64,000 bases of DNA from IMG/VR virus record IMGVR_UViG_3300018080_000117, positions 72,433 to 136,432 of that record; one strand, written 5' to 3'. Under the pieces are notes generated by a model, which did no database searches, was not told where the DNA came from, and was given only the letters and a program-made list of their open reading frames with translations. Source of the stretch: a virus. This document shows positions 1 through 64,000 of this stretch, in pieces. The translations under genes were made by a program, and so were the position numbers. Positions within the stretch are counted from its first letter, which is position 1; each line of letters begins with the position of its first letter.

Positions 1-35
1 GATCCGATCCATACCTTGTTTTTTGCAAACAATCC

Positions 36-65
36 TTGACTACTACCAATTCTCCATGCTAGTCT
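36..65 (+). promoter_or_regulatory. sigma70-like promoter
   Basis: TTGACT-N18-TAGTCT with TG extension upstream of the sigma factor gene; shares TTGACTACTA...TGCTAG with the promoter at 55564. Confidence 0.5.
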
Positions 66-121
66 CTTTCCCACTTTTGGGCAAGGTTTGTTTACAAAAA
101 ATTCATTTTCTAGGGGGCAGC

Positions 122-883
122 ATGCTTAGCATCAAAGAGCAGCAAAAGCTGGTGGAGGAGTGCTCGTACCTCGCAACAACCATCGCGGCAAAGTATTTCA
201 AACGTAAAAAGGGGAATAAGCAAGAGGATTTTCTAGACCTTCAGCAGGAGGGGTTTGTGGGATTGTGCCACGCTGCAAAGCTCTACAATCCGAAGAACAA
301 GGCTGGAGCTAAGTTTTCGACCTACGCGCAATACTGGGTCCACAAGTACGTCAGAAAGATGGCCATGAAGTCGATGAGCCCTTTGAAAATTTCCGAAGAG
401 GCAATGCACAAGAGAAAGCGACTAAACGAGATCGCAGACCGTACTTACACAAAAAGCGGTGTCTACCTCGATTCAGAAATGCCTGAAATGAATGATAACT
501 TATTGAAGCCCATTAGTTTGGATTTTCAGTACGAAAAATCTAAAGCTTCTTACGTCGTCAACGATTGTATCGAGCCCAGCCAAAGCAACTCCTTAACAAG
601 TTACTTCAATTGCTTTGGCGAAAGTGGGTTGATTAATCGTGTCGAGTACACGAAGATAAGAGAAGTAATGCCTCAGCTCAACCCCAAAGAGCACCGGGTT
701 CTAAACCATTACCTCAACGGTGTTGAAAAAACCGAGATTGCACGACGGTGCAAGGTTACCAAACAACGGGTATACTTCTTGTACAACTCCGCTGTGGAGC
801 ATTTGCAGGCAATAATAGGTAGCCAACAAAATGGATCTCAAATCGGCAATTCGCGCAAACAAACAGCTAACCAAACGATTTGA
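122..883 (+). CDS. phage RNA polymerase sigma-70 family factor
   Basis: Region 2 motif DLQQEGFVGL..AAKLYNP..GAKFSTYAQYWV; region 4 HTH EIARRCKVTKQRV; start set at ATG 122 after AGGGGG. Confidence 0.9.
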   Translation: MLSIKEQQKLVEECSYLATTIAAKYFKRKKGNKQEDFLDLQQEGFVGLCHAAKLYNPKNKAGAKFSTYAQYWVHKYVRKMAMKSMSPLKISEEAMHKRKRLNEIADRTYTKSGVYLDSEMPEMNDNLLKPISLDFQYEKSKASYVVNDCIEPSQSNSLTSYFNCFGESGLINRVEYTKIREVMPQLNPKEHRVLNHYLNGVEKTEIARRCKVTKQRVYFLYNSAVEHLQAIIGSQQNGSQIGNSRKQTANQTI

Positions 884-1583
884 ACGCTACCTAAAGGCCC
901 ACCCCGACGTACTAAAAAAAGTAAGCAAAAGGGTATCTACTCGCATCCGCAGACAAGCCTGCTTAGGATACGCCCCCAAAAGCTACGACCTACAAGACTG
1001 GGCAAAACAAAGAAACATCCAACAAAGTACCTTAGCTGCGTTGGGGCTGGTTACGGAAAACGGAAACTCATTTTTCAGAAATCGAATTATCATCCCGATC
1101 TTTTATGCGGGTTGGGTAATTGGGTTTGGAGGTAGGGCAGTAGACGAATCGGACATAAAATACATCAATTCCAAAAAGTCTGATCTGTTTGACAAAAAAT
1201 CCGTACTATTCAACTTACAAAATGCACGAGAATCAATTATTAGAACAAAAGCTGCAGTAATTGTAGAAGGGTATTTTGACTGCTTGAAGATGCATGAGAT
1301 TGGTATCACTAATTGTGTTGCCACGTGCGGAACTTCCTTCACGGCTGAACATGCTTCGATGCTTCAAAGGTATACCAACAAGGTCCTTATTGCGACGGAC
1401 GGAGACGGTGCGGGAAGAAAGGCTGCCAAAAAGATTGCTCGGTCGCTTGCTAATCTTGGAATACCTTCCGCCAAACTCCGTTTACCTGGGTTAGATCCCG
1501 AAGAATTTGTCAACGAGTACGGTCCTACAAAGATGCGCAAGTTAATAAAAGCTACTTGGAGACGAGATGGAAATTACCGCTGA
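831..1583 (+). CDS. dnaG: DNA primase catalytic core (no zinc-binding domain)
   Basis: FRNRIIIPI, GFGGRA, KYINS, VEGYFD and DGDGAG Toprim motifs. Confidence 0.92.
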   Translation: MDLKSAIRANKQLTKRFERYLKAHPDVLKKVSKRVSTRIRRQACLGYAPKSYDLQDWAKQRNIQQSTLAALGLVTENGNSFFRNRIIIPIFYAGWVIGFGGRAVDESDIKYINSKKSDLFDKKSVLFNLQNARESIIRTKAAVIVEGYFDCLKMHEIGITNCVATCGTSFTAEHASMLQRYTNKVLIATDGDGAGRKAAKKIARSLANLGIPSAKLRLPGLDPEEFVNEYGPTKMRKLIKATWRRDGNYR

Positions 1584-2016
1584 AGCACGTAAGGAGTTTG
1601 CACGAGCCCAACTAAGATTTCTAAGACAAAAAGGTGTCACTGATCAAGAACGGTTGAGTCGTATTTTCAAAGCAGCCGGACCAGGACAAATTAGAGAAGC
1701 GTGGAAATTGGCAAACTCCGAAACCTCTCAAGAGCGTATCGACCTTTTAGACGTAGTGTTGACGGGCGTTTGCGGATCTCAAAATTTTGGACGATCGAGA
1801 ATGGAATCTGTTTTGAAAGAATGCGGTATATACGTTCCAGAAGCACCAAACACGAACTGCTTTTTTCGTGTTCTCGATGGAGCACTTGAAATTTTAGTTC
1901 CTGGTTCGTACGAGTTTGAAGAAAAAGATTTGGAACAGATTAGAGGTGGAGGCCAACAAAGCAATGATGACATCGAAGCAACGCAAGCTGAAGAAAGCGA
2001 AGAAGATGATTATTGA
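1567..2016 (+). CDS. hypothetical protein with acidic C-terminus
   Basis: 149-aa ORF overlapping the end of dnaG. Confidence 0.7.
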   Translation: MEITAEARKEFARAQLRFLRQKGVTDQERLSRIFKAAGPGQIREAWKLANSETSQERIDLLDVVLTGVCGSQNFGRSRMESVLKECGIYVPEAPNTNCFFRVLDGALEILVPGSYEFEEKDLEQIRGGGQQSNDDIEATQAEESEEDDY

Positions 2017-2134
2017 GGAACTAAACCGAAGTTACCACAAATGGGCTTGCGAAAAAGACGATAAAGAAACAACTGTAACTTTGTCACGCCGAACCCACAC
2101 AACCGTGGTCCAGTACCTAGACGCACTAATCTAG
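2006..2134 (+). CDS. small hypothetical protein, C-terminus possibly altered by the IS insertion
   Basis: ATG overlaps the upstream gene end; stop lies at the GC-content shift. Confidence 0.45.
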   Translation: MIIEELNRSYHKWACEKDDKETTVTLSRRTHTTVVQYLDALI

Positions 2135-3707
2135 TCTCACCGAATGCTAAGCTGTGCTTTCGATGAAGACTAAGACCAAAAGCTTCGTTTGCGAGTTGCC
2201 TCTGGACCCCACAAGAGAGGATGAACGCAGACTGTTTGTTTGCTTCGAGGTCGCACGGCAAATCTACAACGCGTGTTTGGGTGAAGGACTGAGACGACTC
2301 CGGCTAATGCGTGAAAGCCGTGACTGGCAGCGGGCTCGGGCTCTGCCAAAAGGTCATGAAAGAAGCACATTGTTTCGATCTTGTACGATCCGCTTTGGAT
2401 TCCGAGAGTATGATCTGCACGCATACGCCAAGCAGTTCAATCGTGGCTGGCTCGGCCAGCATATCGACATCAACACAATCCAGAAGCTGGCAACCAGGGC
2501 GTATTGTTCTCTCAAGGAACACATGTTTGGCAAGCGAGGTCGACCTCGCTTCAAAGGCTATCGGGGCCTGCAGTCTGTGGAGGGCAAGACCAACGCGTCG
2601 GGAATTCGTTGGCGAGATGGTGTGGTTCATTGGAAAGGCTTGTCATTGCAAGCGTTGCTGGACCCGCAGGACAAAGCTGGTTGGCAGGCAGAAGCTCTGA
2701 GCCGCAGAACTAAGTACTGCCGCATTGTGCGGCGCCAGGTCCGAGGAAAGACCCGCTGGTACGTTCAACTGGTGCAAGTTGGACTGCCGCCCCCTAAGCA
2801 ACACGAGCGCACCAAGGCAGTCGTTGGTTTGGATGTCGGACCTAGCACCATCGCTGTGGTGGGCGAGCAAAGAGCCGTTCTGGAGCGTTTCTGTCCGTCG
2901 GTCGAGCAGCCCTGGCGCCAAACGCGTCGGATTCAAAGAGCCATGGACCGCTCGCGGCGGTCCACCAACCCGGACAACTACAACCCAGACGGCACCGTCA
3001 AACCCGGCCGCAAAAGATGGAATCGTTCCGAGCGGTACAAGAGGCTCGCAGCCCAGCGGGCAGAGAACGAACGCCGATTGGCCGCAGAGCGCAAGCGAGC
3101 CCATGGGGAACTTTCCAACCGCATTCTGGCGCTGGGCACGACGGTCAGAACTGAGAAGTTGAGCTACCGATCCTTCCAGAAGAACTTCGGCAGAAGCGTC
3201 AAGGTCCGTGGCCCTGGGATGCTTATCGACATGCTGCGCCGCAAGGCTGAGAGTGCTGGCGGCCAGCTCGAGGAGTTCCCAACGCAACCGACGAAGCTGT
3301 CTCAAGTTTGCCATGGGTGTGGCCAGACCAAGAAGAAGCCCTTGTCGCTTCGGACCCACGAATGCGAATGCGGAGTGGGTCCGGTGCAGAGGGACTTGTA
3401 CAGTGCGTTCCTGGCTTGCTTTGTAAGCCAGGCCAAGCTCAACGCCCGGCAGGCCCAAGAGGCCTACCCGGCTGCGGAACCGCTGCTGCGACGGGCGGCG
3501 TTGAGCTTCAATCAATCTGCGAGCAGAAGGGCTTCGGCTGCTTCTCGCGTCAACACAGACGTTAGAGCGGATCGTCCGTCGAAGGGGGTCAGGAAGGCAT
3601 CGAGGCCGCAGACGTCGTACCGGCGTGGTTCCCATGTCCGGGAGGGCTGCGGAGAGATGCGTTCTGTTTCCTCCAGAACCCCCGGGCTTTAGCCCTGGGG
3701 AGGTTCA
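2135..3707 (+). mobile_element. IS200/IS605-family tnpB-only (IS1341-like) element; left end approximate
   Basis: Abrupt GC-rich block; tnpB; right-end hairpin AGAACCCCCGGGCTTTAGCCCTGGGGAGGTTCA ending in TCA; no tnpA. Confidence 0.85.
2163..3692 (+). CDS. tnpB: RNA-guided endonuclease TnpB
   Basis: ARQIYNACL, GRPRFK, RuvC-I VGLDVG, RuvC-II RTEKL, Zn finger CHGC..CEC, RuvC-III QRDLYSA. Confidence 0.95.
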   Translation: MKTKTKSFVCELPLDPTREDERRLFVCFEVARQIYNACLGEGLRRLRLMRESRDWQRARALPKGHERSTLFRSCTIRFGFREYDLHAYAKQFNRGWLGQHIDINTIQKLATRAYCSLKEHMFGKRGRPRFKGYRGLQSVEGKTNASGIRWRDGVVHWKGLSLQALLDPQDKAGWQAEALSRRTKYCRIVRRQVRGKTRWYVQLVQVGLPPPKQHERTKAVVGLDVGPSTIAVVGEQRAVLERFCPSVEQPWRQTRRIQRAMDRSRRSTNPDNYNPDGTVKPGRKRWNRSERYKRLAAQRAENERRLAAERKRAHGELSNRILALGTTVRTEKLSYRSFQKNFGRSVKVRGPGMLIDMLRRKAESAGGQLEEFPTQPTKLSQVCHGCGQTKKKPLSLRTHECECGVGPVQRDLYSAFLACFVSQAKLNARQAQEAYPAAEPLLRRAALSFNQSASRRASAASRVNTDVRADRPSKGVRKASRPQTSYRRGSHVREGCGEMRSVSSRTPGL

Positions 3708-3711
3708 GTCC

Positions 3712-3763
3712 AGGGTCTCATGAGGGTAGGCCCTTAAGCCTTCGGGCAACCCTCCCTTCTTCC
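3712..3763 (+). ncRNA. putative pseudoknot RNA element, copy 1
   Basis: AGGGTCT/AGGCCCT stem; loop GAGGGT pairs with ACCCTC; internal GCC-TTCG-GGC hairpin; TTCTTCC tail. Confidence 0.55.
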
Positions 3764-3827
3764 TTTCTCGCTTCCTAAAAGCTAAGCAAATAGCCAAGGC
3801 ATAATCAACCAATCAAAGGAGATCATT

Positions 3828-4409
3828 ATGCGCTTGCTGCTTCGTTTTCTAAGTTGGTTGTCTTACGGCACAGGCCTTTGGCACTGGTGGAGTCGTTTCT
3901 ATCGCAGACATTTAGAAGGCAATGGAAAAAAATCGGTCACCTTGCCAGTCGCAGACACTTGGGAGAACCTTGAACAAATAATCGGTAAATTAGAATGGAC
4001 ACCTGATAAGTTTTGGCCGCACTTGTTTGACGTCTGCCAATCTGCTGAAGCGACTTGGTACAAGCATTTGCAAGGCCGCCCCGCAGGTGACTGTGATGAT
4101 CATGCATTTTTAGCCGCGTCGATTATCGAAAATAGCTTTAACCTTTCTACGAAAGCAACCTTTGTGGGGCTTCTTACCGTGCTTTATGGAATAAAAGGTC
4201 ATACTGTTTGTGTGTTTAAGTACATAGACAACAATGCTACGAGGTACGCACACCTTAGCAACTGGTACAACGGAAAGATACAAAAAGGATTCAACTGCTT
4301 AGAAAACGTAGTTACTGAAATATTGGATTGCAAAAACGAACAACTTGTTCGTTGGTCATTGACCCGAATAGAGCCTTTTACGCTAATCGAAAGCAAAACT
4401 AAGGTTTAG
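3828..4409 (+). CDS. transglutaminase-like cysteine protease family protein
   Basis: GDCDDHA followed by GHTVCVF; AAGGAG RBS. Confidence 0.65.
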   Translation: MRLLLRFLSWLSYGTGLWHWWSRFYRRHLEGNGKKSVTLPVADTWENLEQIIGKLEWTPDKFWPHLFDVCQSAEATWYKHLQGRPAGDCDDHAFLAASIIENSFNLSTKATFVGLLTVLYGIKGHTVCVFKYIDNNATRYAHLSNWYNGKIQKGFNCLENVVTEILDCKNEQLVRWSLTRIEPFTLIESKTKV

Positions 4410-4419
4410 TGAGGAATAC

Positions 4420-6765
4420 ATGGCTGTCATTACTTCTAACGCTTCCGGCAATTGGTCAGCAGGCGGTACGTGGGTAGGTGGTGTTGCTCCTGCGTCCGGT
4501 GACTCTGCGGTTATCGCTAACACTCACGTTGTAGACATTGACGGAAATATTACGGTGGGTCCTGCCAGTGGGCTCGATCCTAACCCAACTAGCGATTGTT
4601 CGGTGTACATCCAAACTGGTGGAACCCTTCGAGTTCCGCATACCGTAGCAGGTAACTACACCCTTACGCTTCGCGGTCCAATCTACGTAGCTACTGGCGG
4701 TACGTTTACGATCGGTACCGACAGCGATAATCCAATTCCTAGTAACCGAACTTTCGATATTCTCTTCGACGACATTACGGTCAACAATTGGATAGCAGGG
4801 TCGTTTAAGATCTACGGATACCCGTCTTACCACATGGCAGACGCCGATTCTTATCGTTCTAGAATTGACACAGACGCTGGAGCAGGTGCAGGAGCTACGC
4901 TAAGTTTGCCAGATAGTGTGGATTGGCAAAGTGGAGACACCGTATTGGTTGGCACAGGCGGCGACCCTGGCCATGCGATCACAGGTGTAGAAAAGGTTAC
5001 TCTTACTGGCAAGACAGACGCAAGCACCTTTACTGCCAACCTTGGGTCTAATCACTTTGGAGATGCAAATTACGGGGATGTACTAGTAAACATAACTAGA
5101 AACGTAAACATCGATATCGGTGGGGCTTACCAGTACCAATTTGCAAATCGGGATAGTACAGTTTCATTTGTTAGAGACGCAGAGTTTGACCTTAACTGGT
5201 GCTGCTTTAGCAACGGAGGAAGAAGCACAGAAGCTCTTTTTGAGTTTGGTCTGTTGAATGCTAGGTACGCTGCAGACAAGGTAAGCTTCAATCACGTATG
5301 TTTCGACACAATCCGATCGGCTACGGTACCTTGGATCAACATTGAGAACTGTGGGATCGATCCTGCGGACGGGTATCAATTTACAGATCTCGTTTTTTAC
5401 GACTCCTACATTTGTATTCGAGTACAAGACGGTACAGGCTGGAGGATAAACGGAATAACAAGCATTGATGCTAATAGCACACACCTAAATTCTATAAACA
5501 CAACCCTAGACTCAACAGGGATTGAAGAGGTTTTGAATGCTTGGTTTGTGTACGACGGTATTGTGTTCGATGACATCATGCCTAGTTTGGTGACTAACTT
5601 CAAAATCCATGGGGTTGACTATTTTGCTAATGTATCTTCAACCACTTCTAGTGACAACCAACGAAAGTCTAAATGGGATACTGGAGAAATTTTCGCTTTG
5701 CAAAATGTGGCAGGAACGTTGATAGGTACGGGGTCAGACAATCCTTTGAATTGGTTTTTCAAAGACGTTGAATGGAAATCTTGTCTTGGGCATTGTTTGA
5801 ATTACAACGCATGCTCCGGTACTTCGGTGTTTGAGTTTGTTGGTTGTTCTTTTGACGGCAACAATACTGGCAATAACAACGCTCGTGCAGCAATCGCAAT
5901 TAACCAAGCTCCTGGATCTTCGTTAATTTTTCGTTCGTGCAACTTCGGAACAACAACTCAAAATTATCGGTGGAACACCATATTCAACACACACCCACGA
6001 GGCGCTTTGTCTAGACTTCTTTTTTCTAATTGCGTAATCAAAGAACCTGCCAACTGGTCACCTACCACAACCTATGACTGGTACGGAGACGGCGACAGAG
6101 AAAGACTGTGGGCGCTTGGACTAAATTCTTACCAATCGCAATACGACAGAATGCAACTTGGAATTAACGGGTCATATGAATTGGTTGACTGCCAATTACT
6201 AAACGCAGCCGACGCCGATCAATGGAGCACTTTGTATCCGAACACCGATTCCGTAGCCTTTATACACGGCGGTGGGGAGATGCACAAAGTAAGTTCTGGA
6301 GAAGCCGCCGGTTATCAAGATGGAACTTATGCCCGAAAGTTTTTGCCGTTTAACCCAGGCATGCGAACTTATGCAACCTATGCGAGACCGTTGCTAATCC
6401 CACTAACGAGCGGGGAACAGATAACAGTAACCTTAGACTTCAAGAAAAATTTAGCAGTGCAATCTGATTTTCGCTTACCGAAACTGCACATGGAAGGCTG
6501 TGGTATCTCAACGCTAGACACTATGCAGGATATTCAAAACACCTGGGATACCCTTACAGTAACTGGAACTGCTAGCTACACAGACGTTGTTCGGGTTACG
6601 GTATCTTGTTGGGCCATGGTCGACGATTCATACATATTGAGCGCCGACAACCCAACAAGACAAGCTACTACGTCAACGGTAGGTGCTTACAACTATCCTT
6701 ACGACCCTGGGGATTCAGACAACCTAATTTTATACTGTGATAAGCTTACCGTAACGATTAGTTGA
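4420..6765 (+). CDS. G8-domain / beta-helix protein, probable virion surface or spike protein
   Basis: N-terminal SGNWS...TW.GG..P..GDSAVI G8-like start; repeated F..C.F beta-helix rungs; Gly/Thr/Asn-rich. Confidence 0.6.
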   Translation: MAVITSNASGNWSAGGTWVGGVAPASGDSAVIANTHVVDIDGNITVGPASGLDPNPTSDCSVYIQTGGTLRVPHTVAGNYTLTLRGPIYVATGGTFTIGTDSDNPIPSNRTFDILFDDITVNNWIAGSFKIYGYPSYHMADADSYRSRIDTDAGAGAGATLSLPDSVDWQSGDTVLVGTGGDPGHAITGVEKVTLTGKTDASTFTANLGSNHFGDANYGDVLVNITRNVNIDIGGAYQYQFANRDSTVSFVRDAEFDLNWCCFSNGGRSTEALFEFGLLNARYAADKVSFNHVCFDTIRSATVPWINIENCGIDPADGYQFTDLVFYDSYICIRVQDGTGWRINGITSIDANSTHLNSINTTLDSTGIEEVLNAWFVYDGIVFDDIMPSLVTNFKIHGVDYFANVSSTTSSDNQRKSKWDTGEIFALQNVAGTLIGTGSDNPLNWFFKDVEWKSCLGHCLNYNACSGTSVFEFVGCSFDGNNTGNNNARAAIAINQAPGSSLIFRSCNFGTTTQNYRWNTIFNTHPRGALSRLLFSNCVIKEPANWSPTTTYDWYGDGDRERLWALGLNSYQSQYDRMQLGINGSYELVDCQLLNAADADQWSTLYPNTDSVAFIHGGGEMHKVSSGEAAGYQDGTYARKFLPFNPGMRTYATYARPLLIPLTSGEQITVTLDFKKNLAVQSDFRLPKLHMEGCGISTLDTMQDIQNTWDTLTVTGTASYTDVVRVTVSCWAMVDDSYILSADNPTRQATTSTVGAYNYPYDPGDSDNLILYCDKLTVTIS

Positions 6766-6789
6766 CTTTTTCAAAAAGCACGGTACAAT
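6762..6789 (+). promoter_or_regulatory. sigma70-like promoter
   Basis: TTGACT-N16-TACAAT, with TTCAAAAA in the spacer. Confidence 0.65.
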
Positions 6790-6795
6790 TAATTT

Positions 6796-6889
6796 GCCTG
6801 CGGTCGATGTTCCCCCCCACATTGGTCCAGGCTTAGGCTGTGAGGGCCAGCCACAAGGTATCCGTAGGGTACCAGCCCTCAATTCTTCC
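6796..6889 (+). ncRNA. putative ~95-nt sRNA: C-rich-loop hairpin plus pseudoknot copy 2
   Basis: GCCTGCGGTCGATGT/ACATTGGTCCAGGC stem with TCCCCCCC loop; then GGCTG/CAGCC, TGAGGGC/GCCCTCA and GGTATCC/GGGTACC; has its own promoter and no ORF. Confidence 0.6.
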
Positions 6890-6890
6890 G

Positions 6891-6918
6891 TTGAAAATTC
6901 CAAAAAATCAGGTAGGTT
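6891..6918 (+). promoter_or_regulatory. possible promoter for the dehydrogenase operon
   Basis: TTGAAA-N16-TAGGTT with an A-tract spacer. Confidence 0.35.
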
Positions 6919-6952
6919 TTAAGCACACTCAAAAACTCTTGCGAGGACAGGC

Positions 6953-8182
6953 ATGCACTCAGTTTCGGTTGTTGGGTTAGGGTACGTAGGATTGCCTTTG
7001 GCTCTGGCGTTTGAGGCTGTAGGGTTGCGCGTTTGGGGGATTGATCACGATCTTGAAAAAGTACAAATGCTCAACCGCAAAAAATCTTACCTAACCACAG
7101 TCCACGACAACCGATTGCTTTTCGCTTCTGGGTTTCATGCCACAACTAAAAAAGCAGTAATTGCTGAATCCGCTGCGGTTATTGTTTGCGTTCCAACACC
7201 AATCGACGAAAACAACGAACCTAACCTTAGTTACCTTAAAGACACTTGCCAACAAATTGCCGAACACCTAAACGGACAGCTCGTGGTAATCGAATCAACA
7301 AGCTATCCCGGAACAACCGAAGAGATCGTCAAACCGATCTTAGACTCTTCAGGAAAGCATTACAGCTTAGCTTACTCTCCCGAAAGAGAAGACCCCGGCA
7401 ACCCTCATTACAACGTGTTCAACACGCCTAAGATCGTAGGAGCGGACGATAAGCTAAGCTTGGACCAGGCTATCGAACTTTACGAAAAGGTGTGCAAAAC
7501 CGTAGTTCCGGTAAGTTCCTGCAAAGTAGCGGAGATGGCCAAGTGCTTGGAAAACGTCTACAGAATGGTCAACATTAGCCTGGTCAACGAACTAAAGGTT
7601 TTTTGTGACTGCGAGGGGATAGACATTTGGGAAGTAATCGAAGCCGCTAAGTCAAAGCCCTTCGGCTTTCAAGCCTTCTATCCAGGCCCCGGTACTGGAG
7701 GGCACTGCCTGCTACCTGATTCGATGTACCTCGCAGCCAGGGCCAAGCAAATCGGTGCTAAGGTCAATTTCATCGAGCTGGCGGGACAAGTCAACAAGTC
7801 CATGACATGGTTTGTATTTAAAAAAGCTCGTCAGGCCCTCAAGGAAGTTTTGGACAAGGACCTAAAAGACTCAAAGGTTTTGGTAATTGGACTGGCATAC
7901 AAACCCAATATCAACGATACCCGCGAAAGTCCCGCATTCCCGCTTATCAAGGAACTAAAGTTTTTCGGGGCCGACGTGTGTTATCATGATCCATTTGTCC
8001 CCGTGTTCCCAAAAACCCGCAATTATGAGTTCGACCTTGCTTCGATCGACATTTGTGAGGACCACGGTATTGACTGCGCGATTTTAGTGACGGATCACGA
8101 CAATCTAAACTACTTAGAGATTTCTAAGTTTCCTGTCATTGTAGACACCCGCAACCGTATTCCTGCTGCCTTCAAAGCCTAA
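6953..8182 (+). CDS. nucleotide-sugar 6-dehydrogenase (UDP-GlcNAc dehydrogenase, WbpA/WecC-like)
   Basis: GLGYVGLP, VCVPTP, ESTSYPGTT, YSPERE, FYPGPGTGGHC, GLAYK..D.RESP. Confidence 0.93.
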   Translation: MHSVSVVGLGYVGLPLALAFEAVGLRVWGIDHDLEKVQMLNRKKSYLTTVHDNRLLFASGFHATTKKAVIAESAAVIVCVPTPIDENNEPNLSYLKDTCQQIAEHLNGQLVVIESTSYPGTTEEIVKPILDSSGKHYSLAYSPEREDPGNPHYNVFNTPKIVGADDKLSLDQAIELYEKVCKTVVPVSSCKVAEMAKCLENVYRMVNISLVNELKVFCDCEGIDIWEVIEAAKSKPFGFQAFYPGPGTGGHCLLPDSMYLAARAKQIGAKVNFIELAGQVNKSMTWFVFKKARQALKEVLDKDLKDSKVLVIGLAYKPNINDTRESPAFPLIKELKFFGADVCYHDPFVPVFPKTRNYEFDLASIDICEDHGIDCAILVTDHDNLNYLEISKFPVIVDTRNRIPAAFKA

Positions 8183-8202
8183 CCTTACAAGGAGAGGGGT
8201 TT

Positions 8203-8643
8203 ATGCTAGTTCATCCACACCTGCACAAGGCGATGGAAAGCCTAAGAACCTTTGCGGATAAGAAGCACCTCGACTTTGGCTGTATGGACTTAGGAACGGC
8301 GTACTCACACCTACGGGTCATGCGGTACAACACAATCGCAGAGATGATTCGAGAAGACCCCGATCTTTTCAGAAAGTGTGTGCGAGACGGAACCAAACCA
8401 ATCAAAACGCTTCGCAACACATTGTCTTCAACAAAGACAGACTTCATAGTGAACACTCTGCGAAAGAGACGGTGTACAAAGACAGAGCTTGCTGAACTTT
8501 TGCACGAAGAGTTCAACGATGGCCGCACCATCCGAGACCTTATTGGGTACGTCAATGAACGTTTCGTTGCGCTAAAAAAACGTGGAGTAAAAGTCATCAA
8601 AGTTGGTGCTAAGGGACGCAAAGGAGTTTACGAAATCAAATGA
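8203..8643 (+). CDS. hypothetical protein with C-terminal winged-helix-like domain
   Basis: C-terminus resembles that of 14248..15273. Confidence 0.6.
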   Translation: MLVHPHLHKAMESLRTFADKKHLDFGCMDLGTAYSHLRVMRYNTIAEMIREDPDLFRKCVRDGTKPIKTLRNTLSSTKTDFIVNTLRKRRCTKTELAELLHEEFNDGRTIRDLIGYVNERFVALKKRGVKVIKVGAKGRKGVYEIK

Positions 8644-9203
8644 AAGGATTCGATCTAATCTACGTTGATCCTCCCTGGTCATACAAGGACACGTGCTCTG
8701 CGGGTAAACGAGGCGCTGTTCACAAGTACCCAGTGATGAGTTTAGAAAACATTATTAGCCTTCCTATTTGGAAGCTGGCATCAGACAACTGTCTTTGTGC
8801 TACTTGGGGGACGTGGCCTCAACTACCAATCGTTTGCCAAGCACTAGAGGGCTGGGGGTTTACGTACAAAAGCGTTGGGTTCGTCTGGGTCAAGACAACC
8901 AAAAACAAAAAGCTTCATTGGGGGATGGGCAACTGGACACGCGCAAATAGTGAGTTTGTTTTGTTAGGCGTGCGAGGAAAGCCAAAACGTGTGGACAAGG
9001 CAATTCATTCGATTGTGCATTACCCAATTTCGAAAACACATTCTCGAAAACCTAATGTAATACGAAAAAAGCTGGCTAGGCTTGTAGGCAACCCTGAACG
9101 CAAAATCGAATTGTTTGCCACAGATAAGGTTCCTGGTTGGCGGTGTACAGGGTTTGAAGTAGATGGTCGTGATATTCGAGATGTCTTGAAAAGGATAAAG
9201 TGA
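8640..9203 (+). CDS. MT-A70 family adenine methyltransferase
   Basis: YVDPPWSY, WGFTYKS.GFVWVK, G.WTRANSE, HSRKP, IELFA. Confidence 0.92.
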   Translation: MKGFDLIYVDPPWSYKDTCSAGKRGAVHKYPVMSLENIISLPIWKLASDNCLCATWGTWPQLPIVCQALEGWGFTYKSVGFVWVKTTKNKKLHWGMGNWTRANSEFVLLGVRGKPKRVDKAIHSIVHYPISKTHSRKPNVIRKKLARLVGNPERKIELFATDKVPGWRCTGFEVDGRDIRDVLKRIK

Positions 9204-9204
9204 A

Positions 9205-9618
9205 ATGACCACAGACGACGAGTTCTTTGATATTTTGGATACTCAATTGGTTGAAAAACCGATCGAACCCAAGATACCATTAGAGCAGTTGGACCCTCCA
9301 GAAACGTGTACCGTAGAAGACATTCGAAAAACACATGTCTACCCAGAAGGGATAAAAGACCAGCTCGATAAGTACGAAAAGTTTTTGAAGGAGATGGCCA
9401 GTGCTAACGACAAAATTCAAAAAATTTTGGAGAGCTGGTTCAACGAGGAAAGCAATGAACAAGATCGCCTAAAAAGGTTCGTACAAGGGATAAAAATTCT
9501 ACAATACCGAATGATCGTAAGTGTTATTTCAAACAACCTAAACGCAGACGATGCCCAGAAATACGTCAACCTCTACCAAGAATTGGTACAAGCGGAACTA
9601 CAACTTAGAAAAGGGTAA
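9205..9618 (+). CDS. hypothetical protein
   Basis: ORF tiled within the operon. Confidence 0.65.
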   Translation: MTTDDEFFDILDTQLVEKPIEPKIPLEQLDPPETCTVEDIRKTHVYPEGIKDQLDKYEKFLKEMASANDKIQKILESWFNEESNEQDRLKRFVQGIKILQYRMIVSVISNNLNADDAQKYVNLYQELVQAELQLRKG

Positions 9619-9620
9619 CG

Positions 9621-9806
9621 ATGAACGCCAAAGTTACAGACGCATTTGTTCAAGCTTTTAGAAGCGAGGCAGACTACCACGACGCTTTTGCAAATCTAGT
9701 TGCTACAGGTGTCTTGCCGCTAGGAGTGGTAAAAGACGATCCAAGAGTAAAGGACATAGTTTTACGTTGTCAAAAGGCACGCAATGAAAATCTTAATCAC
9801 CGTTGA
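9621..9806 (+). CDS. hypothetical protein
   Basis: 61-aa ORF tiled within the operon. Confidence 0.55.
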   Translation: MNAKVTDAFVQAFRSEADYHDAFANLVATGVLPLGVVKDDPRVKDIVLRCQKARNENLNHR

Positions 9807-11211
9807 CCCGCACCGTCTAAAAGTATCTCCTAAAATACCAAAGTACCTGCTTGAAAATTTGTGTTTGTACACTCGTTACAGGGTTGATAATTACGAGTAC
9901 ACCGTTAGGGGGCAGGAAGGATGGAACGGCTATGTCAATACGTTCAACGTTTACAAACAAGAGGCTCCTGCTGGTTTGTGGCGGCGTATTCAAAATTTTT
10001 TCAAAAACGAAGAATTCGATGTCGAAGTTGTTTGGGCTGAATGCAAACCTCTTGGAAAAAAGAAGCCATGGGTACACACCCTAGACCTTGCCCACCACCA
10101 AATAAGATCCGTAGAGGCTGCTGTAAAAGGGCGTTACGGAATTATCGACGGGGCAATCAGGTCAGGCAAAACAGCGATCATGGGGGCGATCCTAAACAAA
10201 ATTAATCGAACACCTGCAATTGTTCTAACCGTTGGTAAAGACTTAGTGATTCAAACATCCCGTGAATTGGAGCGTTTCACAGATTTTGAAGTAGGCAGTC
10301 TTGTAGATTCCAAGTATGAAAAGGGAGAGGTGCTGGTTACGAGCTATCATGCTCTTATCTCTGCTCTAAAAAACCGATCGGAAACAACAGAAAAAACGAA
10401 GCAACGCAACAAAGAGATCAGAAAATTTGTTGGGGATACTGACGTGCTTTTACTCGATGAGTGCCATTACGCCTTAGCGCCCAAAACCGCAAAGGCCTTA
10501 AAGAAGCTTAGTCCAGCTTATAAGATCGGCTTGTCTGGAACGCCTAACAGAGAAGGCACACAGACAACTGAACGAGAAGCTGCGCTAGGACCAACCCTTT
10601 GTCGAGTAAGCTTACAACAAATGGTTGAAATCGGAAGGTTGGCAAAACCGCTAACAATTTGGTACGAGCTTCCTGCACAGTGGTATCTCAAAGACGGGAT
10701 TTATGATTTTGGAGAAGACTACGATTCAAACATTATTAAGAACGCTTACCGCAACCAGTTCATCAAAGAAATCGTTGATAACCTTTATTCAAAGGGCAAA
10801 TCCTCGTTCGTTATGGTTTCTAAGATTGAGCACGGCAAGGAACTAGAAAGGCTTATCCCCAAAAGTTACTTCGTTCGAGGAGCAGTCAGTACTAAGGTTA
10901 GATGGAACATGTATCGTGCTGTGCAAGAAGGGAAGCTTTCTTGCGTGATTTCAACAGTCTCCAAACTTGGCCTAGACCTACCAAAATTAAATGCAGTGAT
11001 CAACGCAGAAGGCTACCGAAGCAAAACAAGCACAGTGCAGAAGCTGCGATCATTGACCGGCATTGAAGGCAAAAGGGTCGGGTTGATTATCGACTTCTTG
11101 GACCATTCGAAGTACACGCAAAGACACAGTATTCAGAGGTTGAAGTTGTACAAATCTAAACAGTTTGTGATCAAAAAACGCCAAGTACCGGAGGATTACT
11201 ATGGGAAATAA
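9784..11211 (+). CDS. SF2 DExH helicase (UvsW/ResIII-like)
   Basis: Walker A RSGKT, DECH, SGT, GLDLP. Confidence 0.88.
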   Translation: MKILITVDPHRLKVSPKIPKYLLENLCLYTRYRVDNYEYTVRGQEGWNGYVNTFNVYKQEAPAGLWRRIQNFFKNEEFDVEVVWAECKPLGKKKPWVHTLDLAHHQIRSVEAAVKGRYGIIDGAIRSGKTAIMGAILNKINRTPAIVLTVGKDLVIQTSRELERFTDFEVGSLVDSKYEKGEVLVTSYHALISALKNRSETTEKTKQRNKEIRKFVGDTDVLLLDECHYALAPKTAKALKKLSPAYKIGLSGTPNREGTQTTEREAALGPTLCRVSLQQMVEIGRLAKPLTIWYELPAQWYLKDGIYDFGEDYDSNIIKNAYRNQFIKEIVDNLYSKGKSSFVMVSKIEHGKELERLIPKSYFVRGAVSTKVRWNMYRAVQEGKLSCVISTVSKLGLDLPKLNAVINAEGYRSKTSTVQKLRSLTGIEGKRVGLIIDFLDHSKYTQRHSIQRLKLYKSKQFVIKKRQVPEDYYGK

Positions 11212-11740
11212 GCCGGTCTGCAAACGAAGAACCTTGCTTTTTACCGACGACCCTATCGAACGAAAAATTATTGAAATGGCTTCTACCTTATCTAGTCAAA
11301 ACGACCGGCTAAAAAAACAGATCGAAAAATCTGGCGCTTGGGCAGCCCAGAAGCATGTTGACCAGTGGAGACCTTTTGACTTCCTACATTACTTCAATGA
11401 CCTTTATGAACAACGCTACCGTCGCCAATACCACCTAAAAGGAAGTTTAGTTCGTGCCTATGATCAAATCGAAAAATTTATGCGGGAAGTAGACGCAGAT
11501 AACAAGACGTTTAAGAGTTTTATCGATATAGCTTTTGCCAGGCACTTCAACGATTTCGCTCCTCCAACACTTCAACACATTATCAACAAAACAATCTTTT
11601 CGAAAGTGATGAAAAAGCACAAACCAAGTAAAAGACTGACAGACTTAGACCACCGAATCGCTAGAGAATCTTTTATCGAAGACGAGCACGACCCCTACGC
11701 TTACTTGGACGAAATGATTGCTAATGAGTGCCTACACTGA
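11201..11740 (+). CDS. hypothetical protein, possible replication initiator
   Basis: Lies directly upstream of the DnaC-like and dnaB genes. Confidence 0.55.
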   Translation: MGNKPVCKRRTLLFTDDPIERKIIEMASTLSSQNDRLKKQIEKSGAWAAQKHVDQWRPFDFLHYFNDLYEQRYRRQYHLKGSLVRAYDQIEKFMREVDADNKTFKSFIDIAFARHFNDFAPPTLQHIINKTIFSKVMKKHKPSKRLTDLDHRIARESFIEDEHDPYAYLDEMIANECLH

Positions 11741-12440
11741 CCTTGAGAAAATAAAAAAAAATTGCAAGCTCTGTGCTGGTATTGGAATGGTTCTCGTTGA
11801 CGACGAACTACAATACTGCAAGTGCGTTCAACGGATTCGTCAAAAAGCTAAGCTTATTGACGCAAACATTCCAAAGCAGTACTGGGATTTTCACATCGCG
11901 GATATTCACCAAAGCTTCAAAGAAGACAACAAAAAAGAATTCCATGCAGTACAAGCGTACATCAAACGCATAAGGGCAAACATCCGCAACGGTAAGGGGC
12001 TTTGGTTGTGGAGCCCTCCCGGTATGGGTAAAAGCACTTGTATTGCAGACATTCTCAGATCTGCGATCGCTACTGAGCACAAAGCTTACTTCTTGAAAGC
12101 AGCAAAGGTTGTTGAGCTTAGGATGAAGGCTCTTCGATCTGCTGAGGCTTCTGGCTTAGTAGACTACTTGTTATCTAAGGTAGACATTATTGCGGTTGAG
12201 GAAATAGAAAAAGTTTACCTAGCTTCGGAAGACACGCTACCAAACACGTTATTTTTTGATTTTCTTTCTGACTTATACGATTCGAAAAGAGCGCTGCTAG
12301 TTACTTCAAACTGTTCCCCCGCTAAGGTAATTGAAAAGTTCCCTACGTATATTGCAGACAGGTTGCGTTTGTTGAAAGTTCTACGATTTACGGGGAAGTT
12401 TTCGGGGCGTAAACTGGCGCAGGCAAATGCTCGAACTTAG
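11724..12440 (+). CDS. DnaC/IstB-like AAA+ helicase loader
   Basis: N-terminal CxxC..CxC; PPGMGKS Walker A; IIAVEEI Walker B; LVTSN; DRL. Confidence 0.85.
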   Translation: MSAYTDLEKIKKNCKLCAGIGMVLVDDELQYCKCVQRIRQKAKLIDANIPKQYWDFHIADIHQSFKEDNKKEFHAVQAYIKRIRANIRNGKGLWLWSPPGMGKSTCIADILRSAIATEHKAYFLKAAKVVELRMKALRSAEASGLVDYLLSKVDIIAVEEIEKVYLASEDTLPNTLFFDFLSDLYDSKRALLVTSNCSPAKVIEKFPTYIADRLRLLKVLRFTGKFSGRKLAQANART

Positions 12441-13803
12441 ATCTGACAAGGTCGAAAAAAGATTACTGTCCTTCTACTTTCGTAAGCCTTACTTTGCCAG
12501 GCTTGTCGATCTCGACGAGAACAAGTTTTTTACTCGTGCGAAGTACCGTACCTTAGCCCGTCTTGCCAAAAGCTACATAAAAAAATACCAACAGCCGCCT
12601 ACCAAAAAGGTTCTGTACGAATACACCAAAGACACAGAACGGCACTCAAACGTTGACGAGATCGGGTCAGCGATGTCTTTAATGGCGACCCTCCCAAAAC
12701 CACGTAAGGATGAGTTTGAATACTTACTTGACCGAGGCAAAGACCTTCTTCTAACCCGCAACCTCTACGACGTAGCGGACCACATAAAAAACGCTCTTGA
12801 GTCTGACGGAGAATTAAAGGAGACCCATCGTAAGGTCCTCACGTCCCTTCTGCGAGCAGACGAGACGAGGACGGCTAACCGTATGGGGTTTCTGCACGAG
12901 ACCGCACAGGAGCGCTGGAACACGTTTGTGCGGCAGGATCACAAGGATGACATTATTCGCTTTGGCATGGACCCCCTAGACGAAGCCTTAGGAGGCATGC
13001 GAAAAACGTTCACGACTTTGATCTACTCCAAAACCGGTGGTGGTAAGACCAGGACCGCTGTCAACGTTGCGATCAATGCGGCTAGGCAAGGCAAAAATGT
13101 TATCTATTTCTCGCTTGAGATGGCAACCGAACTTATCGGGGCTGTGTTCGACAGTCGATTAGCTTGGTTAGACTCTTCCAAAATCGTATTTTCTAAGCTA
13201 AGTCAACAAGAAAAACGAAAATACCGAATAATGCTAAAAAAGCAAGTTCAGAAAAAGCTCGGTGTTTACATTGTGGACATTCCTTCGAACGCAACCACGT
13301 CAGATTTGTACGAGGCTGTGGAGACCTACAGGGCTGTCACAGGGCTCGAACCCGACTTGGCCATCCTCGACTACGCCAATCTGCTCGAACCGCTTAGATC
13401 GTACGCTGGCCGTTCTGAGAAGTACGACGTTCTTTTCAAAGAGCTACACGAGTTTGCCCGAGCACAGCGAGTTGCTTTGCTAACAGCTACCCAGGAGAAG
13501 CGCCAGAGCAACGACAACAAGAAGGATAAGGACCCTTACGAACCAGATATCGAAAACATCGGCCTAAGTAATTACATGGCCGTGCACTGCGAGACGGTAC
13601 TAAGGTTAGTCCAGACTGAGGAAGACAAACTCCAAAACAGTTTGTGGATTGTCGTGGACAAGAGCCGCTACAGCGCAGTGGGGACTAAGATTTCTCTAAT
13701 TGCACTGTGGAGCCACTCGTACGTAGGCGATCGGTTTGTTGGAAATATTCCCGGTGTGCGCGTTGTAAAAAGGAGAAAAAAGAGTAAGAAAAAGAAAGAA
13801 TGA
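12427..13803 (+). CDS. dnaB: replicative DNA helicase
   Basis: LDEALGG, TGGGKT, YFSLEM, ILDY, TATQ, DKSR. Confidence 0.9.
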   Translation: MLELRSDKVEKRLLSFYFRKPYFARLVDLDENKFFTRAKYRTLARLAKSYIKKYQQPPTKKVLYEYTKDTERHSNVDEIGSAMSLMATLPKPRKDEFEYLLDRGKDLLLTRNLYDVADHIKNALESDGELKETHRKVLTSLLRADETRTANRMGFLHETAQERWNTFVRQDHKDDIIRFGMDPLDEALGGMRKTFTTLIYSKTGGGKTRTAVNVAINAARQGKNVIYFSLEMATELIGAVFDSRLAWLDSSKIVFSKLSQQEKRKYRIMLKKQVQKKLGVYIVDIPSNATTSDLYEAVETYRAVTGLEPDLAILDYANLLEPLRSYAGRSEKYDVLFKELHEFARAQRVALLTATQEKRQSNDNKKDKDPYEPDIENIGLSNYMAVHCETVLRLVQTEEDKLQNSLWIVVDKSRYSAVGTKISLIALWSHSYVGDRFVGNIPGVRVVKRRKKSKKKKE

Positions 13804-14273
13804 ATACTCTTACTCTTTTGGAGACTCTTGAATTTACGGGAATTCAAGAAGCCGGTGACGGGAAGTACCGCTGCTTATGCCCCTTCCACAAAGAAACTAA
13901 GCCATCCTTTTACGCCTACCCAGACGGAACTTATCACTGCTTCGGTTGCTTAGCCCATGGAGATTTGTGGGAATTAGGGGACGAAGAGGATTTGGCCTGG
14001 AACGTAGCGCGATTAGAGATAAGTTTTTCGAAAAACGGGTACAACCCAAAAAAGCTTAGGTCTAGATTTTGCTCTGTGGTAAACAAGCTGATCGCGAAAG
14101 GCAACCTTGGCCCTCGAATCCAAAACCGTGTGTGGGAAGCGTTTGACCGAGCAGACTTAGTTGCTACAGCGAAATCCAATAATTTGCTTGACTACGATCT
14201 TTCAATGCGTCTGAGTCTACACAAAATAGCTAAAGGAGTAAAACACCATGCCTCAAAAAAAACAAACGCCTAA
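13800..14273 (+). CDS. CHC2 zinc-finger protein (primase zinc-binding domain)
   Basis: CPFHKETKPSF...YHCFGC.AHGD. Confidence 0.88.
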   Translation: MNTLTLLETLEFTGIQEAGDGKYRCLCPFHKETKPSFYAYPDGTYHCFGCLAHGDLWELGDEEDLAWNVARLEISFSKNGYNPKKLRSRFCSVVNKLIAKGNLGPRIQNRVWEAFDRADLVATAKSNNLLDYDLSMRLSLHKIAKGVKHHASKKTNA

Positions 14274-15273
14274 AGAAATGCAAACCTTGTTGAAACAAAC
14301 ACCTAGAGAAATGCAAACCTTGTTGATTCAAGATTGCGAGGTTGGAGAAGAGTACCTTACTAAGTATGGAAAAATTATCAAGCTGCTAGCGTTGAAGCCA
14401 AAGCCCAGGGTTCTGGTTCCCGCAATCGACACTGAAGTCGAGGTAGGGTTGGAATACGAAGTGTACGCGGTACCTTTGACGTCGACCGAAGATCAAATTG
14501 AAGCAGAGATCGAAAAATCTAAGCCTCTCGAAAAAGAGCTTCGTAGCAGCAGTAACAACGACAAACCTAAACCCAAGCGCAAGGTTCTGGTCAAGTCGAA
14601 AAAGACAAGCCGCAAAGACATGCAAATCACCAAGGATAACTCTGTTTCAAAAAGCGACGACCTTGAAGCAGAGGAACTTTTTTACTTTTGTCCTGAGGCA
14701 TCAGAAGAAGTTGAAGAAGAAATTTTGACCGAGGAAGACCTAGAAGAGGTTTTGGAAGAACCAGAAGAAGAAGAACCAGAAGAAGAAGAACCAGAAGAAG
14801 AAGAACCAGAAGAAGAAGAAGAACCAGAAGAAGAAGAACCAGAAGAAGAAGAACCAGAAGAAGAAGAACCAGAAGAAGAAGAACCAGAAGAAGAAGAACC
14901 AGAAGAAGAAGAACCAGAAGAAGAACCAAAGAAAAAGACAAGACGGACAAAAAAGCCCGCTGAAAAAAAGAAGCCTGCGAAGAAGGTTTCCGAAAAGAAA
15001 AAGAAGGCTGTGAAAAAGCCCACCGCAAAGAAAAAGAAGACCGCAAAGAAAAAGGAGATGCCTAAAACAGCAAAAGACTTTGTTGTGTCTTTGTTGAAAG
15101 TCTCGAAGTGGGAACGTGGGCAAATTGCCGAACAACTTATTGAGCACGGTTACACGAAAAAGACAGATGTCAAGTCTGTTGCTCAATACGTATCTGTCAT
15201 GATCAACAACTTGAAAAAGAAAGACGGGTACAAGGTCGAAAGAGTCGCTAAAGGAACCTACCGAATAAAATAA
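14248..15273 (+). CDS. putative DNA-binding protein with (PEEEE)n acidic tract, Lys-rich tract and C-terminal wHTH
   Basis: AAGGAG RBS; block-like charge composition. Confidence 0.75.
   Translation: MPQKKQTPKEMQTLLKQTPREMQTLLIQDCEVGEEYLTKYGKIIKLLALKPKPRVLVPAIDTEVEVGLEYEVYAVPLTSTEDQIEAEIEKSKPLEKELRSSSNNDKPKPKRKVLVKSKKTSRKDMQITKDNSVSKSDDLEAEELFYFCPEASEEVEEEILTEEDLEEVLEEPEEEEPEEEEPEEEEPEEEEEPEEEEPEEEEPEEEEPEEEEPEEEEPEEEEPEEEPKKKTRRTKKPAEKKKPAKKVSEKKKKAVKKPTAKKKKTAKKKEMPKTAKDFVVSLLKVSKWERGQIAEQLIEHGYTKKTDVKSVAQYVSVMINNLKKKDGYKVERVAKGTYRIK
14260..14325 (+). repeat. 33-bp tandem duplication (KQTPKEMQTLL/KQTPREMQTLL)
   Basis: Two copies differing at 2 nt. Confidence 0.9.
14755..14928 (+). repeat. 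15-bp tandem repeat CCAGAAGAAGAAGAA, about 11 units
   Basis: Directly visible; one unit has 5 GAA and the last has 3. Confidence 0.97.
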
Positions 15274-17900
15274 TGTACAGTCGAAAACACTGCGACCCAA
15301 AATGCCCTAGATACAATGAAGCACTTGCCCACCCGTGCATTCCCGGTAGGGGGCCAAGAGATGCTGACGTAGTTTTCGTTGGCAGAGACCCAGGACAGGA
15401 AGAAATAAAACAAGGCAAGTGTTTTATTGGACCCTCTGGAAAATTGCTAAAAAACTTACTTAGAGGGTCTGGTCTAGAAGATCGTGTTTACATTACCAAC
15501 GCCGTAAAATGCGGACTCGCGGGCGAAGATAAGGAACCCAGCAAACCTCTTTTGCGGCACTGCCGAAAGTACCTAGTAAAAGAAATCAAGATTGTCAAGC
15601 CTCGTTTGATAATCGCGTCTGGCAATGCCGCCCTAGAAACTGTCTTAGGCAAGACAGGGATTATGAAGTTGCAGAACCAAACGATCTACAGTAGTGAGTT
15701 TGATTGCAACGTAATCCCAGTAGTCCACCCTGCTTATGTCTTGCGCAACCCTTCTGCAATAGGGCTTCTGAGAAGTGGGTTTTCTTCTGCCGTCAATGAA
15801 TTAAACAAGAAAAAAGAAAAAACTAAATACCTGGTTGCTAAAAACGCAAAGCAGGCAAGTGCCTTTCTTAGGCAGCTTGCGCAGCAAGACGCTTTTGCTT
15901 TCGATGTTGAGACAACGGGAAAGAATTACCTAACCTCAAATATTTTGTGCGTCCAGTTTACGTGGAAGTTCAAGACGGGTGTCACCATTCCTTGGGAGTT
16001 AATTGAGGACAGCGAAACAAACACAAAGCTACTAAAGCATGCGCTAGAAGGCCCTGCGGTAAAGGTTGCGCAAAACCTAAAGTTCGACATTCAATTCTTG
16101 TGGAAGTACGGCTTTGAGGTCAAAGGCCCCCACTTCGACACAATGCTTGCTCACAGCCTTCTCGATGACAACGCCTTTGAACACAACCTCAACAGCCTTG
16201 TTTTGAAGTACCTGCCGATGGGGGCGTACTGGTCAAAGCTTGACCGATTCAAAGAGGAGTACTGCAAAGAGCACGGCATCAAAGACACAGAGTTTAGCTA
16301 CGATCTGATCCCGCCTAAGGTTCTTTACGAGTACGGTGCAGGAGATACAGACGCAACTTATCGTCTTTTTCGACTGTTTGCGGACCTTCTAAAAGAGGAA
16401 AAGCAACATAAGTTTTTTTATCGCTACACGATGCCCTTTACTCCTGTGTTAGCAGAAATGGAGTACAGAGGGATCAAAGTAAAGCGAGACAAGATCAAAG
16501 TCATGATCAACGATTGTGAGAAAGAAATAGAGGATCTGACAGCGTTGATCAAAAAAGATCCTCTAACCAAACGCTACGAGACATGGAAGACGAAGCACAC
16601 CTGGAAAACAAAAACGTTGACTGCCTGGAAAAAGAGCTGGACGGAAGGCAAAACAACACAGGCGCGTTTTCCTGAGTTCAAAGACTACGTAGCCCACAGA
16701 AAAAGCACAGGCAAAAAGTTAGTCAAGCACGAGTTCAACGCCAGCTCAAGTACGCAACTAAAAGAATTGTTCTTTGAGATGTTGAAACTTGAACCCATCA
16801 AGATGACAAAGAACAAAAGTAATCCCCAGCCTGCAGCCGATAAGCAGGTTATGGCAATCCTTGCAGACGATTACGACATTGAGTTGGCTGGTTTGTTAGC
16901 TAAGCGGAACAAAGTTACTAAGTTTGTTAGCGCCTTTTTGAAACCAACTTACGAAAAAAGCGCTATTGACGGGCGTATTCACACCACCTACGTACAAAGC
17001 GACGTCAAAACGGGAAGGCTCTCTTCTCGCGATCCAAACATGCAAAACCTACCGAAAGATCAAAAAGCTTTTCGTAGGTGCTTTGTTGCAGACAAAGGTT
17101 TTCACATTGTCAAAGCTGACTTAGGTCAAGCAGAGTTTCGTGTTTGGGCGTCAGCGTCGGGCGACAAACAAATGATTCGAGACATTGAAAAAGGTCTCGA
17201 TATCCACAGAAAGACCGCAGCAGCCGTGTTTGGTGCGAAAGAACTAGAAGACGTAACAAAAGAACAGAGGCAATCAGCCAAAGCCGCTGTGTTTGGAATG
17301 ATGTACGGCATTGGCCTAAAGAAGCTTTGCAAAGATCAAAAGATTACAGAGAAGCAAGGCAAAGCTTTGTTAGAGACGTTTGGGAAAAATTACCCGCAAG
17401 CAATGGCGTACATCGAAGGCTTGGTCGCCCACGCCCACAAACACCATTATTGCTTATCTTGGATGGGGCGAAAGCGCAGACTCCCAAATATCAACAGCAA
17501 GGACGACGAAGGAAAGAGCGAACGTCAAGCGCGTAACAGCCCTATTCAAGCGGCTGCTAGCGACATGAACAACGCATACATGGTAGCAATTCTCAATCAC
17601 GCACGCAGAGAGGGAATTGAAGTCTACCCTGCTATGACAACACATGACGAGAACGCTTTGCAGGTAAAGAAAGGCAGTGTGGGCAAAGTCATCGAGATCA
17701 TGGAGTACGAACTTAATAATCTTTTTAAGGGGAAATTCCATTGTCCGATGGTCTTTGATTACAAGGTCGGTCGAAGTATTCAGGGTAGGGAAGTAGAGAG
17801 TCTTGAGAAAAAAACCTGTTCTCGCTGCGGTAAAAAGTCTTTCAGAGCGGGCAATCGTTGTGTGGAGTGCTGGTTCGATGAAAGTAAAGAAAAAGACTAG
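15273..17900 (+). CDS. polA: family A DNA polymerase with N-terminal uracil-DNA-glycosylase-like domain and 3'-5' exonuclease (SPO1-type)
   Basis: UDG part: VFVGRDPG, FIGPSG, TNAVKC, HPAYVLRN; exonuclease FDVETTG, NLKFD, YGAGD; polymerase TGRLSS.DPNMQN, ADLGQAEFR, AKAAVFGMMYG, HDE. Confidence 0.95.
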   Translation: MYSRKHCDPKCPRYNEALAHPCIPGRGPRDADVVFVGRDPGQEEIKQGKCFIGPSGKLLKNLLRGSGLEDRVYITNAVKCGLAGEDKEPSKPLLRHCRKYLVKEIKIVKPRLIIASGNAALETVLGKTGIMKLQNQTIYSSEFDCNVIPVVHPAYVLRNPSAIGLLRSGFSSAVNELNKKKEKTKYLVAKNAKQASAFLRQLAQQDAFAFDVETTGKNYLTSNILCVQFTWKFKTGVTIPWELIEDSETNTKLLKHALEGPAVKVAQNLKFDIQFLWKYGFEVKGPHFDTMLAHSLLDDNAFEHNLNSLVLKYLPMGAYWSKLDRFKEEYCKEHGIKDTEFSYDLIPPKVLYEYGAGDTDATYRLFRLFADLLKEEKQHKFFYRYTMPFTPVLAEMEYRGIKVKRDKIKVMINDCEKEIEDLTALIKKDPLTKRYETWKTKHTWKTKTLTAWKKSWTEGKTTQARFPEFKDYVAHRKSTGKKLVKHEFNASSSTQLKELFFEMLKLEPIKMTKNKSNPQPAADKQVMAILADDYDIELAGLLAKRNKVTKFVSAFLKPTYEKSAIDGRIHTTYVQSDVKTGRLSSRDPNMQNLPKDQKAFRRCFVADKGFHIVKADLGQAEFRVWASASGDKQMIRDIEKGLDIHRKTAAAVFGAKELEDVTKEQRQSAKAAVFGMMYGIGLKKLCKDQKITEKQGKALLETFGKNYPQAMAYIEGLVAHAHKHHYCLSWMGRKRRLPNINSKDDEGKSERQARNSPIQAAASDMNNAYMVAILNHARREGIEVYPAMTTHDENALQVKKGSVGKVIEIMEYELNNLFKGKFHCPMVFDYKVGRSIQGREVESLEKKTCSRCGKKSFRAGNRCVECWFDESKEKD

Positions 17901-18894
17901 CGGAAAAAATAAGACTAACAAATCGATCGATCAAAGCGAAGACATCCTTGCTGCAGTTGAGAAGAAGTACGGCAAAGGTTCCGTAATGCGAGGGTCAGGG
18001 CAAGGGTGCACGATCAAGAAAGCGGACGTGATCTCAACGGGGTCCTCCCTGATTGACGAAGCATTAGTGATTGGGGGTCTTCCAAGCGGAAGAATCGTTG
18101 AAATCTACGGTCCCGAGATGTCGGGCAAAACCACCTTAGCTTTGTGCACCAGTGCCCAAGCGCAAAAGCAAGGATTTCAGTGTGCTTTTATCGATGCCGA
18201 GCACGCACTTTCCCCTGACTTAGTTGAAGGTACGGGGGGAAGCTTCAAAGACTTAGTTATTTCCCAGCCTGATTATGGTGAGCAGGGGCTTGATATCGCC
18301 CTAATGCTTTGCGAGTCTGGGCAGTTTCGAATAATTATCGTTGACTCTGTTGCAGCGCTTACGCCTAAGGCTGAGATAGAAGGCGATATGGAAGACATGC
18401 AAGTCGGTTTGCAAGCTCGAATGATGGGCAAAGGCCTTCGCAAAATCGTAAAGATGGCGTCGTCTACGAACACCATGGTTATTTTTATCAACCAGCTAAG
18501 GATGAAAGTTGGGATGGTGTTTGGATCACCGGAAACGACACCTGGAGGCAAAGCGCTAAAGTTTTTCTCTAGCGTACGTCTTGACGTAAGACGAATAGGC
18601 GCGTTGAAGCAAAAGGATGTGGTGATAGGCAACCGTCTAAAAGTTACAGTTACCAAAAACAAACTAGCGCCTCCCTTTAGAAAAACGGAAACAAGTTTGT
18701 ACTTTGGTAAAGGATTTGATCCCGCCACCGAACTTTTTGACTTTGCCTTGGACCAAGGGGTAATTGAAAAGCGCGGATCGATTTACCTATTTGAAGACGA
18801 GAAGATCGAAAAAGGCAAGGACAACGTAATCGAAGCGATCCGCGAAGATAATGTTTTGCGAAAAACAATCAAACAAGCGTTACGGGCTAACTAA
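17878..18894 (+). CDS. recA: recombinase A
   Basis: GRIVEIYGPEMSGKTT, FIDAEHA, DSVAAL, FINQLR, TTPGGKALKFFSSVRLD. Confidence 0.97.
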   Translation: MKVKKKTSGKNKTNKSIDQSEDILAAVEKKYGKGSVMRGSGQGCTIKKADVISTGSSLIDEALVIGGLPSGRIVEIYGPEMSGKTTLALCTSAQAQKQGFQCAFIDAEHALSPDLVEGTGGSFKDLVISQPDYGEQGLDIALMLCESGQFRIIIVDSVAALTPKAEIEGDMEDMQVGLQARMMGKGLRKIVKMASSTNTMVIFINQLRMKVGMVFGSPETTPGGKALKFFSSVRLDVRRIGALKQKDVVIGNRLKVTVTKNKLAPPFRKTETSLYFGKGFDPATELFDFALDQGVIEKRGSIYLFEDEKIEKGKDNVIEAIREDNVLRKTIKQALRAN

Positions 18895-18912
18895 GTCGGG
18901 TATAAACCAATC

Positions 18913-19173
18913 ATGGGAGAAATAAAAAAGACATACCGACTTAGTTTTTCAAAGCATCTTTCTGACCGCACGCTGCTTACCATAACAGCCGGTACAGAAA
19001 TTGTAGAAGAAGACGCAGACGCAGACGAACTGGCAGAAAAAGTGCGACGGCAAACCCGACAGGACTTAGCAAAAGCCGCACAAGCAGATCCGATCGTCAA
19101 AGAAATACTGCAGCACGTAAAAAAGCAAATCAAACGAGATAAGAAAATCGAACGTGCTTATGAAGCTGACTAA
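18913..19173 (+). CDS. hypothetical protein
   Basis: ORF tiled within the operon. Confidence 0.65.
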   Translation: MGEIKKTYRLSFSKHLSDRTLLTITAGTEIVEEDADADELAEKVRRQTRQDLAKAAQADPIVKEILQHVKKQIKRDKKIERAYEAD

Positions 19174-19738
19174 AGACAACAGCCATTTTTCCGATTCGGA
19201 ATTAGGGGATCTTAGTAAATTGACCTTTAAGGACCGGGTCAAAGTTGCTAAGCAGCATTACAAGGTAGCTAATCGAGCAACGCCTAACTTCGACGATCTT
19301 GTACAACAGCTTCATACGTTGTCTGTAGCGCTACCAGAAAAAGACGAAGTAGACCTTGACGAAATCAACAAGCGCTTTGCAATTGTGCAGAGGTATTTTA
19401 CGGAAGCTTCTAGAATCTCAATGGATGCGATCGCGATCCATACCATGTGGCATCGGCTAAAAATGGATGTCCTTGAATTGGTAGAGACACGCAAAAGTTC
19501 TTTGTTGTTGCTTCCAAGCATTCAGGGTATGAAGAACGTCGCTTCACAAAACGCCGCTGTACGAACAAAGATTGAAAGGCTTTTGTCTTTCGAACACGTA
19601 GTCAAAACTAAAGAAGCTGAGGCAAAGGCGTTTGTTCAAATAGCAGAGGGTAAGAAAAAAGATCTTAGCAACACAATGACTAACCTTAGCCGCATGTTCA
19701 AAGTTTTGAAACTTGAACATGGAGTCACCAACTACTAG
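19160..19738 (+). CDS. hypothetical coiled-coil protein (possible recombination mediator)
   Basis: Helical; lies between recA and the SSB-like gene. Confidence 0.6.
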   Translation: MKLTKDNSHFSDSELGDLSKLTFKDRVKVAKQHYKVANRATPNFDDLVQQLHTLSVALPEKDEVDLDEINKRFAIVQRYFTEASRISMDAIAIHTMWHRLKMDVLELVETRKSSLLLLPSIQGMKNVASQNAAVRTKIERLLSFEHVVKTKEAEAKAFVQIAEGKKKDLSNTMTNLSRMFKVLKLEHGVTNY

Positions 19739-19748
19739 GAGGCTTTAC

Positions 19749-20480
19749 GTGAGAATCAAAAAAGACAACTCCAGCAATCCTTACATGGTAGACGAAGACG
19801 TTTACAAAGGTGTTGTTAGCAACATCGAAAAAAAGAAAGGCAACCGGGGGTACTTTCTTGCTTGGGATTTCAAACTGAAAAACGCACGCCGCGATGGAAA
19901 GAAGGTTCCGAAGGAAGAGGAAGTAACGGTGTCTGGGCTAACGCCAGTGCACCTGAGCGATGGAAGTAAGCTTGACAAATTCCTCAAAGCTTGCGGGGTC
20001 GACACAGACGACGGAGAAGTTGCAGACCTTGATGATGCCTTGGGCGAAGAAGTACGGGTCGTCATCGAACACCAAAAGGGCAAAGATAACACCGTCTACT
20101 CTCGTGTAACCAAATTGTTGCCGATCGACAGCGATGATGAGGATGACGAAGAAGAGGAAAAACCCAAGAAGAAAAAGAAGGTGAAAAAGTCTTCCACGAA
20201 AGGCAAGGGAAAGAAGAAGGAGCCTAAACCCGAAGACGAAGACGACGATGAAGATGACGAAGAGGAAGAAGTAGAGGACGAAGACGAAGAAGAGGAAGAA
20301 GAAAAGCCCAAAAAGAAAAGGGGTCGTCCCAAGGGCAGCAAAACGAAGAAGGCCACAAAAACTTCAAAAAAGACGCCCAAAAAGAAAAAGAAGGAAGAGC
20401 CCGAAGAAGACGAAGAGGAAGATGACGAAGACCTAGAAGACCTTTTCGACTTCGATGACGATGATGATGATGAGGATTAA
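19749..20480 (+). CDS. putative single-stranded DNA-binding protein with long charged tail
   Basis: AGGAGG RBS with GTG start; OB-fold-like N-terminal half; acidic C-terminus DLFDFDDDDDDED. Confidence 0.6.
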   Translation: MRIKKDNSSNPYMVDEDVYKGVVSNIEKKKGNRGYFLAWDFKLKNARRDGKKVPKEEEVTVSGLTPVHLSDGSKLDKFLKACGVDTDDGEVADLDDALGEEVRVVIEHQKGKDNTVYSRVTKLLPIDSDDEDDEEEEKPKKKKKVKKSSTKGKGKKKEPKPEDEDDDEDDEEEEVEDEDEEEEEEKPKKKRGRPKGSKTKKATKTSKKTPKKKKKEEPEEDEEEDDEDLEDLFDFDDDDDDED

Positions 20481-20482
20481 TT

Positions 20483-20803
20483 ATGTCTCGTAAAGCAAAA
20501 CAACCGGCCACGAAGACAAAGCAAAACACCTCTGCAAACGAGGTTCAAAAAAATGTCGGAGACGTTCAGTTTTGGGGTGAGCCCGACACATTTGAACTTA
20601 TTTGCAAGGCGTGGAGCGAAAAAGAAGGTTGGATGAAATCGACCAAGGCGATGGAGGTTGTAGGCCTCGGGTGCGTCGTGCAGGTTACTACGCAACAAGG
20701 AGATCAGATTGCAGAAGCCCTGACTTTTGTTCCTGGTGCTACAATCTGCCGTCTGAAAAATGAGTCTGACGAAGTCATCGAACGTACGCTAGTCGCTCTG
20801 TAA
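20483..20803 (+). CDS. conserved phage hypothetical protein
   Basis: EGWMKSTKAME..GCVVQVTTQQ..AEALTFVPG. Confidence 0.7.
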   Translation: MSRKAKQPATKTKQNTSANEVQKNVGDVQFWGEPDTFELICKAWSEKEGWMKSTKAMEVVGLGCVVQVTTQQGDQIAEALTFVPGATICRLKNESDEVIERTLVAL

Positions 20804-20808
20804 TTCCA

Positions 20809-21831
20809 ATGTCCCGCCTGATCCACAGCGCCGATTGGCATCTTGGCGCACCTAATCAACCAGACTGTTTTGGACATGCGTCTGCTAAGTTATTGGTAGA
20901 CGCATGTCTTGAAAAGTCTGTATTTACACTCCTTATCGCGGGTGACGTGTTTGATAAGCACAACCCGTCTCAGCAAGACAAAGACAAACTCTTGCAACTA
21001 ATCTTAGACAACCCAAAGATTAATTTTGTTTTTACAGTGGGCAACCACGATTACTTAGATAAGGCTCGAAGCTACCACACCTTAGTTTACTTGGATTTGC
21101 TAAGTAAGCACTTCAGCAATCTCTACGTTTTAGACGAGGGGTTGCACGAGGTTTGTGGTGTGACATTTTTGGTTCTGTCCGATGACCTGTTTACATGGGG
21201 CACAATAAAAGCTCCTGGTGCGGTTGCTGTCTGGCACGGCACCGTACCAGGGGTTATCCTTGGAGACCCTGTAGAAGGCAAGCAAGCCGTTCAGAAGCTG
21301 CTTTCTAGAAGCGAAGTCTCTTATGTGGCTCTCGGCGACATTCATAAGCAGCGGTCGGTGTTTCATGACAGGTGCTGGTATTGTGGGTCGTTGTACCCGA
21401 AGACCTATTCCTGCGAAGATGGGTTTATTTATTTCGACGGCGAAAAACCGATTTCATGCAAGCTAGACCAGCCCAAAAGAATTACCCAACAGGTTGATTT
21501 TGCAAAAGAAGAAATTGGTGAACTAACCAAAGAACTAAAGAAAATTCCCCAGGGCAACTTACTAAGGTTGAAAACCAACCTTCCACAGGCCACGTTGGCT
21601 GAATGCCGAAACGAGCTTGTAGGACTTCTCGAAGATCATTTTTTGGAAGTCAAAATCGACAACACCCCTGCAATAGATACCCAACGGCGTGAAGAGGCCT
21701 CCAAGGCAAACAAAGACATTGATGTGGTTAAGGCCCTTGCAAAAAAGTATGCTGAAGATGCCAACCCCAAAACTGTCCACAAACTTTGTATGCGGTATCT
21801 AACGGAGGCATCTGTTGAGACCATTGATTAG
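20809..21831 (+). CDS. sbcD: SbcD/Mre11-like nuclease
   Basis: ADWHLG, AGDVFD, GNHD, ALGDIH, YCGS. Confidence 0.9.
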   Translation: MSRLIHSADWHLGAPNQPDCFGHASAKLLVDACLEKSVFTLLIAGDVFDKHNPSQQDKDKLLQLILDNPKINFVFTVGNHDYLDKARSYHTLVYLDLLSKHFSNLYVLDEGLHEVCGVTFLVLSDDLFTWGTIKAPGAVAVWHGTVPGVILGDPVEGKQAVQKLLSRSEVSYVALGDIHKQRSVFHDRCWYCGSLYPKTYSCEDGFIYFDGEKPISCKLDQPKRITQQVDFAKEEIGELTKELKKIPQGNLLRLKTNLPQATLAECRNELVGLLEDHFLEVKIDNTPAIDTQRREEASKANKDIDVVKALAKKYAEDANPKTVHKLCMRYLTEASVETID

Positions 21832-22823
21832 TTACTATGGTGGTAAGCAGAGAGTTGCTCAACGCATTGTTGACGTGATCTGTACCATTCCCCATTCCGT
21901 TTATTGTGAACCTTTTTTTGGTGGTGGTGCTGTATTGTTCAAAAAAGGATTCCCCGCAGTCAGTAACACTAGTCACTACCGAGAAGTCATAAACGATCAT
22001 TCTGAACAACTAATGACCATGTACCAATATGCAAGATCTCATCCTGAAGAGTTCGAAAGATTGATTAGAGCAACGCCTTACTCTAGAAGTGATCATGAAT
22101 TGTCTAAACGCATCCTGAAAAGCAAAAAAGCTTCCAAAAAAGCAATTGCTTGGGCATACTATTACAAAATCCAAACAAGTTTTGGTAATATCTTACACGG
22201 CGGGTGGGGAACAAGTGTTCTTGGCAGAAATTTTGCAGCAACCTTTATAACAAAATCAGAAAACCTGAAACAATGCTTACAACGTCTTTCTGCAGTTTGC
22301 ATCGACTGCCAAGACTATCAAAAAGTGACTGATCGTTGGGATAGTCCTCAAACATTGTTTTACCTTGATCCACCTTACCCAGGAACAGACCAAGGTGATT
22401 ATTCTGGCTATACGGAAGAAGATCATGCAAGGCTGTGTGATCTACTGGATAACTGTCAAGGTAGTTACATTCTAAGCAACTACTTTCAAAAACATGAGCC
22501 TAAGTCGGCTCAAATCAAGAAGTCGTTTGATACATATTGTTACGCAAGTGCAAAGGGTAAAACAGGGAAGGGCAGAGACAAGACCAGAACATCAACAAAA
22601 AAAACTAGGGAATAGAAAGCGACAAGAAATTCTTTGGATTTGCGATCGAAGTAAGAAGGCTAGAAAAAGCTTACATCCGGTTATGCAAAAGAACCTAGAA
22701 CTTCTTAGATCCAGAACCCTCAAGTATGAACTTCCTGATCCGGTAGAAATCATTTGTGAAGCATTTGCAAAAACTAACGCAAAGGTAAGAAAACCTTATC
22801 GAACGTTTGGACGTTGTGACTAG
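21815..22823 (+). pseudogene. dam: D12-class DNA adenine methyltransferase, frameshifted at an A8 tract (22597-22604)
   Basis: YYGGK, EPFFGGG, EVIND, YLDPPY; the terminal RQEILW motif lies in the +1 frame. Confidence 0.8.
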
Positions 22824-22831
22824 GGAGCATA

Positions 22832-24721
22832 ATGCCGACCCTGCTTCGACTACTAAGCCTCGAACTTGACAATTGGTTGAGTTACCAAAAAGAAAAAATA
22901 GATCTTACAAGAAGGGGATTTGTTAGTCTTCAAGGCTCCACGGGTGCAGGGAAAAGCTCGATGTTCGAAGCTGTAAATTACTTATTGACGGGTAAGCTAA
23001 CCCGCAAACCAAAACATCTTTCGCAGTTAGCCAACAACCAAAACAGAGCGATCCGAGGCTACCGAATAAAATTGGTGCTAGAGTTTAAGGGGGAACACTA
23101 TTCAATCCAAGAAGTCAGAGATCGCGTCAACGCTGGGTTTTCGTTCGGACGGCACGAGTACCTAGAAAACGGTAGCAAGGTTATTCACGACCTTAGAGGC
23201 AAGTCTGCCGCAGAGACCCGCAAGAACATTTTTAGAACTTTTCAAATAAGCCCTAACGACGTCGCAACATGCCTTTGGATGCAAGGATCTAGTCGGTCCT
23301 TAATAGTAGGAACCAGCGACACCCGTGCAAAAGAACTAATTCGGTTGCTCGATTTGGAACGTTACTTGATTGCGTTGGCTAAAGCTACCCAAGAAAAAAA
23401 AGAGGTCAGCAGGAAAGTAGAAAAATTTAGCCAGCGCAGTCAAGAGATCAAGGCCACTCTCAAAGATCTCCCAAAAAATATCAAGGAGCAAGATCTAGAA
23501 GAGATCAAGCAGGCGCTAGCAAGAACAGAACTTAGGAGTCGAGCGGTAAAAAAGGGGATACGTGTTATTGAGCAGCGGATTGCTGAACTGAAAAGGGTGG
23601 AAAAAACACGCACCGCCTTACATGTGGATCTGCCTAAGTCACGCCCAGGACAATCACAGAGCTTCTACAGCGCAAAGGTCGAAAAACTTAGGCTAGGACT
23701 AGGAAAGACCAGACACGAGCTTAGAACGGCTCAAAACGGCTTAATTCGGGCAAACCAACAAGACAACATTTGCCCCATATCGAAAGAACTATGCGAGGTC
23801 AACGTACCTCTTCGACTAGCGAATAAGGTGAAGCAAAGGTGCTCGAAGAGAATTGCTAAACTCGAATCGGTGGAGAGCAAGGCCAAAAAACTTATCTCGT
23901 TGACAGAATTAAAGGAACAAGCAGCAAGGAAGTTTGAAAGCTTCGACAAGCTTAGAAAGCAATTAGACCTAAACGACGCACCAAGTTTAGACGAGATCGA
24001 GGAAGAAAAGAAAAAGCTCAACAAACAACTAGCGAAGTGGGAAGACGAGCAAGACCGTCTTGAAGAAGTTTGGCAGGCACTGGTCAAAAAACGAGTTGAA
24101 GCACAAAGTGCAAAAAAGATTGCTAGGATCAGAAAAAAGAAAGTTAGGCGACTAAAGAAGACAACACGTCAGTTGACTAAAGCGAAGACAACAGTCGCTT
24201 TGATTGACAAAGCCACTGATATTCTAAAGTCTTTGCAGTACCAACGCCTCGAAACAAACCTTGCCTACCTCAACAAAAAGCTACAAGAGAACCTACAAAA
24301 AATTAGCTCAAAAAAACTATCTGCTGAATTAGTTACTACAAGACTAGACGCCAAACAAAAGAATCTGCTAGATTACGTAGACATACTAGTTAGCACGGGG
24401 GAGTTACAAATCCCTTTGGGTCTTTGCTCTGGCGGTGAAAAGATCCAAGTCGAGATTGCTCTAACCCTTGCGATTATTGAAACAGCACACGCTTTGACCG
24501 ATAAAACGCTACTGTCCAGCTTATGGATGGATGAGGTTTTCGGGCCCGTCTCTGAAGATGTTGTTGACAATGTAACTAAGACTTGGCGACAGTTGGTGGA
24601 TCGCTTAGGTTTTGAGACCGTTGTTGTAGTCAGCCATCGTTCGCTTGCAGCCAATATTTTCGACGAGTTTTGGGCAGTAGAGCGTACCAATAAAGGCAGT
24701 CAGCTTATTTTGCGAGCATAG
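22832..24721 (+). CDS. sbcC: SbcC/Rad50-like ATPase
   Basis: GSTGAGKSS, coiled coil with CPIS..C, CSGGE signature, WMDE, VSH. Confidence 0.9.
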   Translation: MPTLLRLLSLELDNWLSYQKEKIDLTRRGFVSLQGSTGAGKSSMFEAVNYLLTGKLTRKPKHLSQLANNQNRAIRGYRIKLVLEFKGEHYSIQEVRDRVNAGFSFGRHEYLENGSKVIHDLRGKSAAETRKNIFRTFQISPNDVATCLWMQGSSRSLIVGTSDTRAKELIRLLDLERYLIALAKATQEKKEVSRKVEKFSQRSQEIKATLKDLPKNIKEQDLEEIKQALARTELRSRAVKKGIRVIEQRIAELKRVEKTRTALHVDLPKSRPGQSQSFYSAKVEKLRLGLGKTRHELRTAQNGLIRANQQDNICPISKELCEVNVPLRLANKVKQRCSKRIAKLESVESKAKKLISLTELKEQAARKFESFDKLRKQLDLNDAPSLDEIEEEKKKLNKQLAKWEDEQDRLEEVWQALVKKRVEAQSAKKIARIRKKKVRRLKKTTRQLTKAKTTVALIDKATDILKSLQYQRLETNLAYLNKKLQENLQKISSKKLSAELVTTRLDAKQKNLLDYVDILVSTGELQIPLGLCSGGEKIQVEIALTLAIIETAHALTDKTLLSSLWMDEVFGPVSEDVVDNVTKTWRQLVDRLGFETVVVVSHRSLAANIFDEFWAVERTNKGSQLILRA

Positions 24722-24723
24722 CC

Positions 24724-24996
24724 TTGTTTAGAGACGTTTGCATCGATAATCGCAATCACCTACCTGTTTACCCTTGCGGGAGAGATGACTGCTCTTGGCA
24801 CATCCTAGAACTTAGCCTCAACAATTGCTTTTGGTTGTTGGCAGACATTTTCCACAACAATCCTGGGATGGGTGGTTTGACCCTAGCTGAGATAGCAGCG
24901 TTCGAAAAGATTAGCGAAGACGAGGTAAAACAGGTAATAGAACAGGCAAAAACTAAGCTAAGACAATCTTGCGGAGTCAAGTTTCTTGGACTATGA
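24724..24996 (+). CDS. Cys-rich protein with sigma region-4-like HTH
   Basis: LTLAEIAAFEKISEDEVKQVIEQAKTKLR. Confidence 0.65.
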   Translation: MFRDVCIDNRNHLPVYPCGRDDCSWHILELSLNNCFWLLADIFHNNPGMGGLTLAEIAAFEKISEDEVKQVIEQAKTKLRQSCGVKFLGL

Positions 24997-25043
24997 TTCG
25001 CGACAAACGGTAGTTAACCTACACTACTGCGGGTGCTTATACT

Positions 25044-25529
25044 ATGATTAGGACAATTTTATCCGATCCTATTGAAAAAGCGATACTTATTAGGGTATGC
25101 AAGTTACGCGAAGAAAATTTTCTGCTAAACCGTTGGGTCCGATATGGGGACGAAAACCCGACGTGCGCCGTTTGCGGCAAGCCTATCAAATCCTTAAGCA
25201 CGTTACGAAGATTACGCCCGTACCGGTGGGATTGTCGAGAATGCTACACGTACAAGCCCACAAAAATTATCAACCTCGAAATGCAGTTTGGAATGGACAT
25301 TGTTGAAATTCTCAAACAGACTTCGAGGCAGTACGGAAAAGTTAGGTCACAGTGTGAGGCTTTGGGACTTTCCATCCCTCACCTGTACGCAACGATCAGA
25401 AAGTACTGTGGGGATTCTTTAGAGTTTTTGGTCCACAACACAACTGGCGAGCGCCACGCGGAGTATCTAGAAAAATGGAAAGAACGCCGAGAAAAGATAA
25501 GTCGTGGCAAAAAGAAGCAACCTGGTTAG
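25044..25529 (+). CDS. zinc-ribbon protein
   Basis: CAVC...CREC. Confidence 0.65.
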   Translation: MIRTILSDPIEKAILIRVCKLREENFLLNRWVRYGDENPTCAVCGKPIKSLSTLRRLRPYRWDCRECYTYKPTKIINLEMQFGMDIVEILKQTSRQYGKVRSQCEALGLSIPHLYATIRKYCGDSLEFLVHNTTGERHAEYLEKWKERREKISRGKKKQPG

Positions 25530-25725
25530 GATACAACAACTCCTACACTAAAAACATAGTCCGCACTGGCCTCAAAGCCCTCAAACTCCTCGCTACCCTA
25601 ACCTTTGACATGGAACTCGTTATTGTAACGAATGAGTTAAAGCGCTTGCTTGAAAAGCGCATCGCAGAAGCCGAACGTGAGCAGCAAAAGATCGACCAAA
25701 GAAAGTTTCATTAGGAGGCGTCGAA

Positions 25726-26472
25726 ATGCTTAAAGGACTGGAAAAAATGCGCAGAGTGGCTAACCACAACAAAGATCGGCTAGAGAAATCTGTTACCTCA
25801 ACCCTGTCGAAGTATTTGTCCGAGAAGAAGTACCGTGCGGATCTGAAGTACGTGCAGCGAGCTAAGGTTGCTTCCACCGGGTACCAAAAAGTCGAAGTTG
25901 CTTACAACAAGGAATTCGGATTTCCCACAGAATCGGATCTCATGGCTTTGGTAGGCGAGCACGCAGAAGGCATGGAGATCGATTGGCCCCAGGTTGTTGT
26001 AGATACTGACGCCGGTCTGGTCAACCTTTCCCTGCGCCCCAGTCAAAACATTATCCCCGTCGCCAGCGCCAGAGAAATTCCCCCAGACTTCCAGCCGATC
26101 GGAACCGCGCTGTACCGGCGCAAAGTCGACGCCTCGGGTAACGTGGCTGAGATCTGGGAGTTGCGAACGACTGAAGGCGGTTTGCAACTCGTACGCAACA
26201 CCAACGACATGCACGTGGTAGAGCAAGCCAGCGAAGAATTGAAGGTGGGCGACGCCGTTTCGACACCAGACGGCGTAGGGCGCATCAAGCGCTTCGATGA
26301 GGTTGGCAACGCGGTAGTGGCCTTCGGTGACCGCAACCGGCTCGTGGCCGCTGACAGCATGGAACGGTACGACGTAAACAAAGAGCGCAAGAAGCTCGAA
26401 GAGTACTACGCTGAGGTTTATGGCGACCCCGCGTTTGCCAAAGAACTCACTGAAAAAATGAGCGGCGAGTAA
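25726..26472 (+). CDS. hypothetical protein, probably head-associated
   Basis: AGGAGG RBS; SH3/KOW-like C-terminus LKVGDAVSTPDGVGRI. Confidence 0.7.
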   Translation: MLKGLEKMRRVANHNKDRLEKSVTSTLSKYLSEKKYRADLKYVQRAKVASTGYQKVEVAYNKEFGFPTESDLMALVGEHAEGMEIDWPQVVVDTDAGLVNLSLRPSQNIIPVASAREIPPDFQPIGTALYRRKVDASGNVAEIWELRTTEGGLQLVRNTNDMHVVEQASEELKVGDAVSTPDGVGRIKRFDEVGNAVVAFGDRNRLVAADSMERYDVNKERKKLEEYYAEVYGDPAFAKELTEKMSGE

Positions 26473-26483
26473 GAGGTTACCAA

Positions 26484-26930
26484 ATGATTAGCTGCCAAGA
26501 CTTTGCTTATCTTGCCAAGGACCGCTCGCCAAGGCTAAAAGTCTTTGCGAAGCGAGTGGCCCAAAAACAACCTACAGGAAAAATAACTACCGCAATACTC
26601 GACGAGCTAATCAAAGTAGCCAAGATGACCCAACAAAAGGATGACGTTACTTGGCTGCAGTCTTTGAAACAAATGATTACGTCAGGTCGGTTAGAACGTA
26701 TCGCTGCGGGTGAGCAAACGTGGAATGAACACTCCGCAGAAGTTAGACACCTCGTCAAGGCGAAAAAGATCCCCTTCCAGATACAAGACATGGTCATGCT
26801 AAAAGGCAAAGACCGCGTCGGTAAAGTCGTTGACTATTTAGTTGACGAAGACATGTATCTCGTTGCCCTGGACCCGTTTCAGATTATGAAGGTTACCCCC
26901 AGCGATTTGGAAAACGTGAAAATGCCATGA
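26484..26930 (+). CDS. hypothetical protein
   Basis: GAGG RBS; SH3-like C-terminus. Confidence 0.7.
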   Translation: MISCQDFAYLAKDRSPRLKVFAKRVAQKQPTGKITTAILDELIKVAKMTQQKDDVTWLQSLKQMITSGRLERIAAGEQTWNEHSAEVRHLVKAKKIPFQIQDMVMLKGKDRVGKVVDYLVDEDMYLVALDPFQIMKVTPSDLENVKMP

Positions 26931-27427
26931 GACGAGAACTGTACGACGATCGCATTCTAACGGCAGAGGCAAGCCACAACGAGAAGGTAAAGTGGATTGC
27001 CTACGAAGCCACAGAATTTTTGCGAGACTTTCTCGACGAGGCGGACGTCGTTGCAGAGGTATTTCCAGGAACACTTAGAGGATTTGATCGCGGCAACTAC
27101 TTAGGAGAAGCGACAGTTGAAGTTTTTGCAGAAGTCGCTGGTGCCTACAAAAAAAGGGTATCGTTTTTTGTCCCTATTCGAAGAGGGGTTGTGTACTCCC
27201 CCTCGATTATGAATCTGGGAAATCAAAAAGCAACGGTATCGATGGAAAGCTTAGCTTCTTTGCACGTTGAGCCTAAGGTACGTCCTAGCTTCAAAAACAT
27301 GTTCCGCGACAGTCAATCCGGCAGAAATAACGTAAGGCAATCTCCGCTACCGCTTTACGATATCCCAGGAGACAGCAGCGCAAAACCAAACTCTACAGTG
27401 TTTGAGAATTACCACTGGAGATACTAA
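26927..27427 (+). CDS. hypothetical protein
   Basis: ATGA overlap with the upstream gene. Confidence 0.7.
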   Translation: MRRELYDDRILTAEASHNEKVKWIAYEATEFLRDFLDEADVVAEVFPGTLRGFDRGNYLGEATVEVFAEVAGAYKKRVSFFVPIRRGVVYSPSIMNLGNQKATVSMESLASLHVEPKVRPSFKNMFRDSQSGRNNVRQSPLPLYDIPGDSSAKPNSTVFENYHWRY

Positions 27428-28212
27428 TGCCTCAAGACGCAAAACCACCTAAACAGTGGTGGGACAAAATGGTCAAAGAGATTAGTTCGGGCAACCCCGA
27501 CTATTCAAAAGACCAGGTTAAAAAAACTGTGGGCGATATTTGGTACAACGAACTGACGCAGAAAAAGCGTGACGAGATACAAGGGAGGTACGCTTCTATG
27601 AAACGCAATGCTGCTTTTTTTACTTCTGAAGATGCAGGTGTTTGGGCTGACGGTGTTTTGGGTCATAGCCACATCCGCGAAGTACTAGCGGACCTTATGA
27701 AGGAAATGGGGCATTCGAGTTTGGCGAAAGAACTCCGGGGTCCCATGTCTGACGACGCTTCGGAAGAAGACGAAGCGTTGGACGTGTTGAACGACAATAC
27801 CGAAGAGGGCCTGCTCTGGGAGTTTTATCAGGGTGATTTGGTACTAATCGAAATGGACGATGATGAGGAGTTCTACGCTTCAAAGCGAAGCCGAAAAACT
27901 TCTAAACGTCTTCCTCGTCGACGCGCTACAAAACGCCCTATCCGCAGCCGACGTCGGGCCCTCGCCCGAAGGGCTACACGCACTAAGAAGCCCCTCAGAC
28001 GTACAGCATCGCCTCGTGAGGCCCTGTCTCGGTCTCGTCGACGCGCACGTAGGGTGAAAAACCCCAACTTCGACCGGTTCCTACAACGGGCTAAGATGCG
28101 TGCTCGTTTGAAAAGCCGTAAACCGGCTTCTGCGTCTGAGAAAAAAGCTAAGTTGGAACGAGCTTCGAAGCACCTCGAAGCTGCAGCTAAGCTTCTGCGC
28201 ACACGGAAGTAA
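27427..28212 (+). CDS. protein with acidic core and protamine-like Arg-rich C-terminus
   Basis: RRRATKRPIRSRRRALARRATRTKK...RSRRRARR. Confidence 0.7.
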   Translation: MPQDAKPPKQWWDKMVKEISSGNPDYSKDQVKKTVGDIWYNELTQKKRDEIQGRYASMKRNAAFFTSEDAGVWADGVLGHSHIREVLADLMKEMGHSSLAKELRGPMSDDASEEDEALDVLNDNTEEGLLWEFYQGDLVLIEMDDDEEFYASKRSRKTSKRLPRRRATKRPIRSRRRALARRATRTKKPLRRTASPREALSRSRRRARRVKNPNFDRFLQRAKMRARLKSRKPASASEKKAKLERASKHLEAAAKLLRTRK

Positions 28213-28215
28213 GTT

Positions 28216-28386
28216 ATGGAACTGGTCAAACTTGAAAAGGCCAGTAACCAGTTGCTCAAAGCGATTACGTTGCTTAGGGACATTCAAGAAGACACCCTAG
28301 CAGACACACTCGAAGGAATGTATCGGCAACTTGTGGAATTGATCGTTGAGCAAGAAAAAGCACCGGACGTAGAAATCGAGATCTAA
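28216..28386 (+). CDS. small hypothetical protein (56 aa, not in the ORF track)
   Basis: MELVKLEKASNQLL...; fills the gap between genes. Confidence 0.55.
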   Translation: MELVKLEKASNQLLKAITLLRDIQEDTLADTLEGMYRQLVELIVEQEKAPDVEIEI

Positions 28387-28421
28387 AGCAGTGCCCACGA
28401 AACGAAAAGAGAGTTCCTACT

Positions 28422-29216
28422 ATGACCATTCCGAAGAAAAACCGTTCGGAGGTACCTAACGCAGATCCAGCCTGTAAGCTCTGTAACCTACCTTACGACG
28501 ACCTAAAAAACTTACACGACATGCGGTTCATCCACAAAATAGGCTACACAGAGATCCGAAAAACCCTAAAAGAAAAATACGGGCTGAACATTAGCTACGC
28601 AAAAGCAGCGGATCACTTCAAACGTCACATCGATCAATCCCGGTACCTAATCAAAAAAGAATCGAAGAAAAAGCCTATCGCAGAGATTTTGGATAACACT
28701 GGGCCTCTTCCTACCGATTTTGGACAAAACGAGCAAATCAATACTGCCTACCAGCGCCTCACCAAAATGACGGCGGACTACGTCAATAAGGTCGACAAGG
28801 TCTTCAACAAAGTAATCTCTAACCCAAATTTTGAACTAGACCTTCTTCTAGAGCTTAGTGACTTAGAACCGCTTTCCCGCTTGAACGTTTTGGCAAAGAT
28901 GCACGAGATGGGGCGGGAACAGCTCAAAGACGTAAACGCTCTGCGTGCTCCTAAGGTAATGGTACTAAGGTTTTTGGAAGAGACGATCGACAGAGCCCTT
29001 TCAGAAGTAAATGAAACGTTGAAGCAAACGTTTATGCTGATTCAAAGTGATTTGATCACAGAGCTTAGAAAAACTAACTACAACGTGCCCGAGGGCATAA
29101 TGTCGGATCTGTTGCGCAGAGTTACCAACCAATACAAAGAACGTATTGTAGAACTGCGCAGAGAACAGTTGTCCAGGGCCGCAACAACCCTAGCAGAGCT
29201 GGAGAAAGTAATATGA
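28422..29216 (+). CDS. CCHH zinc-finger helical protein, possible terminase small subunit
   Basis: CKLC...HFKRH followed by coiled coil. Confidence 0.5.
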   Translation: MTIPKKNRSEVPNADPACKLCNLPYDDLKNLHDMRFIHKIGYTEIRKTLKEKYGLNISYAKAADHFKRHIDQSRYLIKKESKKKPIAEILDNTGPLPTDFGQNEQINTAYQRLTKMTADYVNKVDKVFNKVISNPNFELDLLLELSDLEPLSRLNVLAKMHEMGREQLKDVNALRAPKVMVLRFLEETIDRALSEVNETLKQTFMLIQSDLITELRKTNYNVPEGIMSDLLRRVTNQYKERIVELRREQLSRAATTLAELEKVI

Positions 29217-29683
29217 TGCTCATTCAAGCGATGTCTCTTCAAGACTTGATCAGAGCTGTTGACAATAAGTCAGAAAGCCGTTCTAGACGGTGTTCGTCGA
29301 ACGTGGAGTTTGTGATCGAAGATGGAGTGTTTGAGTGCTCTACGCAGTGTGCGGGATCTAACAGAGCTTGGAGCCAGGTCATTGCTATTCTTGACTGGAA
29401 CATACTTGCTCCTGAAGAGGCTTTAGAGGCAGACAGTTGGGACGAGGTTGTCGACGCATACCCTGAAATCCTAGTGTCAGACGTTGGCGTTGCGTGTGAC
29501 TGTCCTGCGTTTTTGTATTGGGGGTCTGCCTATATCGTTGACCAACTAGACGCCGGAAACCGCGACTTAGCTCGCTTCGACCGTTCTAGAGGTCCCGAAG
29601 GGCGGTTTCCCTCTATCAGAGACCCTTTACTCGACAGAACCCTTTGTAAACACCTTATTTCAGCGATCAATGAAATTGTTTAG
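29213..29683 (+). CDS. SWIM-type zinc-finger protein
   Basis: VACDCPAF...LCKHL. Confidence 0.7.
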   Translation: MMLIQAMSLQDLIRAVDNKSESRSRRCSSNVEFVIEDGVFECSTQCAGSNRAWSQVIAILDWNILAPEEALEADSWDEVVDAYPEILVSDVGVACDCPAFLYWGSAYIVDQLDAGNRDLARFDRSRGPEGRFPSIRDPLLDRTLCKHLISAINEIV

Positions 29684-29698
29684 TCGGGAGTATTTGTA

Positions 29699-30214
29699 AT
29701 GCTGTCACGTTCGATAAGCGGAATTGTGGTGCATTGTTCCGGTAAGCTATCTTACGGTTGCGCAATTCTTTTTGATCGATGGCATCGTGACAGAAACTTT
29801 ACGATGGTTGGGTACCACTTTGTTATCGGCAACGGGCATCCATACAAAGACGTTTTTTGGGATTGGTTTGACGGTACGATTGAGATTGGCAGACCGCTCG
29901 ACCACAACCACATCATCGAGCCTTACGAAGTAGGAGCACACGCCTACGGCAGAAACAGAGACACCATTGGAGTCTGCTTAGTAGGAGATGGCAATTTTAC
30001 CGAGAAGCAACTTGCTAGCTCTCAAATGTTGATAAACAGGCTTTGCAACGAACACAACTTAAAGATCAAAAACGTTATCGGCCACAAAGAGGTTCCTGGT
30101 ACAACCAAAACTTGTCCGAACATGCCTATGGACAACTTTCGTCATTTTCTTGGCGGCAACCTTACTACAAAAGAGATGGTAAAAGTAAACGCCCTCTTCA
30201 ACCAAAAGGATTGA
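29699..30214 (+). CDS. N-acetylmuramoyl-L-alanine amidase (endolysin)
   Basis: IVVHCS, GYHFVI, GAHA, IGVCLVG, GHKE, KTCP. Confidence 0.92.
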   Translation: MLSRSISGIVVHCSGKLSYGCAILFDRWHRDRNFTMVGYHFVIGNGHPYKDVFWDWFDGTIEIGRPLDHNHIIEPYEVGAHAYGRNRDTIGVCLVGDGNFTEKQLASSQMLINRLCNEHNLKIKNVIGHKEVPGTTKTCPNMPMDNFRHFLGGNLTTKEMVKVNALFNQKD

Positions 30215-30217
30215 ACA

Positions 30218-30622
30218 ATGGCTAGGATCCTAATCGTTGAAGACGATACTGCTACAGCAACCTTTGTTCAAGATGTGCTGCAAGCGGCTAAGAAGAAGTA
30301 TTACCAAAGCACTTGGGAAATGCGCTTTGACCACGCCAAGAGCGCCGCAGAGGCGCTGAAGTACATAGAGACCCGCAACTACGAGCTTGTGATCACTGAC
30401 ATTCTAATGGCTAAAATGGACGGGTGGGAACTAATCAAAGTACTGAGAAAAGATAAATCCCGATCCCAACTACCTGTACTAGTGATCACCGCAATCGATG
30501 GCATTGATATTAGATACGAGTCTATTCGTCGGGGGGCGACGGATGGTTTTGCCAAGCCGATTAAAGGAGACGAACTAAAAAGGTTCATAAAGGTAGTATT
30601 CAATCTGATTTTGGAGAGGTGA
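30218..30622 (+). CDS. stand-alone response regulator receiver (CheY-like)
   Basis: ILIVEDD, ITDILMAKMDG, VITA, AKP. Confidence 0.92.
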   Translation: MARILIVEDDTATATFVQDVLQAAKKKYYQSTWEMRFDHAKSAAEALKYIETRNYELVITDILMAKMDGWELIKVLRKDKSRSQLPVLVITAIDGIDIRYESIRRGATDGFAKPIKGDELKRFIKVVFNLILER

Positions 30623-31039
30623 ATGAGCAACCAGATTCTGACAATTCTCGGACTAAGCGTAAGCTTTTTCGCCCTGATTATCGGAGCGTGGTTGCGCTAC
30701 TTGTTCGGCAGAGTTGCGTCTGCACAAGACACTAGCCTTCAAGAAATGACCAAAAAGTTCGAATCGATCAACCGCAGGATAGATGCTATAATGCAGACGT
30801 GCAAGGAACTTGACGCTTCGGATCGAGAATCAACAAAGTCCCTAATCGAACTGCAAACCGCACAGAAAATAGTAGAAGCGCTTCAAACTAAGATTTCTGA
30901 TCTCAGTGAGCTAAAGAGCGAATTTCTCGAAAAGTTTGCCCGACGTGCGGACGTAATTAGAGAAATGCAAGCCATCAACTCTCAGTTAGAAGCGGTTTAC
31001 CGAAAGATAGATAAGTTAGACGAACGTAGGCTACGTTGA
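30623..31039 (+). CDS. membrane-anchored coiled-coil protein (holin/lysis-associated candidate)
   Basis: N-terminal TM helix then coiled coil; near the endolysin. Confidence 0.55.
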   Translation: MSNQILTILGLSVSFFALIIGAWLRYLFGRVASAQDTSLQEMTKKFESINRRIDAIMQTCKELDASDRESTKSLIELQTAQKIVEALQTKISDLSELKSEFLEKFARRADVIREMQAINSQLEAVYRKIDKLDERRLR

Positions 31040-31052
31040 AAGGGCCTTTACG

Positions 31053-31229
31053 ATGCAAAAGTCTTTGACGGAGTACATTCAAGCAGTCAGCAACGCTAAT
31101 GGGACTACAGCAAAGCTTCTTCAAGGATTTGTTGATTCAGGGGAGCTTGACCCCGAAGAAGCAGCGATTGTGGAAGCACATGCCTTACTTATAAAAATTC
31201 ACACTAAGTTAGATTCACTATCTCGGTAG
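31053..31229 (+). CDS. small hypothetical protein (58 aa, not in the ORF track)
   Basis: MQKSLTEYIQAVSNANG... Confidence 0.5.
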   Translation: MQKSLTEYIQAVSNANGTTAKLLQGFVDSGELDPEEAAIVEAHALLIKIHTKLDSLSR

Positions 31230-31240
31230 GGGGTAGCCCC

Positions 31241-31792
31241 ATGCCTATCGAACGTGTCTTACAGCACACACCTCACGAAGTTTATGAGTTTTTCCCGACT
31301 ATTTTCAACGACGATCGTGGGCTATTTGCAGAGGTGTATGCCTTTCGAGACTTTCAGAAGTGGGTACCTTTCAGTTTTTATCAAACCAACCTAAGCAAAT
31401 CGAAGATCCACACCGTTAGAGGACTGCACTACCAAAGGTACCAAGGTAAGTTAGTTCGGGTTGTAGAAGGAAGAATCTTCGACGTTGCAGTTTGTTTGTA
31501 CGGTCCTAATTGTGGACAGTGGACGCACGCAATACTAAGCGCCAAGCATCAAAACATGCTTTGGATCCCTGCGGGGTTTGCTCACGGCTTTCAAGCACTG
31601 CGTGAAAACACTGCAGTCGAATACATGGTTACGGATTACTACAACCCGCAAGAAGAGGGAACTATTGCGTGGGACGACCCAATTCTAAAAATAGATTGGC
31701 CTTTCCCTGAAGCTGCCTTAGTTTCTGAAAAAGATAAGCAAGCTAAATCTTGGGATCAGTTTCTAAAATCTAATACCTGGTATGTCCAATGA
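31241..31792 (+). CDS. rfbC: dTDP-4-dehydrorhamnose 3,5-epimerase
   Basis: DDRGLF, RGLHYQ, GKLVRV, WIPAGFAHGF, WDDP.LKIDWP. Confidence 0.95.
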   Translation: MPIERVLQHTPHEVYEFFPTIFNDDRGLFAEVYAFRDFQKWVPFSFYQTNLSKSKIHTVRGLHYQRYQGKLVRVVEGRIFDVAVCLYGPNCGQWTHAILSAKHQNMLWIPAGFAHGFQALRENTAVEYMVTDYYNPQEEGTIAWDDPILKIDWPFPEAALVSEKDKQAKSWDQFLKSNTWYVQ

Positions 31793-31816
31793 AATACCCT
31801 TTTCAAGGATTCGGAT

Positions 31817-32755
31817 ATGCGCTTACTTATTACGGGTGGGTTTGGCTTTATCGGGTCGCACGCGGTTAACTACTTATCTCCAACGAACCGTGTCGTTATT
31901 GTTGACAACCTCACTTACGCTGCTGATTTGAGGCGTGTAAGCCCTTCTATCGAGTACTACCAAGAAGATATTTCTAAGCTTGATTGGCACAAGATTTTGA
32001 AGGCAGAACGACCCGACGTACTAATCAACTTTGCCGCAGAGACCCACGTCGACAACTCAATAGCGGGGATCGGAAAGTTTAGTCGCAGCAACTACACAGG
32101 AGTACAAAAAATACTCGAAGCCGTTAGAAAAAGTAATCTCAATATCCATTTGATTCAAATCTCCACAGACGAGGTATATGGAGACACCGGTTTAGAGGAC
32201 TCATACGAGTTTGTCGAAGACGATCGACTAAAACCGAGCAACCCGTACAGTGCCACAAAAACATCTGCTGATTTGTGGCTTCTAGCGTGTGCACGAACCT
32301 ACGGAGACTTCTGCTTTACGATCGTAAGAGCGACCAACAACTACGGTCCAGGACAGCACACAGAAAAGTTTATCCCAACGGTCATAGAGGCGATCCTGAA
32401 GCGCAAAAAAATACCTGTCTACGGAACCGGCCAAAACCTTAGAGAATGGCTCTACGTCGAAGACTTCGTGCGTGGAATCCAAAAAGTAATCCAGAACAAA
32501 AAAACCGCGCAGGGTCAGATCTTCAACTTCGGTTCTGGAAAAAGAGTTAGCAACATTAGTTTAGTAAAAATTATTTGTGACAACCTCGGGGTGTTTTGGA
32601 AAGACTACGTTGAGTATGTCGATGACAGACCAGGCCATGATCTTAGGTATGCACTAAATTCAAACAAGGCTCGTACTACCTTAGATTGGAAGCCCGTTGT
32701 GTCCCTCAACGAGGGTTTGGAGCACTGCATTCGCGACATGGAGGAAAGATGCTAA
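31817..32755 (+). CDS. rfbB: dTDP-glucose 4,6-dehydratase
   Basis: TGGFGFIG, FAAETHVDNSI, STDEVYG, YSATK, DRPGHDLRY. Confidence 0.95.
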   Translation: MRLLITGGFGFIGSHAVNYLSPTNRVVIVDNLTYAADLRRVSPSIEYYQEDISKLDWHKILKAERPDVLINFAAETHVDNSIAGIGKFSRSNYTGVQKILEAVRKSNLNIHLIQISTDEVYGDTGLEDSYEFVEDDRLKPSNPYSATKTSADLWLLACARTYGDFCFTIVRATNNYGPGQHTEKFIPTVIEAILKRKKIPVYGTGQNLREWLYVEDFVRGIQKVIQNKKTAQGQIFNFGSGKRVSNISLVKIICDNLGVFWKDYVEYVDDRPGHDLRYALNSNKARTTLDWKPVVSLNEGLEHCIRDMEERC

Positions 32756-33084
32756 ACACCCTCAAACGTTGGTGGGTAGCGGGCCTTGCGGCGATAATAG
32801 CAGTTCTGGCGCTTATTTTGTGGCGCAAGTCTTCTCAAATAAATCGCCTAGAACAAAGATTAGTCGAACAAAAAGCTAAGTTAGAAATGCAACGTCTTTC
32901 AAAGCAGTACCAGCTAAAGCGAAACGAACTTGTAGAACTTAGAGAAGTAGACATAGAGCTAAATGAAGAACTGTTGAAAATAGAAGCTAAACTAAAAAAA
33001 GACTTAGAACGTATCGACCCTTACATGTCAAACGAAGAGATAGCAGCTAAGTTTCGTGAGATTGGGCTTAGGAGAAAACAATGA
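32749..33084 (+). CDS. TM plus coiled-coil protein (inner-spanin-like)
   Basis: GGAGG RBS; N-terminal TM WWVAGLAAIIAVLALILW. Confidence 0.6.
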   Translation: MLNTLKRWWVAGLAAIIAVLALILWRKSSQINRLEQRLVEQKAKLEMQRLSKQYQLKRNELVELREVDIELNEELLKIEAKLKKDLERIDPYMSNEEIAAKFREIGLRRKQ

Positions 33085-33467
33085 TTTGGGTTTTTGCCCT
33101 CCTGTCCCTCACTGTTTTTGAAGATGTGCGGGCCAAAAAGTTTGACGGTAAGGAGTTTGTTTGTTTTACCTCAGACGACTCGATTTACTTGCTCCAACTT
33201 GATTTGAAGATGCCTCACGTTGAAAAGAAAATGGAAGCATTGAAAAAACTAATCAACAACAAAAGTAAACAAATAAAAACACTTGAGGGGCAAAATACGC
33301 TACTGAACGAAAGATTGAAGGTTTTGTCTACGTACAATGCAAATTTGGAAGGACAACTAGACAATAGCGACGTGTGGTATCGCAATCCTTGGTTTTGGGT
33401 TGCAACTGGTGCTGTTTTGCTAACAGCAGAAGCGGTTTTACTTTATTCGGTTTTGGACAATGGGTGA
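33081..33467 (+). CDS. secreted/membrane coiled-coil protein (spanin-like partner)
   Basis: Signal-like N-terminus, coiled coil, C-terminal WYRNPWFWVATG TM. Confidence 0.55.
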   Translation: MIWVFALLSLTVFEDVRAKKFDGKEFVCFTSDDSIYLLQLDLKMPHVEKKMEALKKLINNKSKQIKTLEGQNTLLNERLKVLSTYNANLEGQLDNSDVWYRNPWFWVATGAVLLTAEAVLLYSVLDNG

Positions 33468-33555
33468 CAGAGACGATCTTATTTTCGACGTCGTCTTTTT
33501 GCTTAGTATTACTTTGCCTGTACTACTTCTTGTTTTAGCGGAGACATGCGTATGA
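33460..33555 (+). CDS. 31-aa hydrophobic peptide (not in the ORF track)
   Basis: MGDRDDLIFDVVFLLSITLPVLLLVLAETCV; overlaps both neighbours, with an ATGA junction to rfbA. Confidence 0.45.
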   Translation: MGDRDDLIFDVVFLLSITLPVLLLVLAETCV

Positions 33556-34310
33556 AAGGCGTAATTCTTGCGGGCGGAACAGGTTCAAGACTAACTCCTC
33601 TAACAAAAGCCACCAACAAACACCTACTTCCTATCGGTCCCCAGCCAATGATCTACCGTTCAATTTTTCAAATGAAAAAAATGGGAATTGAACAGGTGTT
33701 GATTGTTACTGGATGCGAACACATGGGAGCGGTCGTTCAATCCTTGGGGTCAGGTAAGGAGTTTGATTTACACTTTACTTACCGCGTACAAGACGAGGCC
33801 GGTGGAATTGCTCAAGCGCTAGGCCTTGCAGAAAACTTCGCTGGTTGGGATCCAATCTGTGTCTTGTTAGGCGACAACGTTTTTGAAAACCCTCTCAATG
33901 CTGTGCTAACAGAATTCTACAAAAACAAAGATCACGGGGTAGTTGTCTTAGCAAATATCGATCTTGAAAGGCTCAAGCGGTTTGGCGTTGCGGTTTTACC
34001 TGGTGACTCTTGCCAAATTAGCAAGATAATCGAAAAGCCTTCTACTGATTACCTTTTGGAGCTTTCAAAAAACAATGCGCTCTTTGCGGTTACTGGGTGT
34101 TACGTCTATCCGCCTAGTGTGTTCGACACGATTCGGGAATTGGAGCCTAGCGATCGAGGTGAGTTGGAAATTACCGACGTTAACCTTCATTTCCTGCAAA
34201 ATAAAAAACTAAGCTACTACCTATTCACAGGCGCTTGGCACGATGCTGGAACACCTGTGTCCTATCGCAACGCAAATGAATTTGCTTGGCGCTACTTTGG
34301 AGCTAACTAA
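33552..34310 (+). CDS. rfbA: glucose-1-phosphate thymidylyltransferase
   Basis: GVILAGGTGSRL.PLT, NKHLLPI, LGDN, EKP, RGELEITD, WHDAGT. Confidence 0.93.
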   Translation: MKGVILAGGTGSRLTPLTKATNKHLLPIGPQPMIYRSIFQMKKMGIEQVLIVTGCEHMGAVVQSLGSGKEFDLHFTYRVQDEAGGIAQALGLAENFAGWDPICVLLGDNVFENPLNAVLTEFYKNKDHGVVVLANIDLERLKRFGVAVLPGDSCQISKIIEKPSTDYLLELSKNNALFAVTGCYVYPPSVFDTIRELEPSDRGELEITDVNLHFLQNKKLSYYLFTGAWHDAGTPVSYRNANEFAWRYFGAN

Positions 34311-34646
34311 ATGGCAGTTACATGTAAGGTACTTCTTGCGGTTCACAACCCCGGCAAACTCGAAGATGGACACTGCCTACCGTTGGCCTTTCAGGAGCCC
34401 CAGGATTGCTTCTGTGGCCTTCGAGCAGCCTGGAACGCATCACCGGACCTAACGCTGCTCTTCGCGGGTCTGGGGCTAACAGAGGTAGAGAGCGGCGGGC
34501 TTTGGGTAGTTACGGCACATTTCAAGGAAGAAAGAATCAAACCTAACGAAAACAACTTTGATCATTTGATCGGGTCTGTCAGCACAATGAAGATTACTTT
34601 CGACATTGCGAACTCAGAAAGTTTTCAGCGCTGGGATTGGATCTAA
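34311..34646 (+). CDS. hypothetical protein
   Basis: ORF tiled within the operon. Confidence 0.55.
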   Translation: MAVTCKVLLAVHNPGKLEDGHCLPLAFQEPQDCFCGLRAAWNASPDLTLLFAGLGLTEVESGGLWVVTAHFKEERIKPNENNFDHLIGSVSTMKITFDIANSESFQRWDWI

Positions 34647-35017
34647 TGGCTATCGGGAGAACTAAGTTTCCAACAAAGCCGGATAAGCCAGACCAGAAAA
34701 AGGCCCCACGTAAAAAGGCCTCAGGAGCCACCCAGACCTTACCTGGTGGCCTTGTTGTCAAAGACAAGTCGGGTGGAAAAACCCAAGGCCCTAAAAATCA
34801 AGATATCGCACACGAGCCTTTGTTGGAAATCGCACAAGCGATCAAGAACCACAAAAAAGTTAGTTTTCTCTACAAGGGCGCACAAAGAGCGTTACAGCCG
34901 ATGGGATTCAAACAGACGAAGAACGGACTCATGGTAATTGGTGTGTGCCAACAAAGCATGCAAATACGCATGTTCTCGGTCGCAACGATGGTTGCGGTAC
35001 GCGAGGTTGAGGAATGA
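34646..35017 (+). CDS. WYL-domain protein with basic N-terminus
   Basis: AIKNHKKVSFLY...RALQP...VIGVC...IRMF. Confidence 0.7.
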   Translation: MAIGRTKFPTKPDKPDQKKAPRKKASGATQTLPGGLVVKDKSGGKTQGPKNQDIAHEPLLEIAQAIKNHKKVSFLYKGAQRALQPMGFKQTKNGLMVIGVCQQSMQIRMFSVATMVAVREVEE

Positions 35018-36000
35018 AATTTTTATTTAACGTTGGTGGCTACACCCAACTTGTCAAGACTCTTGAAGACCGTGGCCACCAGGTTGTTAAACACAACTGC
35101 CAATTTCGGAAATACGTCAACAAAGACCAACGCTGGCAGGAGTACAATCAAAAAATCCTTCCGCAACTAATCCAAGAGCACAAACCGGACGTCTACATTT
35201 GTTCAAAAGGGTTTGCAAAAAACAAACACATTTGGCCCGAGACCAACTTGAAGATCAAAAAAATGGTGGGGCTTATGGTTTATTGGTCGCAAGACGACCC
35301 TTTTTTTATCCCCACTTTTCGAAATCTCCAAATGCATCGAGGATACGATGTTGCGTTGACGTGCTCAAACGTCCACAAACCGTACAGAGAGGTTGGGATC
35401 GAACCCCACACCTTCTACCCTGCTTGGGACTCGATTGAGCGTTCAGTGACTCCCCGAGCCTCTAAGACGGATGTTATTTTTGTTGGCTCCCCGTACAAAA
35501 CAACAAATATCCCTCGGGCTAAGATTATGCGGTGGATCGCAGAACAAGGGCATTCACTAAAAATCTTCGGTGCTGCTGCATGGACAAAAAAAGGGTCAAG
35601 CAGCCTGTTTCAAGGCGACCCGTTTTTGAGGCCTTACTACAAGGGTGTTTTCAAGAATTGGCGGGACCTTCATAATCTTTTTGCTTCGTCACGGATCAAC
35701 ATTAGCAACCACGTAAGACAAGCTCCGGGTTATCTAAACGACCGAGTCTTTCTTGTTATGGGGGCTGGCGGTTTTTTACTTATGGACAACAACCCAGGAA
35801 TCGAAAAACTTTTCAAGCACAACCGTCATGTCTGCTACTACCGAGATTGGGGAACCTTCAAACACCGTTTCACTTACTACCTTGCACACGACGATGCACG
35901 CAAAGCAATTGCTAAAGCAGGCCAAAAACTAATTTTGGCGGAACACACCTACGCCAACAGAGCAGATCAACTTCTCGATATTGTGAAGGGGAAAGTATGA
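35014..36000 (+). CDS. glycosyltransferase (CgeB-like, GT-B fold)
   Basis: WSQDDP, DVIFVGS, SRINI, NDRVF..MGAGGFLL, EHTYANRA. Confidence 0.88.
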   Translation: MKFLFNVGGYTQLVKTLEDRGHQVVKHNCQFRKYVNKDQRWQEYNQKILPQLIQEHKPDVYICSKGFAKNKHIWPETNLKIKKMVGLMVYWSQDDPFFIPTFRNLQMHRGYDVALTCSNVHKPYREVGIEPHTFYPAWDSIERSVTPRASKTDVIFVGSPYKTTNIPRAKIMRWIAEQGHSLKIFGAAAWTKKGSSSLFQGDPFLRPYYKGVFKNWRDLHNLFASSRINISNHVRQAPGYLNDRVFLVMGAGGFLLMDNNPGIEKLFKHNRHVCYYRDWGTFKHRFTYYLAHDDARKAIAKAGQKLILAEHTYANRADQLLDIVKGKV

Positions 36001-36968
36001 AACGGGCTTTGATCACAGGCATTACAGGACAAGACGGATCTTACCTTTCAGAGTTGCTCTTAGAAAAGGGTTGGGAAGTGTACGGTTTGATGCGTCGGGC
36101 ATCTACGTTCAACACCGAACGTATTGACCATTTGCTTTTTCCAAGAGAAAAAATAAATGTGGTTTACGGAGACTTGGCAGAAGAAGCTGACCAGGTGCTG
36201 TACGATCTACGTCCTGACGTGGTGTTCAACCTAGCTGCAATGAGCCACGTTAGAGTTAGCTTTGACACACCGATCTACACAATGGACGTCAACGCTATTG
36301 GTCCCCTGCGGTTGCTTGAAGCAATTCGTAAATTAGGTTTGACGAAGAAAACCCGGTTTTATCAAGCCAGCAGTTCTGAAATGTTTGGTATGAGCCCTCC
36401 CCCTCAAAACGAAGAGACGTGTTTTCACCCTTGCAGTCCGTATGGTGCTGCAAAGCTTGCTGCGTACTGGCTGGTACGAACCTACAGAGACGGCTACGGC
36501 ATCCATGCGACAAATGGGATATTGCACAACCACGAGTCGCCACGTCGTGGAAAAAACTTTGTGACTGCAAAGATCGTCGATTCTGCAGTACGGATCAAAT
36601 TGGGGCTGCAAAAAGAATTGGTGTTAGGCAACCTCGAAGCTAAGCGTGACTGGGGCCACAGCAAAGATTATATGCGTGCCATTTTTATGATGATGGAACA
36701 CGACACACCAGGAGACTGGCTTGTTGCCACACACGAAATCTATTCAGTCAAAGAGTTCTTGATCAAGGTGTTCGAGAAGCTTGATATGGACTGGGAAAAG
36801 TACGTACGGTACGACTCTCGATACACCCGACCTAAAGAGGTTCCTGCGTTGCAAGGAGACCCAACTAAAATCAAAAAAGAGATCGGCTGGGAACCCGAAA
36901 TCACAGTACAAGACTTGATTGATGAAATGATCGAGTGCTCGATGAAAGAGCATCGGAGCAAGCTGTGA
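35997..36968 (+). CDS. gmd: GDP-mannose 4,6-dehydratase
   Basis: ALITGITGQDGSYL, SHVRVSF, YQASSSEMFG, NHESPRRG, KRDWGH. Confidence 0.97.
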   Translation: MKRALITGITGQDGSYLSELLLEKGWEVYGLMRRASTFNTERIDHLLFPREKINVVYGDLAEEADQVLYDLRPDVVFNLAAMSHVRVSFDTPIYTMDVNAIGPLRLLEAIRKLGLTKKTRFYQASSSEMFGMSPPPQNEETCFHPCSPYGAAKLAAYWLVRTYRDGYGIHATNGILHNHESPRRGKNFVTAKIVDSAVRIKLGLQKELVLGNLEAKRDWGHSKDYMRAIFMMMEHDTPGDWLVATHEIYSVKEFLIKVFEKLDMDWEKYVRYDSRYTRPKEVPALQGDPTKIKKEIGWEPEITVQDLIDEMIECSMKEHRSKL

Positions 36969-37375
36969 CTAAGATAGTAGGAAACGATGGAGAGCTTTTG
37001 GGGATTGTAGACAGCCTGCATACGTGTGTCGATCCTTTGGAGTTTATTACAGACCCAAAACAAGATATCCAAGTTGCTAAGTTTTTGCGCCAAACAGGAG
37101 ACAACCTAAAACCTCACGCACATCTGTACCGCCCGCGTGTGATTTCACAAACCCAAGAAGTCTTGTTCGTGTTTCGCGGATTGCTGAAGCTAGTTGTTTA
37201 CGGCAACGACCGCAGAGTTGTGCATCAACAGCACTTACGCCCTGGAGACTTTTACACGTACTTAGCAGGAGGCGTGGGTTACGAAGTTATTCAAGGACCG
37301 GCAGCAATGCTTGAGGTAAAAGCCGGAAGCTACAAAGTCAAATCCGATTCCGAAGATCGGGAGCTTATCAAGTGA
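36965..37375 (+). CDS. cupin-fold sugar-modifying protein
   Basis: PHAH...TQEVLFV..G, MLEVKAG. Confidence 0.7.
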   Translation: MTKIVGNDGELLGIVDSLHTCVDPLEFITDPKQDIQVAKFLRQTGDNLKPHAHLYRPRVISQTQEVLFVFRGLLKLVVYGNDRRVVHQQHLRPGDFYTYLAGGVGYEVIQGPAAMLEVKAGSYKVKSDSEDRELIK

Positions 37376-38454
37376 TTCCTCAAATCGAACCCTGGATAAC
37401 CCCAAAGGACCAAGACTTAGTAAATCTGTATCTCAAATCTGGCGGGTGGATCACAGAGCATAAAACCACAAACATTTTCGAAGCCGAGATTGCAAGCTAC
37501 GTAGGTTCTCGATACGCAACTATGGTCCCTAGCGGAACGACTGCTCTTTACTTAGCTTTGGAGGCTCTTGAGCTTAGGAGAAAAAGAGTCATCGTCCCCA
37601 ACTACACAATGATCGCAACGATCAACGCGGTAATTGCAGCAGGAGCACAGCCCATTGTTGCTGACGTTGACCCCAAAAGTTTTTGTTTGGATCTGAAAAA
37701 ACTAGAACCGTGCGATGCTGTTATCTACGTTGCAATTAATGGCAGATCTGACGGGCTGGAAAAGTTAGCCAAAAAATGTAAAAGCTCAAACACGTACTTG
37801 ATAGAAGATGCTTGCCAAGCCTTTGGATCGAAAACTGACAAGGAAAAGTACGTAGGAACCATTGGCGATATTGGTGTTTACTCGTTCACACCACACAAAA
37901 TAATAACGACCGGTCAAGGCGGTGCAATTGTAACGAACAACAAAGAGGTAACGAAAGCTATTCGCCAACTAAAAGATTTCGGTCGGGTAGAGCCGGGTGT
38001 AGATTTACACACTGCCTTTGGGATGAACTACAAGTTCACCGATCTGCAAGCTTCTTTAGGCATTTCACAACTTAGTACGATCGAAGTGCGAACCAGCATC
38101 AAACGAGACATACTACGCAGGTATCGATCTAACCTAAAAGACACTCGCTTCGAAATTCCAGAGGGTAATTGCGAGGGCTACGTTCCTTGGTTCGTCGAGA
38201 TTCTTTGCAAAGACAAAACGGATCGCGACTACGTTGGACAAGTCTTGAAAGGCAAACAAATTGGATCACGACCTTTCTACCCGATCCTTAGTACACAACC
38301 TGTGTTTTCAGGACTAAACGGATCTTACCTCCCGCAAACCAACGGATTAAGTAACTCCAAAAACATTTCGGAAAGAGGTTTGTGGTTGCCTTCTTCGTGC
38401 TGCTTGGAAAAAGAGGAAATCGACTCAGTCTGCGAGGTACTAAAAAAGCTATGA
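37372..38454 (+). CDS. DegT/DnrJ/EryC1/StrS aminotransferase (perosamine synthase-like)
   Basis: SGTTAL, IEDACQAFG, SF.PHKIITTGQGG, GMNYK. Confidence 0.92.
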   Translation: MIPQIEPWITPKDQDLVNLYLKSGGWITEHKTTNIFEAEIASYVGSRYATMVPSGTTALYLALEALELRRKRVIVPNYTMIATINAVIAAGAQPIVADVDPKSFCLDLKKLEPCDAVIYVAINGRSDGLEKLAKKCKSSNTYLIEDACQAFGSKTDKEKYVGTIGDIGVYSFTPHKIITTGQGGAIVTNNKEVTKAIRQLKDFGRVEPGVDLHTAFGMNYKFTDLQASLGISQLSTIEVRTSIKRDILRRYRSNLKDTRFEIPEGNCEGYVPWFVEILCKDKTDRDYVGQVLKGKQIGSRPFYPILSTQPVFSGLNGSYLPQTNGLSNSKNISERGLWLPSSCCLEKEEIDSVCEVLKKL

Positions 38455-38996
38455 AATTGCATCTAGGTTGTGGAAAACGTTATTTGCCAGGCTTTGTACA
38501 TGTCGATGTCTCTTACGATTGCGGGCCGCATATCGACTATTGTCAAAGTATAACGGACCTAACCAATTTCGAATCGGAGTCCGTTGAGCTAATCTATGCT
38601 TCTCATGTGTTTGAGTACTTTCCGAAAGAGCAAGTCCCTGACGTGTTAGATGAGTGGCGGCGGGTGCTGCAAAAAGAAGGCGTTTTGCGTTTAGCTGTTC
38701 CTGACTTTGCAGCTTTGTGCGACGTTTACAAAATGACAGGGAAGCTTGATTACATTCTTGGTCCTTTGTATGGGCATTGGACCACGGGCGAAGTCAAAAT
38801 GCAACACGCTACTTGCTACGATATTGCTACCCTAACTAACGTTTTAGTCGATGCAGGGTTTTACACGATACGTGGTTGGGATTGGAGAACAGTTTTTGCC
38901 GATATGGACTACGACGACTACTCCCAGGCTTACGTACCTCACATGGACAAAGACAGCGGCATTCACATTTCCCTCAACCTCGAAGCGGTTAAATGA
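38451..38996 (+). CDS. class I SAM-dependent methyltransferase
   Basis: KLHLGCG, IYASHVFEY, EWRRVL..G.LRLAVPD. Confidence 0.88.
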   Translation: MKLHLGCGKRYLPGFVHVDVSYDCGPHIDYCQSITDLTNFESESVELIYASHVFEYFPKEQVPDVLDEWRRVLQKEGVLRLAVPDFAALCDVYKMTGKLDYILGPLYGHWTTGEVKMQHATCYDIATLTNVLVDAGFYTIRGWDWRTVFADMDYDDYSQAYVPHMDKDSGIHISLNLEAVK

Positions 38997-39733
38997 GCTA
39001 CGCAGTTACAATCGGTGTCTGTACGTTCAACCGCCTGCCGATCACTGCAAAATACCTTCCTTCGATCGTTGAGCGCGTTGGGGACATCGACGCAGAAATA
39101 ATTATTTGGGATAACTTTTCAAACGACGGCACGTTTGATTGGCTCTGGGAGTGGTCTAAATCTATCCCGCAAGAAATAAAAATCGTTGGAAGCACGTGCA
39201 ACCTAGGCATGGAAGCATTCAACCGCATCGCTGCCATGGGGGAAGGGCAATACTTTCTCAAAATCGATGACGACTTAGAAGTTCCACGTAACTTTGCTCA
39301 ACGCCTTGTAAGAGCCCACAGGCTCATTGACGACGAAAAGCTACTGTACCTGTCTTGGGACCTTCAATGGGCAGGTACAGCATCCTTTGCCCTCAGAAGC
39401 GGTACTCAGATGTACCGAGATGACCGAGGGTACCAAGCCAAGATCAAAGGTGGAACCGGGCTAATCACAAATTGGGGGCACAAGTGGTTGGTCAACGGAG
39501 CTTGTCGCCTAAGCCCACGAGATAAGTTTTTGCAGTGTGGGGGGCACCCGAAAGGCGCTCTGTACGGAATCGACTTTCGGGTAAGCAAAGCAGCTTACAA
39601 ACACGGCTACCGGGTTGGGTTTTGGCACGTCCCTGGAGAACTAATAATCCATTGCGAAGAACCCGACGCACCAGGCTACCGCCAATTCAAGGATCGTGAA
39701 CTAAGAAAAAATAAAGGCCCTCGTCACGTCTAA
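38993..39733 (+). CDS. glycosyltransferase family 2
   Basis: TFNR, WDNFSNDGT, KIDDD. Confidence 0.85.
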   Translation: MSYAVTIGVCTFNRLPITAKYLPSIVERVGDIDAEIIIWDNFSNDGTFDWLWEWSKSIPQEIKIVGSTCNLGMEAFNRIAAMGEGQYFLKIDDDLEVPRNFAQRLVRAHRLIDDEKLLYLSWDLQWAGTASFALRSGTQMYRDDRGYQAKIKGGTGLITNWGHKWLVNGACRLSPRDKFLQCGGHPKGALYGIDFRVSKAAYKHGYRVGFWHVPGELIIHCEEPDAPGYRQFKDRELRKNKGPRHV

Positions 39734-39745
39734 GGAAACCAGCAA

Positions 39746-40543
39746 ATGCCCCATAAAGACGGATTCGTACCCGAACTAAGTATTGTGATCCCCACGGTCA
39801 ACCAAGCAACTCTGACTGTCAGGTGCTTTGCCTCGATACGAAAATGGACTAAGACACCTTATGAAATTGTTTGGGTGGACAACGGATCCCGACAAGAGGA
39901 GCACAACATTATTTTGAAGCAAGCCAGGTGTCCCCGTGTGCACACCAAGCTGGTGCGCTTCAAGCACAACACAGGTTTTGTCAGAGGGACCAACGCGGGG
40001 ATCAAAGAAGCAGAGGGTAAGTACGTCGTCTTGCTAAACAACGACACCGAGGTCACAGTCAACTGGGATAAAAAACTAATCTACCCTTTGGCAAAAGACC
40101 CTAAGGTCGGATGTGTTGGCCCAATTACCCAAAGCAAAATCGCTTGGCAGGAGGCGTGCTCTCTAAACGCACGTTGGCAATTGGGGTTGCCCACGTACCG
40201 AGCTAATCCTGGGGAGTACGCCCGCGACTTAGATCGCAATTTTGGCAAAAGGTACATTGACACTAAGAAGCTTCCACTAAGTTTTTTCTGTGCTGCTTTT
40301 CGTCGTGAGACCTTTGATCGATACGGTGTTCTTTGTGAGGATTTCGGGTATGGATTAGGTGACGACGACGAGTATTGTCACCGCCTACGGTCTGCAGGGT
40401 TGCAATTGGTTTTGAGCTTAGGGACGTTTGTAATGCACCACCACCGGACAACCTTCTCTGCTTTAGGCCTAAACGTGGACGGTATTCGCAGACACAATAT
40501 TGGCGTTCTGCGGGACAAGACACGTAAAAAACCCGGAGGCTGA
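39746..40543 (+). CDS. glycosyltransferase family 2
   Basis: SIVIPTVN, VDNGS, NTGF..G.NAG, LLNNDT, DDDEYC. Confidence 0.92.
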   Translation: MPHKDGFVPELSIVIPTVNQATLTVRCFASIRKWTKTPYEIVWVDNGSRQEEHNIILKQARCPRVHTKLVRFKHNTGFVRGTNAGIKEAEGKYVVLLNNDTEVTVNWDKKLIYPLAKDPKVGCVGPITQSKIAWQEACSLNARWQLGLPTYRANPGEYARDLDRNFGKRYIDTKKLPLSFFCAAFRRETFDRYGVLCEDFGYGLGDDDEYCHRLRSAGLQLVLSLGTFVMHHHRTTFSALGLNVDGIRRHNIGVLRDKTRKKPGG

Positions 40544-40548
40544 TTAGT

Positions 40549-41418
40549 ATGACCACCCATTTACTTACGCACACCGACCTTGACGGGGTTGCTTGCGCCG
40601 CTTTGTTTTCTAAATTCCACAAAGACGCGGGAGACATTTACTATTGCGAACCGTACAACGTAGATGACAACGCAACCAAAATACTCGCAGAACACCCTAA
40701 AGACGTTCTTTTGATTAGCGATCTCTGCCCAACAAAGGTTGATGACCCAAGGCTAATTATTTTCGATCATCATCAAACCGCCACACCTAAGACAGAAGCA
40801 AAAACGGTCTTCAATTTCAAAGTGTCGGCTACCGAGATCATGTTTGATCACATGGTCGAAGTAGGCGAGATTTGGGAGCGTTGGGTTGACTTTGTCAAAG
40901 CAGTGACTGCCTACGATTGTTGGCTTCTCGACAGTCCTCACCGACAATGGGGAGAGCACCTCAACCTTATGCTTCATTTCTTAGGTCGTGATTGTTTTTT
41001 TAATCGGTTGATCACCAGAGGACCGCACGGGGCTGTTGACACAGAGGTTGTGGAAGCTCTGTTGCGCAACCAAGAAAAACGAATCAGCAAGTACTTACAA
41101 AAAGACTTGCCTCTTTATCAGGATTTAGCGGGCAACACTTTTACCGTTGTGGTTGCGTTTCAAGACATCAGCCAGTTAGCAAGCACCATTCTCAAGAAGT
41201 GTCCTGAGATCGAATACGTTGCCATAGTCACACACTCTACGGTGTCTTTGAGATCTCGAAAAGAAGCCACAAAACTAATCAATGTTGCAGACATCGCAAA
41301 GATACTAAGTGGAGGTGGGCACGCTACAGCCTCCGGATACCCAAAGCTCGACCCGTTTAGGTTGGTCAAGGACGAAGTAGCTAACGAAATAATCACCTTA
41401 GAGCAACTCCATGCTTGA
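40549..41418 (+). CDS. DHH/DHHA1 phosphoesterase (NrnB-like)
   Basis: HTDLDG, SDL, DHH, VSLRS, GGGH. Confidence 0.9.
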   Translation: MTTHLLTHTDLDGVACAALFSKFHKDAGDIYYCEPYNVDDNATKILAEHPKDVLLISDLCPTKVDDPRLIIFDHHQTATPKTEAKTVFNFKVSATEIMFDHMVEVGEIWERWVDFVKAVTAYDCWLLDSPHRQWGEHLNLMLHFLGRDCFFNRLITRGPHGAVDTEVVEALLRNQEKRISKYLQKDLPLYQDLAGNTFTVVVAFQDISQLASTILKKCPEIEYVAIVTHSTVSLRSRKEATKLINVADIAKILSGGGHATASGYPKLDPFRLVKDEVANEIITLEQLHA

Positions 41419-41650
41419 AAACCACATTGCTAACTTTGCAGGTCTGCGAACAAAAGCCTACGTTGACCTAATTGGGCTTTCTTCATTTTTGATAAACGAC
41501 GCCCGTAAAGCTAGCAAAAAAGAAGTGGTTGCTTGGATAAAAGAAGCCAAGGCCTTTCGTGAGTACATGTCGAACGAACTCAAAGACATAATCACCGCAG
41601 CAGGTAAAGAGCTGATAAAAGATGCCCAAAAACGAGAAAATTCTAGGTGA
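41411..41650 (+). CDS. small helical protein (paralog 1)
   Basis: Similar to the next ORF. Confidence 0.65.
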   Translation: MLENHIANFAGLRTKAYVDLIGLSSFLINDARKASKKEVVAWIKEAKAFREYMSNELKDIITAAGKELIKDAQKRENSR

Positions 41651-41870
41651 AAACCTAGTCCATGAAGCTTGGCTTATTTACAGAAGTCGTATTTTTGCTA
41701 AGCTAACAGTTCTTGCCGAAATCGCGAAAAAGGAAAAAGTTTCGAACAAAGAGATTCGTGCTTGGGCGGCAGAAGCCAACCAAATACACCGAGACTTTGA
41801 AAGAGATCTGAGAAAACTTATCAACAAAACCGGCAAGACTCTTCTTAAGAGAATCGAGAAAAAGAAATAG
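41622..41870 (+). CDS. small helical protein (paralog 2)
   Basis: Similar to the previous ORF. Confidence 0.65.
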   Translation: MPKNEKILGENLVHEAWLIYRSRIFAKLTVLAEIAKKEKVSNKEIRAWAAEANQIHRDFERDLRKLINKTGKTLLKRIEKKK

Positions 41871-41882
41871 GAGACACCTGAA

Positions 41883-42758
41883 ATGAGAAGGGTGTTTTTG
41901 ACGACCGTCAAACGTGGGTCAAACAAAGAACTCACTGGCTACCTTTTAGAGCTAAATTGGTATGAAGGAACCATAAAACAAAAAGTAGCCATACCAGAGC
42001 CATCAATTGAAAAAGAAGGGTTCTGGAACCCACGAGGGGGAAATCGAGGCTGTAGAGGAATCAAACACCACAACGGTTTTTTGTACGTAGCAACGGCTAC
42101 GACAATTCGAAAACTTGACCGAACCCTCAACCTAGTCCAAACGATTACGCACCCGTTATTTTCAGGTATTCATGATATTTTAGTAGACGACGAAGGAATT
42201 ACCATTTCTTGCTCTCTTCGAGATCTTATTCTAAAAGTGGATTTTGAAGGCAACACGCTTTGGAAAAAATTCTTAGGTCCTTATGAAGACAAAGACACAA
42301 TGCACATCAACAACTTGTGTGTACATCAAGGCAACCTTCTTTTTCTATCTTGCAAAAACAAACAAATCTACGAGTTGAATAAAAACGGGTCTTGCCAATT
42401 GCTAATCGAAGACGGTGGCCTTGGAGCCCCTCACGACATTTGTTCTTTACCGAATGGAAATATTGCAGTCAACAACACCCAAGGACAATCCGTTTGCATT
42501 TACAGCTTGGAAAAACACAAGCGGGTTAGAACCATTTCTACCAATGTTCACAGCACTAAGCACCGATCGGTTCATTTTGCAAGAGCTGGTTGGCAACGAG
42601 GAATGACCCACTTCGCAGGTGCCAGTTACTTAGTTGGTACCTCTCCTCTAACCGTATTTCTACTCAACTTGCAAACAGGCAAGGTCGATAAAATCGTAAA
42701 ACTCTCCAATAATGTTGCCCATTGTTCGTACAACATTTGCGTCACAGAGGATTTCTAA
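41883..42758 (+). CDS. beta-propeller protein
   Basis: Blade repeats GCRGI, GIHDI, HINNL, APHDI, WQRGM. Confidence 0.7.
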   Translation: MRRVFLTTVKRGSNKELTGYLLELNWYEGTIKQKVAIPEPSIEKEGFWNPRGGNRGCRGIKHHNGFLYVATATTIRKLDRTLNLVQTITHPLFSGIHDILVDDEGITISCSLRDLILKVDFEGNTLWKKFLGPYEDKDTMHINNLCVHQGNLLFLSCKNKQIYELNKNGSCQLLIEDGGLGAPHDICSLPNGNIAVNNTQGQSVCIYSLEKHKRVRTISTNVHSTKHRSVHFARAGWQRGMTHFAGASYLVGTSPLTVFLLNLQTGKVDKIVKLSNNVAHCSYNICVTEDF

Positions 42759-42979
42759 TGCAAACAATCGAAATCAGATACAGCGGCACCCTAATCGGTG
42801 TGATCTCAATAACTGACGAAACGGGTTTTCCTGTTGTCAAACGCCCCAAAAGAAAGTACGGGTACACATTCACGCGGGTTCAGGATGGTCGTGTTGTTCG
42901 TGGCCAAGTAGAACATAACTCAAACGAGATGTGTGACGTACGGCTTTACAATAAAATTCTTAGTGAGGTAGCAAAATGA
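42758..42979 (+). CDS. hypothetical protein
   Basis: TAATG coupling with the upstream gene. Confidence 0.5.
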   Translation: MQTIEIRYSGTLIGVISITDETGFPVVKRPKRKYGYTFTRVQDGRVVRGQVEHNSNEMCDVRLYNKILSEVAK

Positions 42980-43287
42980 GTTACTATTTGATCACGTGCG
43001 ACATTGACGGGACAGGGAAAAAACCTCGATTAGCAACAGACCGAGAAAACCACTGGGGCGAGCCTGAAGTTTATTTTATTGATGAAGATTTTGGCGAGAC
43101 CATGACAATCGAAGAGTACCAGGAGGAATTCCCCAAAAACAAGGTTACCAAGATCGATTTACAAGACACGCTAAAAGCTAACTACTACCGCAAAGCTTTA
43201 GAACTAATCGTCCACAAATGTGTCGACGACCCCGAGACTGCACAATTTGCTAACGAAGTTTTGCACAACAATTGGGTTGAGCAATAA
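42976..43287 (+). CDS. hypothetical protein
   Basis: GAGG RBS. Confidence 0.6.
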   Translation: MSYYLITCDIDGTGKKPRLATDRENHWGEPEVYFIDEDFGETMTIEEYQEEFPKNKVTKIDLQDTLKANYYRKALELIVHKCVDDPETAQFANEVLHNNWVEQ

Positions 43288-43317
43288 CGGCAATCATTTT
43301 TTGAAAGGAACGAAAAA

Positions 43318-43731
43318 ATGACCGACGAAAAGAAAACACTTGAAGAATTGTACGAACTATTAGATACGATAACCGATGCAGATATCCAAGGCCCATGGAA
43401 AGAAGTTTATAACACATTGTCGACACGTGTAGGAATTAAGCAGGCAATAAACACCCTAAAAACTTGGGAAGAAGTCGTCAACTACGACAACCAACGGCGC
43501 GCAGTACGTATTGAGTATGATCGCACTGTGGCTGACCGCCATAAGCAGTTAATCGAATCCCATAAGGAAGAGGTAGAACGAAACAACCGTTGGATCTGCA
43601 GTCTGGAAAAACTTACTGACCAAGACGCGCAAAAAAACGATCTGCTAAGTCAACTAGTCGTAATCGAAAGCAAGCGTAACGAAATCTTCGAATCCGCACT
43701 AGCCACATTCAAAAAACTAACCGAAAAATAA
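43318..43731 (+). CDS. hypothetical coiled-coil protein
   Basis: AAGGA RBS. Confidence 0.6.
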   Translation: MTDEKKTLEELYELLDTITDADIQGPWKEVYNTLSTRVGIKQAINTLKTWEEVVNYDNQRRAVRIEYDRTVADRHKQLIESHKEEVERNNRWICSLEKLTDQDAQKNDLLSQLVVIESKRNEIFESALATFKKLTEK

Positions 43732-43743
43732 TTCCCGACAATT

Positions 43744-44703
43744 ATGAAAATCGTCTACATCATTCAAGGTGGTGCAGGGGACGTTGTTGCGGCAACCCCC
43801 ACAATCCGAGGACTGAAAAAAACCTATCCCGAGGACGAACTAATTGTTCTCAGCACGTGGGCGCACATGTTGTACGGCAACCCGCATATCGATCGGTTGC
43901 TAAGCTTTCAAGTCGAACACGAAATTCGTGAAATATTTAATCAGTTTATCGAACCTCACAAACTCGACGAGCTAAGATTTGTCAAAGACAGGTTTCCTTA
44001 TGACGCTTTCTTTGACTATCCGAGATTCAATTCAAAAACGCTTCCCGAGTACATCTGCCGAGTCAACAACGTCGAATACGACGGGAAGCCTCCCGACTAC
44101 GTAATAACAGAGTTCGAGAAGTGTGCAGCCAAAGAATGGATGATGCAGTTCACAAAACCGGTTGTGCTGCTACACACACAAGGAGTTATGAGTCTGAAAA
44201 GCATTCCATCCAAAACAATGCAAAAATTTATTAGAAGCTATTCGAACGAGTTTGATTTTGTCCAAATCGGTGCGGCAAACGATCCACCGATTGAAAATAC
44301 GCACAATGCTCTGGGAATGCCGATGCGCGATACCTGTTCAATATTGCCATTGGCGAAACACCGAATCTTGATTGACTCTGTTTTTGCGCACGTTAGCGCA
44401 GCCCTCAGACTAAAGAGCATCGTAGCGTTTCACGCAACCGATCCTAAATTTTTCGGTTACGAAAATCACATCAACATTTCTAACAGCAATTGCCAGTGCC
44501 CTCTTTGGCCTTGCAACCGCCCGGTGGGAAGCATTCATAAATTTATGCCAGGATACAAAAACCTAAAAACCGGTGGGGTCATGCACTGGCACTGCGCAAA
44601 CCAGACTTGCGTTGTGGATTCTGAGACGTTAGACGCGGGGTTCGATCTAGCAGCATGCGAAGAAAAAAAGATACCAAATTTGGAAGACGCTAGAAAATCT
44701 TAG
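43744..44703 (+). CDS. glycosyltransferase family 9-like (heptosyltransferase fold)
   Basis: GGAGDVVAATP.IRGLKK.YP, NPHID, VQIG, IDSVFAH.SAAL. Confidence 0.85.
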   Translation: MKIVYIIQGGAGDVVAATPTIRGLKKTYPEDELIVLSTWAHMLYGNPHIDRLLSFQVEHEIREIFNQFIEPHKLDELRFVKDRFPYDAFFDYPRFNSKTLPEYICRVNNVEYDGKPPDYVITEFEKCAAKEWMMQFTKPVVLLHTQGVMSLKSIPSKTMQKFIRSYSNEFDFVQIGAANDPPIENTHNALGMPMRDTCSILPLAKHRILIDSVFAHVSAALRLKSIVAFHATDPKFFGYENHINISNSNCQCPLWPCNRPVGSIHKFMPGYKNLKTGGVMHWHCANQTCVVDSETLDAGFDLAACEEKKIPNLEDARKS

Positions 44704-47141
44704 GTCGGGGTGTAGAGTTTAATGTATCGTACATCGCCATTAGAATCGTAAATTGGTATCCAACTGGCGTACTCCGCATTGGCTGCAGTGTCTTCGATGT
44801 GTTCAAATTTCATACGAGCTTCTAAACTAAGCCCAATGCCCGTGGTGTTGTCGTGGATTGCAGCAACACCAACTGCAGTCATCAAAATGGCGCTTCCAAC
44901 AACTCCAGTTCCGACAGCCCCCCCTTGATAACCGTAGATACCGGTTCCGGAGAGGTTGAATGCCCATACTCCAATATCTTGAGTAGCACCACCGTTGTAC
45001 ACATAAACACCTACCTCGGTGCCTGCAGCAGCCTGATTTACGCAAACAACATAAACTCCATACTGGGTTCCCAGAACAGTGCCTGAAACAGTCGCAATAT
45101 GGGCGTAGTTGCTTGCATGAGCAGTTACCGCGTAGTAAGACGCGGATACAATAATTCCATACTCACTCGCTGCTTCCGCAACTATTGCTTTTCTTTGAGC
45201 CGTGGCATAAATAGCTGTAGTCGCCGCAGCTTCTGCGTAAACAGCAGTATTGGTTGCACTTGCGCTAACTCCCACGTCAGATGCAACGAACCCGCCGCCA
45301 ATAGTTGTTTCTGCTTGCCCGTAGACCCCAACGTTTCCAGCGCTACCTTCAATTCCCGTATCCGATACTGCACGGAAATAAGCAGCAGGACCGGTCTCGA
45401 CGGCTCCTTGAAGCTTATTTCTAAGGGGTATCGTATGCGCCCCATTTGTATCGTGCTCTTCGTCAATTCTCAGGCGCACATCTGCAGTAGCCCATTCTCT
45501 AATGTCTCTGAGATGGCTTAGCGTTTCTGTAACCAAATCCCAGTTGACAAGCGCCAGTCGTAAAATTCGCTCGCTCGGCTGATCAATATTATTCATAGCG
45601 GTTGTAAAAGTGGTTGAGTTGTCACCACCTAATGCGCCCACGCATCTAACAATCACCCAATTGTCTAACGTGTTTGAGTAAAGTTTATAGTATCCGGTGG
45701 GATTACCACTAGAATCCAACACAACCGGTACTTCCGATCCTGCTGCTACATCTGTTGCCGCTTGGTACGACAGAGTTTGCGTCGTAGAATCCCAAGTAAT
45801 AGTACAATTGCCCGCAGTGTTATTTTGCATATCAATGAGGTAAATATCAGTATCCCAGAGCGCCGTGTCAGATATCTGAACTTGACTTTGAGCACCTGCA
45901 GAATTGAGATAGATCAAATATTCGCCACTGGCTGAATTGGGGGTAGTGTCAAATTCTACGTAGGCGCTCACCCCGGCGGCCACATTAGCAATCGTTTCGT
46001 AATCAATGCCATCAATCAAAAATTTGTTGTTGCTTCCTCCCAAATTAGTGATCACAATCCGATCGTTGAACGTATCGATCTCGGTCGCTAATTGAGTTGT
46101 ATCTGCATCAACACTTATGCCGTTTACATGAAAGTCATCGGCATGGTCGAACGTACCGCCCGTAATGTCATTTAAGCTAAGTGCGTGAGGATTAGTTGCC
46201 GTTGGAATGCCCGTCCCTTGCAAATCTCTGTGAAGACTATCGACCGCACTGTACCTGGGAATAATTGAACCGTACAGCGTTTGAATCGTAATGGTTTCGG
46301 TTATGTCCGCAGACGGTAGATTACCGTACACAATTGTCAAACGAAGTGTGTATGTCGTGTTCGCGCTAGATATCTCCAAATTTCCCGAAGACGTGGGTGC
46401 AACACCTGTCCCTTCGGTATCACCGGGCGCAGTCCAATATAATTTTTTGGTGCTCCCTTCGTACCGTAGCGTAGCATTTCCTATCGTAGTTTCATCCGAA
46501 ATCGTCTCTATCGTGACTCCTGTAATACTCGACGGCTGCAAAGGGATAGGATGCGTTCGGGGCTGGACCACCTGAGTCACGTCTGCAAGCGACAGCGCCA
46601 CCCCAGCGCCGCGCGCCACCACGATCCCTACTAGGATCCTAGTCTGTTTTTGCTCGTTCGTAAGCGCGCTGTAATCCGCTTCGCGGTAGACTTCGGTGGT
46701 GTACTTTTCGGAGACAATTGTCTTGTGCTGGGTAAACGGGTAATCAACCTCGGATAGGGGGACGGTGTCTTCTTCGGTGTATTTGACAACCACATAGTTA
46801 GACTCGCCGTTGCTGTAGCTGGCTAAGCCCAACCCCTGAACGATATACGAACCGCTTAGGCTACCCCCGCTCGCACTGGTAGTAAGCGTAGAAATACGCT
46901 CACCGATGCCATCTCCGGTTACTTCTGTTTGCTTGAATTTACCGCCTGTGTACGCGGTTCCTGCTGCGATATCGATCTTTGACGAGTCTGCAGAGTTGAT
47001 TGTTATCTGAAATCCCGAAACAATCCCCATCTGCGCTGTCGCATCTTGTCGCCTAAGGATCGACCGGGACCTAGAACTTTCGGTCCAACTTAGTTGGGTC
47101 TCAGTCGGGATCGTGTTGTTGAAGTACTTAGTTCGTTCCAT
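44700..47141 (-). CDS. tail fibre / baseplate-anchored receptor-binding protein
   Basis: GIVSGFQI...IDIAAGTAY N-terminus; C-terminal GVYG/GV.G repeats; in the baseplate block. Confidence 0.7.
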   Translation of the reverse strand: MERTKYFNNTIPTETQLSWTESSRSRSILRRQDATAQMGIVSGFQITINSADSSKIDIAAGTAYTGGKFKQTEVTGDGIGERISTLTTSASGGSLSGSYIVQGLGLASYSNGESNYVVVKYTEEDTVPLSEVDYPFTQHKTIVSEKYTTEVYREADYSALTNEQKQTRILVGIVVARGAGVALSLADVTQVVQPRTHPIPLQPSSITGVTIETISDETTIGNATLRYEGSTKKLYWTAPGDTEGTGVAPTSSGNLEISSANTTYTLRLTIVYGNLPSADITETITIQTLYGSIIPRYSAVDSLHRDLQGTGIPTATNPHALSLNDITGGTFDHADDFHVNGISVDADTTQLATEIDTFNDRIVITNLGGSNNKFLIDGIDYETIANVAAGVSAYVEFDTTPNSASGEYLIYLNSAGAQSQVQISDTALWDTDIYLIDMQNNTAGNCTITWDSTTQTLSYQAATDVAAGSEVPVVLDSSGNPTGYYKLYSNTLDNWVIVRCVGALGGDNSTTFTTAMNNIDQPSERILRLALVNWDLVTETLSHLRDIREWATADVRLRIDEEHDTNGAHTIPLRNKLQGAVETGPAAYFRAVSDTGIEGSAGNVGVYGQAETTIGGGFVASDVGVSASATNTAVYAEAAATTAIYATAQRKAIVAEAASEYGIIVSASYYAVTAHASNYAHIATVSGTVLGTQYGVYVVCVNQAAAGTEVGVYVYNGGATQDIGVWAFNLSGTGIYGYQGGAVGTGVVGSAILMTAVGVAAIHDNTTGIGLSLEARMKFEHIEDTAANAEYASWIPIYDSNGDVRYIKLYTPT

Positions 47142-47150
47142 TGTAGCTCC

Positions 47151-48878
47151 TTAGGCTAAAAGCCTGAATCCGGAAGGCCAGTTTCTCTTTGCTTGATAAG
47201 GTCTCAAAGCTAAGCTTACAAATTCGTAGTCGTAAGTATTTTCCACATCCTGTAACGTTACTCGAAATTGAATAAACTGTTTATCGAGCGTTAGTAACTC
47301 CCCTATGTGGTAAGTCACTTCAGTCCAATCCGAAGAAGTAACTTCTGCCGTGCTGTCTCCTTTGCGGTAGTACACTTTTCTTGAAACATCTGGGTTGTAA
47401 AGCCTGTCGAGGACGCTTAGCTCGTACCCCGACGCCGCAACCGTTATTGTTGATCCAGACACAGGTGCGGTGGTTGTCGAAATTGACGGGCTTATCAACG
47501 AGCACGAACCCGTTCCTTGTGGTTCAATTCCGTTGTCATCGTTGAGCCGCATGTTGTTCAACGTGCTGTTTTCGAGCCCGTTGTAGTCCTCAGCGAACAT
47601 AATGTAATTTTCTGGTTGCGCTTCATCCCTCAGAAACCAATGGGTCGGAGCTAAGTCCGCTACCGAATTTTGCACCAGATCGTAAGCTTCCCCACTCGCT
47701 GACGTGCTTAGTGTGTTGGTGCCGAGCACCTCAATCTGAATACCGTACCTAAGCCCGTCCTGGCCCAGCAGGACGTTGTCAACGCCTAAGGTGCTAGCTC
47801 CTATCACCCACGCATTTGGACGGTCTTCAAGCCGTCTAAAAAAGCTCGGGTAACGGTTGTATCCACCGATCGCATTCTGCAACGCTTGAATTGTCCCCGG
47901 ATTAGTCGCGGCAAACCAGAGATCCTGAACACGTTTCTTAGTTCTGCTCTCGTTTGCGTAAACAGAGTAAGTTGGAAATACTTCAGAAAAACCTAAGTTA
48001 CTGTCCGCATCTAAAAGCTTGTAGTCGCGCACCGCCGAAAACAACGCTGCCTGGTTTGCCCCCACAACACGGCTTTGCAGCGTGCGGATAAAGGCCATTT
48101 CAACAGAGTCTTCGTTATCTACATCCCAAAAAGTGTTGTCAAGCAAGTCCCATTGGTAGTCAGGTTGGACAGTATCCTCTGTTGTGATCTTTGTCGTAAC
48201 CCCGCCGATGTCGACGTAAGTCGTCTGCAAAGGATTTGCAACACCTTTGTTAATAGCAGGAGACACGTAGTCAGGGGTAAAGTTTTCGTTCTTTTCGTCA
48301 ATGAACAAAGGCTTTTCGGTGTATGCGTTTTCACCTTGGGTAATATCGGGGTCAAAATTAGCTACACCGTATTTGATGAAGTTGTCGATCGACACTGTGC
48401 CCAAGGCATTGATTGCCACACCCGCGTTGAATGACCGATGCTCTTCAGCGTTCGACATGCTGATATTTTTTAGTTCTGTATCTGACCCCAACGACAAATG
48501 GGTGTTGCAGTTGTACGTTGTGTTGTTGTAGATGTTGGGAAGGTTGGATCTGCTTCCAGCAACCAATCCAAAGTCGCAGCGCGTTTGGGTGTTGTAAACA
48601 AGTATTGCTGTGCCCTGTACGCCTCCAGACAACAAACCGCAACTAACCAACTGCATTCCGATCGACACTTCTTGATCTCGAAACGGGTCGATATCAGGTT
48701 TTGCTGATAGCGTAGACGCTTGGTTGCGGTAAGCCCGAAGCGACTTGCAATTTGCAATATAAATTCCGGTAACCGAAGCATTGTCACTTTTCAGGTTTGT
48801 TACTCTATTGCCTCGCACCACTACAGTACCGGATTTTATTACTGTGACGTTATCGATAAAAAAAGCGGGAATTGCCAT
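47151..48878 (-). CDS. baseplate wedge-like protein with N-terminal beta-helix
   Basis: NNT rungs and SPAINKG; GTIQALQNAI tail-protein-I-like segment. Confidence 0.6.
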   Translation of the reverse strand: MAIPAFFIDNVTVIKSGTVVVRGNRVTNLKSDNASVTGIYIANCKSLRAYRNQASTLSAKPDIDPFRDQEVSIGMQLVSCGLLSGGVQGTAILVYNTQTRCDFGLVAGSRSNLPNIYNNTTYNCNTHLSLGSDTELKNISMSNAEEHRSFNAGVAINALGTVSIDNFIKYGVANFDPDITQGENAYTEKPLFIDEKNENFTPDYVSPAINKGVANPLQTTYVDIGGVTTKITTEDTVQPDYQWDLLDNTFWDVDNEDSVEMAFIRTLQSRVVGANQAALFSAVRDYKLLDADSNLGFSEVFPTYSVYANESRTKKRVQDLWFAATNPGTIQALQNAIGGYNRYPSFFRRLEDRPNAWVIGASTLGVDNVLLGQDGLRYGIQIEVLGTNTLSTSASGEAYDLVQNSVADLAPTHWFLRDEAQPENYIMFAEDYNGLENSTLNNMRLNDDNGIEPQGTGSCSLISPSISTTTAPVSGSTITVAASGYELSVLDRLYNPDVSRKVYYRKGDSTAEVTSSDWTEVTYHIGELLTLDKQFIQFRVTLQDVENTYDYEFVSLALRPYQAKRNWPSGFRLLA

Positions 48879-48888
48879 CTGAACTCCC

Positions 48889-50214
48889 TTACCCTTGCAC
48901 TCTCAAAGTTACGGTCGGTTTAATATCATCTACTTTTATCCAATCATACTGACCAAAACCTATAATTAGAATTGTATGCCACTCATCTTTTAGAACAGAC
49001 CAAGGTCCGGTAGGTGCATACGCAACCATTGGGTTGCCAACGTTAATTCCGGTAGTCCCGTCTGCTGCCATGTAGTCTAAAGGATTAGCTGCAGGAGAAG
49101 GGAGTTCCCAAATTTCCCCAGACATGTACAAAGCAGTTCCAAACGGGTTAGTCAACCACCCGTAGGATTGTATAATGGGCCCAGACACAGACAAACCGTA
49201 AACCGAATAACCAACATAAATTATGGTTGGGTTGTACTCTCTTTGACCGTAATAACCATAATACCTGGGGGTGCTGTAAAATTTGGCGTATACAACATCT
49301 CCTGTTACAGGAGCCTGCCACCGCCTATAATGTTTACCAATAGCGTCTGACCCTCGTACAACTTCGTTACTAGTCAACTGCGTCGAGCTTTCTGAAAAAT
49401 TTACACCGTTGGTTTCAGGAAACGTGTTTTTGCCACCTATTCCAAAATATGATATTTCTTGGTCTGGGGGTTGTGGAGGGGTGGTAATAGTAATTTCTAC
49501 TTCCCACAAATTGCCACCAAGGTCTGTGTAAGTAACAGTGCCTGAATCGTCTGGGGGAGTAGCGCCACCACCAGGAGGCACGTAGCCTGCAGGAGGTTCA
49601 GGACCGTACAGTTCTTTCGCTTGAAACTGTATGGAGTCGGAACCAGAAAGATCTACTACCTGACTAACTTCAAATACTGATCCTACTGACGAAGAGCCGA
49701 ATGCGCTTCCCCCCAACTCGTCGCCCAAGCACATTGCATAGCGACCGTTACCAGTACGAAAATTAGTAGGCTCCACACGCCCTCGGGTTATCCCTGCGAG
49801 GTTTTGCAAAGCACCTGCGGTGTCAGTTACCCCCCAATGCTTAGCGTAGCCAGGAAGCTCCCCAGGGCTTTCAAAACCACCGTTTTTTACGCCAAAGGTT
49901 CCTGAAAAAGAGGGCTCTTCAGCGACAACCCCAGTTGCAGTTTGCGGGACGGAAAAAGAGTAAGTCCACGTTTTTTGCGTTGGCAGATCACGGTCTACAG
50001 TAAGTTTTACTAGATACGCCCCAAAAGCATCGGAACGAAGTCTTGTGCTTACTCCAGTTGTCGGCACAATGTCTTTTGTAGATTTCTCGGGCTTAGACAG
50101 CAACGTCCATTCGTAGCGCTTGTAACCTGCAGGGCCGGTAAGTCCCACTAAAGACCCTACGGTCGCATTTTTCGGGAGGCTCCCTGATCCCTCTAAAAGC
50201 AAAGCAGTGATCAC
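48889..50214 (-). CDS. virion structural protein (PKD-like and NGGFE carbohydrate-binding-like domains)
   Basis: YEWTLLSKPE..S, GAYLVKLTV, KNGGFE; GTG start overlaps the upstream stop. Confidence 0.6.
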   Translation of the reverse strand: MITALLLEGSGSLPKNATVGSLVGLTGPAGYKRYEWTLLSKPEKSTKDIVPTTGVSTRLRSDAFGAYLVKLTVDRDLPTQKTWTYSFSVPQTATGVVAEEPSFSGTFGVKNGGFESPGELPGYAKHWGVTDTAGALQNLAGITRGRVEPTNFRTGNGRYAMCLGDELGGSAFGSSSVGSVFEVSQVVDLSGSDSIQFQAKELYGPEPPAGYVPPGGGATPPDDSGTVTYTDLGGNLWEVEITITTPPQPPDQEISYFGIGGKNTFPETNGVNFSESSTQLTSNEVVRGSDAIGKHYRRWQAPVTGDVVYAKFYSTPRYYGYYGQREYNPTIIYVGYSVYGLSVSGPIIQSYGWLTNPFGTALYMSGEIWELPSPAANPLDYMAADGTTGINVGNPMVAYAPTGPWSVLKDEWHTILIIGFGQYDWIKVDDIKPTVTLRVQG

Positions 50215-50801
50215 GACGCACCGCCGTCGACATAAATTCCCCAAACGTCGCCTTGCACTCCCGAAAGTTCAGTAACGGAACAATCGATTACGTCTAACCC
50301 TAGAGTTCGGATCCCATAAAGATTGTCTCTGGCAGACAGATCCGCAACGTCGCAGTCCTTTATCCTGCCTGACCCAGCGGCGAAAATTCCGTAAGCGTCT
50401 CCACTAGGAACCACAAATCCCTGGACCGAACAAGTAAAACAAATAAAGTTTTGTACGCTTTCGGCGTAGATACCAATTAAGTTTCCGCTAGAATCCGCTG
50501 CTTGCAGAATGTTTACTCCTACGATCGAAAATCTCGGAGAGTCGAGGATTACAACACCAGCTCGATGCACCGTTGTTTTTTGCGGTTGGATGTAAACTGC
50601 TTGAGGGTTTTCAGCAAAAATGCTTCCCTCTTTTCCAGACACCACAACAGAGTCTACCGGTGTGTATGTCCCGTCTAAAATTCTAATCTGATCTTTGTCT
50701 TCAAAAACAGTAAGAGCTTTTTCGATTGTCTTGTAAGGGTTGTCTCGACTACCACTTCCGGTAGTATCGTTTCCTGTCGTGGCTACCCAATGGATGCTCA
50801 C
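50211..50801 (-). CDS. DUF1565-like beta-helix protein
   Basis: WVATTGNDTTGSGSRDNPYKTIEKA...DGTY. Confidence 0.75.
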   Translation of the reverse strand: MSIHWVATTGNDTTGSGSRDNPYKTIEKALTVFEDKDQIRILDGTYTPVDSVVVSGKEGSIFAENPQAVYIQPQKTTVHRAGVVILDSPRFSIVGVNILQAADSSGNLIGIYAESVQNFICFTCSVQGFVVPSGDAYGIFAAGSGRIKDCDVADLSARDNLYGIRTLGLDVIDCSVTELSGVQGDVWGIYVDGGAS

Positions 50802-51094
50802 GAAATCCTCCTAATCCTAAACTGCACCAACTGCTGACCTTCGTAATTTGAGGTAGGTACTGTAATTGATTGTTGCTCAAAAGAGTAGGGGGTAGACCAC
50901 ACAACAACCCCGCCGATTAGCATTTCCGCCATCCACGTCCCTGCACCCGGCGTTGGGCTCGGGCCTGGACCAGGACCGGGTCCTGGCCCCGAACCTCCTA
51001 ACGAGACAACAGGAAAAGCTCCGTCGTCGAAGCCTTCTACGGTGGCTTCGGAGCGGTAGTAAGAAGGGAATGCGCCGTCTTGACCAGAAGGCAT
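50798..51094 (-). CDS. small structural protein with (GP)n linker
   Basis: GPGPGPGPGPSPTP. Confidence 0.6.
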   Translation of the reverse strand: MPSGQDGAFPSYYRSEATVEGFDDGAFPVVSLGGSGPGPGPGPGPSPTPGAGTWMAEMLIGGVVVWSTPYSFEQQSITVPTSNYEGQQLVQFRIRRIS

Positions 51095-51096
51095 TT

Positions 51097-52512
51097 TTAC
51101 ACCACCACAGCAGACCCGTAAACTATGTGCTGCTTATTGCTAATGGTGATTTGTTCGTTCACGGGTTGGTAAACTGTACCGTTTTCACCCGTCAAAAGGT
51201 AACTATTCAGGGTAACGGCATCGACATTGTTTACGGGAAAATCTCCGTAGCCTTGTTGCAGCACGATAATTAAATCGCTCTTCTGCAAACCATCACCTAA
51301 ACGGTATTGTTCGCTAACGTACTGACTAAGGGCGTTACGTACCGTATTGCGCGTAGAAGGTCCGTCAGCATTGGCCTTTAGCGTCAACGTTGCGTTCAAG
51401 GTTAGGCTTAGTGGGTAAGCTCTCTTTAGCAAGATGCCTGCGGTCAAAACACGTTGAGCTGGCTGGTTGATCGTTGCTTGCGAGTTGTGCAAACGAGAAA
51501 CGTACGTGTAGGTAACGCTTATCTGCGATCCTACCGCAATCGGCAAGGTGTTAAAGGAGACGTAGTCTTGAGCGTAGTAACTCCTACGAAGAGGCGATGT
51601 CTCGTCAACGTTTGCGCTGTACTGAGATGTTGTTAGAGCACCTATTTGCTGTGTTGTAACGGACGTCACCGCTAGCACCGGACGTTTCGTTAGGTAGTAC
51701 TCTGTTTGCGCCGGGTTGTAGTTGAACGTATCTGTTTGCGTATCGGTGGAGTAGTCAACGACAAAAGCATCAACCCCATTAGCTCTTTCGTAACCTTCTT
51801 CTTCTGCTCTTATCACTTCTGCGTCAACAAACCCCAATCCGCGCAAATAACGGCTCAAGCCGTTGCGCGTCGAAAGCGCTCTACCTGTTTTGTAAAGTCG
51901 GACACGCTCCCTAAGGTCGTCGTCGCTTTCTTCGTCGGTACCTCCTGTGGCGGCAGACAGATTAGTAACGCCTTCGATCTGATCTACGTTTGTAACCAAG
52001 CTCGTCAAAAAGTTAGATGCGACGTTGCCTATAACACCCCTTGTTGTTGCGGTAGCGGTTACCGTAAATTCGTAGCGACCGCGATCGAAAGAGTAGTAAG
52101 ATCCAACGTCACTAACCGCAAAACGGTTTTCTGCGTCTACTTCGAAAGTGATCGCGTTTGAAAAAGCTGTCCCTGTTGTTCTAACCTGTGCGTCGGCTGG
52201 GATAACAACGTCTTCAGTGGGCGCTGTTGCGGCGTAAAAAGTAAGACTCGCTGTGGCAAAATCCCCAGGTAACTTAACCAAATTAAAATTCGAAGCTTCG
52301 TTTTCTAAGTCCTGCCCGCTGATCTCACTAAGGATGTGAAGGTTTTTTACTGCCTCCACCTGGTCAAGGACAAGCTTAGCTGCAACAGAGTAGGGCGTGA
52401 GAATCAAGTCCTGAATCAAACTATTTTCAGAGACATCCAAATACGGGTTCTTCGCTCTCAAAAAAGTTTTGATCTCTGCCAACAGCACCTGGATCGACTT
52501 TGTATCTGCCAT
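51097..52512 (-). CDS. baseplate J-like protein
   Basis: LSEISGQDLE, A...GVIGNV, VTNLSAATGGTDEESDDDLRER. Confidence 0.92.
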   Translation of the reverse strand: MADTKSIQVLLAEIKTFLRAKNPYLDVSENSLIQDLILTPYSVAAKLVLDQVEAVKNLHILSEISGQDLENEASNFNLVKLPGDFATASLTFYAATAPTEDVVIPADAQVRTTGTAFSNAITFEVDAENRFAVSDVGSYYSFDRGRYEFTVTATATTRGVIGNVASNFLTSLVTNVDQIEGVTNLSAATGGTDEESDDDLRERVRLYKTGRALSTRNGLSRYLRGLGFVDAEVIRAEEEGYERANGVDAFVVDYSTDTQTDTFNYNPAQTEYYLTKRPVLAVTSVTTQQIGALTTSQYSANVDETSPLRRSYYAQDYVSFNTLPIAVGSQISVTYTYVSRLHNSQATINQPAQRVLTAGILLKRAYPLSLTLNATLTLKANADGPSTRNTVRNALSQYVSEQYRLGDGLQKSDLIIVLQQGYGDFPVNNVDAVTLNSYLLTGENGTVYQPVNEQITISNKQHIVYGSAVVV

Positions 52513-52521
52513 TATTGCCCT

Positions 52522-53259
52522 CTAAGGAGTCTGAGATCCGATAGGCGAAATTGTAGTTTGCGTCCCTGCATAATCTTGCAGTTTAACGTCTATGATGTAT
52601 TTTCTTGGATCTGTCCCACCCTTCAACGCGGTCTCCTGCACAACAAAAACGTCAATGATTTTATCCAAAATCTCTGTTGCCTTAAACGTCTTTGTGTAGT
52701 CTACGTAAAACGTAACTTGACTGTTTTGAACTAATGCAACCGAGTAAGTCCCTTGGGCTGTCGAAGACGTTGCCGCCTGGGCTTGTGGGGTGAGGCTAAA
52801 CGTATCGACAAAGGGAGACTCAAAAGACGTGTTGAAAACTCTGGTAATTCCGTAGTCATAAGTTGTTCCGTTATACACGTCTGTATCTACAAACGAGTAT
52901 TTTATTCCCTTACCGGAAATTCGAGCGTACTCTTCGTTTGTTCCTGCCGCACGTCTCCAAACGGAGTACCCCGTAAGGTTGGGATCGTTTCGATTGACGT
53001 AGTTGAGTTGTTTTAGTCGATACTGCCTAAGTAAGTTTACTACCATGGTTCGAATAGCCCGAACGTTTGACGTTTTTGTATTGAGCCAATTTTGATTACC
53101 AGCCTGGTCATTGACGATTGCGCGGATTATTTGAGTTTGGAGTTTAGCTGTGCCTTCGACAAGCTCAAGGTCTCCGGTTGGGCTAAGTTTCAAGGTTGAC
53201 TTTGATCGCCCTTCAACCGGCAAATCGACTTTTAGTTCGTATTGCGTCGTACTGGCCAT
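52522..53259 (-). CDS. baseplate wedge protein (gp25/W-like) with FN3-like insert
   Basis: GDLELVEGTAKLQTQI; GYSVWRR..FVDTDV.NGTTYDYGIT; DPR. Confidence 0.6.
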   Translation of the reverse strand: MASTTQYELKVDLPVEGRSKSTLKLSPTGDLELVEGTAKLQTQIIRAIVNDQAGNQNWLNTKTSNVRAIRTMVVNLLRQYRLKQLNYVNRNDPNLTGYSVWRRAAGTNEEYARISGKGIKYSFVDTDVYNGTTYDYGITRVFNTSFESPFVDTFSLTPQAQAATSSTAQGTYSVALVQNSQVTFYVDYTKTFKATEILDKIIDVFVVQETALKGGTDPRKYIIDVKLQDYAGTQTTISPIGSQTP

Positions 53260-53717
53260 TAGCAATACTCCAACGCCTCGATAATCCCTTCCAGCACTTC
53301 TAGAATGGCGGTAAGGCGAGACTGTTGCTGAGAGTTTTTTTCCAAAGCTAAGATGAAATTTTGGATTTCAAACTCGGCTTCTTCGACCCTTTCCAAAACA
53401 AACGAGTCAAGGTCACGTATTGCTTTTGAAAAAGTTCCTACTGGGGAGCAATCGGCGTAAGGCCTAGTTAGGTTGTCTAAGTACTTCAGCGGTTGCTGAA
53501 CGGGCTCTACCAGTGTCTTAGCCAATTCTAAACTAAGTTCGAGTCCTTTTGCAGCTAAGCGATCCTCGTAGTCATTGCGCAAGAGGGCTTCAAAAGCAAT
53601 TGTGACTTCTACAATCGCTTTGACTGATTCGACAAACGCTTTTAGCTGTTTTGCAACAGGGGCACCTACGGTGCCCACCCAACTGCATAAACAGTCGTCA
53701 TAATCTTCGAGTGCCAT
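53259..53717 (-). CDS. hypothetical protein
   Basis: First gene of the minus-strand block; TAATG coupling. Confidence 0.65.
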   Translation of the reverse strand: MALEDYDDCLCSWVGTVGAPVAKQLKAFVESVKAIVEVTIAFEALLRNDYEDRLAAKGLELSLELAKTLVEPVQQPLKYLDNLTRPYADCSPVGTFSKAIRDLDSFVLERVEEAEFEIQNFILALEKNSQQQSRLTAILEVLEGIIEALEYC

Positions 53718-53793
53718 ACCGCTAAGTTACCGGATCACCGCTTGCACTCGTTAATCCTTGTTGGGATATTCTTGAAAGCTAAAGGAGGGATTA

Positions 53794-54741
53794 ATGCACA
53801 AAGATGCCGTAGTTTACGTTGCGGGTTCAACCGGTTTGGTAGGGTCTGCGTTAGTTAGAGAGCTAAGGTCACAGGGATACAAAAACTTAGTTTTGAAACG
53901 GATTGACCTAACAAATAGCAACGAAACGTATGACTTTTTTGAAGAGGAAAAACCGGAGTACGTTTTTGTTGCTGCTGCTAAGGTCGGAGGAATCCACGCA
54001 AACAACACCTACCCCTCAGATTTTATTGAAGTAAACCTAAAAATCTCGTCGAACGTTATCAGTGCCGCGAGACAGTTTGGAGCAACCAAGCTTCTCTACT
54101 TAGGAAGTAGTTGCATCTACCCTAGAGACGCAGATCAACCAATCAGAGAGGAAAGTTTGTTAGCGGGACCGCTTGAACCAACCAATGCACCCTACGCAAT
54201 TGCTAAGATTGCTGGTATCTCCCTGTGTCAAAGCTCAAACCGTCAGCATAAAACCAACTTCATTGCAGCGATGCCCACCAATCTTTATGGGCCTGGAGAC
54301 AATTTTGATTTACAAAGCAGCCACGTGCTACCCGCGCTAATGCGAAAAATACACGAAGCAAAGACAGAACACAAACCAGAGGTCGAGGTGTGGGGATCGG
54401 GCGATCCAATTCGGGAGTTTTTGCACGTCGACGATTGCGCAAAAGCCCTGGTTACAATGATGCAAGAATTCGAACCCAAAGATCTTTGCTACTTAAACGT
54501 CGGTTGCGGGTATGGAATTTCAATCAGTGAACTAGCTACCCTTTTGAAAGAAGCGGTAGGTTATACGGGTAAGCTAAAATTTAATCCTGCAATGCCGGAC
54601 GGAACGCCTAAAAAAGTACTGAACATTGATCGTCTTTGTGGGTTGGGATGGTCCCCAACCATTAGTTTGTCGGAGGGGCTAGCAAAAACTTACGAGTGGT
54701 TTAGGAGATCAAAATGGACCAACTTATCGAATTTGAGATAG
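53794..54741 (+). CDS. fcl: GDP-L-fucose synthase
   Basis: AG.TGLVGSA, AAAKVGGIHAN, GSSCIYP, YAIAK, PTNLYGP.DNF, SHVLPAL, REFLHVDD. Confidence 0.96.
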   Translation: MHKDAVVYVAGSTGLVGSALVRELRSQGYKNLVLKRIDLTNSNETYDFFEEEKPEYVFVAAAKVGGIHANNTYPSDFIEVNLKISSNVISAARQFGATKLLYLGSSCIYPRDADQPIREESLLAGPLEPTNAPYAIAKIAGISLCQSSNRQHKTNFIAAMPTNLYGPGDNFDLQSSHVLPALMRKIHEAKTEHKPEVEVWGSGDPIREFLHVDDCAKALVTMMQEFEPKDLCYLNVGCGYGISISELATLLKEAVGYTGKLKFNPAMPDGTPKKVLNIDRLCGLGWSPTISLSEGLAKTYEWFRRSKWTNLSNLR

Positions 54742-54890
54742 AAACAATTCTCAGAGAAACCGATTTGGCACTGCTACTAATAATTGACGGGTTGGAACTG
54801 TGGCTTCCGAAATCTCAGATCGAAATGGCCGATGAAGAGACGGTTTCGATACCGAAATGGCTGGCGTTGGAAAAAGGACTGGTTGACTAA
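54714..54890 (+). CDS. small phage protein (58 aa, not in the ORF track)
   Basis: AGGAG RBS; WLPKSQI...IPKWLALEKGL. Confidence 0.65.
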   Translation: MDQLIEFEIETILRETDLALLLIIDGLELWLPKSQIEMADEETVSIPKWLALEKGLVD

Positions 54891-55477
54891 TGGCCTTAGC
54901 ACAAGCAACTTTGGCTGAAGAGTTAACTAAACTTTTTGATAGCTCTGATCCCAATTTTGTGGGCTACCCCGCTAATCTAGGTGCTGCTGCCAGCAACTGG
55001 GGAAACGCTTACAACACGTACGCCAGTACAGCAGTAGACGTATCAGGAGACTCTTTAGTAAGCGCCAACGCAGCGAGCTTCGTCAGTGCACTGCAAAGCG
55101 GCTTGGAGTCTTCGTCGGACGCTACAGCGGCTGCAAACGCCTTTGACGCGGCATTTGTTGCGTATTGGACCGGAGCTGTGTTCTCGATTGGCTTTTCGCC
55201 AACACCAGCTTCTGCGTGCCCTAGCGTAGGCGGTACTGGATTGTGGTCTTCGGAAATTAGTTCTGTGGTTAGTGCCGTTACAGCTTCGACCCTAACTAAT
55301 CTATTGGTGACGGAGTTTGCGATTCTGGGAGGTAGTGCTGCAAGCAAAGCCGATTCCCTTGCTACAGCTTTTCATTCAGCCACAACAACAGCGGTGTTTG
55401 TCTTGATTACTGGATTAGATACCACACCGACCCCTGCTGGACCCCTACCAATCACCAACACCTGCACGATTTTTTAG
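54890..55477 (+). CDS. Ala/Ser/Thr-rich probable virion (baseplate-associated) protein
   Basis: Composition and MAL...L start; near the baseplate block. Confidence 0.55.
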   Translation: MALAQATLAEELTKLFDSSDPNFVGYPANLGAAASNWGNAYNTYASTAVDVSGDSLVSANAASFVSALQSGLESSSDATAAANAFDAAFVAYWTGAVFSIGFSPTPASACPSVGGTGLWSSEISSVVSAVTASTLTNLLVTEFAILGGSAASKADSLATAFHSATTTAVFVLITGLDTTPTPAGPLPITNTCTIF

Positions 55478-55563
55478 CCCTCGTTTTCACCCAAAAAAAC
55501 TTTAGTTTTTTGTAACCTATTGTATCCTTTACTAAAGTTTATTTGGTTTTTTACAAATTTTAC

Positions 55564-55592
55564 TTGACTACTAGGGATTATTTTGCTAGCCT
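55564..55592 (+). promoter_or_regulatory. sigma70-like promoter
   Basis: TTGACT-N17-TAGCCT with TG extension, after an AT-rich UP-like region. Confidence 0.55.
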
Positions 55593-55641
55593 TAGAAGTA
55601 GGGCAAGGCTTCAAACTGGGAGAGCGAAAGTGAGGAAATAT

Positions 55642-56109
55642 GTGAGTAAATACAGCGGGCAATGCGCCTGCTGTGGTAAAAAATATGAAAAGGGCGACGA
55701 GATCGCCCTGTTGCTCGAGGAGACTCGGGCTCTCTGGCACAGAATCGGCCTGTGCCAAACCCGCGTGTACAAGTACGCCCACGTGGCGTGCTTGCCGGAA
55801 GTACCTGCAGAGCCCGGTACAGCGGTCGAAACACTCTACCCAATCGCCAGCCGAATGCTCGCGCTGACGGACCCCAATTGGCCAAAGGACCATATTGGGC
55901 TGTCAGCGGCGGATGCCAGCCCGGTGGCGTCCTGGATGCACGGCGATGAAGCCGTGCGGCACGTGCTCACCATCAAGGTGGCCAAGCGCCTCGCCGCCAA
56001 CTACAAAAACACCCAATTGAGCGCAGGAGAGGTTGAGTCTCTTGAATCAATCAAGAGCCAACCTTACCTATCTCCTGCTACCACCGACAACGAGACCACC
56101 GACAATTGA
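55642..56109 (+). CDS. mosaic protein with N-terminal zinc-binding motif
   Basis: GAGG RBS with GTG start; SKYSGQCACCG..GDEI...HVAC; GC-rich middle. Confidence 0.55.
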   Translation: MSKYSGQCACCGKKYEKGDEIALLLEETRALWHRIGLCQTRVYKYAHVACLPEVPAEPGTAVETLYPIASRMLALTDPNWPKDHIGLSAADASPVASWMHGDEAVRHVLTIKVAKRLAANYKNTQLSAGEVESLESIKSQPYLSPATTDNETTDN

Positions 56110-56242
56110 CAGGATGATGGACGAGCTTTTGGCCGAAAAGGCCAAAGTAATCTCTGCGGCTCTCGATGGCAATGGGGCACTGCCAGAAAACTTATCAATT
56201 CAAAAAGAATTGCTGGCGAAGTGGATCGCCAGCGCAAAGTAA
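56060..56242 (+). pseudogene. remnant of an SNF2-family helicase C-terminus
   Basis: TYLL...TIDRMMDELLAEKAKVISAALDG. Confidence 0.45.
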
Positions 56243-56290
56243 GGTGTCCGTTTTTGTTCTTGTCCTTACTTTAGGAGGGTGGGTGTTGCT

Positions 56291-56647
56291 ATGAAAATCC
56301 ATACCGTTTATTTTGATATCCCCGAAAGTTTTCGCGAGACGCTAGTAATCTCTTGTTGGTCTCAAGACGTCGAAAATTTACAAGAGGGAGATTACTTACG
56401 CACGATCGAAGATCAGTTAGTACGGGTACTGACAGTGTGCCAGGACCCCAACCCCGAAAAAATACAAATCTGTATTTGCAACGTCAACTACACCGAAACG
56501 GAATGCGTACGCATTATCGAGGCATGCGCCGAGTTAGACATCGAAGTGGGGCACAGAATCGCAGATAGGGTTTTGGTCGCTCTCGTCGAAAAGCAATTTC
56601 CGCGTGTAGCGGAAGTTTTTCAATCTTTGCCGAAATATTATTCTTAG
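56291..56647 (+). CDS. hypothetical protein
   Basis: AGGAGG upstream; start could be 56279 instead. Confidence 0.6.
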   Translation: MKIHTVYFDIPESFRETLVISCWSQDVENLQEGDYLRTIEDQLVRVLTVCQDPNPEKIQICICNVNYTETECVRIIEACAELDIEVGHRIADRVLVALVEKQFPRVAEVFQSLPKYYS

Positions 56648-56658
56648 GAGGTTGCGAA

Positions 56659-56934
56659 ATGTCCAGTAACAAAAAACCTACGTCTTTGGCAATGTGGATT
56701 GTAGCAGTGGTAATTGCTCTCGGGGCCGTCCACTACTTTCTTTTCCTAACCGGGCTCCAACAACAACTTTTCAAAGCAGCTTTGCGAGGCAAGATCACAA
56801 ACGGTTTTATCCAAGGGGTACTTCCCGAAATGGCGATTGCCTGGCTAATCGGGGTGGTCGGGACAGTAGCGATTTATTCCTATTTCCGGATCTGCCGAAA
56901 GGAAAAAGGCAGTGGAACCGCTAGCAAAAATTGA
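56659..56934 (+). CDS. two-TM membrane protein
   Basis: AGGAGG RBS; two hydrophobic segments. Confidence 0.7.
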   Translation: MSSNKKPTSLAMWIVAVVIALGAVHYFLFLTGLQQQLFKAALRGKITNGFIQGVLPEMAIAWLIGVVGTVAIYSYFRICRKEKGSGTASKN

Positions 56935-56988
56935 AATCACAGCTCGGTTAGAATTCGTTTGGCGTCTTTGCAAAGAGAGGGTAAGAAC

Positions 56989-57786
56989 ATGCGTATCCTT
57001 ATTATTGGTGTACTCGTACTGGTTGCCGCGTCGTGCGACACAAAAAAAGTTTGGGAACTTGAAGACCAGGTTCGTGAGCTAAAGGGGCAGGTTCGAAAAC
57101 TTAACCACCGACTGCACATTTGTGGCTGCGAAGTAACAAGAGCTGCAGACGAGGAGAAAGAAAAAAGACTCAAAGAACACGATCAAACAAAGCTAACGTT
57201 TGATGAAAAAATGAACTACAATAATTTATGCACACAGATTCCAAAACTTCCAGACGACGTTAGGAAGCTTGGGGAAGCACAACTGAAAAGATTGTCTGTC
57301 AAAAAAGACGAAATGGTGGGGTCTACATACTACTTCAGCAAAAACTTCAAAAAACTTACTCGAAGAACCTCAATTACTTTTTATTACGGCGAGGGCAAAA
57401 ATCTAGTCTACACCAGACTGTACGCGCTGCTCGTGGATCAAGAGATGGGAAGTGTCTCGCAGCTAATATTTAAGATCGATGATCATGCCCCTATTACTAT
57501 TGAAGTTAAGTACAAAAACATTCGAACCGACTACAATCCTCCTAATCACATTTTGCAGATAGATAAGCCGTTGCTAAGTTTAGACGATACGGAGAAACAG
57601 CGATACAAACAACTTTTTGACGAAATCCTTACTGCAAAGTTGGTAAAGGTTAGGTTCGTCAGGGACCATGGAAGAAGCAAAACGATCAATCTAAGCGAGG
57701 CGCACCTGAAGTCCATGAAGTCAATGTTGGCGGCTGCGCACATCCAAGTTTGCGATCCGCTTTTCAAGAAGATGGAAGAAAAATAA
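56989..57786 (+). CDS. lipoprotein
   Basis: MRILIIGVLVLVAAS-C lipobox. Confidence 0.75.
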   Translation: MRILIIGVLVLVAASCDTKKVWELEDQVRELKGQVRKLNHRLHICGCEVTRAADEEKEKRLKEHDQTKLTFDEKMNYNNLCTQIPKLPDDVRKLGEAQLKRLSVKKDEMVGSTYYFSKNFKKLTRRTSITFYYGEGKNLVYTRLYALLVDQEMGSVSQLIFKIDDHAPITIEVKYKNIRTDYNPPNHILQIDKPLLSLDDTEKQRYKQLFDEILTAKLVKVRFVRDHGRSKTINLSEAHLKSMKSMLAAAHIQVCDPLFKKMEEK

Positions 57787-57823
57787 TGTTTCCTCGGGCC
57801 GGTGCTCACCTGGATGCTCCTGG

Positions 57824-58021
57824 TTAGCCTTGCCCCCCGGCCCGAGGATTTCTTTTCGGAAACCAACCCCGCTTTCGCATTTTTTGAATTCTCGCCCGTA
57901 GGGATTTTTCGGTAATCCCGTAAACTTGGGCAATCGTTTTTTTCGAAAACCCTAATTCCCACATTTTTCGCGCCGGTAGCCAGCGTAACTCTGAAACTTT
58001 TGCCTTTTCTTCGTTCGTCAC
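57824..58021 (-). CDS. small HTH DNA-binding protein
   Basis: AGGAG RBS; WELGFSKKTIAQVYGITEKSLRARI; has its own promoter. Confidence 0.75.
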   Translation of the reverse strand: MTNEEKAKVSELRWLPARKMWELGFSKKTIAQVYGITEKSLRARIQKMRKRGWFPKRNPRAGGQG

Positions 58022-58046
58022 GGTTCACTCCTCTCGTCTGGGTGGT

Positions 58047-58075
58047 ATTATGGTCCGATTTTTTGAACGTGTCAA
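58047..58075 (-). promoter_or_regulatory. strong sigma70 promoter
   Basis: TTGACA-N17-CATAAT, with TTCAAAAAA in the spacer. Confidence 0.8.
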
Positions 58076-58136
58076 TACCGGGGGTTTTGTACGATTTGGG
58101 GTAAGATCTTTTGTGCTAGCCATAAACTAATTTTTG

Positions 58137-58165
58137 TTGACTTTGGTGCTACTAAGATCTACACT
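58137..58165 (+). promoter_or_regulatory. divergent sigma70 promoter
   Basis: TTGACT-N17-TACACT followed by an AAGGAG RBS. Confidence 0.7.
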
Positions 58166-58187
58166 TGAGAATAAGGAGATCACCTAA

Positions 58188-58403
58188 ATGAACGACAGGT
58201 ATTTGCTGCACTCAAGAGTTTGCGACTTCGTCATGCTGGTAGAAAACAATGCCCCGTGCAGCAACACTCTCAAAAGCATTTTGGTGCTCGTGGATAAGCT
58301 AGGACCACAAGCAACGCCTTTGTTGAGACTAATGCAGCAGTACCCCTACCCCCTCGACCAAATCTTCAAAACAAGCCTGTCTTTGTTAGAGGACACACGA
58401 TGA
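58188..58403 (+). CDS. hypothetical protein
   Basis: Strong RBS. Confidence 0.65.
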   Translation: MNDRYLLHSRVCDFVMLVENNAPCSNTLKSILVLVDKLGPQATPLLRLMQQYPYPLDQIFKTSLSLLEDTR

Positions 58404-59641
58404 GCTTTCACTACCGCCAATTTATCAAAATGGTAGCCCCCCGTAGCGGGCTGGCTACCAAGACCCTGCAAGAAGCGCAGGATTCGGTAGAGGCTTTGCA
58501 GAGGTTATTGGAAAAAGCAAACAACAAAATGGAAGTCGGGATGTCCTTTTCGGCTCTTTTGATGGAGTTGATAAGGGAGATATTAGACCGTGAAACTTAT
58601 TCCTATACGGATCTAGTAGATAACGGAAGGTTTGCTGACCCGCTAACGTTTTTTGGTCAGCTTTTACACCCAGAAGGGGACTTCGCAAACCTGAGAGCAC
58701 ATCTATCTTTTAGTGCAGTGCTGCACTACCAGGTATGCGCGTACGAAATTGCGGGTAAGCATACGTACGAAGTTAGCTCGGGGTTGGCAGAGCAACTACG
58801 GGCCACTACCCTCAAAGGGGTAAATAACGAAGACCTGACTTTACCTTACGAGAGTCAGTTTGTAAGTATTCCCAAGTCCGCCAACCTGTACACCTACAAC
58901 GATCAAAGTGGTTGGCATCGAGTCGTAGGGGCATACCTTACAGAAGAAAGAACCAACAAAAAAATAGCAAAGTTTTCCTCACCCGACAAAAGCGCAGTCA
59001 TCGGACATTCGGCGGGAACAACCACTCCTTATCGAGTGTGGCGGGTGATGGTTGTTGGCGAAGACAAAGCGATGGCGGGCGACGCGGTAGCGGACGACGC
59101 AGTAAACTATTTCCGCGTAGAACTCCATCCAGGTAAATCGGTCGAGGACGCCGTCAACGCGGCGCAAGAAACCTTCGACTCAATTAAATACGATGACCCG
59201 AATAGCCTAATGATCCGGGAATGGAAAAATATTTTTTACTGGCTAATGAATTTTAGCTTGTATGTGACGCACGTCGAACCTGGCGAGCACTGGATCGCCA
59301 ACAAAGAAGCCCGCCAACTTTGGGATCGCATCGAAAAGCTTCCCAAGAAGTCTCCAAAAAAGAAAAAGCTTAAGCAACGGTTTGCTAGTTTGGACCCCGA
59401 ACTAACAATTCTGTTGGGGCAGAAAATAAAAGTAAGTCGCCGTAAAGGCGGTAAGAGCAACGAGCACCAATCGGCAACCGGTCCTCAGACCGCCCTGAAG
59501 GTCGCTAGACGGGTTCCGGGGCACTGGCGAAGGGTTGTGCATGGGCCAAAAGGTATGCTGCGTAGGTGGCAATGGATCGCGCCGTACTGGCGAAACAAAG
59601 ACGGAATCAAATTGAGCGGCGACACGCACCTCGCCAGTTAG
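58400..59641 (+). CDS. hypothetical protein with C-terminal V.GHWR...W..PYW motif
   Basis: 413-aa ORF; motif typical of uncharacterised phage proteins. Confidence 0.75.
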   Translation: MSFHYRQFIKMVAPRSGLATKTLQEAQDSVEALQRLLEKANNKMEVGMSFSALLMELIREILDRETYSYTDLVDNGRFADPLTFFGQLLHPEGDFANLRAHLSFSAVLHYQVCAYEIAGKHTYEVSSGLAEQLRATTLKGVNNEDLTLPYESQFVSIPKSANLYTYNDQSGWHRVVGAYLTEERTNKKIAKFSSPDKSAVIGHSAGTTTPYRVWRVMVVGEDKAMAGDAVADDAVNYFRVELHPGKSVEDAVNAAQETFDSIKYDDPNSLMIREWKNIFYWLMNFSLYVTHVEPGEHWIANKEARQLWDRIEKLPKKSPKKKKLKQRFASLDPELTILLGQKIKVSRRKGGKSNEHQSATGPQTALKVARRVPGHWRRVVHGPKGMLRRWQWIAPYWRNKDGIKLSGDTHLAS

Positions 59642-59795
59642 TGGGAACATGCATGAAAAAAACACGAAGAGTAAGTTGGCTGGGCGGCCCTAACGGAGAC
59701 CTAAAAAAATGCTCCGAGTGTGACAACCTAACCAGGTATTGGCATAAAGAATCTAACCTACCGCTCTGCAAGGTTTGTGCAAAAGGAGAAGAAAT

Positions 59796-60182
59796 ATGCA
59801 AGTAAGGGATAGAGAGTGTATGACTTGCAAGAATAAGTGGACCTCGCCGGTCCGACTTTCCAAAAACGCAACCGGGATTTCTGGAGAGGCAACAGAATTC
59901 TGCATTTTTTGCGGCGAAAAAGCCGTTGTATCGTCTCCCGTTCGGGAGGCTTCGGCAGAAACGACCGCATTGGTCGACATTCTCGGCTGGTTGGACGAGG
60001 CTCGTGAGCACATATGCGATTTGTGGTCTGCAATCGAACCAGCAATGTCGAAAAAAATGTGGGAACATTACGAAGAGGTTTTGACAAAAATTACTGATTC
60101 TCAAAGAGCGGCGGAAGATTGTTTGGGCGGGTACGATTTAGCCCAAAGTTTGATGTACGAAAGAGAGGCAGAAAACGAATGA
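59796..60182 (+). CDS. zinc-ribbon protein
   Basis: AGGAG RBS; CMTC...CIFC. Confidence 0.6.
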   Translation: MQVRDRECMTCKNKWTSPVRLSKNATGISGEATEFCIFCGEKAVVSSPVREASAETTALVDILGWLDEAREHICDLWSAIEPAMSKKMWEHYEEVLTKITDSQRAAEDCLGGYDLAQSLMYEREAENE

Positions 60183-60670
60183 AAAAGACGCTAGTTTGCA
60201 AAACCAAAAAGGGGCGTGTGGTCGAGATCAAAATCGAGCTACGCCAAAAAGAAAAAGGGATTTCAATTGATCTCGAACCGATCAAAGGCCACCTAGAGTT
60301 AGGAATCAGCGGCGGTATTTGGAATTTCAAAAACACAGACTACATTTGTGTAGGGCAAATACAAGGAGAGCTACGAAGTAGACTAGAAGATAAAGACTTA
60401 ATTTTTCACGACGAAAGTCTCACCGAAGAAAAGCTCAAGAGATTGTTGGATATCTGGGATCGTTGGCACCTCAACACTCTAAACGCAGGTACCCGTGAAC
60501 AAAATCAAAAAGTAAAAGAAAGGCTAACCGAGGAAAAATATACTTACCCAGGGGCATGCATAGTTTTGAAAAACTCCGATCTGTATGAAGATCGGGGGTA
60601 CCGATACGGGTCGAAATGGTTAGTAGATCTGCTTCCAGAAGAAGTCATCGAAGAAATCAAATCTTGGTAA
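60179..60670 (+). CDS. conserved phage hypothetical protein
   Basis: WDRWHLN.LNAG...GYRYGSKWL..LPEEV. Confidence 0.7.
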   Translation: MKKTLVCKTKKGRVVEIKIELRQKEKGISIDLEPIKGHLELGISGGIWNFKNTDYICVGQIQGELRSRLEDKDLIFHDESLTEEKLKRLLDIWDRWHLNTLNAGTREQNQKVKERLTEEKYTYPGACIVLKNSDLYEDRGYRYGSKWLVDLLPEEVIEEIKSW

Positions 60671-60680
60671 GGGGAACACC

Positions 60681-61178
60681 GTGAAAACAGCATTTGCCAA
60701 AGGCTTTGTCGTTAATGTCGGGGACTGCACTCTTGAAGAAATTTCAGAGAAGCAATGGGACATGGCTAAAGAGATGATCGAAGACCAAGCCTTTAGCGCC
60801 TCTGTCTACTACGTCGACTACAAAGACAGACTAACGTTGACAGTAGTAGACCACCTACTACTAGATTCCAAAAACGAAGTTTTTGACTTAATGGTGTCGG
60901 TTGCACCTAAGTCGAAATGCGTTGGGTTTATCTCAACCGCGTGGCAATCGACTTTCAGAAAAGACGAAAAAATTCCCGATTCCTTAGCTGACGATCCAGG
61001 CAGAAAAGAAGTGTTGATTCAGCTTTACTCCGATCCGACCCAATACTACCAGCGGTCCGGGGAAATTGTTGAAAACAAGGTAACGAATGAGAAATTCATG
61101 CACTCTGCGGACCCCCACACACAGGCAATCGGAAAAGTTATTGACCTTTACAACATTAACAAACGAGTTTATCACTAG
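60681..61178 (+). CDS. hypothetical protein
   Basis: AAGGGG RBS; STAW...DDPGRKEVLI. Confidence 0.65.
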   Translation: MKTAFAKGFVVNVGDCTLEEISEKQWDMAKEMIEDQAFSASVYYVDYKDRLTLTVVDHLLLDSKNEVFDLMVSVAPKSKCVGFISTAWQSTFRKDEKIPDSLADDPGRKEVLIQLYSDPTQYYQRSGEIVENKVTNEKFMHSADPHTQAIGKVIDLYNINKRVYH

Positions 61179-61187
61179 GAGAAACTA

Positions 61188-61397
61188 ATGGAAGCGATTT
61201 GCGTAAAATGCGGTAACGAGTATAGGTGCAAGAAAAATGGGGTTTCCATCGAGTACAATCGCAACGGTGCTGCAGTATATTACCGTTCCGCAGACCTTTA
61301 CCAATGTCCGTCCTGCGGTCACGAAATAATTTTAGGAATCGCAGACACTCCTGCCAAAGAGCCTTCTACTATTCCACTCGTGGTAATACACGTATAA
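61188..61397 (+). CDS. zinc-ribbon protein
   Basis: CVKC...ADLYQCPSCGHEI. Confidence 0.7.
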   Translation: MEAICVKCGNEYRCKKNGVSIEYNRNGAAVYYRSADLYQCPSCGHEIILGIADTPAKEPSTIPLVVIHV

Positions 61398-61404
61398 TCT
61401 TCCA

Positions 61405-61596
61405 ATGAAATGCCAACAATGCGGGAAAAAGTTTAGTTCTGAGATTAGCCTCGGAATGCATTTCCACTGGGGCTGTCCTGAGAAAATCAAGCAACTTTAT
61501 CAGGAGGGGTATACCGTAGACCAACTCCACGCTAAGTTTCCCCGACGATCAAAAGAAGTAATTGAAAGCATTGTGGGGATCGTATGGGACGATTGA
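61405..61596 (+). CDS. small zinc-finger protein
   Basis: CQQCGKKF...MH...C. Confidence 0.6.
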   Translation: MKCQQCGKKFSSEISLGMHFHWGCPEKIKQLYQEGYTVDQLHAKFPRRSKEVIESIVGIVWDD

Positions 61597-62324
61597 GAAT
61601 ATTAGGGATTGACTTAGCTCTAAATCACACGGGGGCTGTACTACTTGTAGACGGGAAGCTTAGCCAGTATTGGTATTGGACAGCCTCTTCAAAATTGGCA
61701 AAACTAAGCAAGCGCGGGGTAAAACTAACGGTCCCGCACCAAATTAAAAAGGACATGCACCTACGAAATTTGTGGCGTCTAGAATTTATTCGAAAAAATC
61801 TAAAGAAAATAATCAAAGAAGCTAAGCCCCATTATGCAGGGTTAGAGGATTACGCAGTTGGAAAAAGCCAAGGAGCCCACTACTTGGGAGAAGCTGGTTG
61901 TTTGCTAAGGCTAAGCTTAGCTCATGCTCGCATTCCCTTCCGCGCATACGACCCCCACTCGCTAAAAATGTTCGCTACAGGCTCTGGGAACGCCCCTAAG
62001 GAGATTGTTGAGCCCAAGGTATCCCAAAGGTGGGGTGTAAGCTTCGAGAAGTTCAGGGGCGAAATAAAGAAGAGCAAGACAAAAGAGGTAGTCAAGGACT
62101 GCGAAATTAGCGCAGATTTAGCCGACGCCTTTGTTGCAGCCAAGCTAGCGGAGACCGAGGTGCTCTTGAGGCAGGGAAAAATCAACCTCTCGGACTTATT
62201 AGACGATAAACAACGGCAGGTGTTTCTGAGGACTACGAAAACCTACCCGATCAACATTTTGGGCAGGGGTTGGATCTCCCTCAAGTCATTGTCGATAGAG
62301 CCAAAAAAAAGAAACCCAAAATAA
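61584..62324 (+). CDS. ruvC: RuvC-like Holliday junction resolvase
   Basis: ILGIDLALNHTG, GLEDY, LGE, LKMFATGSGNAPK, DLADA. Confidence 0.85.
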   Translation: MGRLRILGIDLALNHTGAVLLVDGKLSQYWYWTASSKLAKLSKRGVKLTVPHQIKKDMHLRNLWRLEFIRKNLKKIIKEAKPHYAGLEDYAVGKSQGAHYLGEAGCLLRLSLAHARIPFRAYDPHSLKMFATGSGNAPKEIVEPKVSQRWGVSFEKFRGEIKKSKTKEVVKDCEISADLADAFVAAKLAETEVLLRQGKINLSDLLDDKQRQVFLRTTKTYPINILGRGWISLKSLSIEPKKRNPK

Positions 62325-62385
62325 GCGCGAATACGATCATTACAGTTCCTACCGTAAACAAATTCTGCTTAAATTCGTCTTTCAT
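62281..62385 (-). CDS. 34-aa single-TM peptide (not in the ORF track)
   Basis: GGAGG RBS; MKDEFKQNLFTVGTVMIVFALILGFFFLALSTMT. Confidence 0.6.
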   Translation of the reverse strand: MKDEFKQNLFTVGTVMIVFALILGFFFLALSTMT

Positions 62386-62409
62386 AAGGTCCTCCCACTT
62401 AGGTTTCAA

Positions 62410-62449
62410 GAAAAAAGATAAGTAGGAGCCCTCACGGGGAAGGGCTCCT
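62410..62449 (-). terminator. intrinsic terminator-like hairpin
   Basis: 9-bp stem AGGAGCCCT/AGGGCTCCT followed by ACTTATCTTTTTT on the minus strand. Confidence 0.6.
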
Positions 62450-62454
62450 GGTTA

Positions 62455-62526
62455 CGCCTGGCACCCACAGCGGAAGGTACCATCACAACCTGCTGGTGTT
62501 ACTTTTCCGCCACTGCCAGCTAGGCG
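62455..62526. ncRNA. long imperfect stem-loop (sRNA or leader)
   Basis: Nested pairs CGCCT/AGGCG, CTGGCA/TGCCAG, GCGGAA/TTCCGC, ACCA/TGGT. Confidence 0.5.
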
Positions 62527-62542
62527 GGATCCGACTAAAGTC

Positions 62543-62571
62543 ATTATACATTAGTTTTTGAAAAAGAATAA
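62543..62571 (-). promoter_or_regulatory. promoter with perfect -10 box
   Basis: TATAAT with TTTTTCAAAAA in the spacer; weak -35. Confidence 0.5.
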
Positions 62572-62667
62572 AGGTGGTCAGCCCCTCTTTTAATTGCCAC
62601 TGACCGGATTCAAAAGTTTGAGAAAAGGGAAGAGGGTTACAGCAAATATCCCCAGCCTAGCGCCTTT

Positions 62668-63075
62668 TTAAGGGGTACTCCTTTTTGCAGTGCGCGCCAT
62701 TCGCTGCAAAAGCGAATCCCGTATCCGTTGGAACGGGTGAAATTGGTAATGCAGTGATCTGAAATGCTTGTTCTGAATTTCTCTATCTCTACGACTAAGG
62801 TATTTCTTAGCCGGTCCTGCTAGACCGATGGCGGACTTTAGATTAGCTCGCTGACTACATTCGGGGTGCATGCGACTAATAAGCAAGTAATAGCGCCAAG
62901 TGTGCATAGCATGTTCAACCGCACCTTCCGCGTACTCTGCAGGAACACCGGCTAACAATAAACACTGTGAGGCAATGTCCATGCGTGCGGGGTCTTTACT
63001 GGTGCAGCCTTTGATGAGCAAAAGCAAGCCGCCGATATCTGCACTCTCCTTAATTTTTATTTTCTTGAAAAACAT
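62668..63075 (-). CDS. hypothetical protein
   Basis: 135-aa ORF downstream of the 47-bp repeat. Confidence 0.55.
   Translation of the reverse strand: MFFKKIKIKESADIGGLLLLIKGCTSKDPARMDIASQCLLLAGVPAEYAEGAVEHAMHTWRYYLLISRMHPECSQRANLKSAIGLAGPAKKYLSRRDREIQNKHFRSLHYQFHPFQRIRDSLLQRMARTAKRSTP
62867..62892. repeat. 26-bp direct repeat, copy 1 (copy 2 at 63826-63851)
   Basis: TGCATGCGACTAATAAGCAAGTAATA, exact match. Confidence 0.9.
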
Positions 63076-63101
63076 TTACGCTCTTCGTTCAATTACTTTT
63101 G

Positions 63102-63148
63102 AAAAAGGTGCAGGACGGTACCTCAAATAAATATATCCAATTTAGTCT
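63102..63148. repeat. 47-bp direct repeat, copy 1
   Basis: AAAAAGGTGCAGGACGGTACCTCAAATAAATATATCCAATTTAGTCT. Confidence 0.95.
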
Positions 63149-63378
63149 AGACCTTCTTGGGGTGGTAGCTTTTCAAGGAACCGTGCAACTTCAATCGCTG
63201 GAGTCTTAACAACTTGTACAAGTGGTGACTCGTCGTAGAACATCTCATTCTGCGTTGACCGGCTTGTTTCGACAACAAAACCGATCCTGGACTCTGATCC
63301 GGGTCCTCCGCGTACAACTGCATGTTGTCGTGGTCCAGAGCATCCTGGCCAACACCGCCAACTTGATCTCAGTCTCAG

Positions 63379-63639
63379 TCATGACTTCCTCACCTTCTCC
63401 AACATGTTTTTCTTCTCGGCCTCCAGCCCGTCCAGATCGATGTCGTAGTAGTCCGCCAACACGGTCTGGATGCTCCGCCGATCTGGGGACAGTCCCCGCT
63501 CCTCGTAGTAAACCGCCAGGTGAACTCCCTGGCTCTCCAGCCATTCCAGAAATTCCCCGATCACCTGAGACTCCGCCTGGACGGCCTGGAGCTTTTCATG
63601 GATCGGGTACTGGGGATCACTCGTCGTCGAGGGGGTCAT
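63379..63639 (-). CDS. conserved phage hypothetical protein (in GC-rich segment)
   Basis: GGAGGA RBS; YPIHEKL...SQVIGEFLEWL. Confidence 0.7.
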   Translation of the reverse strand: MTPSTTSDPQYPIHEKLQAVQAESQVIGEFLEWLESQGVHLAVYYEERGLSPDRRSIQTVLADYYDIDLDGLEAEKKNMLEKVRKS

Positions 63640-63825
63640 CCAGGTCCTCCGCTTCTACTAGGGCCTTCAGATCCACCCCAGCCTTTCCCAGGAGCCACTT
63701 GAGCATGGGCAAGTCCTCACCCATCACCGCCAACTCCCGCTCGAAGATCATCCCCGCCGTCACCGGAGACCAACCCAACTTGGTTCCCGACCGACGCTGG
63801 TACTCCAGCAACTGGCCCTCCGGGA
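63617..63825 (-). pseudogene. 5'-truncated GC-rich gene fragment
   Basis: Frame begins at the junction with the 26-bp repeat and has no good RBS. Confidence 0.4.
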
Positions 63826-63880
63826 TGCATGCGACTAATAAGCAAGTAATATGTCCTTTTCCCCGTTAGATTCACTTTCA

Positions 63881-63927
63881 AAAAAGGTGCAGGACGGTAC
63901 CTCAAATAAATATATCCAATTTAGTCT
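63881..63927. repeat. 47-bp direct repeat, copy 2
   Basis: Identical to 63102-63148. Confidence 0.95.
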
Positions 63928-64000
63928 TAGTACCGTCCCGCGATTACAACCGCGTGGCTGCCCTAATTTTGATTTGAAACGCCCAAGCTCCTGTTGAGAT

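Follow-up and report, generated by a model that had tools for sequence, protein, structure and literature searches.

Two copies of a candidate pseudoknotted RNA element in a phage genome, one of them probably interrupted by a TnpB transposon

Two plus-strand sites in the 64-kb stretch of phage DNA analysed here (the window, part of a 136,432-base record) share one pseudoknotted architecture while their stems differ, and we tentatively read them as paralogous copies of a single structured RNA element. The same reading, which we advance as a whole and with the same reserve, would place both copies in a family that also occurs in unrelated podophage-like genomes, there as a more elaborate double pseudoknot, and that would be a candidate uncatalogued phage RNA family. 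The first copy was very probably split by a tnpB element of the IS200/IS605 family.

Architecture of the two copies

Structurally, the element would begin with a 5′ hairpin whose loop holds a C-run and continue with an H-type pseudoknot, two bases and the pyrimidine tail TTCTTCC. Within the pseudoknot, stem S1 (P1 of the initial annotation) would close a GAGGGN loop that pairs with a downstream NCCCTC to give helix S2, and the connecting loop would begin with an A and may bear a hairpin. The core of copy 1 (3712–3780, plus strand) holds a seven-pair S1 with one G-T pair (3712–3718/3728–3734), a six-pair S2 (3722–3727/3749–3754), an inner hairpin at 3738–3747 (3738–3740/3745–3747, 3 bp around the loop TTCG) and the tail at 3757–3763, with the conserved block continuing up to 3780. 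That of copy 2 (6836–6906, plus strand) holds a five-pair S1 (6836–6840/6848–6852), a six-pair S2 (6842–6847/6875–6880), an inner hairpin at 6857–6873 (6857–6863/6867–6873, seven pairs, one of them G-T) and the tail at 6883–6889, with the conserved block reaching 6906. Aligned in register, the two cores match over 34 nt at 71% (repeat family D1).

The initial annotation had described two sites of one architecture (3712–3763 and 6836–6889) built on differing stems, and a pairing check of the sequence bears this out: all the helices that it listed are present in both copies with zero mismatches, and no non-standard pair occurs in S1, S2 or the inner hairpin of either copy. The core stands as it was drawn, but the motif is longer, since copy 2 has its own promoter and a 5′ hairpin (6796–6832, plus strand) that in computed folds forms 14 pairs, including three G-T, with one bulge and the loop TCCCCCCC, that is, C7. 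No such 5′ hairpin could be reconstructed for copy 1 from the left flank of the insertion described below. The structured element is one of the plus strand: read from the opposite strand, each G-T pair of S1, of the inner hairpin and of the 5′ hairpin would turn into an A-C mismatch.

Copy number and support for the helices

The composite pattern TGAGGG..CCCTCNNTTCTTCC matched twice in the window and in none of 100 shuffles, and a search of the full genome, which the initial annotation had proposed, again returned just these two matches, so that the 136,432-base record contains exactly two copies. The stems were tested in 20,000 shuffles of the variable segments, with the anchors kept constant: an S1 as long or longer arose in 0.46% of shuffles of copy 1, whose S1 is well supported, and in 4.9% of those of copy 2, whose S1, taken alone, is marginal. 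The inner hairpin is supported in copy 2 only, being equalled or exceeded in length by 0.45% of shuffles there and by 88% in copy 1, where it has 3 bp only. With a covariance model whose only input was copy 2, copy 1 ranked second among 16 matches in the window at E ≤ 10 (12.5 bits, E 0.043), and in the model-fitted alignment of the two copies 20 of 20 cells are paired, four of the 12 pairs differing on both sides and one on one side. These changed yet still paired helices agree with the covariation that had been proposed. The pairing and covariation of this alignment were equalled by 36 of 500 shuffles, and the two in-phage sequences alone appear to give the covariation weak to moderate support. 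A generic descriptor for H-type pseudoknots of such dimensions found 19 and 13 matches on the two strands, against 7–13 per strand in five shuffles; an H-type pseudoknot is not rare per se, and the non-chance part is the common anchors together with the altered stems.

A small protein-coding frame through both copies could, in principle, explain the conserved letters instead of RNA structure: one frame is open across both (in copy 2 from a TTG at 6794 to 6922, 42 aa), the conserved blocks differ in spacing by 3 and 6 nt, and four differences fall at third codon positions and leave the residue unchanged. Yet in copy 1 this frame lacks a start codon, whether the insertion is left in place or removed; the TTG of copy 2 coincides with the predicted start of transcription and has no ribosome-binding site; and the 42-aa product, compared by a full HMMER search with 1.84 billion representatives, had a single match, to repeats in a 5845-aa protein. 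Such a frame also leaves unexplained the stems that are wholly different yet fully paired, and the podophage relatives preserve the helices and no frame, which makes a coding origin highly improbable.

Comparison with known structured RNAs

Against Rfam, the 64-kb window gave no match at gathering score and the stretches 3500–7100, 3700–3800 and 6790–6915 gave none at E ≤ 10, consistent with the initial annotation, which could assign the motif to no known family. It had nonetheless been likened to the pistol ribozyme (Rfam accession presumably RF02679), in which a strand further downstream pairs with a hairpin loop in a 6-bp pseudoknot, the hairpin leads into an A-rich linker, and P2, P3 and a cleavage junction complete the fold. 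Both the hairpin loop engaged in a 6-bp pseudoknot and the A-rich linker recur in the window copies, and the podophage form folds compactly as a double pseudoknot, all of which could fit a self-cleaving ribozyme, whether pistol-like or of a new class. The strand order is unlike pistol, however: where P2 and P3 would surround the 3′ pseudoknot strand, a closed hairpin stands between linker and strand, and past NCCCTC come only two bases and the pyrimidine tail, with nothing pairing afterwards. No Rfam ribozyme matched, not even when the short stretches were searched at E ≤ 10, and no conserved candidate cleavage site is evident. Pistol itself was rejected, as the copies have no Rfam match, P2/P3 helices or cleavage junction, in line with the earlier remark that its core is missing; self-cleavage of any kind, one of the functions first suggested, found no supporting sign and appears quite improbable.

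The strand topology (5′ hairpin, S1, S2 and a hairpin within loop 3) is also that of the preQ1-II riboswitch, an H-type pseudoknot whose last loop contains a hairpin and whose 5′ hairpin is dispensable. Unlike that riboswitch, the copies have no Rfam match, their S2 ends 74 and 73 nt ahead of the ATGs at 3828 and 6953, their 3′ strand is not the gene's ribosome-binding site, and no gene association hints at a ligand.

Relatives in podophage-like genomes

Podophage-like contigs (L152–L159 and L230) carry a related core upstream of DNA polymerase A, in the gap that separates a DUF3310 gene from a gene for an Hjc-like nuclease. The phage and these contigs have in common a C-run-loop hairpin, a 5-bp stem closing an (A)NGAGGGN loop, and a downstream, A-preceded NCCCTC followed by an NN spacer, whereas the TTCTTCC tail occurs in one of three podophage lineages. 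Contigs L152 and L153 (the same as L108 and L104) were found through the anchor pattern and, since that pattern fixed the anchors, part of the likeness would be due to selection. Beyond the anchors, they have a 5-bp S1, identical loop geometry, an unpaired A preceding the 3′ strand, an identical AA-TTCTTCC tail with the AA spacer of copy 2, and an upstream hairpin with TCCCCCC in its loop; their sixth S2 pair is G-C, a third state next to the T-A and C-G of the two phage copies. The motif in L152 and L153 is intergenic and co-oriented with the genes. The podophage host of L152, an unrelated phage, has just 1 of 15 ORFs in common with this one (24–27% identity).

A descriptor was drawn up from a C-run hairpin, a 5-bp S1, a GAGGGN loop (1–3 nt before it, none after), a 6-bp S2 with NCCCTC, and an A before the 3′ strand. 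Both window copies satisfy it, the C-run hairpin being seen in copy 2 and not reconstructible for copy 1, and so do 9 of the 80 loci taken from relatives of the DUF3310 gene, which retain S1 and S2. Across these loci S1 varies as ACCCG/CGGGT, GCCCG/CGGGC, GCCTG/CGGGT and CCATG/CATGG, all paired, and three further helices differ on both strands between podophage lineages, making four helices with compensatory change there. An eight-sequence podophage alignment pairs in 210 of 210 cells, with three compensatory pairs, while slid controls reach at most 51%. The podophage RNA is unlike the window copies in that its connecting loop has no hairpin of its own and is paired with a strand far upstream, its C-run is paired with a 5′ G-run, and TGGTCCAGG is absent; in L154-type relatives a hairpin directly after S2 takes the place of TTCTTCC.

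A tnpB element probably inserted into copy 1

The gene ahead of copy 1, tnpB (2163–3692, plus strand), encodes a TnpB-family RNA-guided nuclease, as judged from profiles, relatives and catalytic residues, of 509 aa from the ATG at 2163 or 512 aa from a GTG at 2154. Like other IS200/IS605 TnpB proteins, it has the RuvC D-E-D triad, the TNB/zinc-finger region and a family profile: the residues D227, E334 and D414 (counted from the GTG at 2154) are all preserved, the D/E/D being invariant in 25 aligned sequences, and the profile evidence is mixed, with 28.4 bits against Pfam PF07282 (Cas12f1-like_TNB), above the cut-off of 26.3, and 88 bits against NCBIfam guided_TnpB, under the cut-off of 100. 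Relatives at E ≤ 0.001 number 2877 of 8000 scored candidates. The GC content of the element is 51–62%, against 41–47% in its flanks. TnpB is ordinary in phages, with matching annotated genes in 13 records of cultured phages.

At 3672–3708 (plus strand) a hairpin followed by GGTTCAG forms both the element's right end, with the boundary at 3708, and the 3′ terminus of the guide-RNA scaffold. The same hairpin and ..CAG mark the right end in 73 of 80 relatives' loci, column conservation across the 80 drops from 1.00 to 0.26–0.41 at the base after ..CAG, and element copies from a single genome diverge directly past that end; from this comparison, copy 1 is transposon flank. The left end (2114–2162, plus strand) is short and degenerate, with a small hairpin (2117–2134) and GAATGC, as at relatives' left ends. 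Just outside it, the stretch 2095–2113 (plus strand) resembles 6812–6830 ahead of copy 2 (74% across 19 nt, repeat family D14) and terminates in TGGTCCAG, identical at 2106–2113 and 6823–6830; the match stops exactly at the junction (local-alignment shuffle p 0.07). With this remnant on its left and the pseudoknot on its right, the element, spanning 2109/2114 to 3708, very probably split copy 1, and the pseudoknot would since then have abutted the right end. The adjacency of copy 1 and tnpB would thus be secondary, and copy 1 does not mark where the preceding gene ends, that gene being a transposon inserted into the element. The GTCCAGG that had been flagged at or near both 5′ ends is indeed present at 3708–3714 and 6825–6831 (nine occurrences in the window against 5.67 expected), but in copy 1 it belongs to the junction and guide region, its first G being the transposon's last base.

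Autonomous IS200/IS605 elements carry a Y1 tnpA and a left-end hairpin resembling the right-end one. Here no tnpA occurs between 2016 and 2163, though it lies upstream in many relatives, nor anywhere in the window, and the right-end-type hairpin is absent from the left end, occurring once in the record and not before copy 2. A 5-bp direct repeat, TCCAG (2109–2113 and 3709–3713, plus strand), stands at both element junctions. IS200/IS605 elements are not expected to generate target duplications; the repeat is at odds with this behaviour, and the left end is also atypical.

In TnpB guide RNAs, according to PMC10097598, the guide is the flanking DNA just past the right end and the scaffold overlaps the 3′ end of tnpB. 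By position past the right end and by this architecture, the predicted 16-nt guide is 3709–3724 (plus strand), the first bases of copy 1, namely the 5′ strand of S1 and part of the GAGGG loop. No other site in the 136-kb record matches it with ≤2 mismatches, and a TnpB RNA so guided would steer cleavage to the uninterrupted copy-1 site. ISDra2-type TnpB (with its omega RNA, or right-end RNA) is alike in the RuvC D-E-D and zinc-finger/TNB region and, as described in PMC10097598, in a scaffold over the gene's 3′ end and right end and a flank-derived guide. It differs in size (408 aa versus 509–512 aa), and no sequence match of the phage TnpB to solved TnpB chains was detected; unlike the ISDra2 type, the phage element has no tnpA in the window, an atypically short left end and the 5-bp junction repeat, and the pseudoknot motif is flank, not scaffold.

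TnpB guide RNAs include a pseudoknot (PMC10097598) and copy 1 begins 20 nt past tnpB, so one might take the motif for part of the scaffold and copy 2 for an orphan guide RNA. The boundary at 3708, however, precedes a motif that starts at 3709–3712, the motif follows the right end in 0 of 80 loci, and the scaffold hairpin is missing ahead of copy 2, which agrees at only 7 of the first 12 guide positions and is not among the sites with ≤5 mismatches. A scaffold origin is barely credible.

Promoters, 3′ ends and possible function

Copy 2 directly follows a near-consensus sigma-70-like promoter, TTGACT-16-TACAAT (6762–6789, plus strand; 10/12 matches), that overlaps the upstream ORF's stop codon, predicts a start near 6796, and is the sole plus-strand site called in 1900–7100; promoter-like sites are not enriched in the scanned region (4 found, 4.0 in shuffles). 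A weak site, TTGAAA-16-TAGGTT (6891–6918, plus strand; 8/12 matches, under the scan threshold), begins one base past the copy 2 tail, and in L152 TTGACA-16-TATAGT (11/12, with TG) begins at the base directly past the tail, a position analogous to that TTGAAA. Detectable likeness between the two copies stops 17 nt past the tail. As our best guess, which remains somewhat doubtful, the element would close a short RNA as its 3′-terminal domain, for copy 2 an RNA of ~90 nt started from 6762–6789, or else would lie in the 3′ UTR of the upstream gene, and a coaxial S1–S2 stack beside the pyrimidine tail would help to form or protect the RNA 3′ end just ahead of the next promoter. Such an RNA would resemble RsaE/RoxS, small RNAs with C-rich loops, in its promoter, its hairpin with an exposed C-run, its structured 3′ domain and the length of copy 2; it would differ in lacking a canonical terminator, and in the pairing of the C-run with a G-run in podophage relatives.

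The conserved RNA 3′-end module first suggested is borne out in part: the end of the likeness and the −35-like hexamer after the tail (copy 2, L152) favour it, but no plus-strand intrinsic-terminator-like site was called in 1900–7100, all three sites being on the minus strand. In place of a G+C-rich short-loop hairpin and a T-run, the tails have four T in seven, and the helix beside them is 6 bp only, unless stacked on S1. Nor is the placement just before a promoter general, since in the distant relative L230 the annotated ATG cannot have its promoter at the site past the motif.

The cores end 64 nt (copy 1) and 63 nt (copy 2) ahead of the ATGs at 3828 and 6953, a spacing that also fits a 5′ leader acting in cis on the downstream genes (3828–4409 on; 6953–8182 on), whose pseudoknot would govern translation, mRNA stability or antitermination, possibly with C/T-rich strands that switch partners from the GAGGG loop to the ribosome-binding sites of those genes and back. 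The promoter directly before copy 2, the lack of a terminator-like site after it, and L230, with no usable promoter between motif and next gene, fit such a leader. Yet the spacers between the copies and the ATGs show no similarity (p 0.74), minimum-energy folds of both leaders show no pairing of the ribosome-binding site with CCCTC or the tail, a strong promoter-like site separates motif from gene in L152 and L154, and the motif-to-ATG distance varies among podophage relatives from 34 to about 80 nt. A leader is an unlikely, though not negligible, explanation.

Finally, the copies could act as DNA, as a promoter-upstream or operator element or as direct repeats bounding a 3.1-kb two-gene cassette (3828–6765). 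They do surround exactly two genes, both without relatives (P0003 searched), a −35-like hexamer lies against the tail in both copy 2 and L152, and in L154-type relatives an AATTCT-C-rich block still adjoins TTGACA despite the hairpin inserted after S2. Compensatory stems with strand-specific G-T pairs, on the other hand, point to selection at the RNA level, and we judge a DNA-level role improbable.

Returning to the 3′-end reading, we speculate, as a rather unlikely whole, that the pseudoknot and hairpin stacked by a pyrimidine tract may be an unconventional 3′-end-forming or exonuclease-blocking "pseudoknotted terminator" of a widespread new phage RNA family, ending short C-loop RNAs in replication modules, and that its constrained sequence may serve as a TnpB homing target between co-infecting phages.

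Significance

If the family holds up, it would be an uncatalogued structured RNA, a simple pseudoknot here and a double pseudoknot in podophage-like genomes, that sits in phage replication modules and has compensatory support for several helices. It would also offer a defined substrate for studying by what means phages that use no canonical terminator for their short transcripts bring these to an end or stabilise them. The insertion would be a natural case of a predicted TnpB guide taken from a folded, constrained RNA gene, which bears on how TnpB elements may choose safe, persistent homing sites in phage genomes.

Structure of the two copies

In the last 64 kb of the source record, an IMG/VR virus sequence (136,432 bases, judged 74% complete), two plus-strand sites, copy 1 (3712-3763) and copy 2 (6836-6889), read exactly as the initial annotation had given them: the order of elements is the same and the letters differ, with standard pairing at all proposed positions in both. 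In copy 1, a first stem (S1; 3712-3718 paired with 3728-3734) closes a loop of CAT plus GAGGGT and is followed by an A-ended linker, a 3-bp hairpin with loop TTCG, an A, the sequence ACCCTC (3749-3754), complementary to the GAGGGT loop and forming with it the pseudoknot helix S2, and, two bases on, the tail TTCTTCC (3757-3763). Copy 2 has a shorter S1 (6836-6840 with 6848-6852) around T plus GAGGGC, a 7-bp inner hairpin (6857-6873), GCCCTC (6875-6880) and the tail (6883-6889). The 13-mer TCCGTAGGGTACC within this inner hairpin (6861-6873) has a second occurrence at record positions 69513-69525. That site lies 2.9 kb outside the window on its left, between genes at a strand switch where folding is dense; the chance expectation for such a match is ~0.004.

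Upstream, copy 2 folds into a plus-strand 5' hairpin of 14 pairs with loop TCCCCCCC, whose first base is 6796, and the pseudoknot starts three bases past it. A sigma-70-like promoter site, TTGACT-16-TACAAT (10 of 12 matches), has its predicted start near the same base. It shares bases with the stop codon of the preceding ORF and was the one plus-strand hit of a promoter scan across 1900-7100, a region in which such sites are not enriched. For copy 1, the 5' hairpin could not be reconstructed from the left flank. Downstream, gapless similarity between the copies extends 17 nt beyond the tail, to 3780 and 6906, and the rest of the spacer to the next ATG is dissimilar (p 0.74), although its lengths are alike (64 and 63 nt). 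A weaker promoter-like sequence, TTGAAA-16-TAGGTT (8 of 12, read from the sequence), lies one base past the tail of copy 2.

Chance, covariation and strand

None of 100 shuffles contains the composite pattern, which is present at two places in the window and nowhere else in the record. H-type pseudoknots of these dimensions are not in themselves rare: a shape descriptor matched 19 times on one strand and 13 times on the other, where five shuffles gave 7-13 per strand; the case therefore rests on the shared anchors and on stems that have changed yet remain paired. When the anchors were held fixed and the variable segments shuffled 20,000 times, S1 of equal or greater length arose in 0.46% of shuffles for copy 1 and 4.9% for copy 2, and an inner hairpin of equal or greater length in 0.45% for copy 2 and 88% for copy 1, where it has only 3 bp. 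MAFFT alignments of the copies, and of the distant podophage-like locus L230 with the others, were not structural, and model-based alignment together with a script locating helices by complementarity was used instead. A covariance model built from copy 2 alone ranked copy 1 second among 16 matches at E<=10 in the window (12.5 bits, E 0.043). The resulting two-copy alignment, which is fitted to the model, pairs 20 of 20 cells, with four two-sided changes and one one-sided change among 12 pairs, a result equalled by 36 of 500 shuffles; S2 contributes one further two-sided change (T-A versus C-G).

Read on the minus strand, the G-T pairs would become A-C mismatches; they stand in S1 of copy 1 and, in copy 2, in the inner hairpin and the 5' hairpin (three in the latter). 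The copy 2 fold is also more stable on the plus strand (-35.5 versus -29.2 kcal/mol). The evidence points to RNA of the plus strand.

A tnpB element at copy 1

Immediately to the left of copy 1 lies a tnpB transposon of the IS200/IS605 type (2109/2114-3708). Its ORF (2154/2163-3692) matches the Pfam family Cas12f1-like_TNB (28.4 bits, cut-off 26.3) and, below the cut-off of 100, NCBIfam guided_TnpB (88 bits). Of 8000 scored candidates, 2877 are related to it at E<=0.001, the closest other than itself at 65% identity. Residues D227, E334 and D414 are invariant across 25 aligned sequences, in motifs that we take to be RuvC I-III. From 521 relatives found in a genome scan, 80 loci were retained; dozens of them lie within a single genome, as an insertion sequence would predict, and many have the C-terminus of an IS200-type tnpA upstream. 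The tnpB part is an ordinary member of a known family, and 13 cultured-phage records carry an annotated TnpB match. Base composition marks the element here as foreign (GC 51-62%, flanks 41-47%), and it has no tnpA and, in its short left end (~50 nt), no hairpin like that of the right end. One Alphaproteobacteria genome (L012-L062) carries a related tnpB element in dozens of near-identical copies, most of them behind a second shared repeat, with short tandem duplications (CCATAGGAGAG) at the left boundary.

The right end could be placed to the base. In 73 of the 80 relative loci the same hairpin stands behind the gene, followed by a few bases up to a terminal CAG; conservation per column stays at 1.00 through the final G and drops to 0.26-0.41 from the next base, and same-genome copies diverge exactly there. 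This G corresponds to base 3708; the element therefore stops at that base, and copy 1 starts in flanking DNA. The motif is absent from all 80 loci, and the apparent tie between copy 1 and the gene before it is an artefact of transposon insertion.

Several features of the junctions indicate that this element has split copy 1. The left flank (2095-2113) resembles the sequence before copy 2 (6812-6830), each with a run rich in C followed by CACA and TGGTCCAG; scored as a free local alignment, the resemblance is marginal (p 0.07), and it is persuasive because of its position, the match stopping at the junction. A third site of the form CC.CACA..TGGTCC lies inside a 637-aa ORF and was set aside. 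TCCAG stands at both junctions as a 5-bp direct repeat (2109-2113 and 3709-3713), and removing one TCCAG leaves a joined site with TGGTCCAGG, as in copy 2. IS200/IS605 elements are not known to produce target duplications, so the repeat is unexpected. No joint across the element, and hence no IS-free form, was seen in contigs of the probable source DNA run.

According to published work, the guide of the TnpB RNA directly follows the right end, and in ISDra2 it is 16 nt long with the first ~12 positions critical (PMC10097598). By this architecture, 3709-3724 is the predicted guide, and would hold the 5' strand of S1 and half of the GAGGG loop. No other site in the record matches this 16-mer with <=2 mismatches, and copy 2 is not among the sites with <=5 mismatches, so it is not a target. 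TnpB has been described as a homing endonuclease (10.1101/2023.11.20.567912).

Related RNAs in podophage-like contigs

Scans with exact anchors, demanding only TGAGGG, CCCTC and the tail, returned 34 stretches from the viral collection; these were chance matches or plain hairpins (L112, inside an 817-aa ORF, was ruled out) except for one sequence, set apart, present on two contigs (L104 and L108, also L153 and L152). It occupies an intergenic position and points the same way as the genes around it, which are a DUF3310 gene, an Hjc-like nuclease gene and a family A DNA polymerase; only one of the contig's 15 ORFs (>=90 aa) matches anything in the phage of the window, at 24-27% identity. A hairpin whose loop begins TCCCCCC is followed, ten bases on, by a 5-bp S1 (ACCCG/CGGGT) closing AT plus GAGGGG, an A-started loop plus A, and then CCCCTC, AA and TTCTTCC.

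Among 80 loci of DUF3310-gene relatives, nine pass a descriptor of a 5-bp S1 and a 6-bp Watson-Crick S2 around GAGGG, with S1 variants ACCCG/CGGGT, GCCCG/CGGGC, GCCTG/CGGGT and, in the distant L230, CCATG/CATGG. These podophage RNAs have three additional helices. One joins the connecting loop to an upstream strand (TGTAGAT/ATCTACA; TTGGCTGAT/ATCAGCCAA in L230). Another is the C-run hairpin's stem, which varies on both strands, the hairpin of L152 being read from the alignment where the helix script chose another C-run. The third is formed by the C-run with a G-run on its 5' side (GGGGGG/CCCCCC, GGGAGG(G)/(T)CCTCCC, TGGGGG/CCCCCG). Across eight close sequences, 210 of 210 cells are paired with three compensatory pairs, against <=51% in slid controls, a paired percentage inflated by the derivation of the structure from one of the eight. 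In copies 1 and 2 the connecting loop carries a local hairpin where the podophage form has the long-range helix. We take the window element and the podophage RNA as one probable motif class; convergence could also explain the link, because it was found through fixed anchors.

Before the nuclease gene, a block TTGACAAAGT(C/A)CAA recurs in L152 (1622-1655), L154 (1181-1214) and L230 (2406-2432); it may be more than a -35 box, since in L230 it cannot be the promoter for the annotated ATG.

Further copies and catalogued families

No third copy was found: the descriptor finds only two tail-bearing sites, and the two-copy model R2 has no other match in the window (next best 9.0 bits), its best match in the other 72.8 kb (14.2 bits, E 0.048) lying antisense within an 821-nt minus-strand ORF. 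The metagenome collection gave 30 stretches, none convincing, and at L142 the GAGGG belongs to another hairpin. A last viral scan, with a pattern that favours any GAGGG/CCCTC hairpin, gave 16 stretches, namely L104 and L108 again and three kinds not counted as members: three loci whose S1 has 4 bp and which lie between convergent genes, behind a canonical terminator; five other stretches; and six prophage-like loci (L232, L236, L240, L241, L243 and L245). These six are related and carry an 8-bp hairpin with a C7 loop and, four bases on, a perfect 12-bp plain hairpin GAGGGGCG..CGCCCCTC with CATTCTT, which looks like a terminator, in a two-part layout as in the studied element.

Rfam gave nothing at gathering score and only noise at E<=10: HgcC, SNORA67 and Bacillus-plasmid on 3500-7100, none overlapping the motif core, and PhotoRC-I (E 9.9) and RAGATH-5 (E 6.8) on short stretches. 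The podophage relatives had no relevant Rfam match, and no tRNA-like gene was found. The pistol ribozyme combines a loop-to-downstream pseudoknot, an A-rich linker and a P2/P3 core; the element shares the first two with pistol and lacks the core, shares the strand topology of preQ1-II but lacks its link to the ribosome-binding site, and has a C-rich loop in common with RsaE-type small RNAs. The element is unlike any family catalogued in Rfam, and we propose it as a candidate new RNA family. The sites first noticed hold up, and their description is extended.

Genomic surroundings and possible function

Between the copies, the plus-strand ORFs 3828-4409 and 4420-6765 have no family match in Pfam, NCBIfam or PHROGs, and the 193-aa product of the first (P0003) finds only one near-identical entry in 5.8 billion clusters. 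The two ORFs make up a 3.1-kb cassette inside the replication module, with copies of the element on both sides; the co-directional block also holds an MT-A70 methyltransferase (8640-9203) and a UDP-glucose/GDP-mannose dehydrogenase (6953-8182). The viral collection holds no close relatives of P0001, P0003, the 149-aa ORF or the left-flank 31-mer, and one weak match to the dehydrogenase; cultured phages gave no match to the module.

Functionally, the 3'-end role first proposed, together with a small-RNA role, stays the leading but tentative reading. The conserved pyrimidine tail two bases beyond S2 favours it, as do the end of copy 1/copy 2 similarity shortly past the tail and the promoter-like sites that follow: in L152, TTGACA-16-TATAGT (11 of 12, with TG) begins at the base directly past the tail, L154 has a site beyond an extra hairpin, and that of copy 2 is weaker. 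However, the plus strand has no called terminator-like site, the tail is a poor T-run, relatives of the L154 type have no tail behind S2, and the L230 site past the motif lies across the ATG, where it could not act as that start's promoter. That both copies stand equally far from the next ATG suits instead a 5' leader of the downstream gene, which we consider unlikely; pairing of a ribosome-binding site with CCCTC or the tail is absent from the minimum-energy folds. The rest of the weight falls to other roles. Under the 3'-end or small-RNA reading, copy 2 with its front promoter would yield an RNA of roughly 90 nt with an exposed C-run. At the window start, an open plus-strand ORF (2-883) matches phage RNA polymerase sigma factor families (phrog_351, E 1.2e-27), and because of this match the phage may use promoters of its own.
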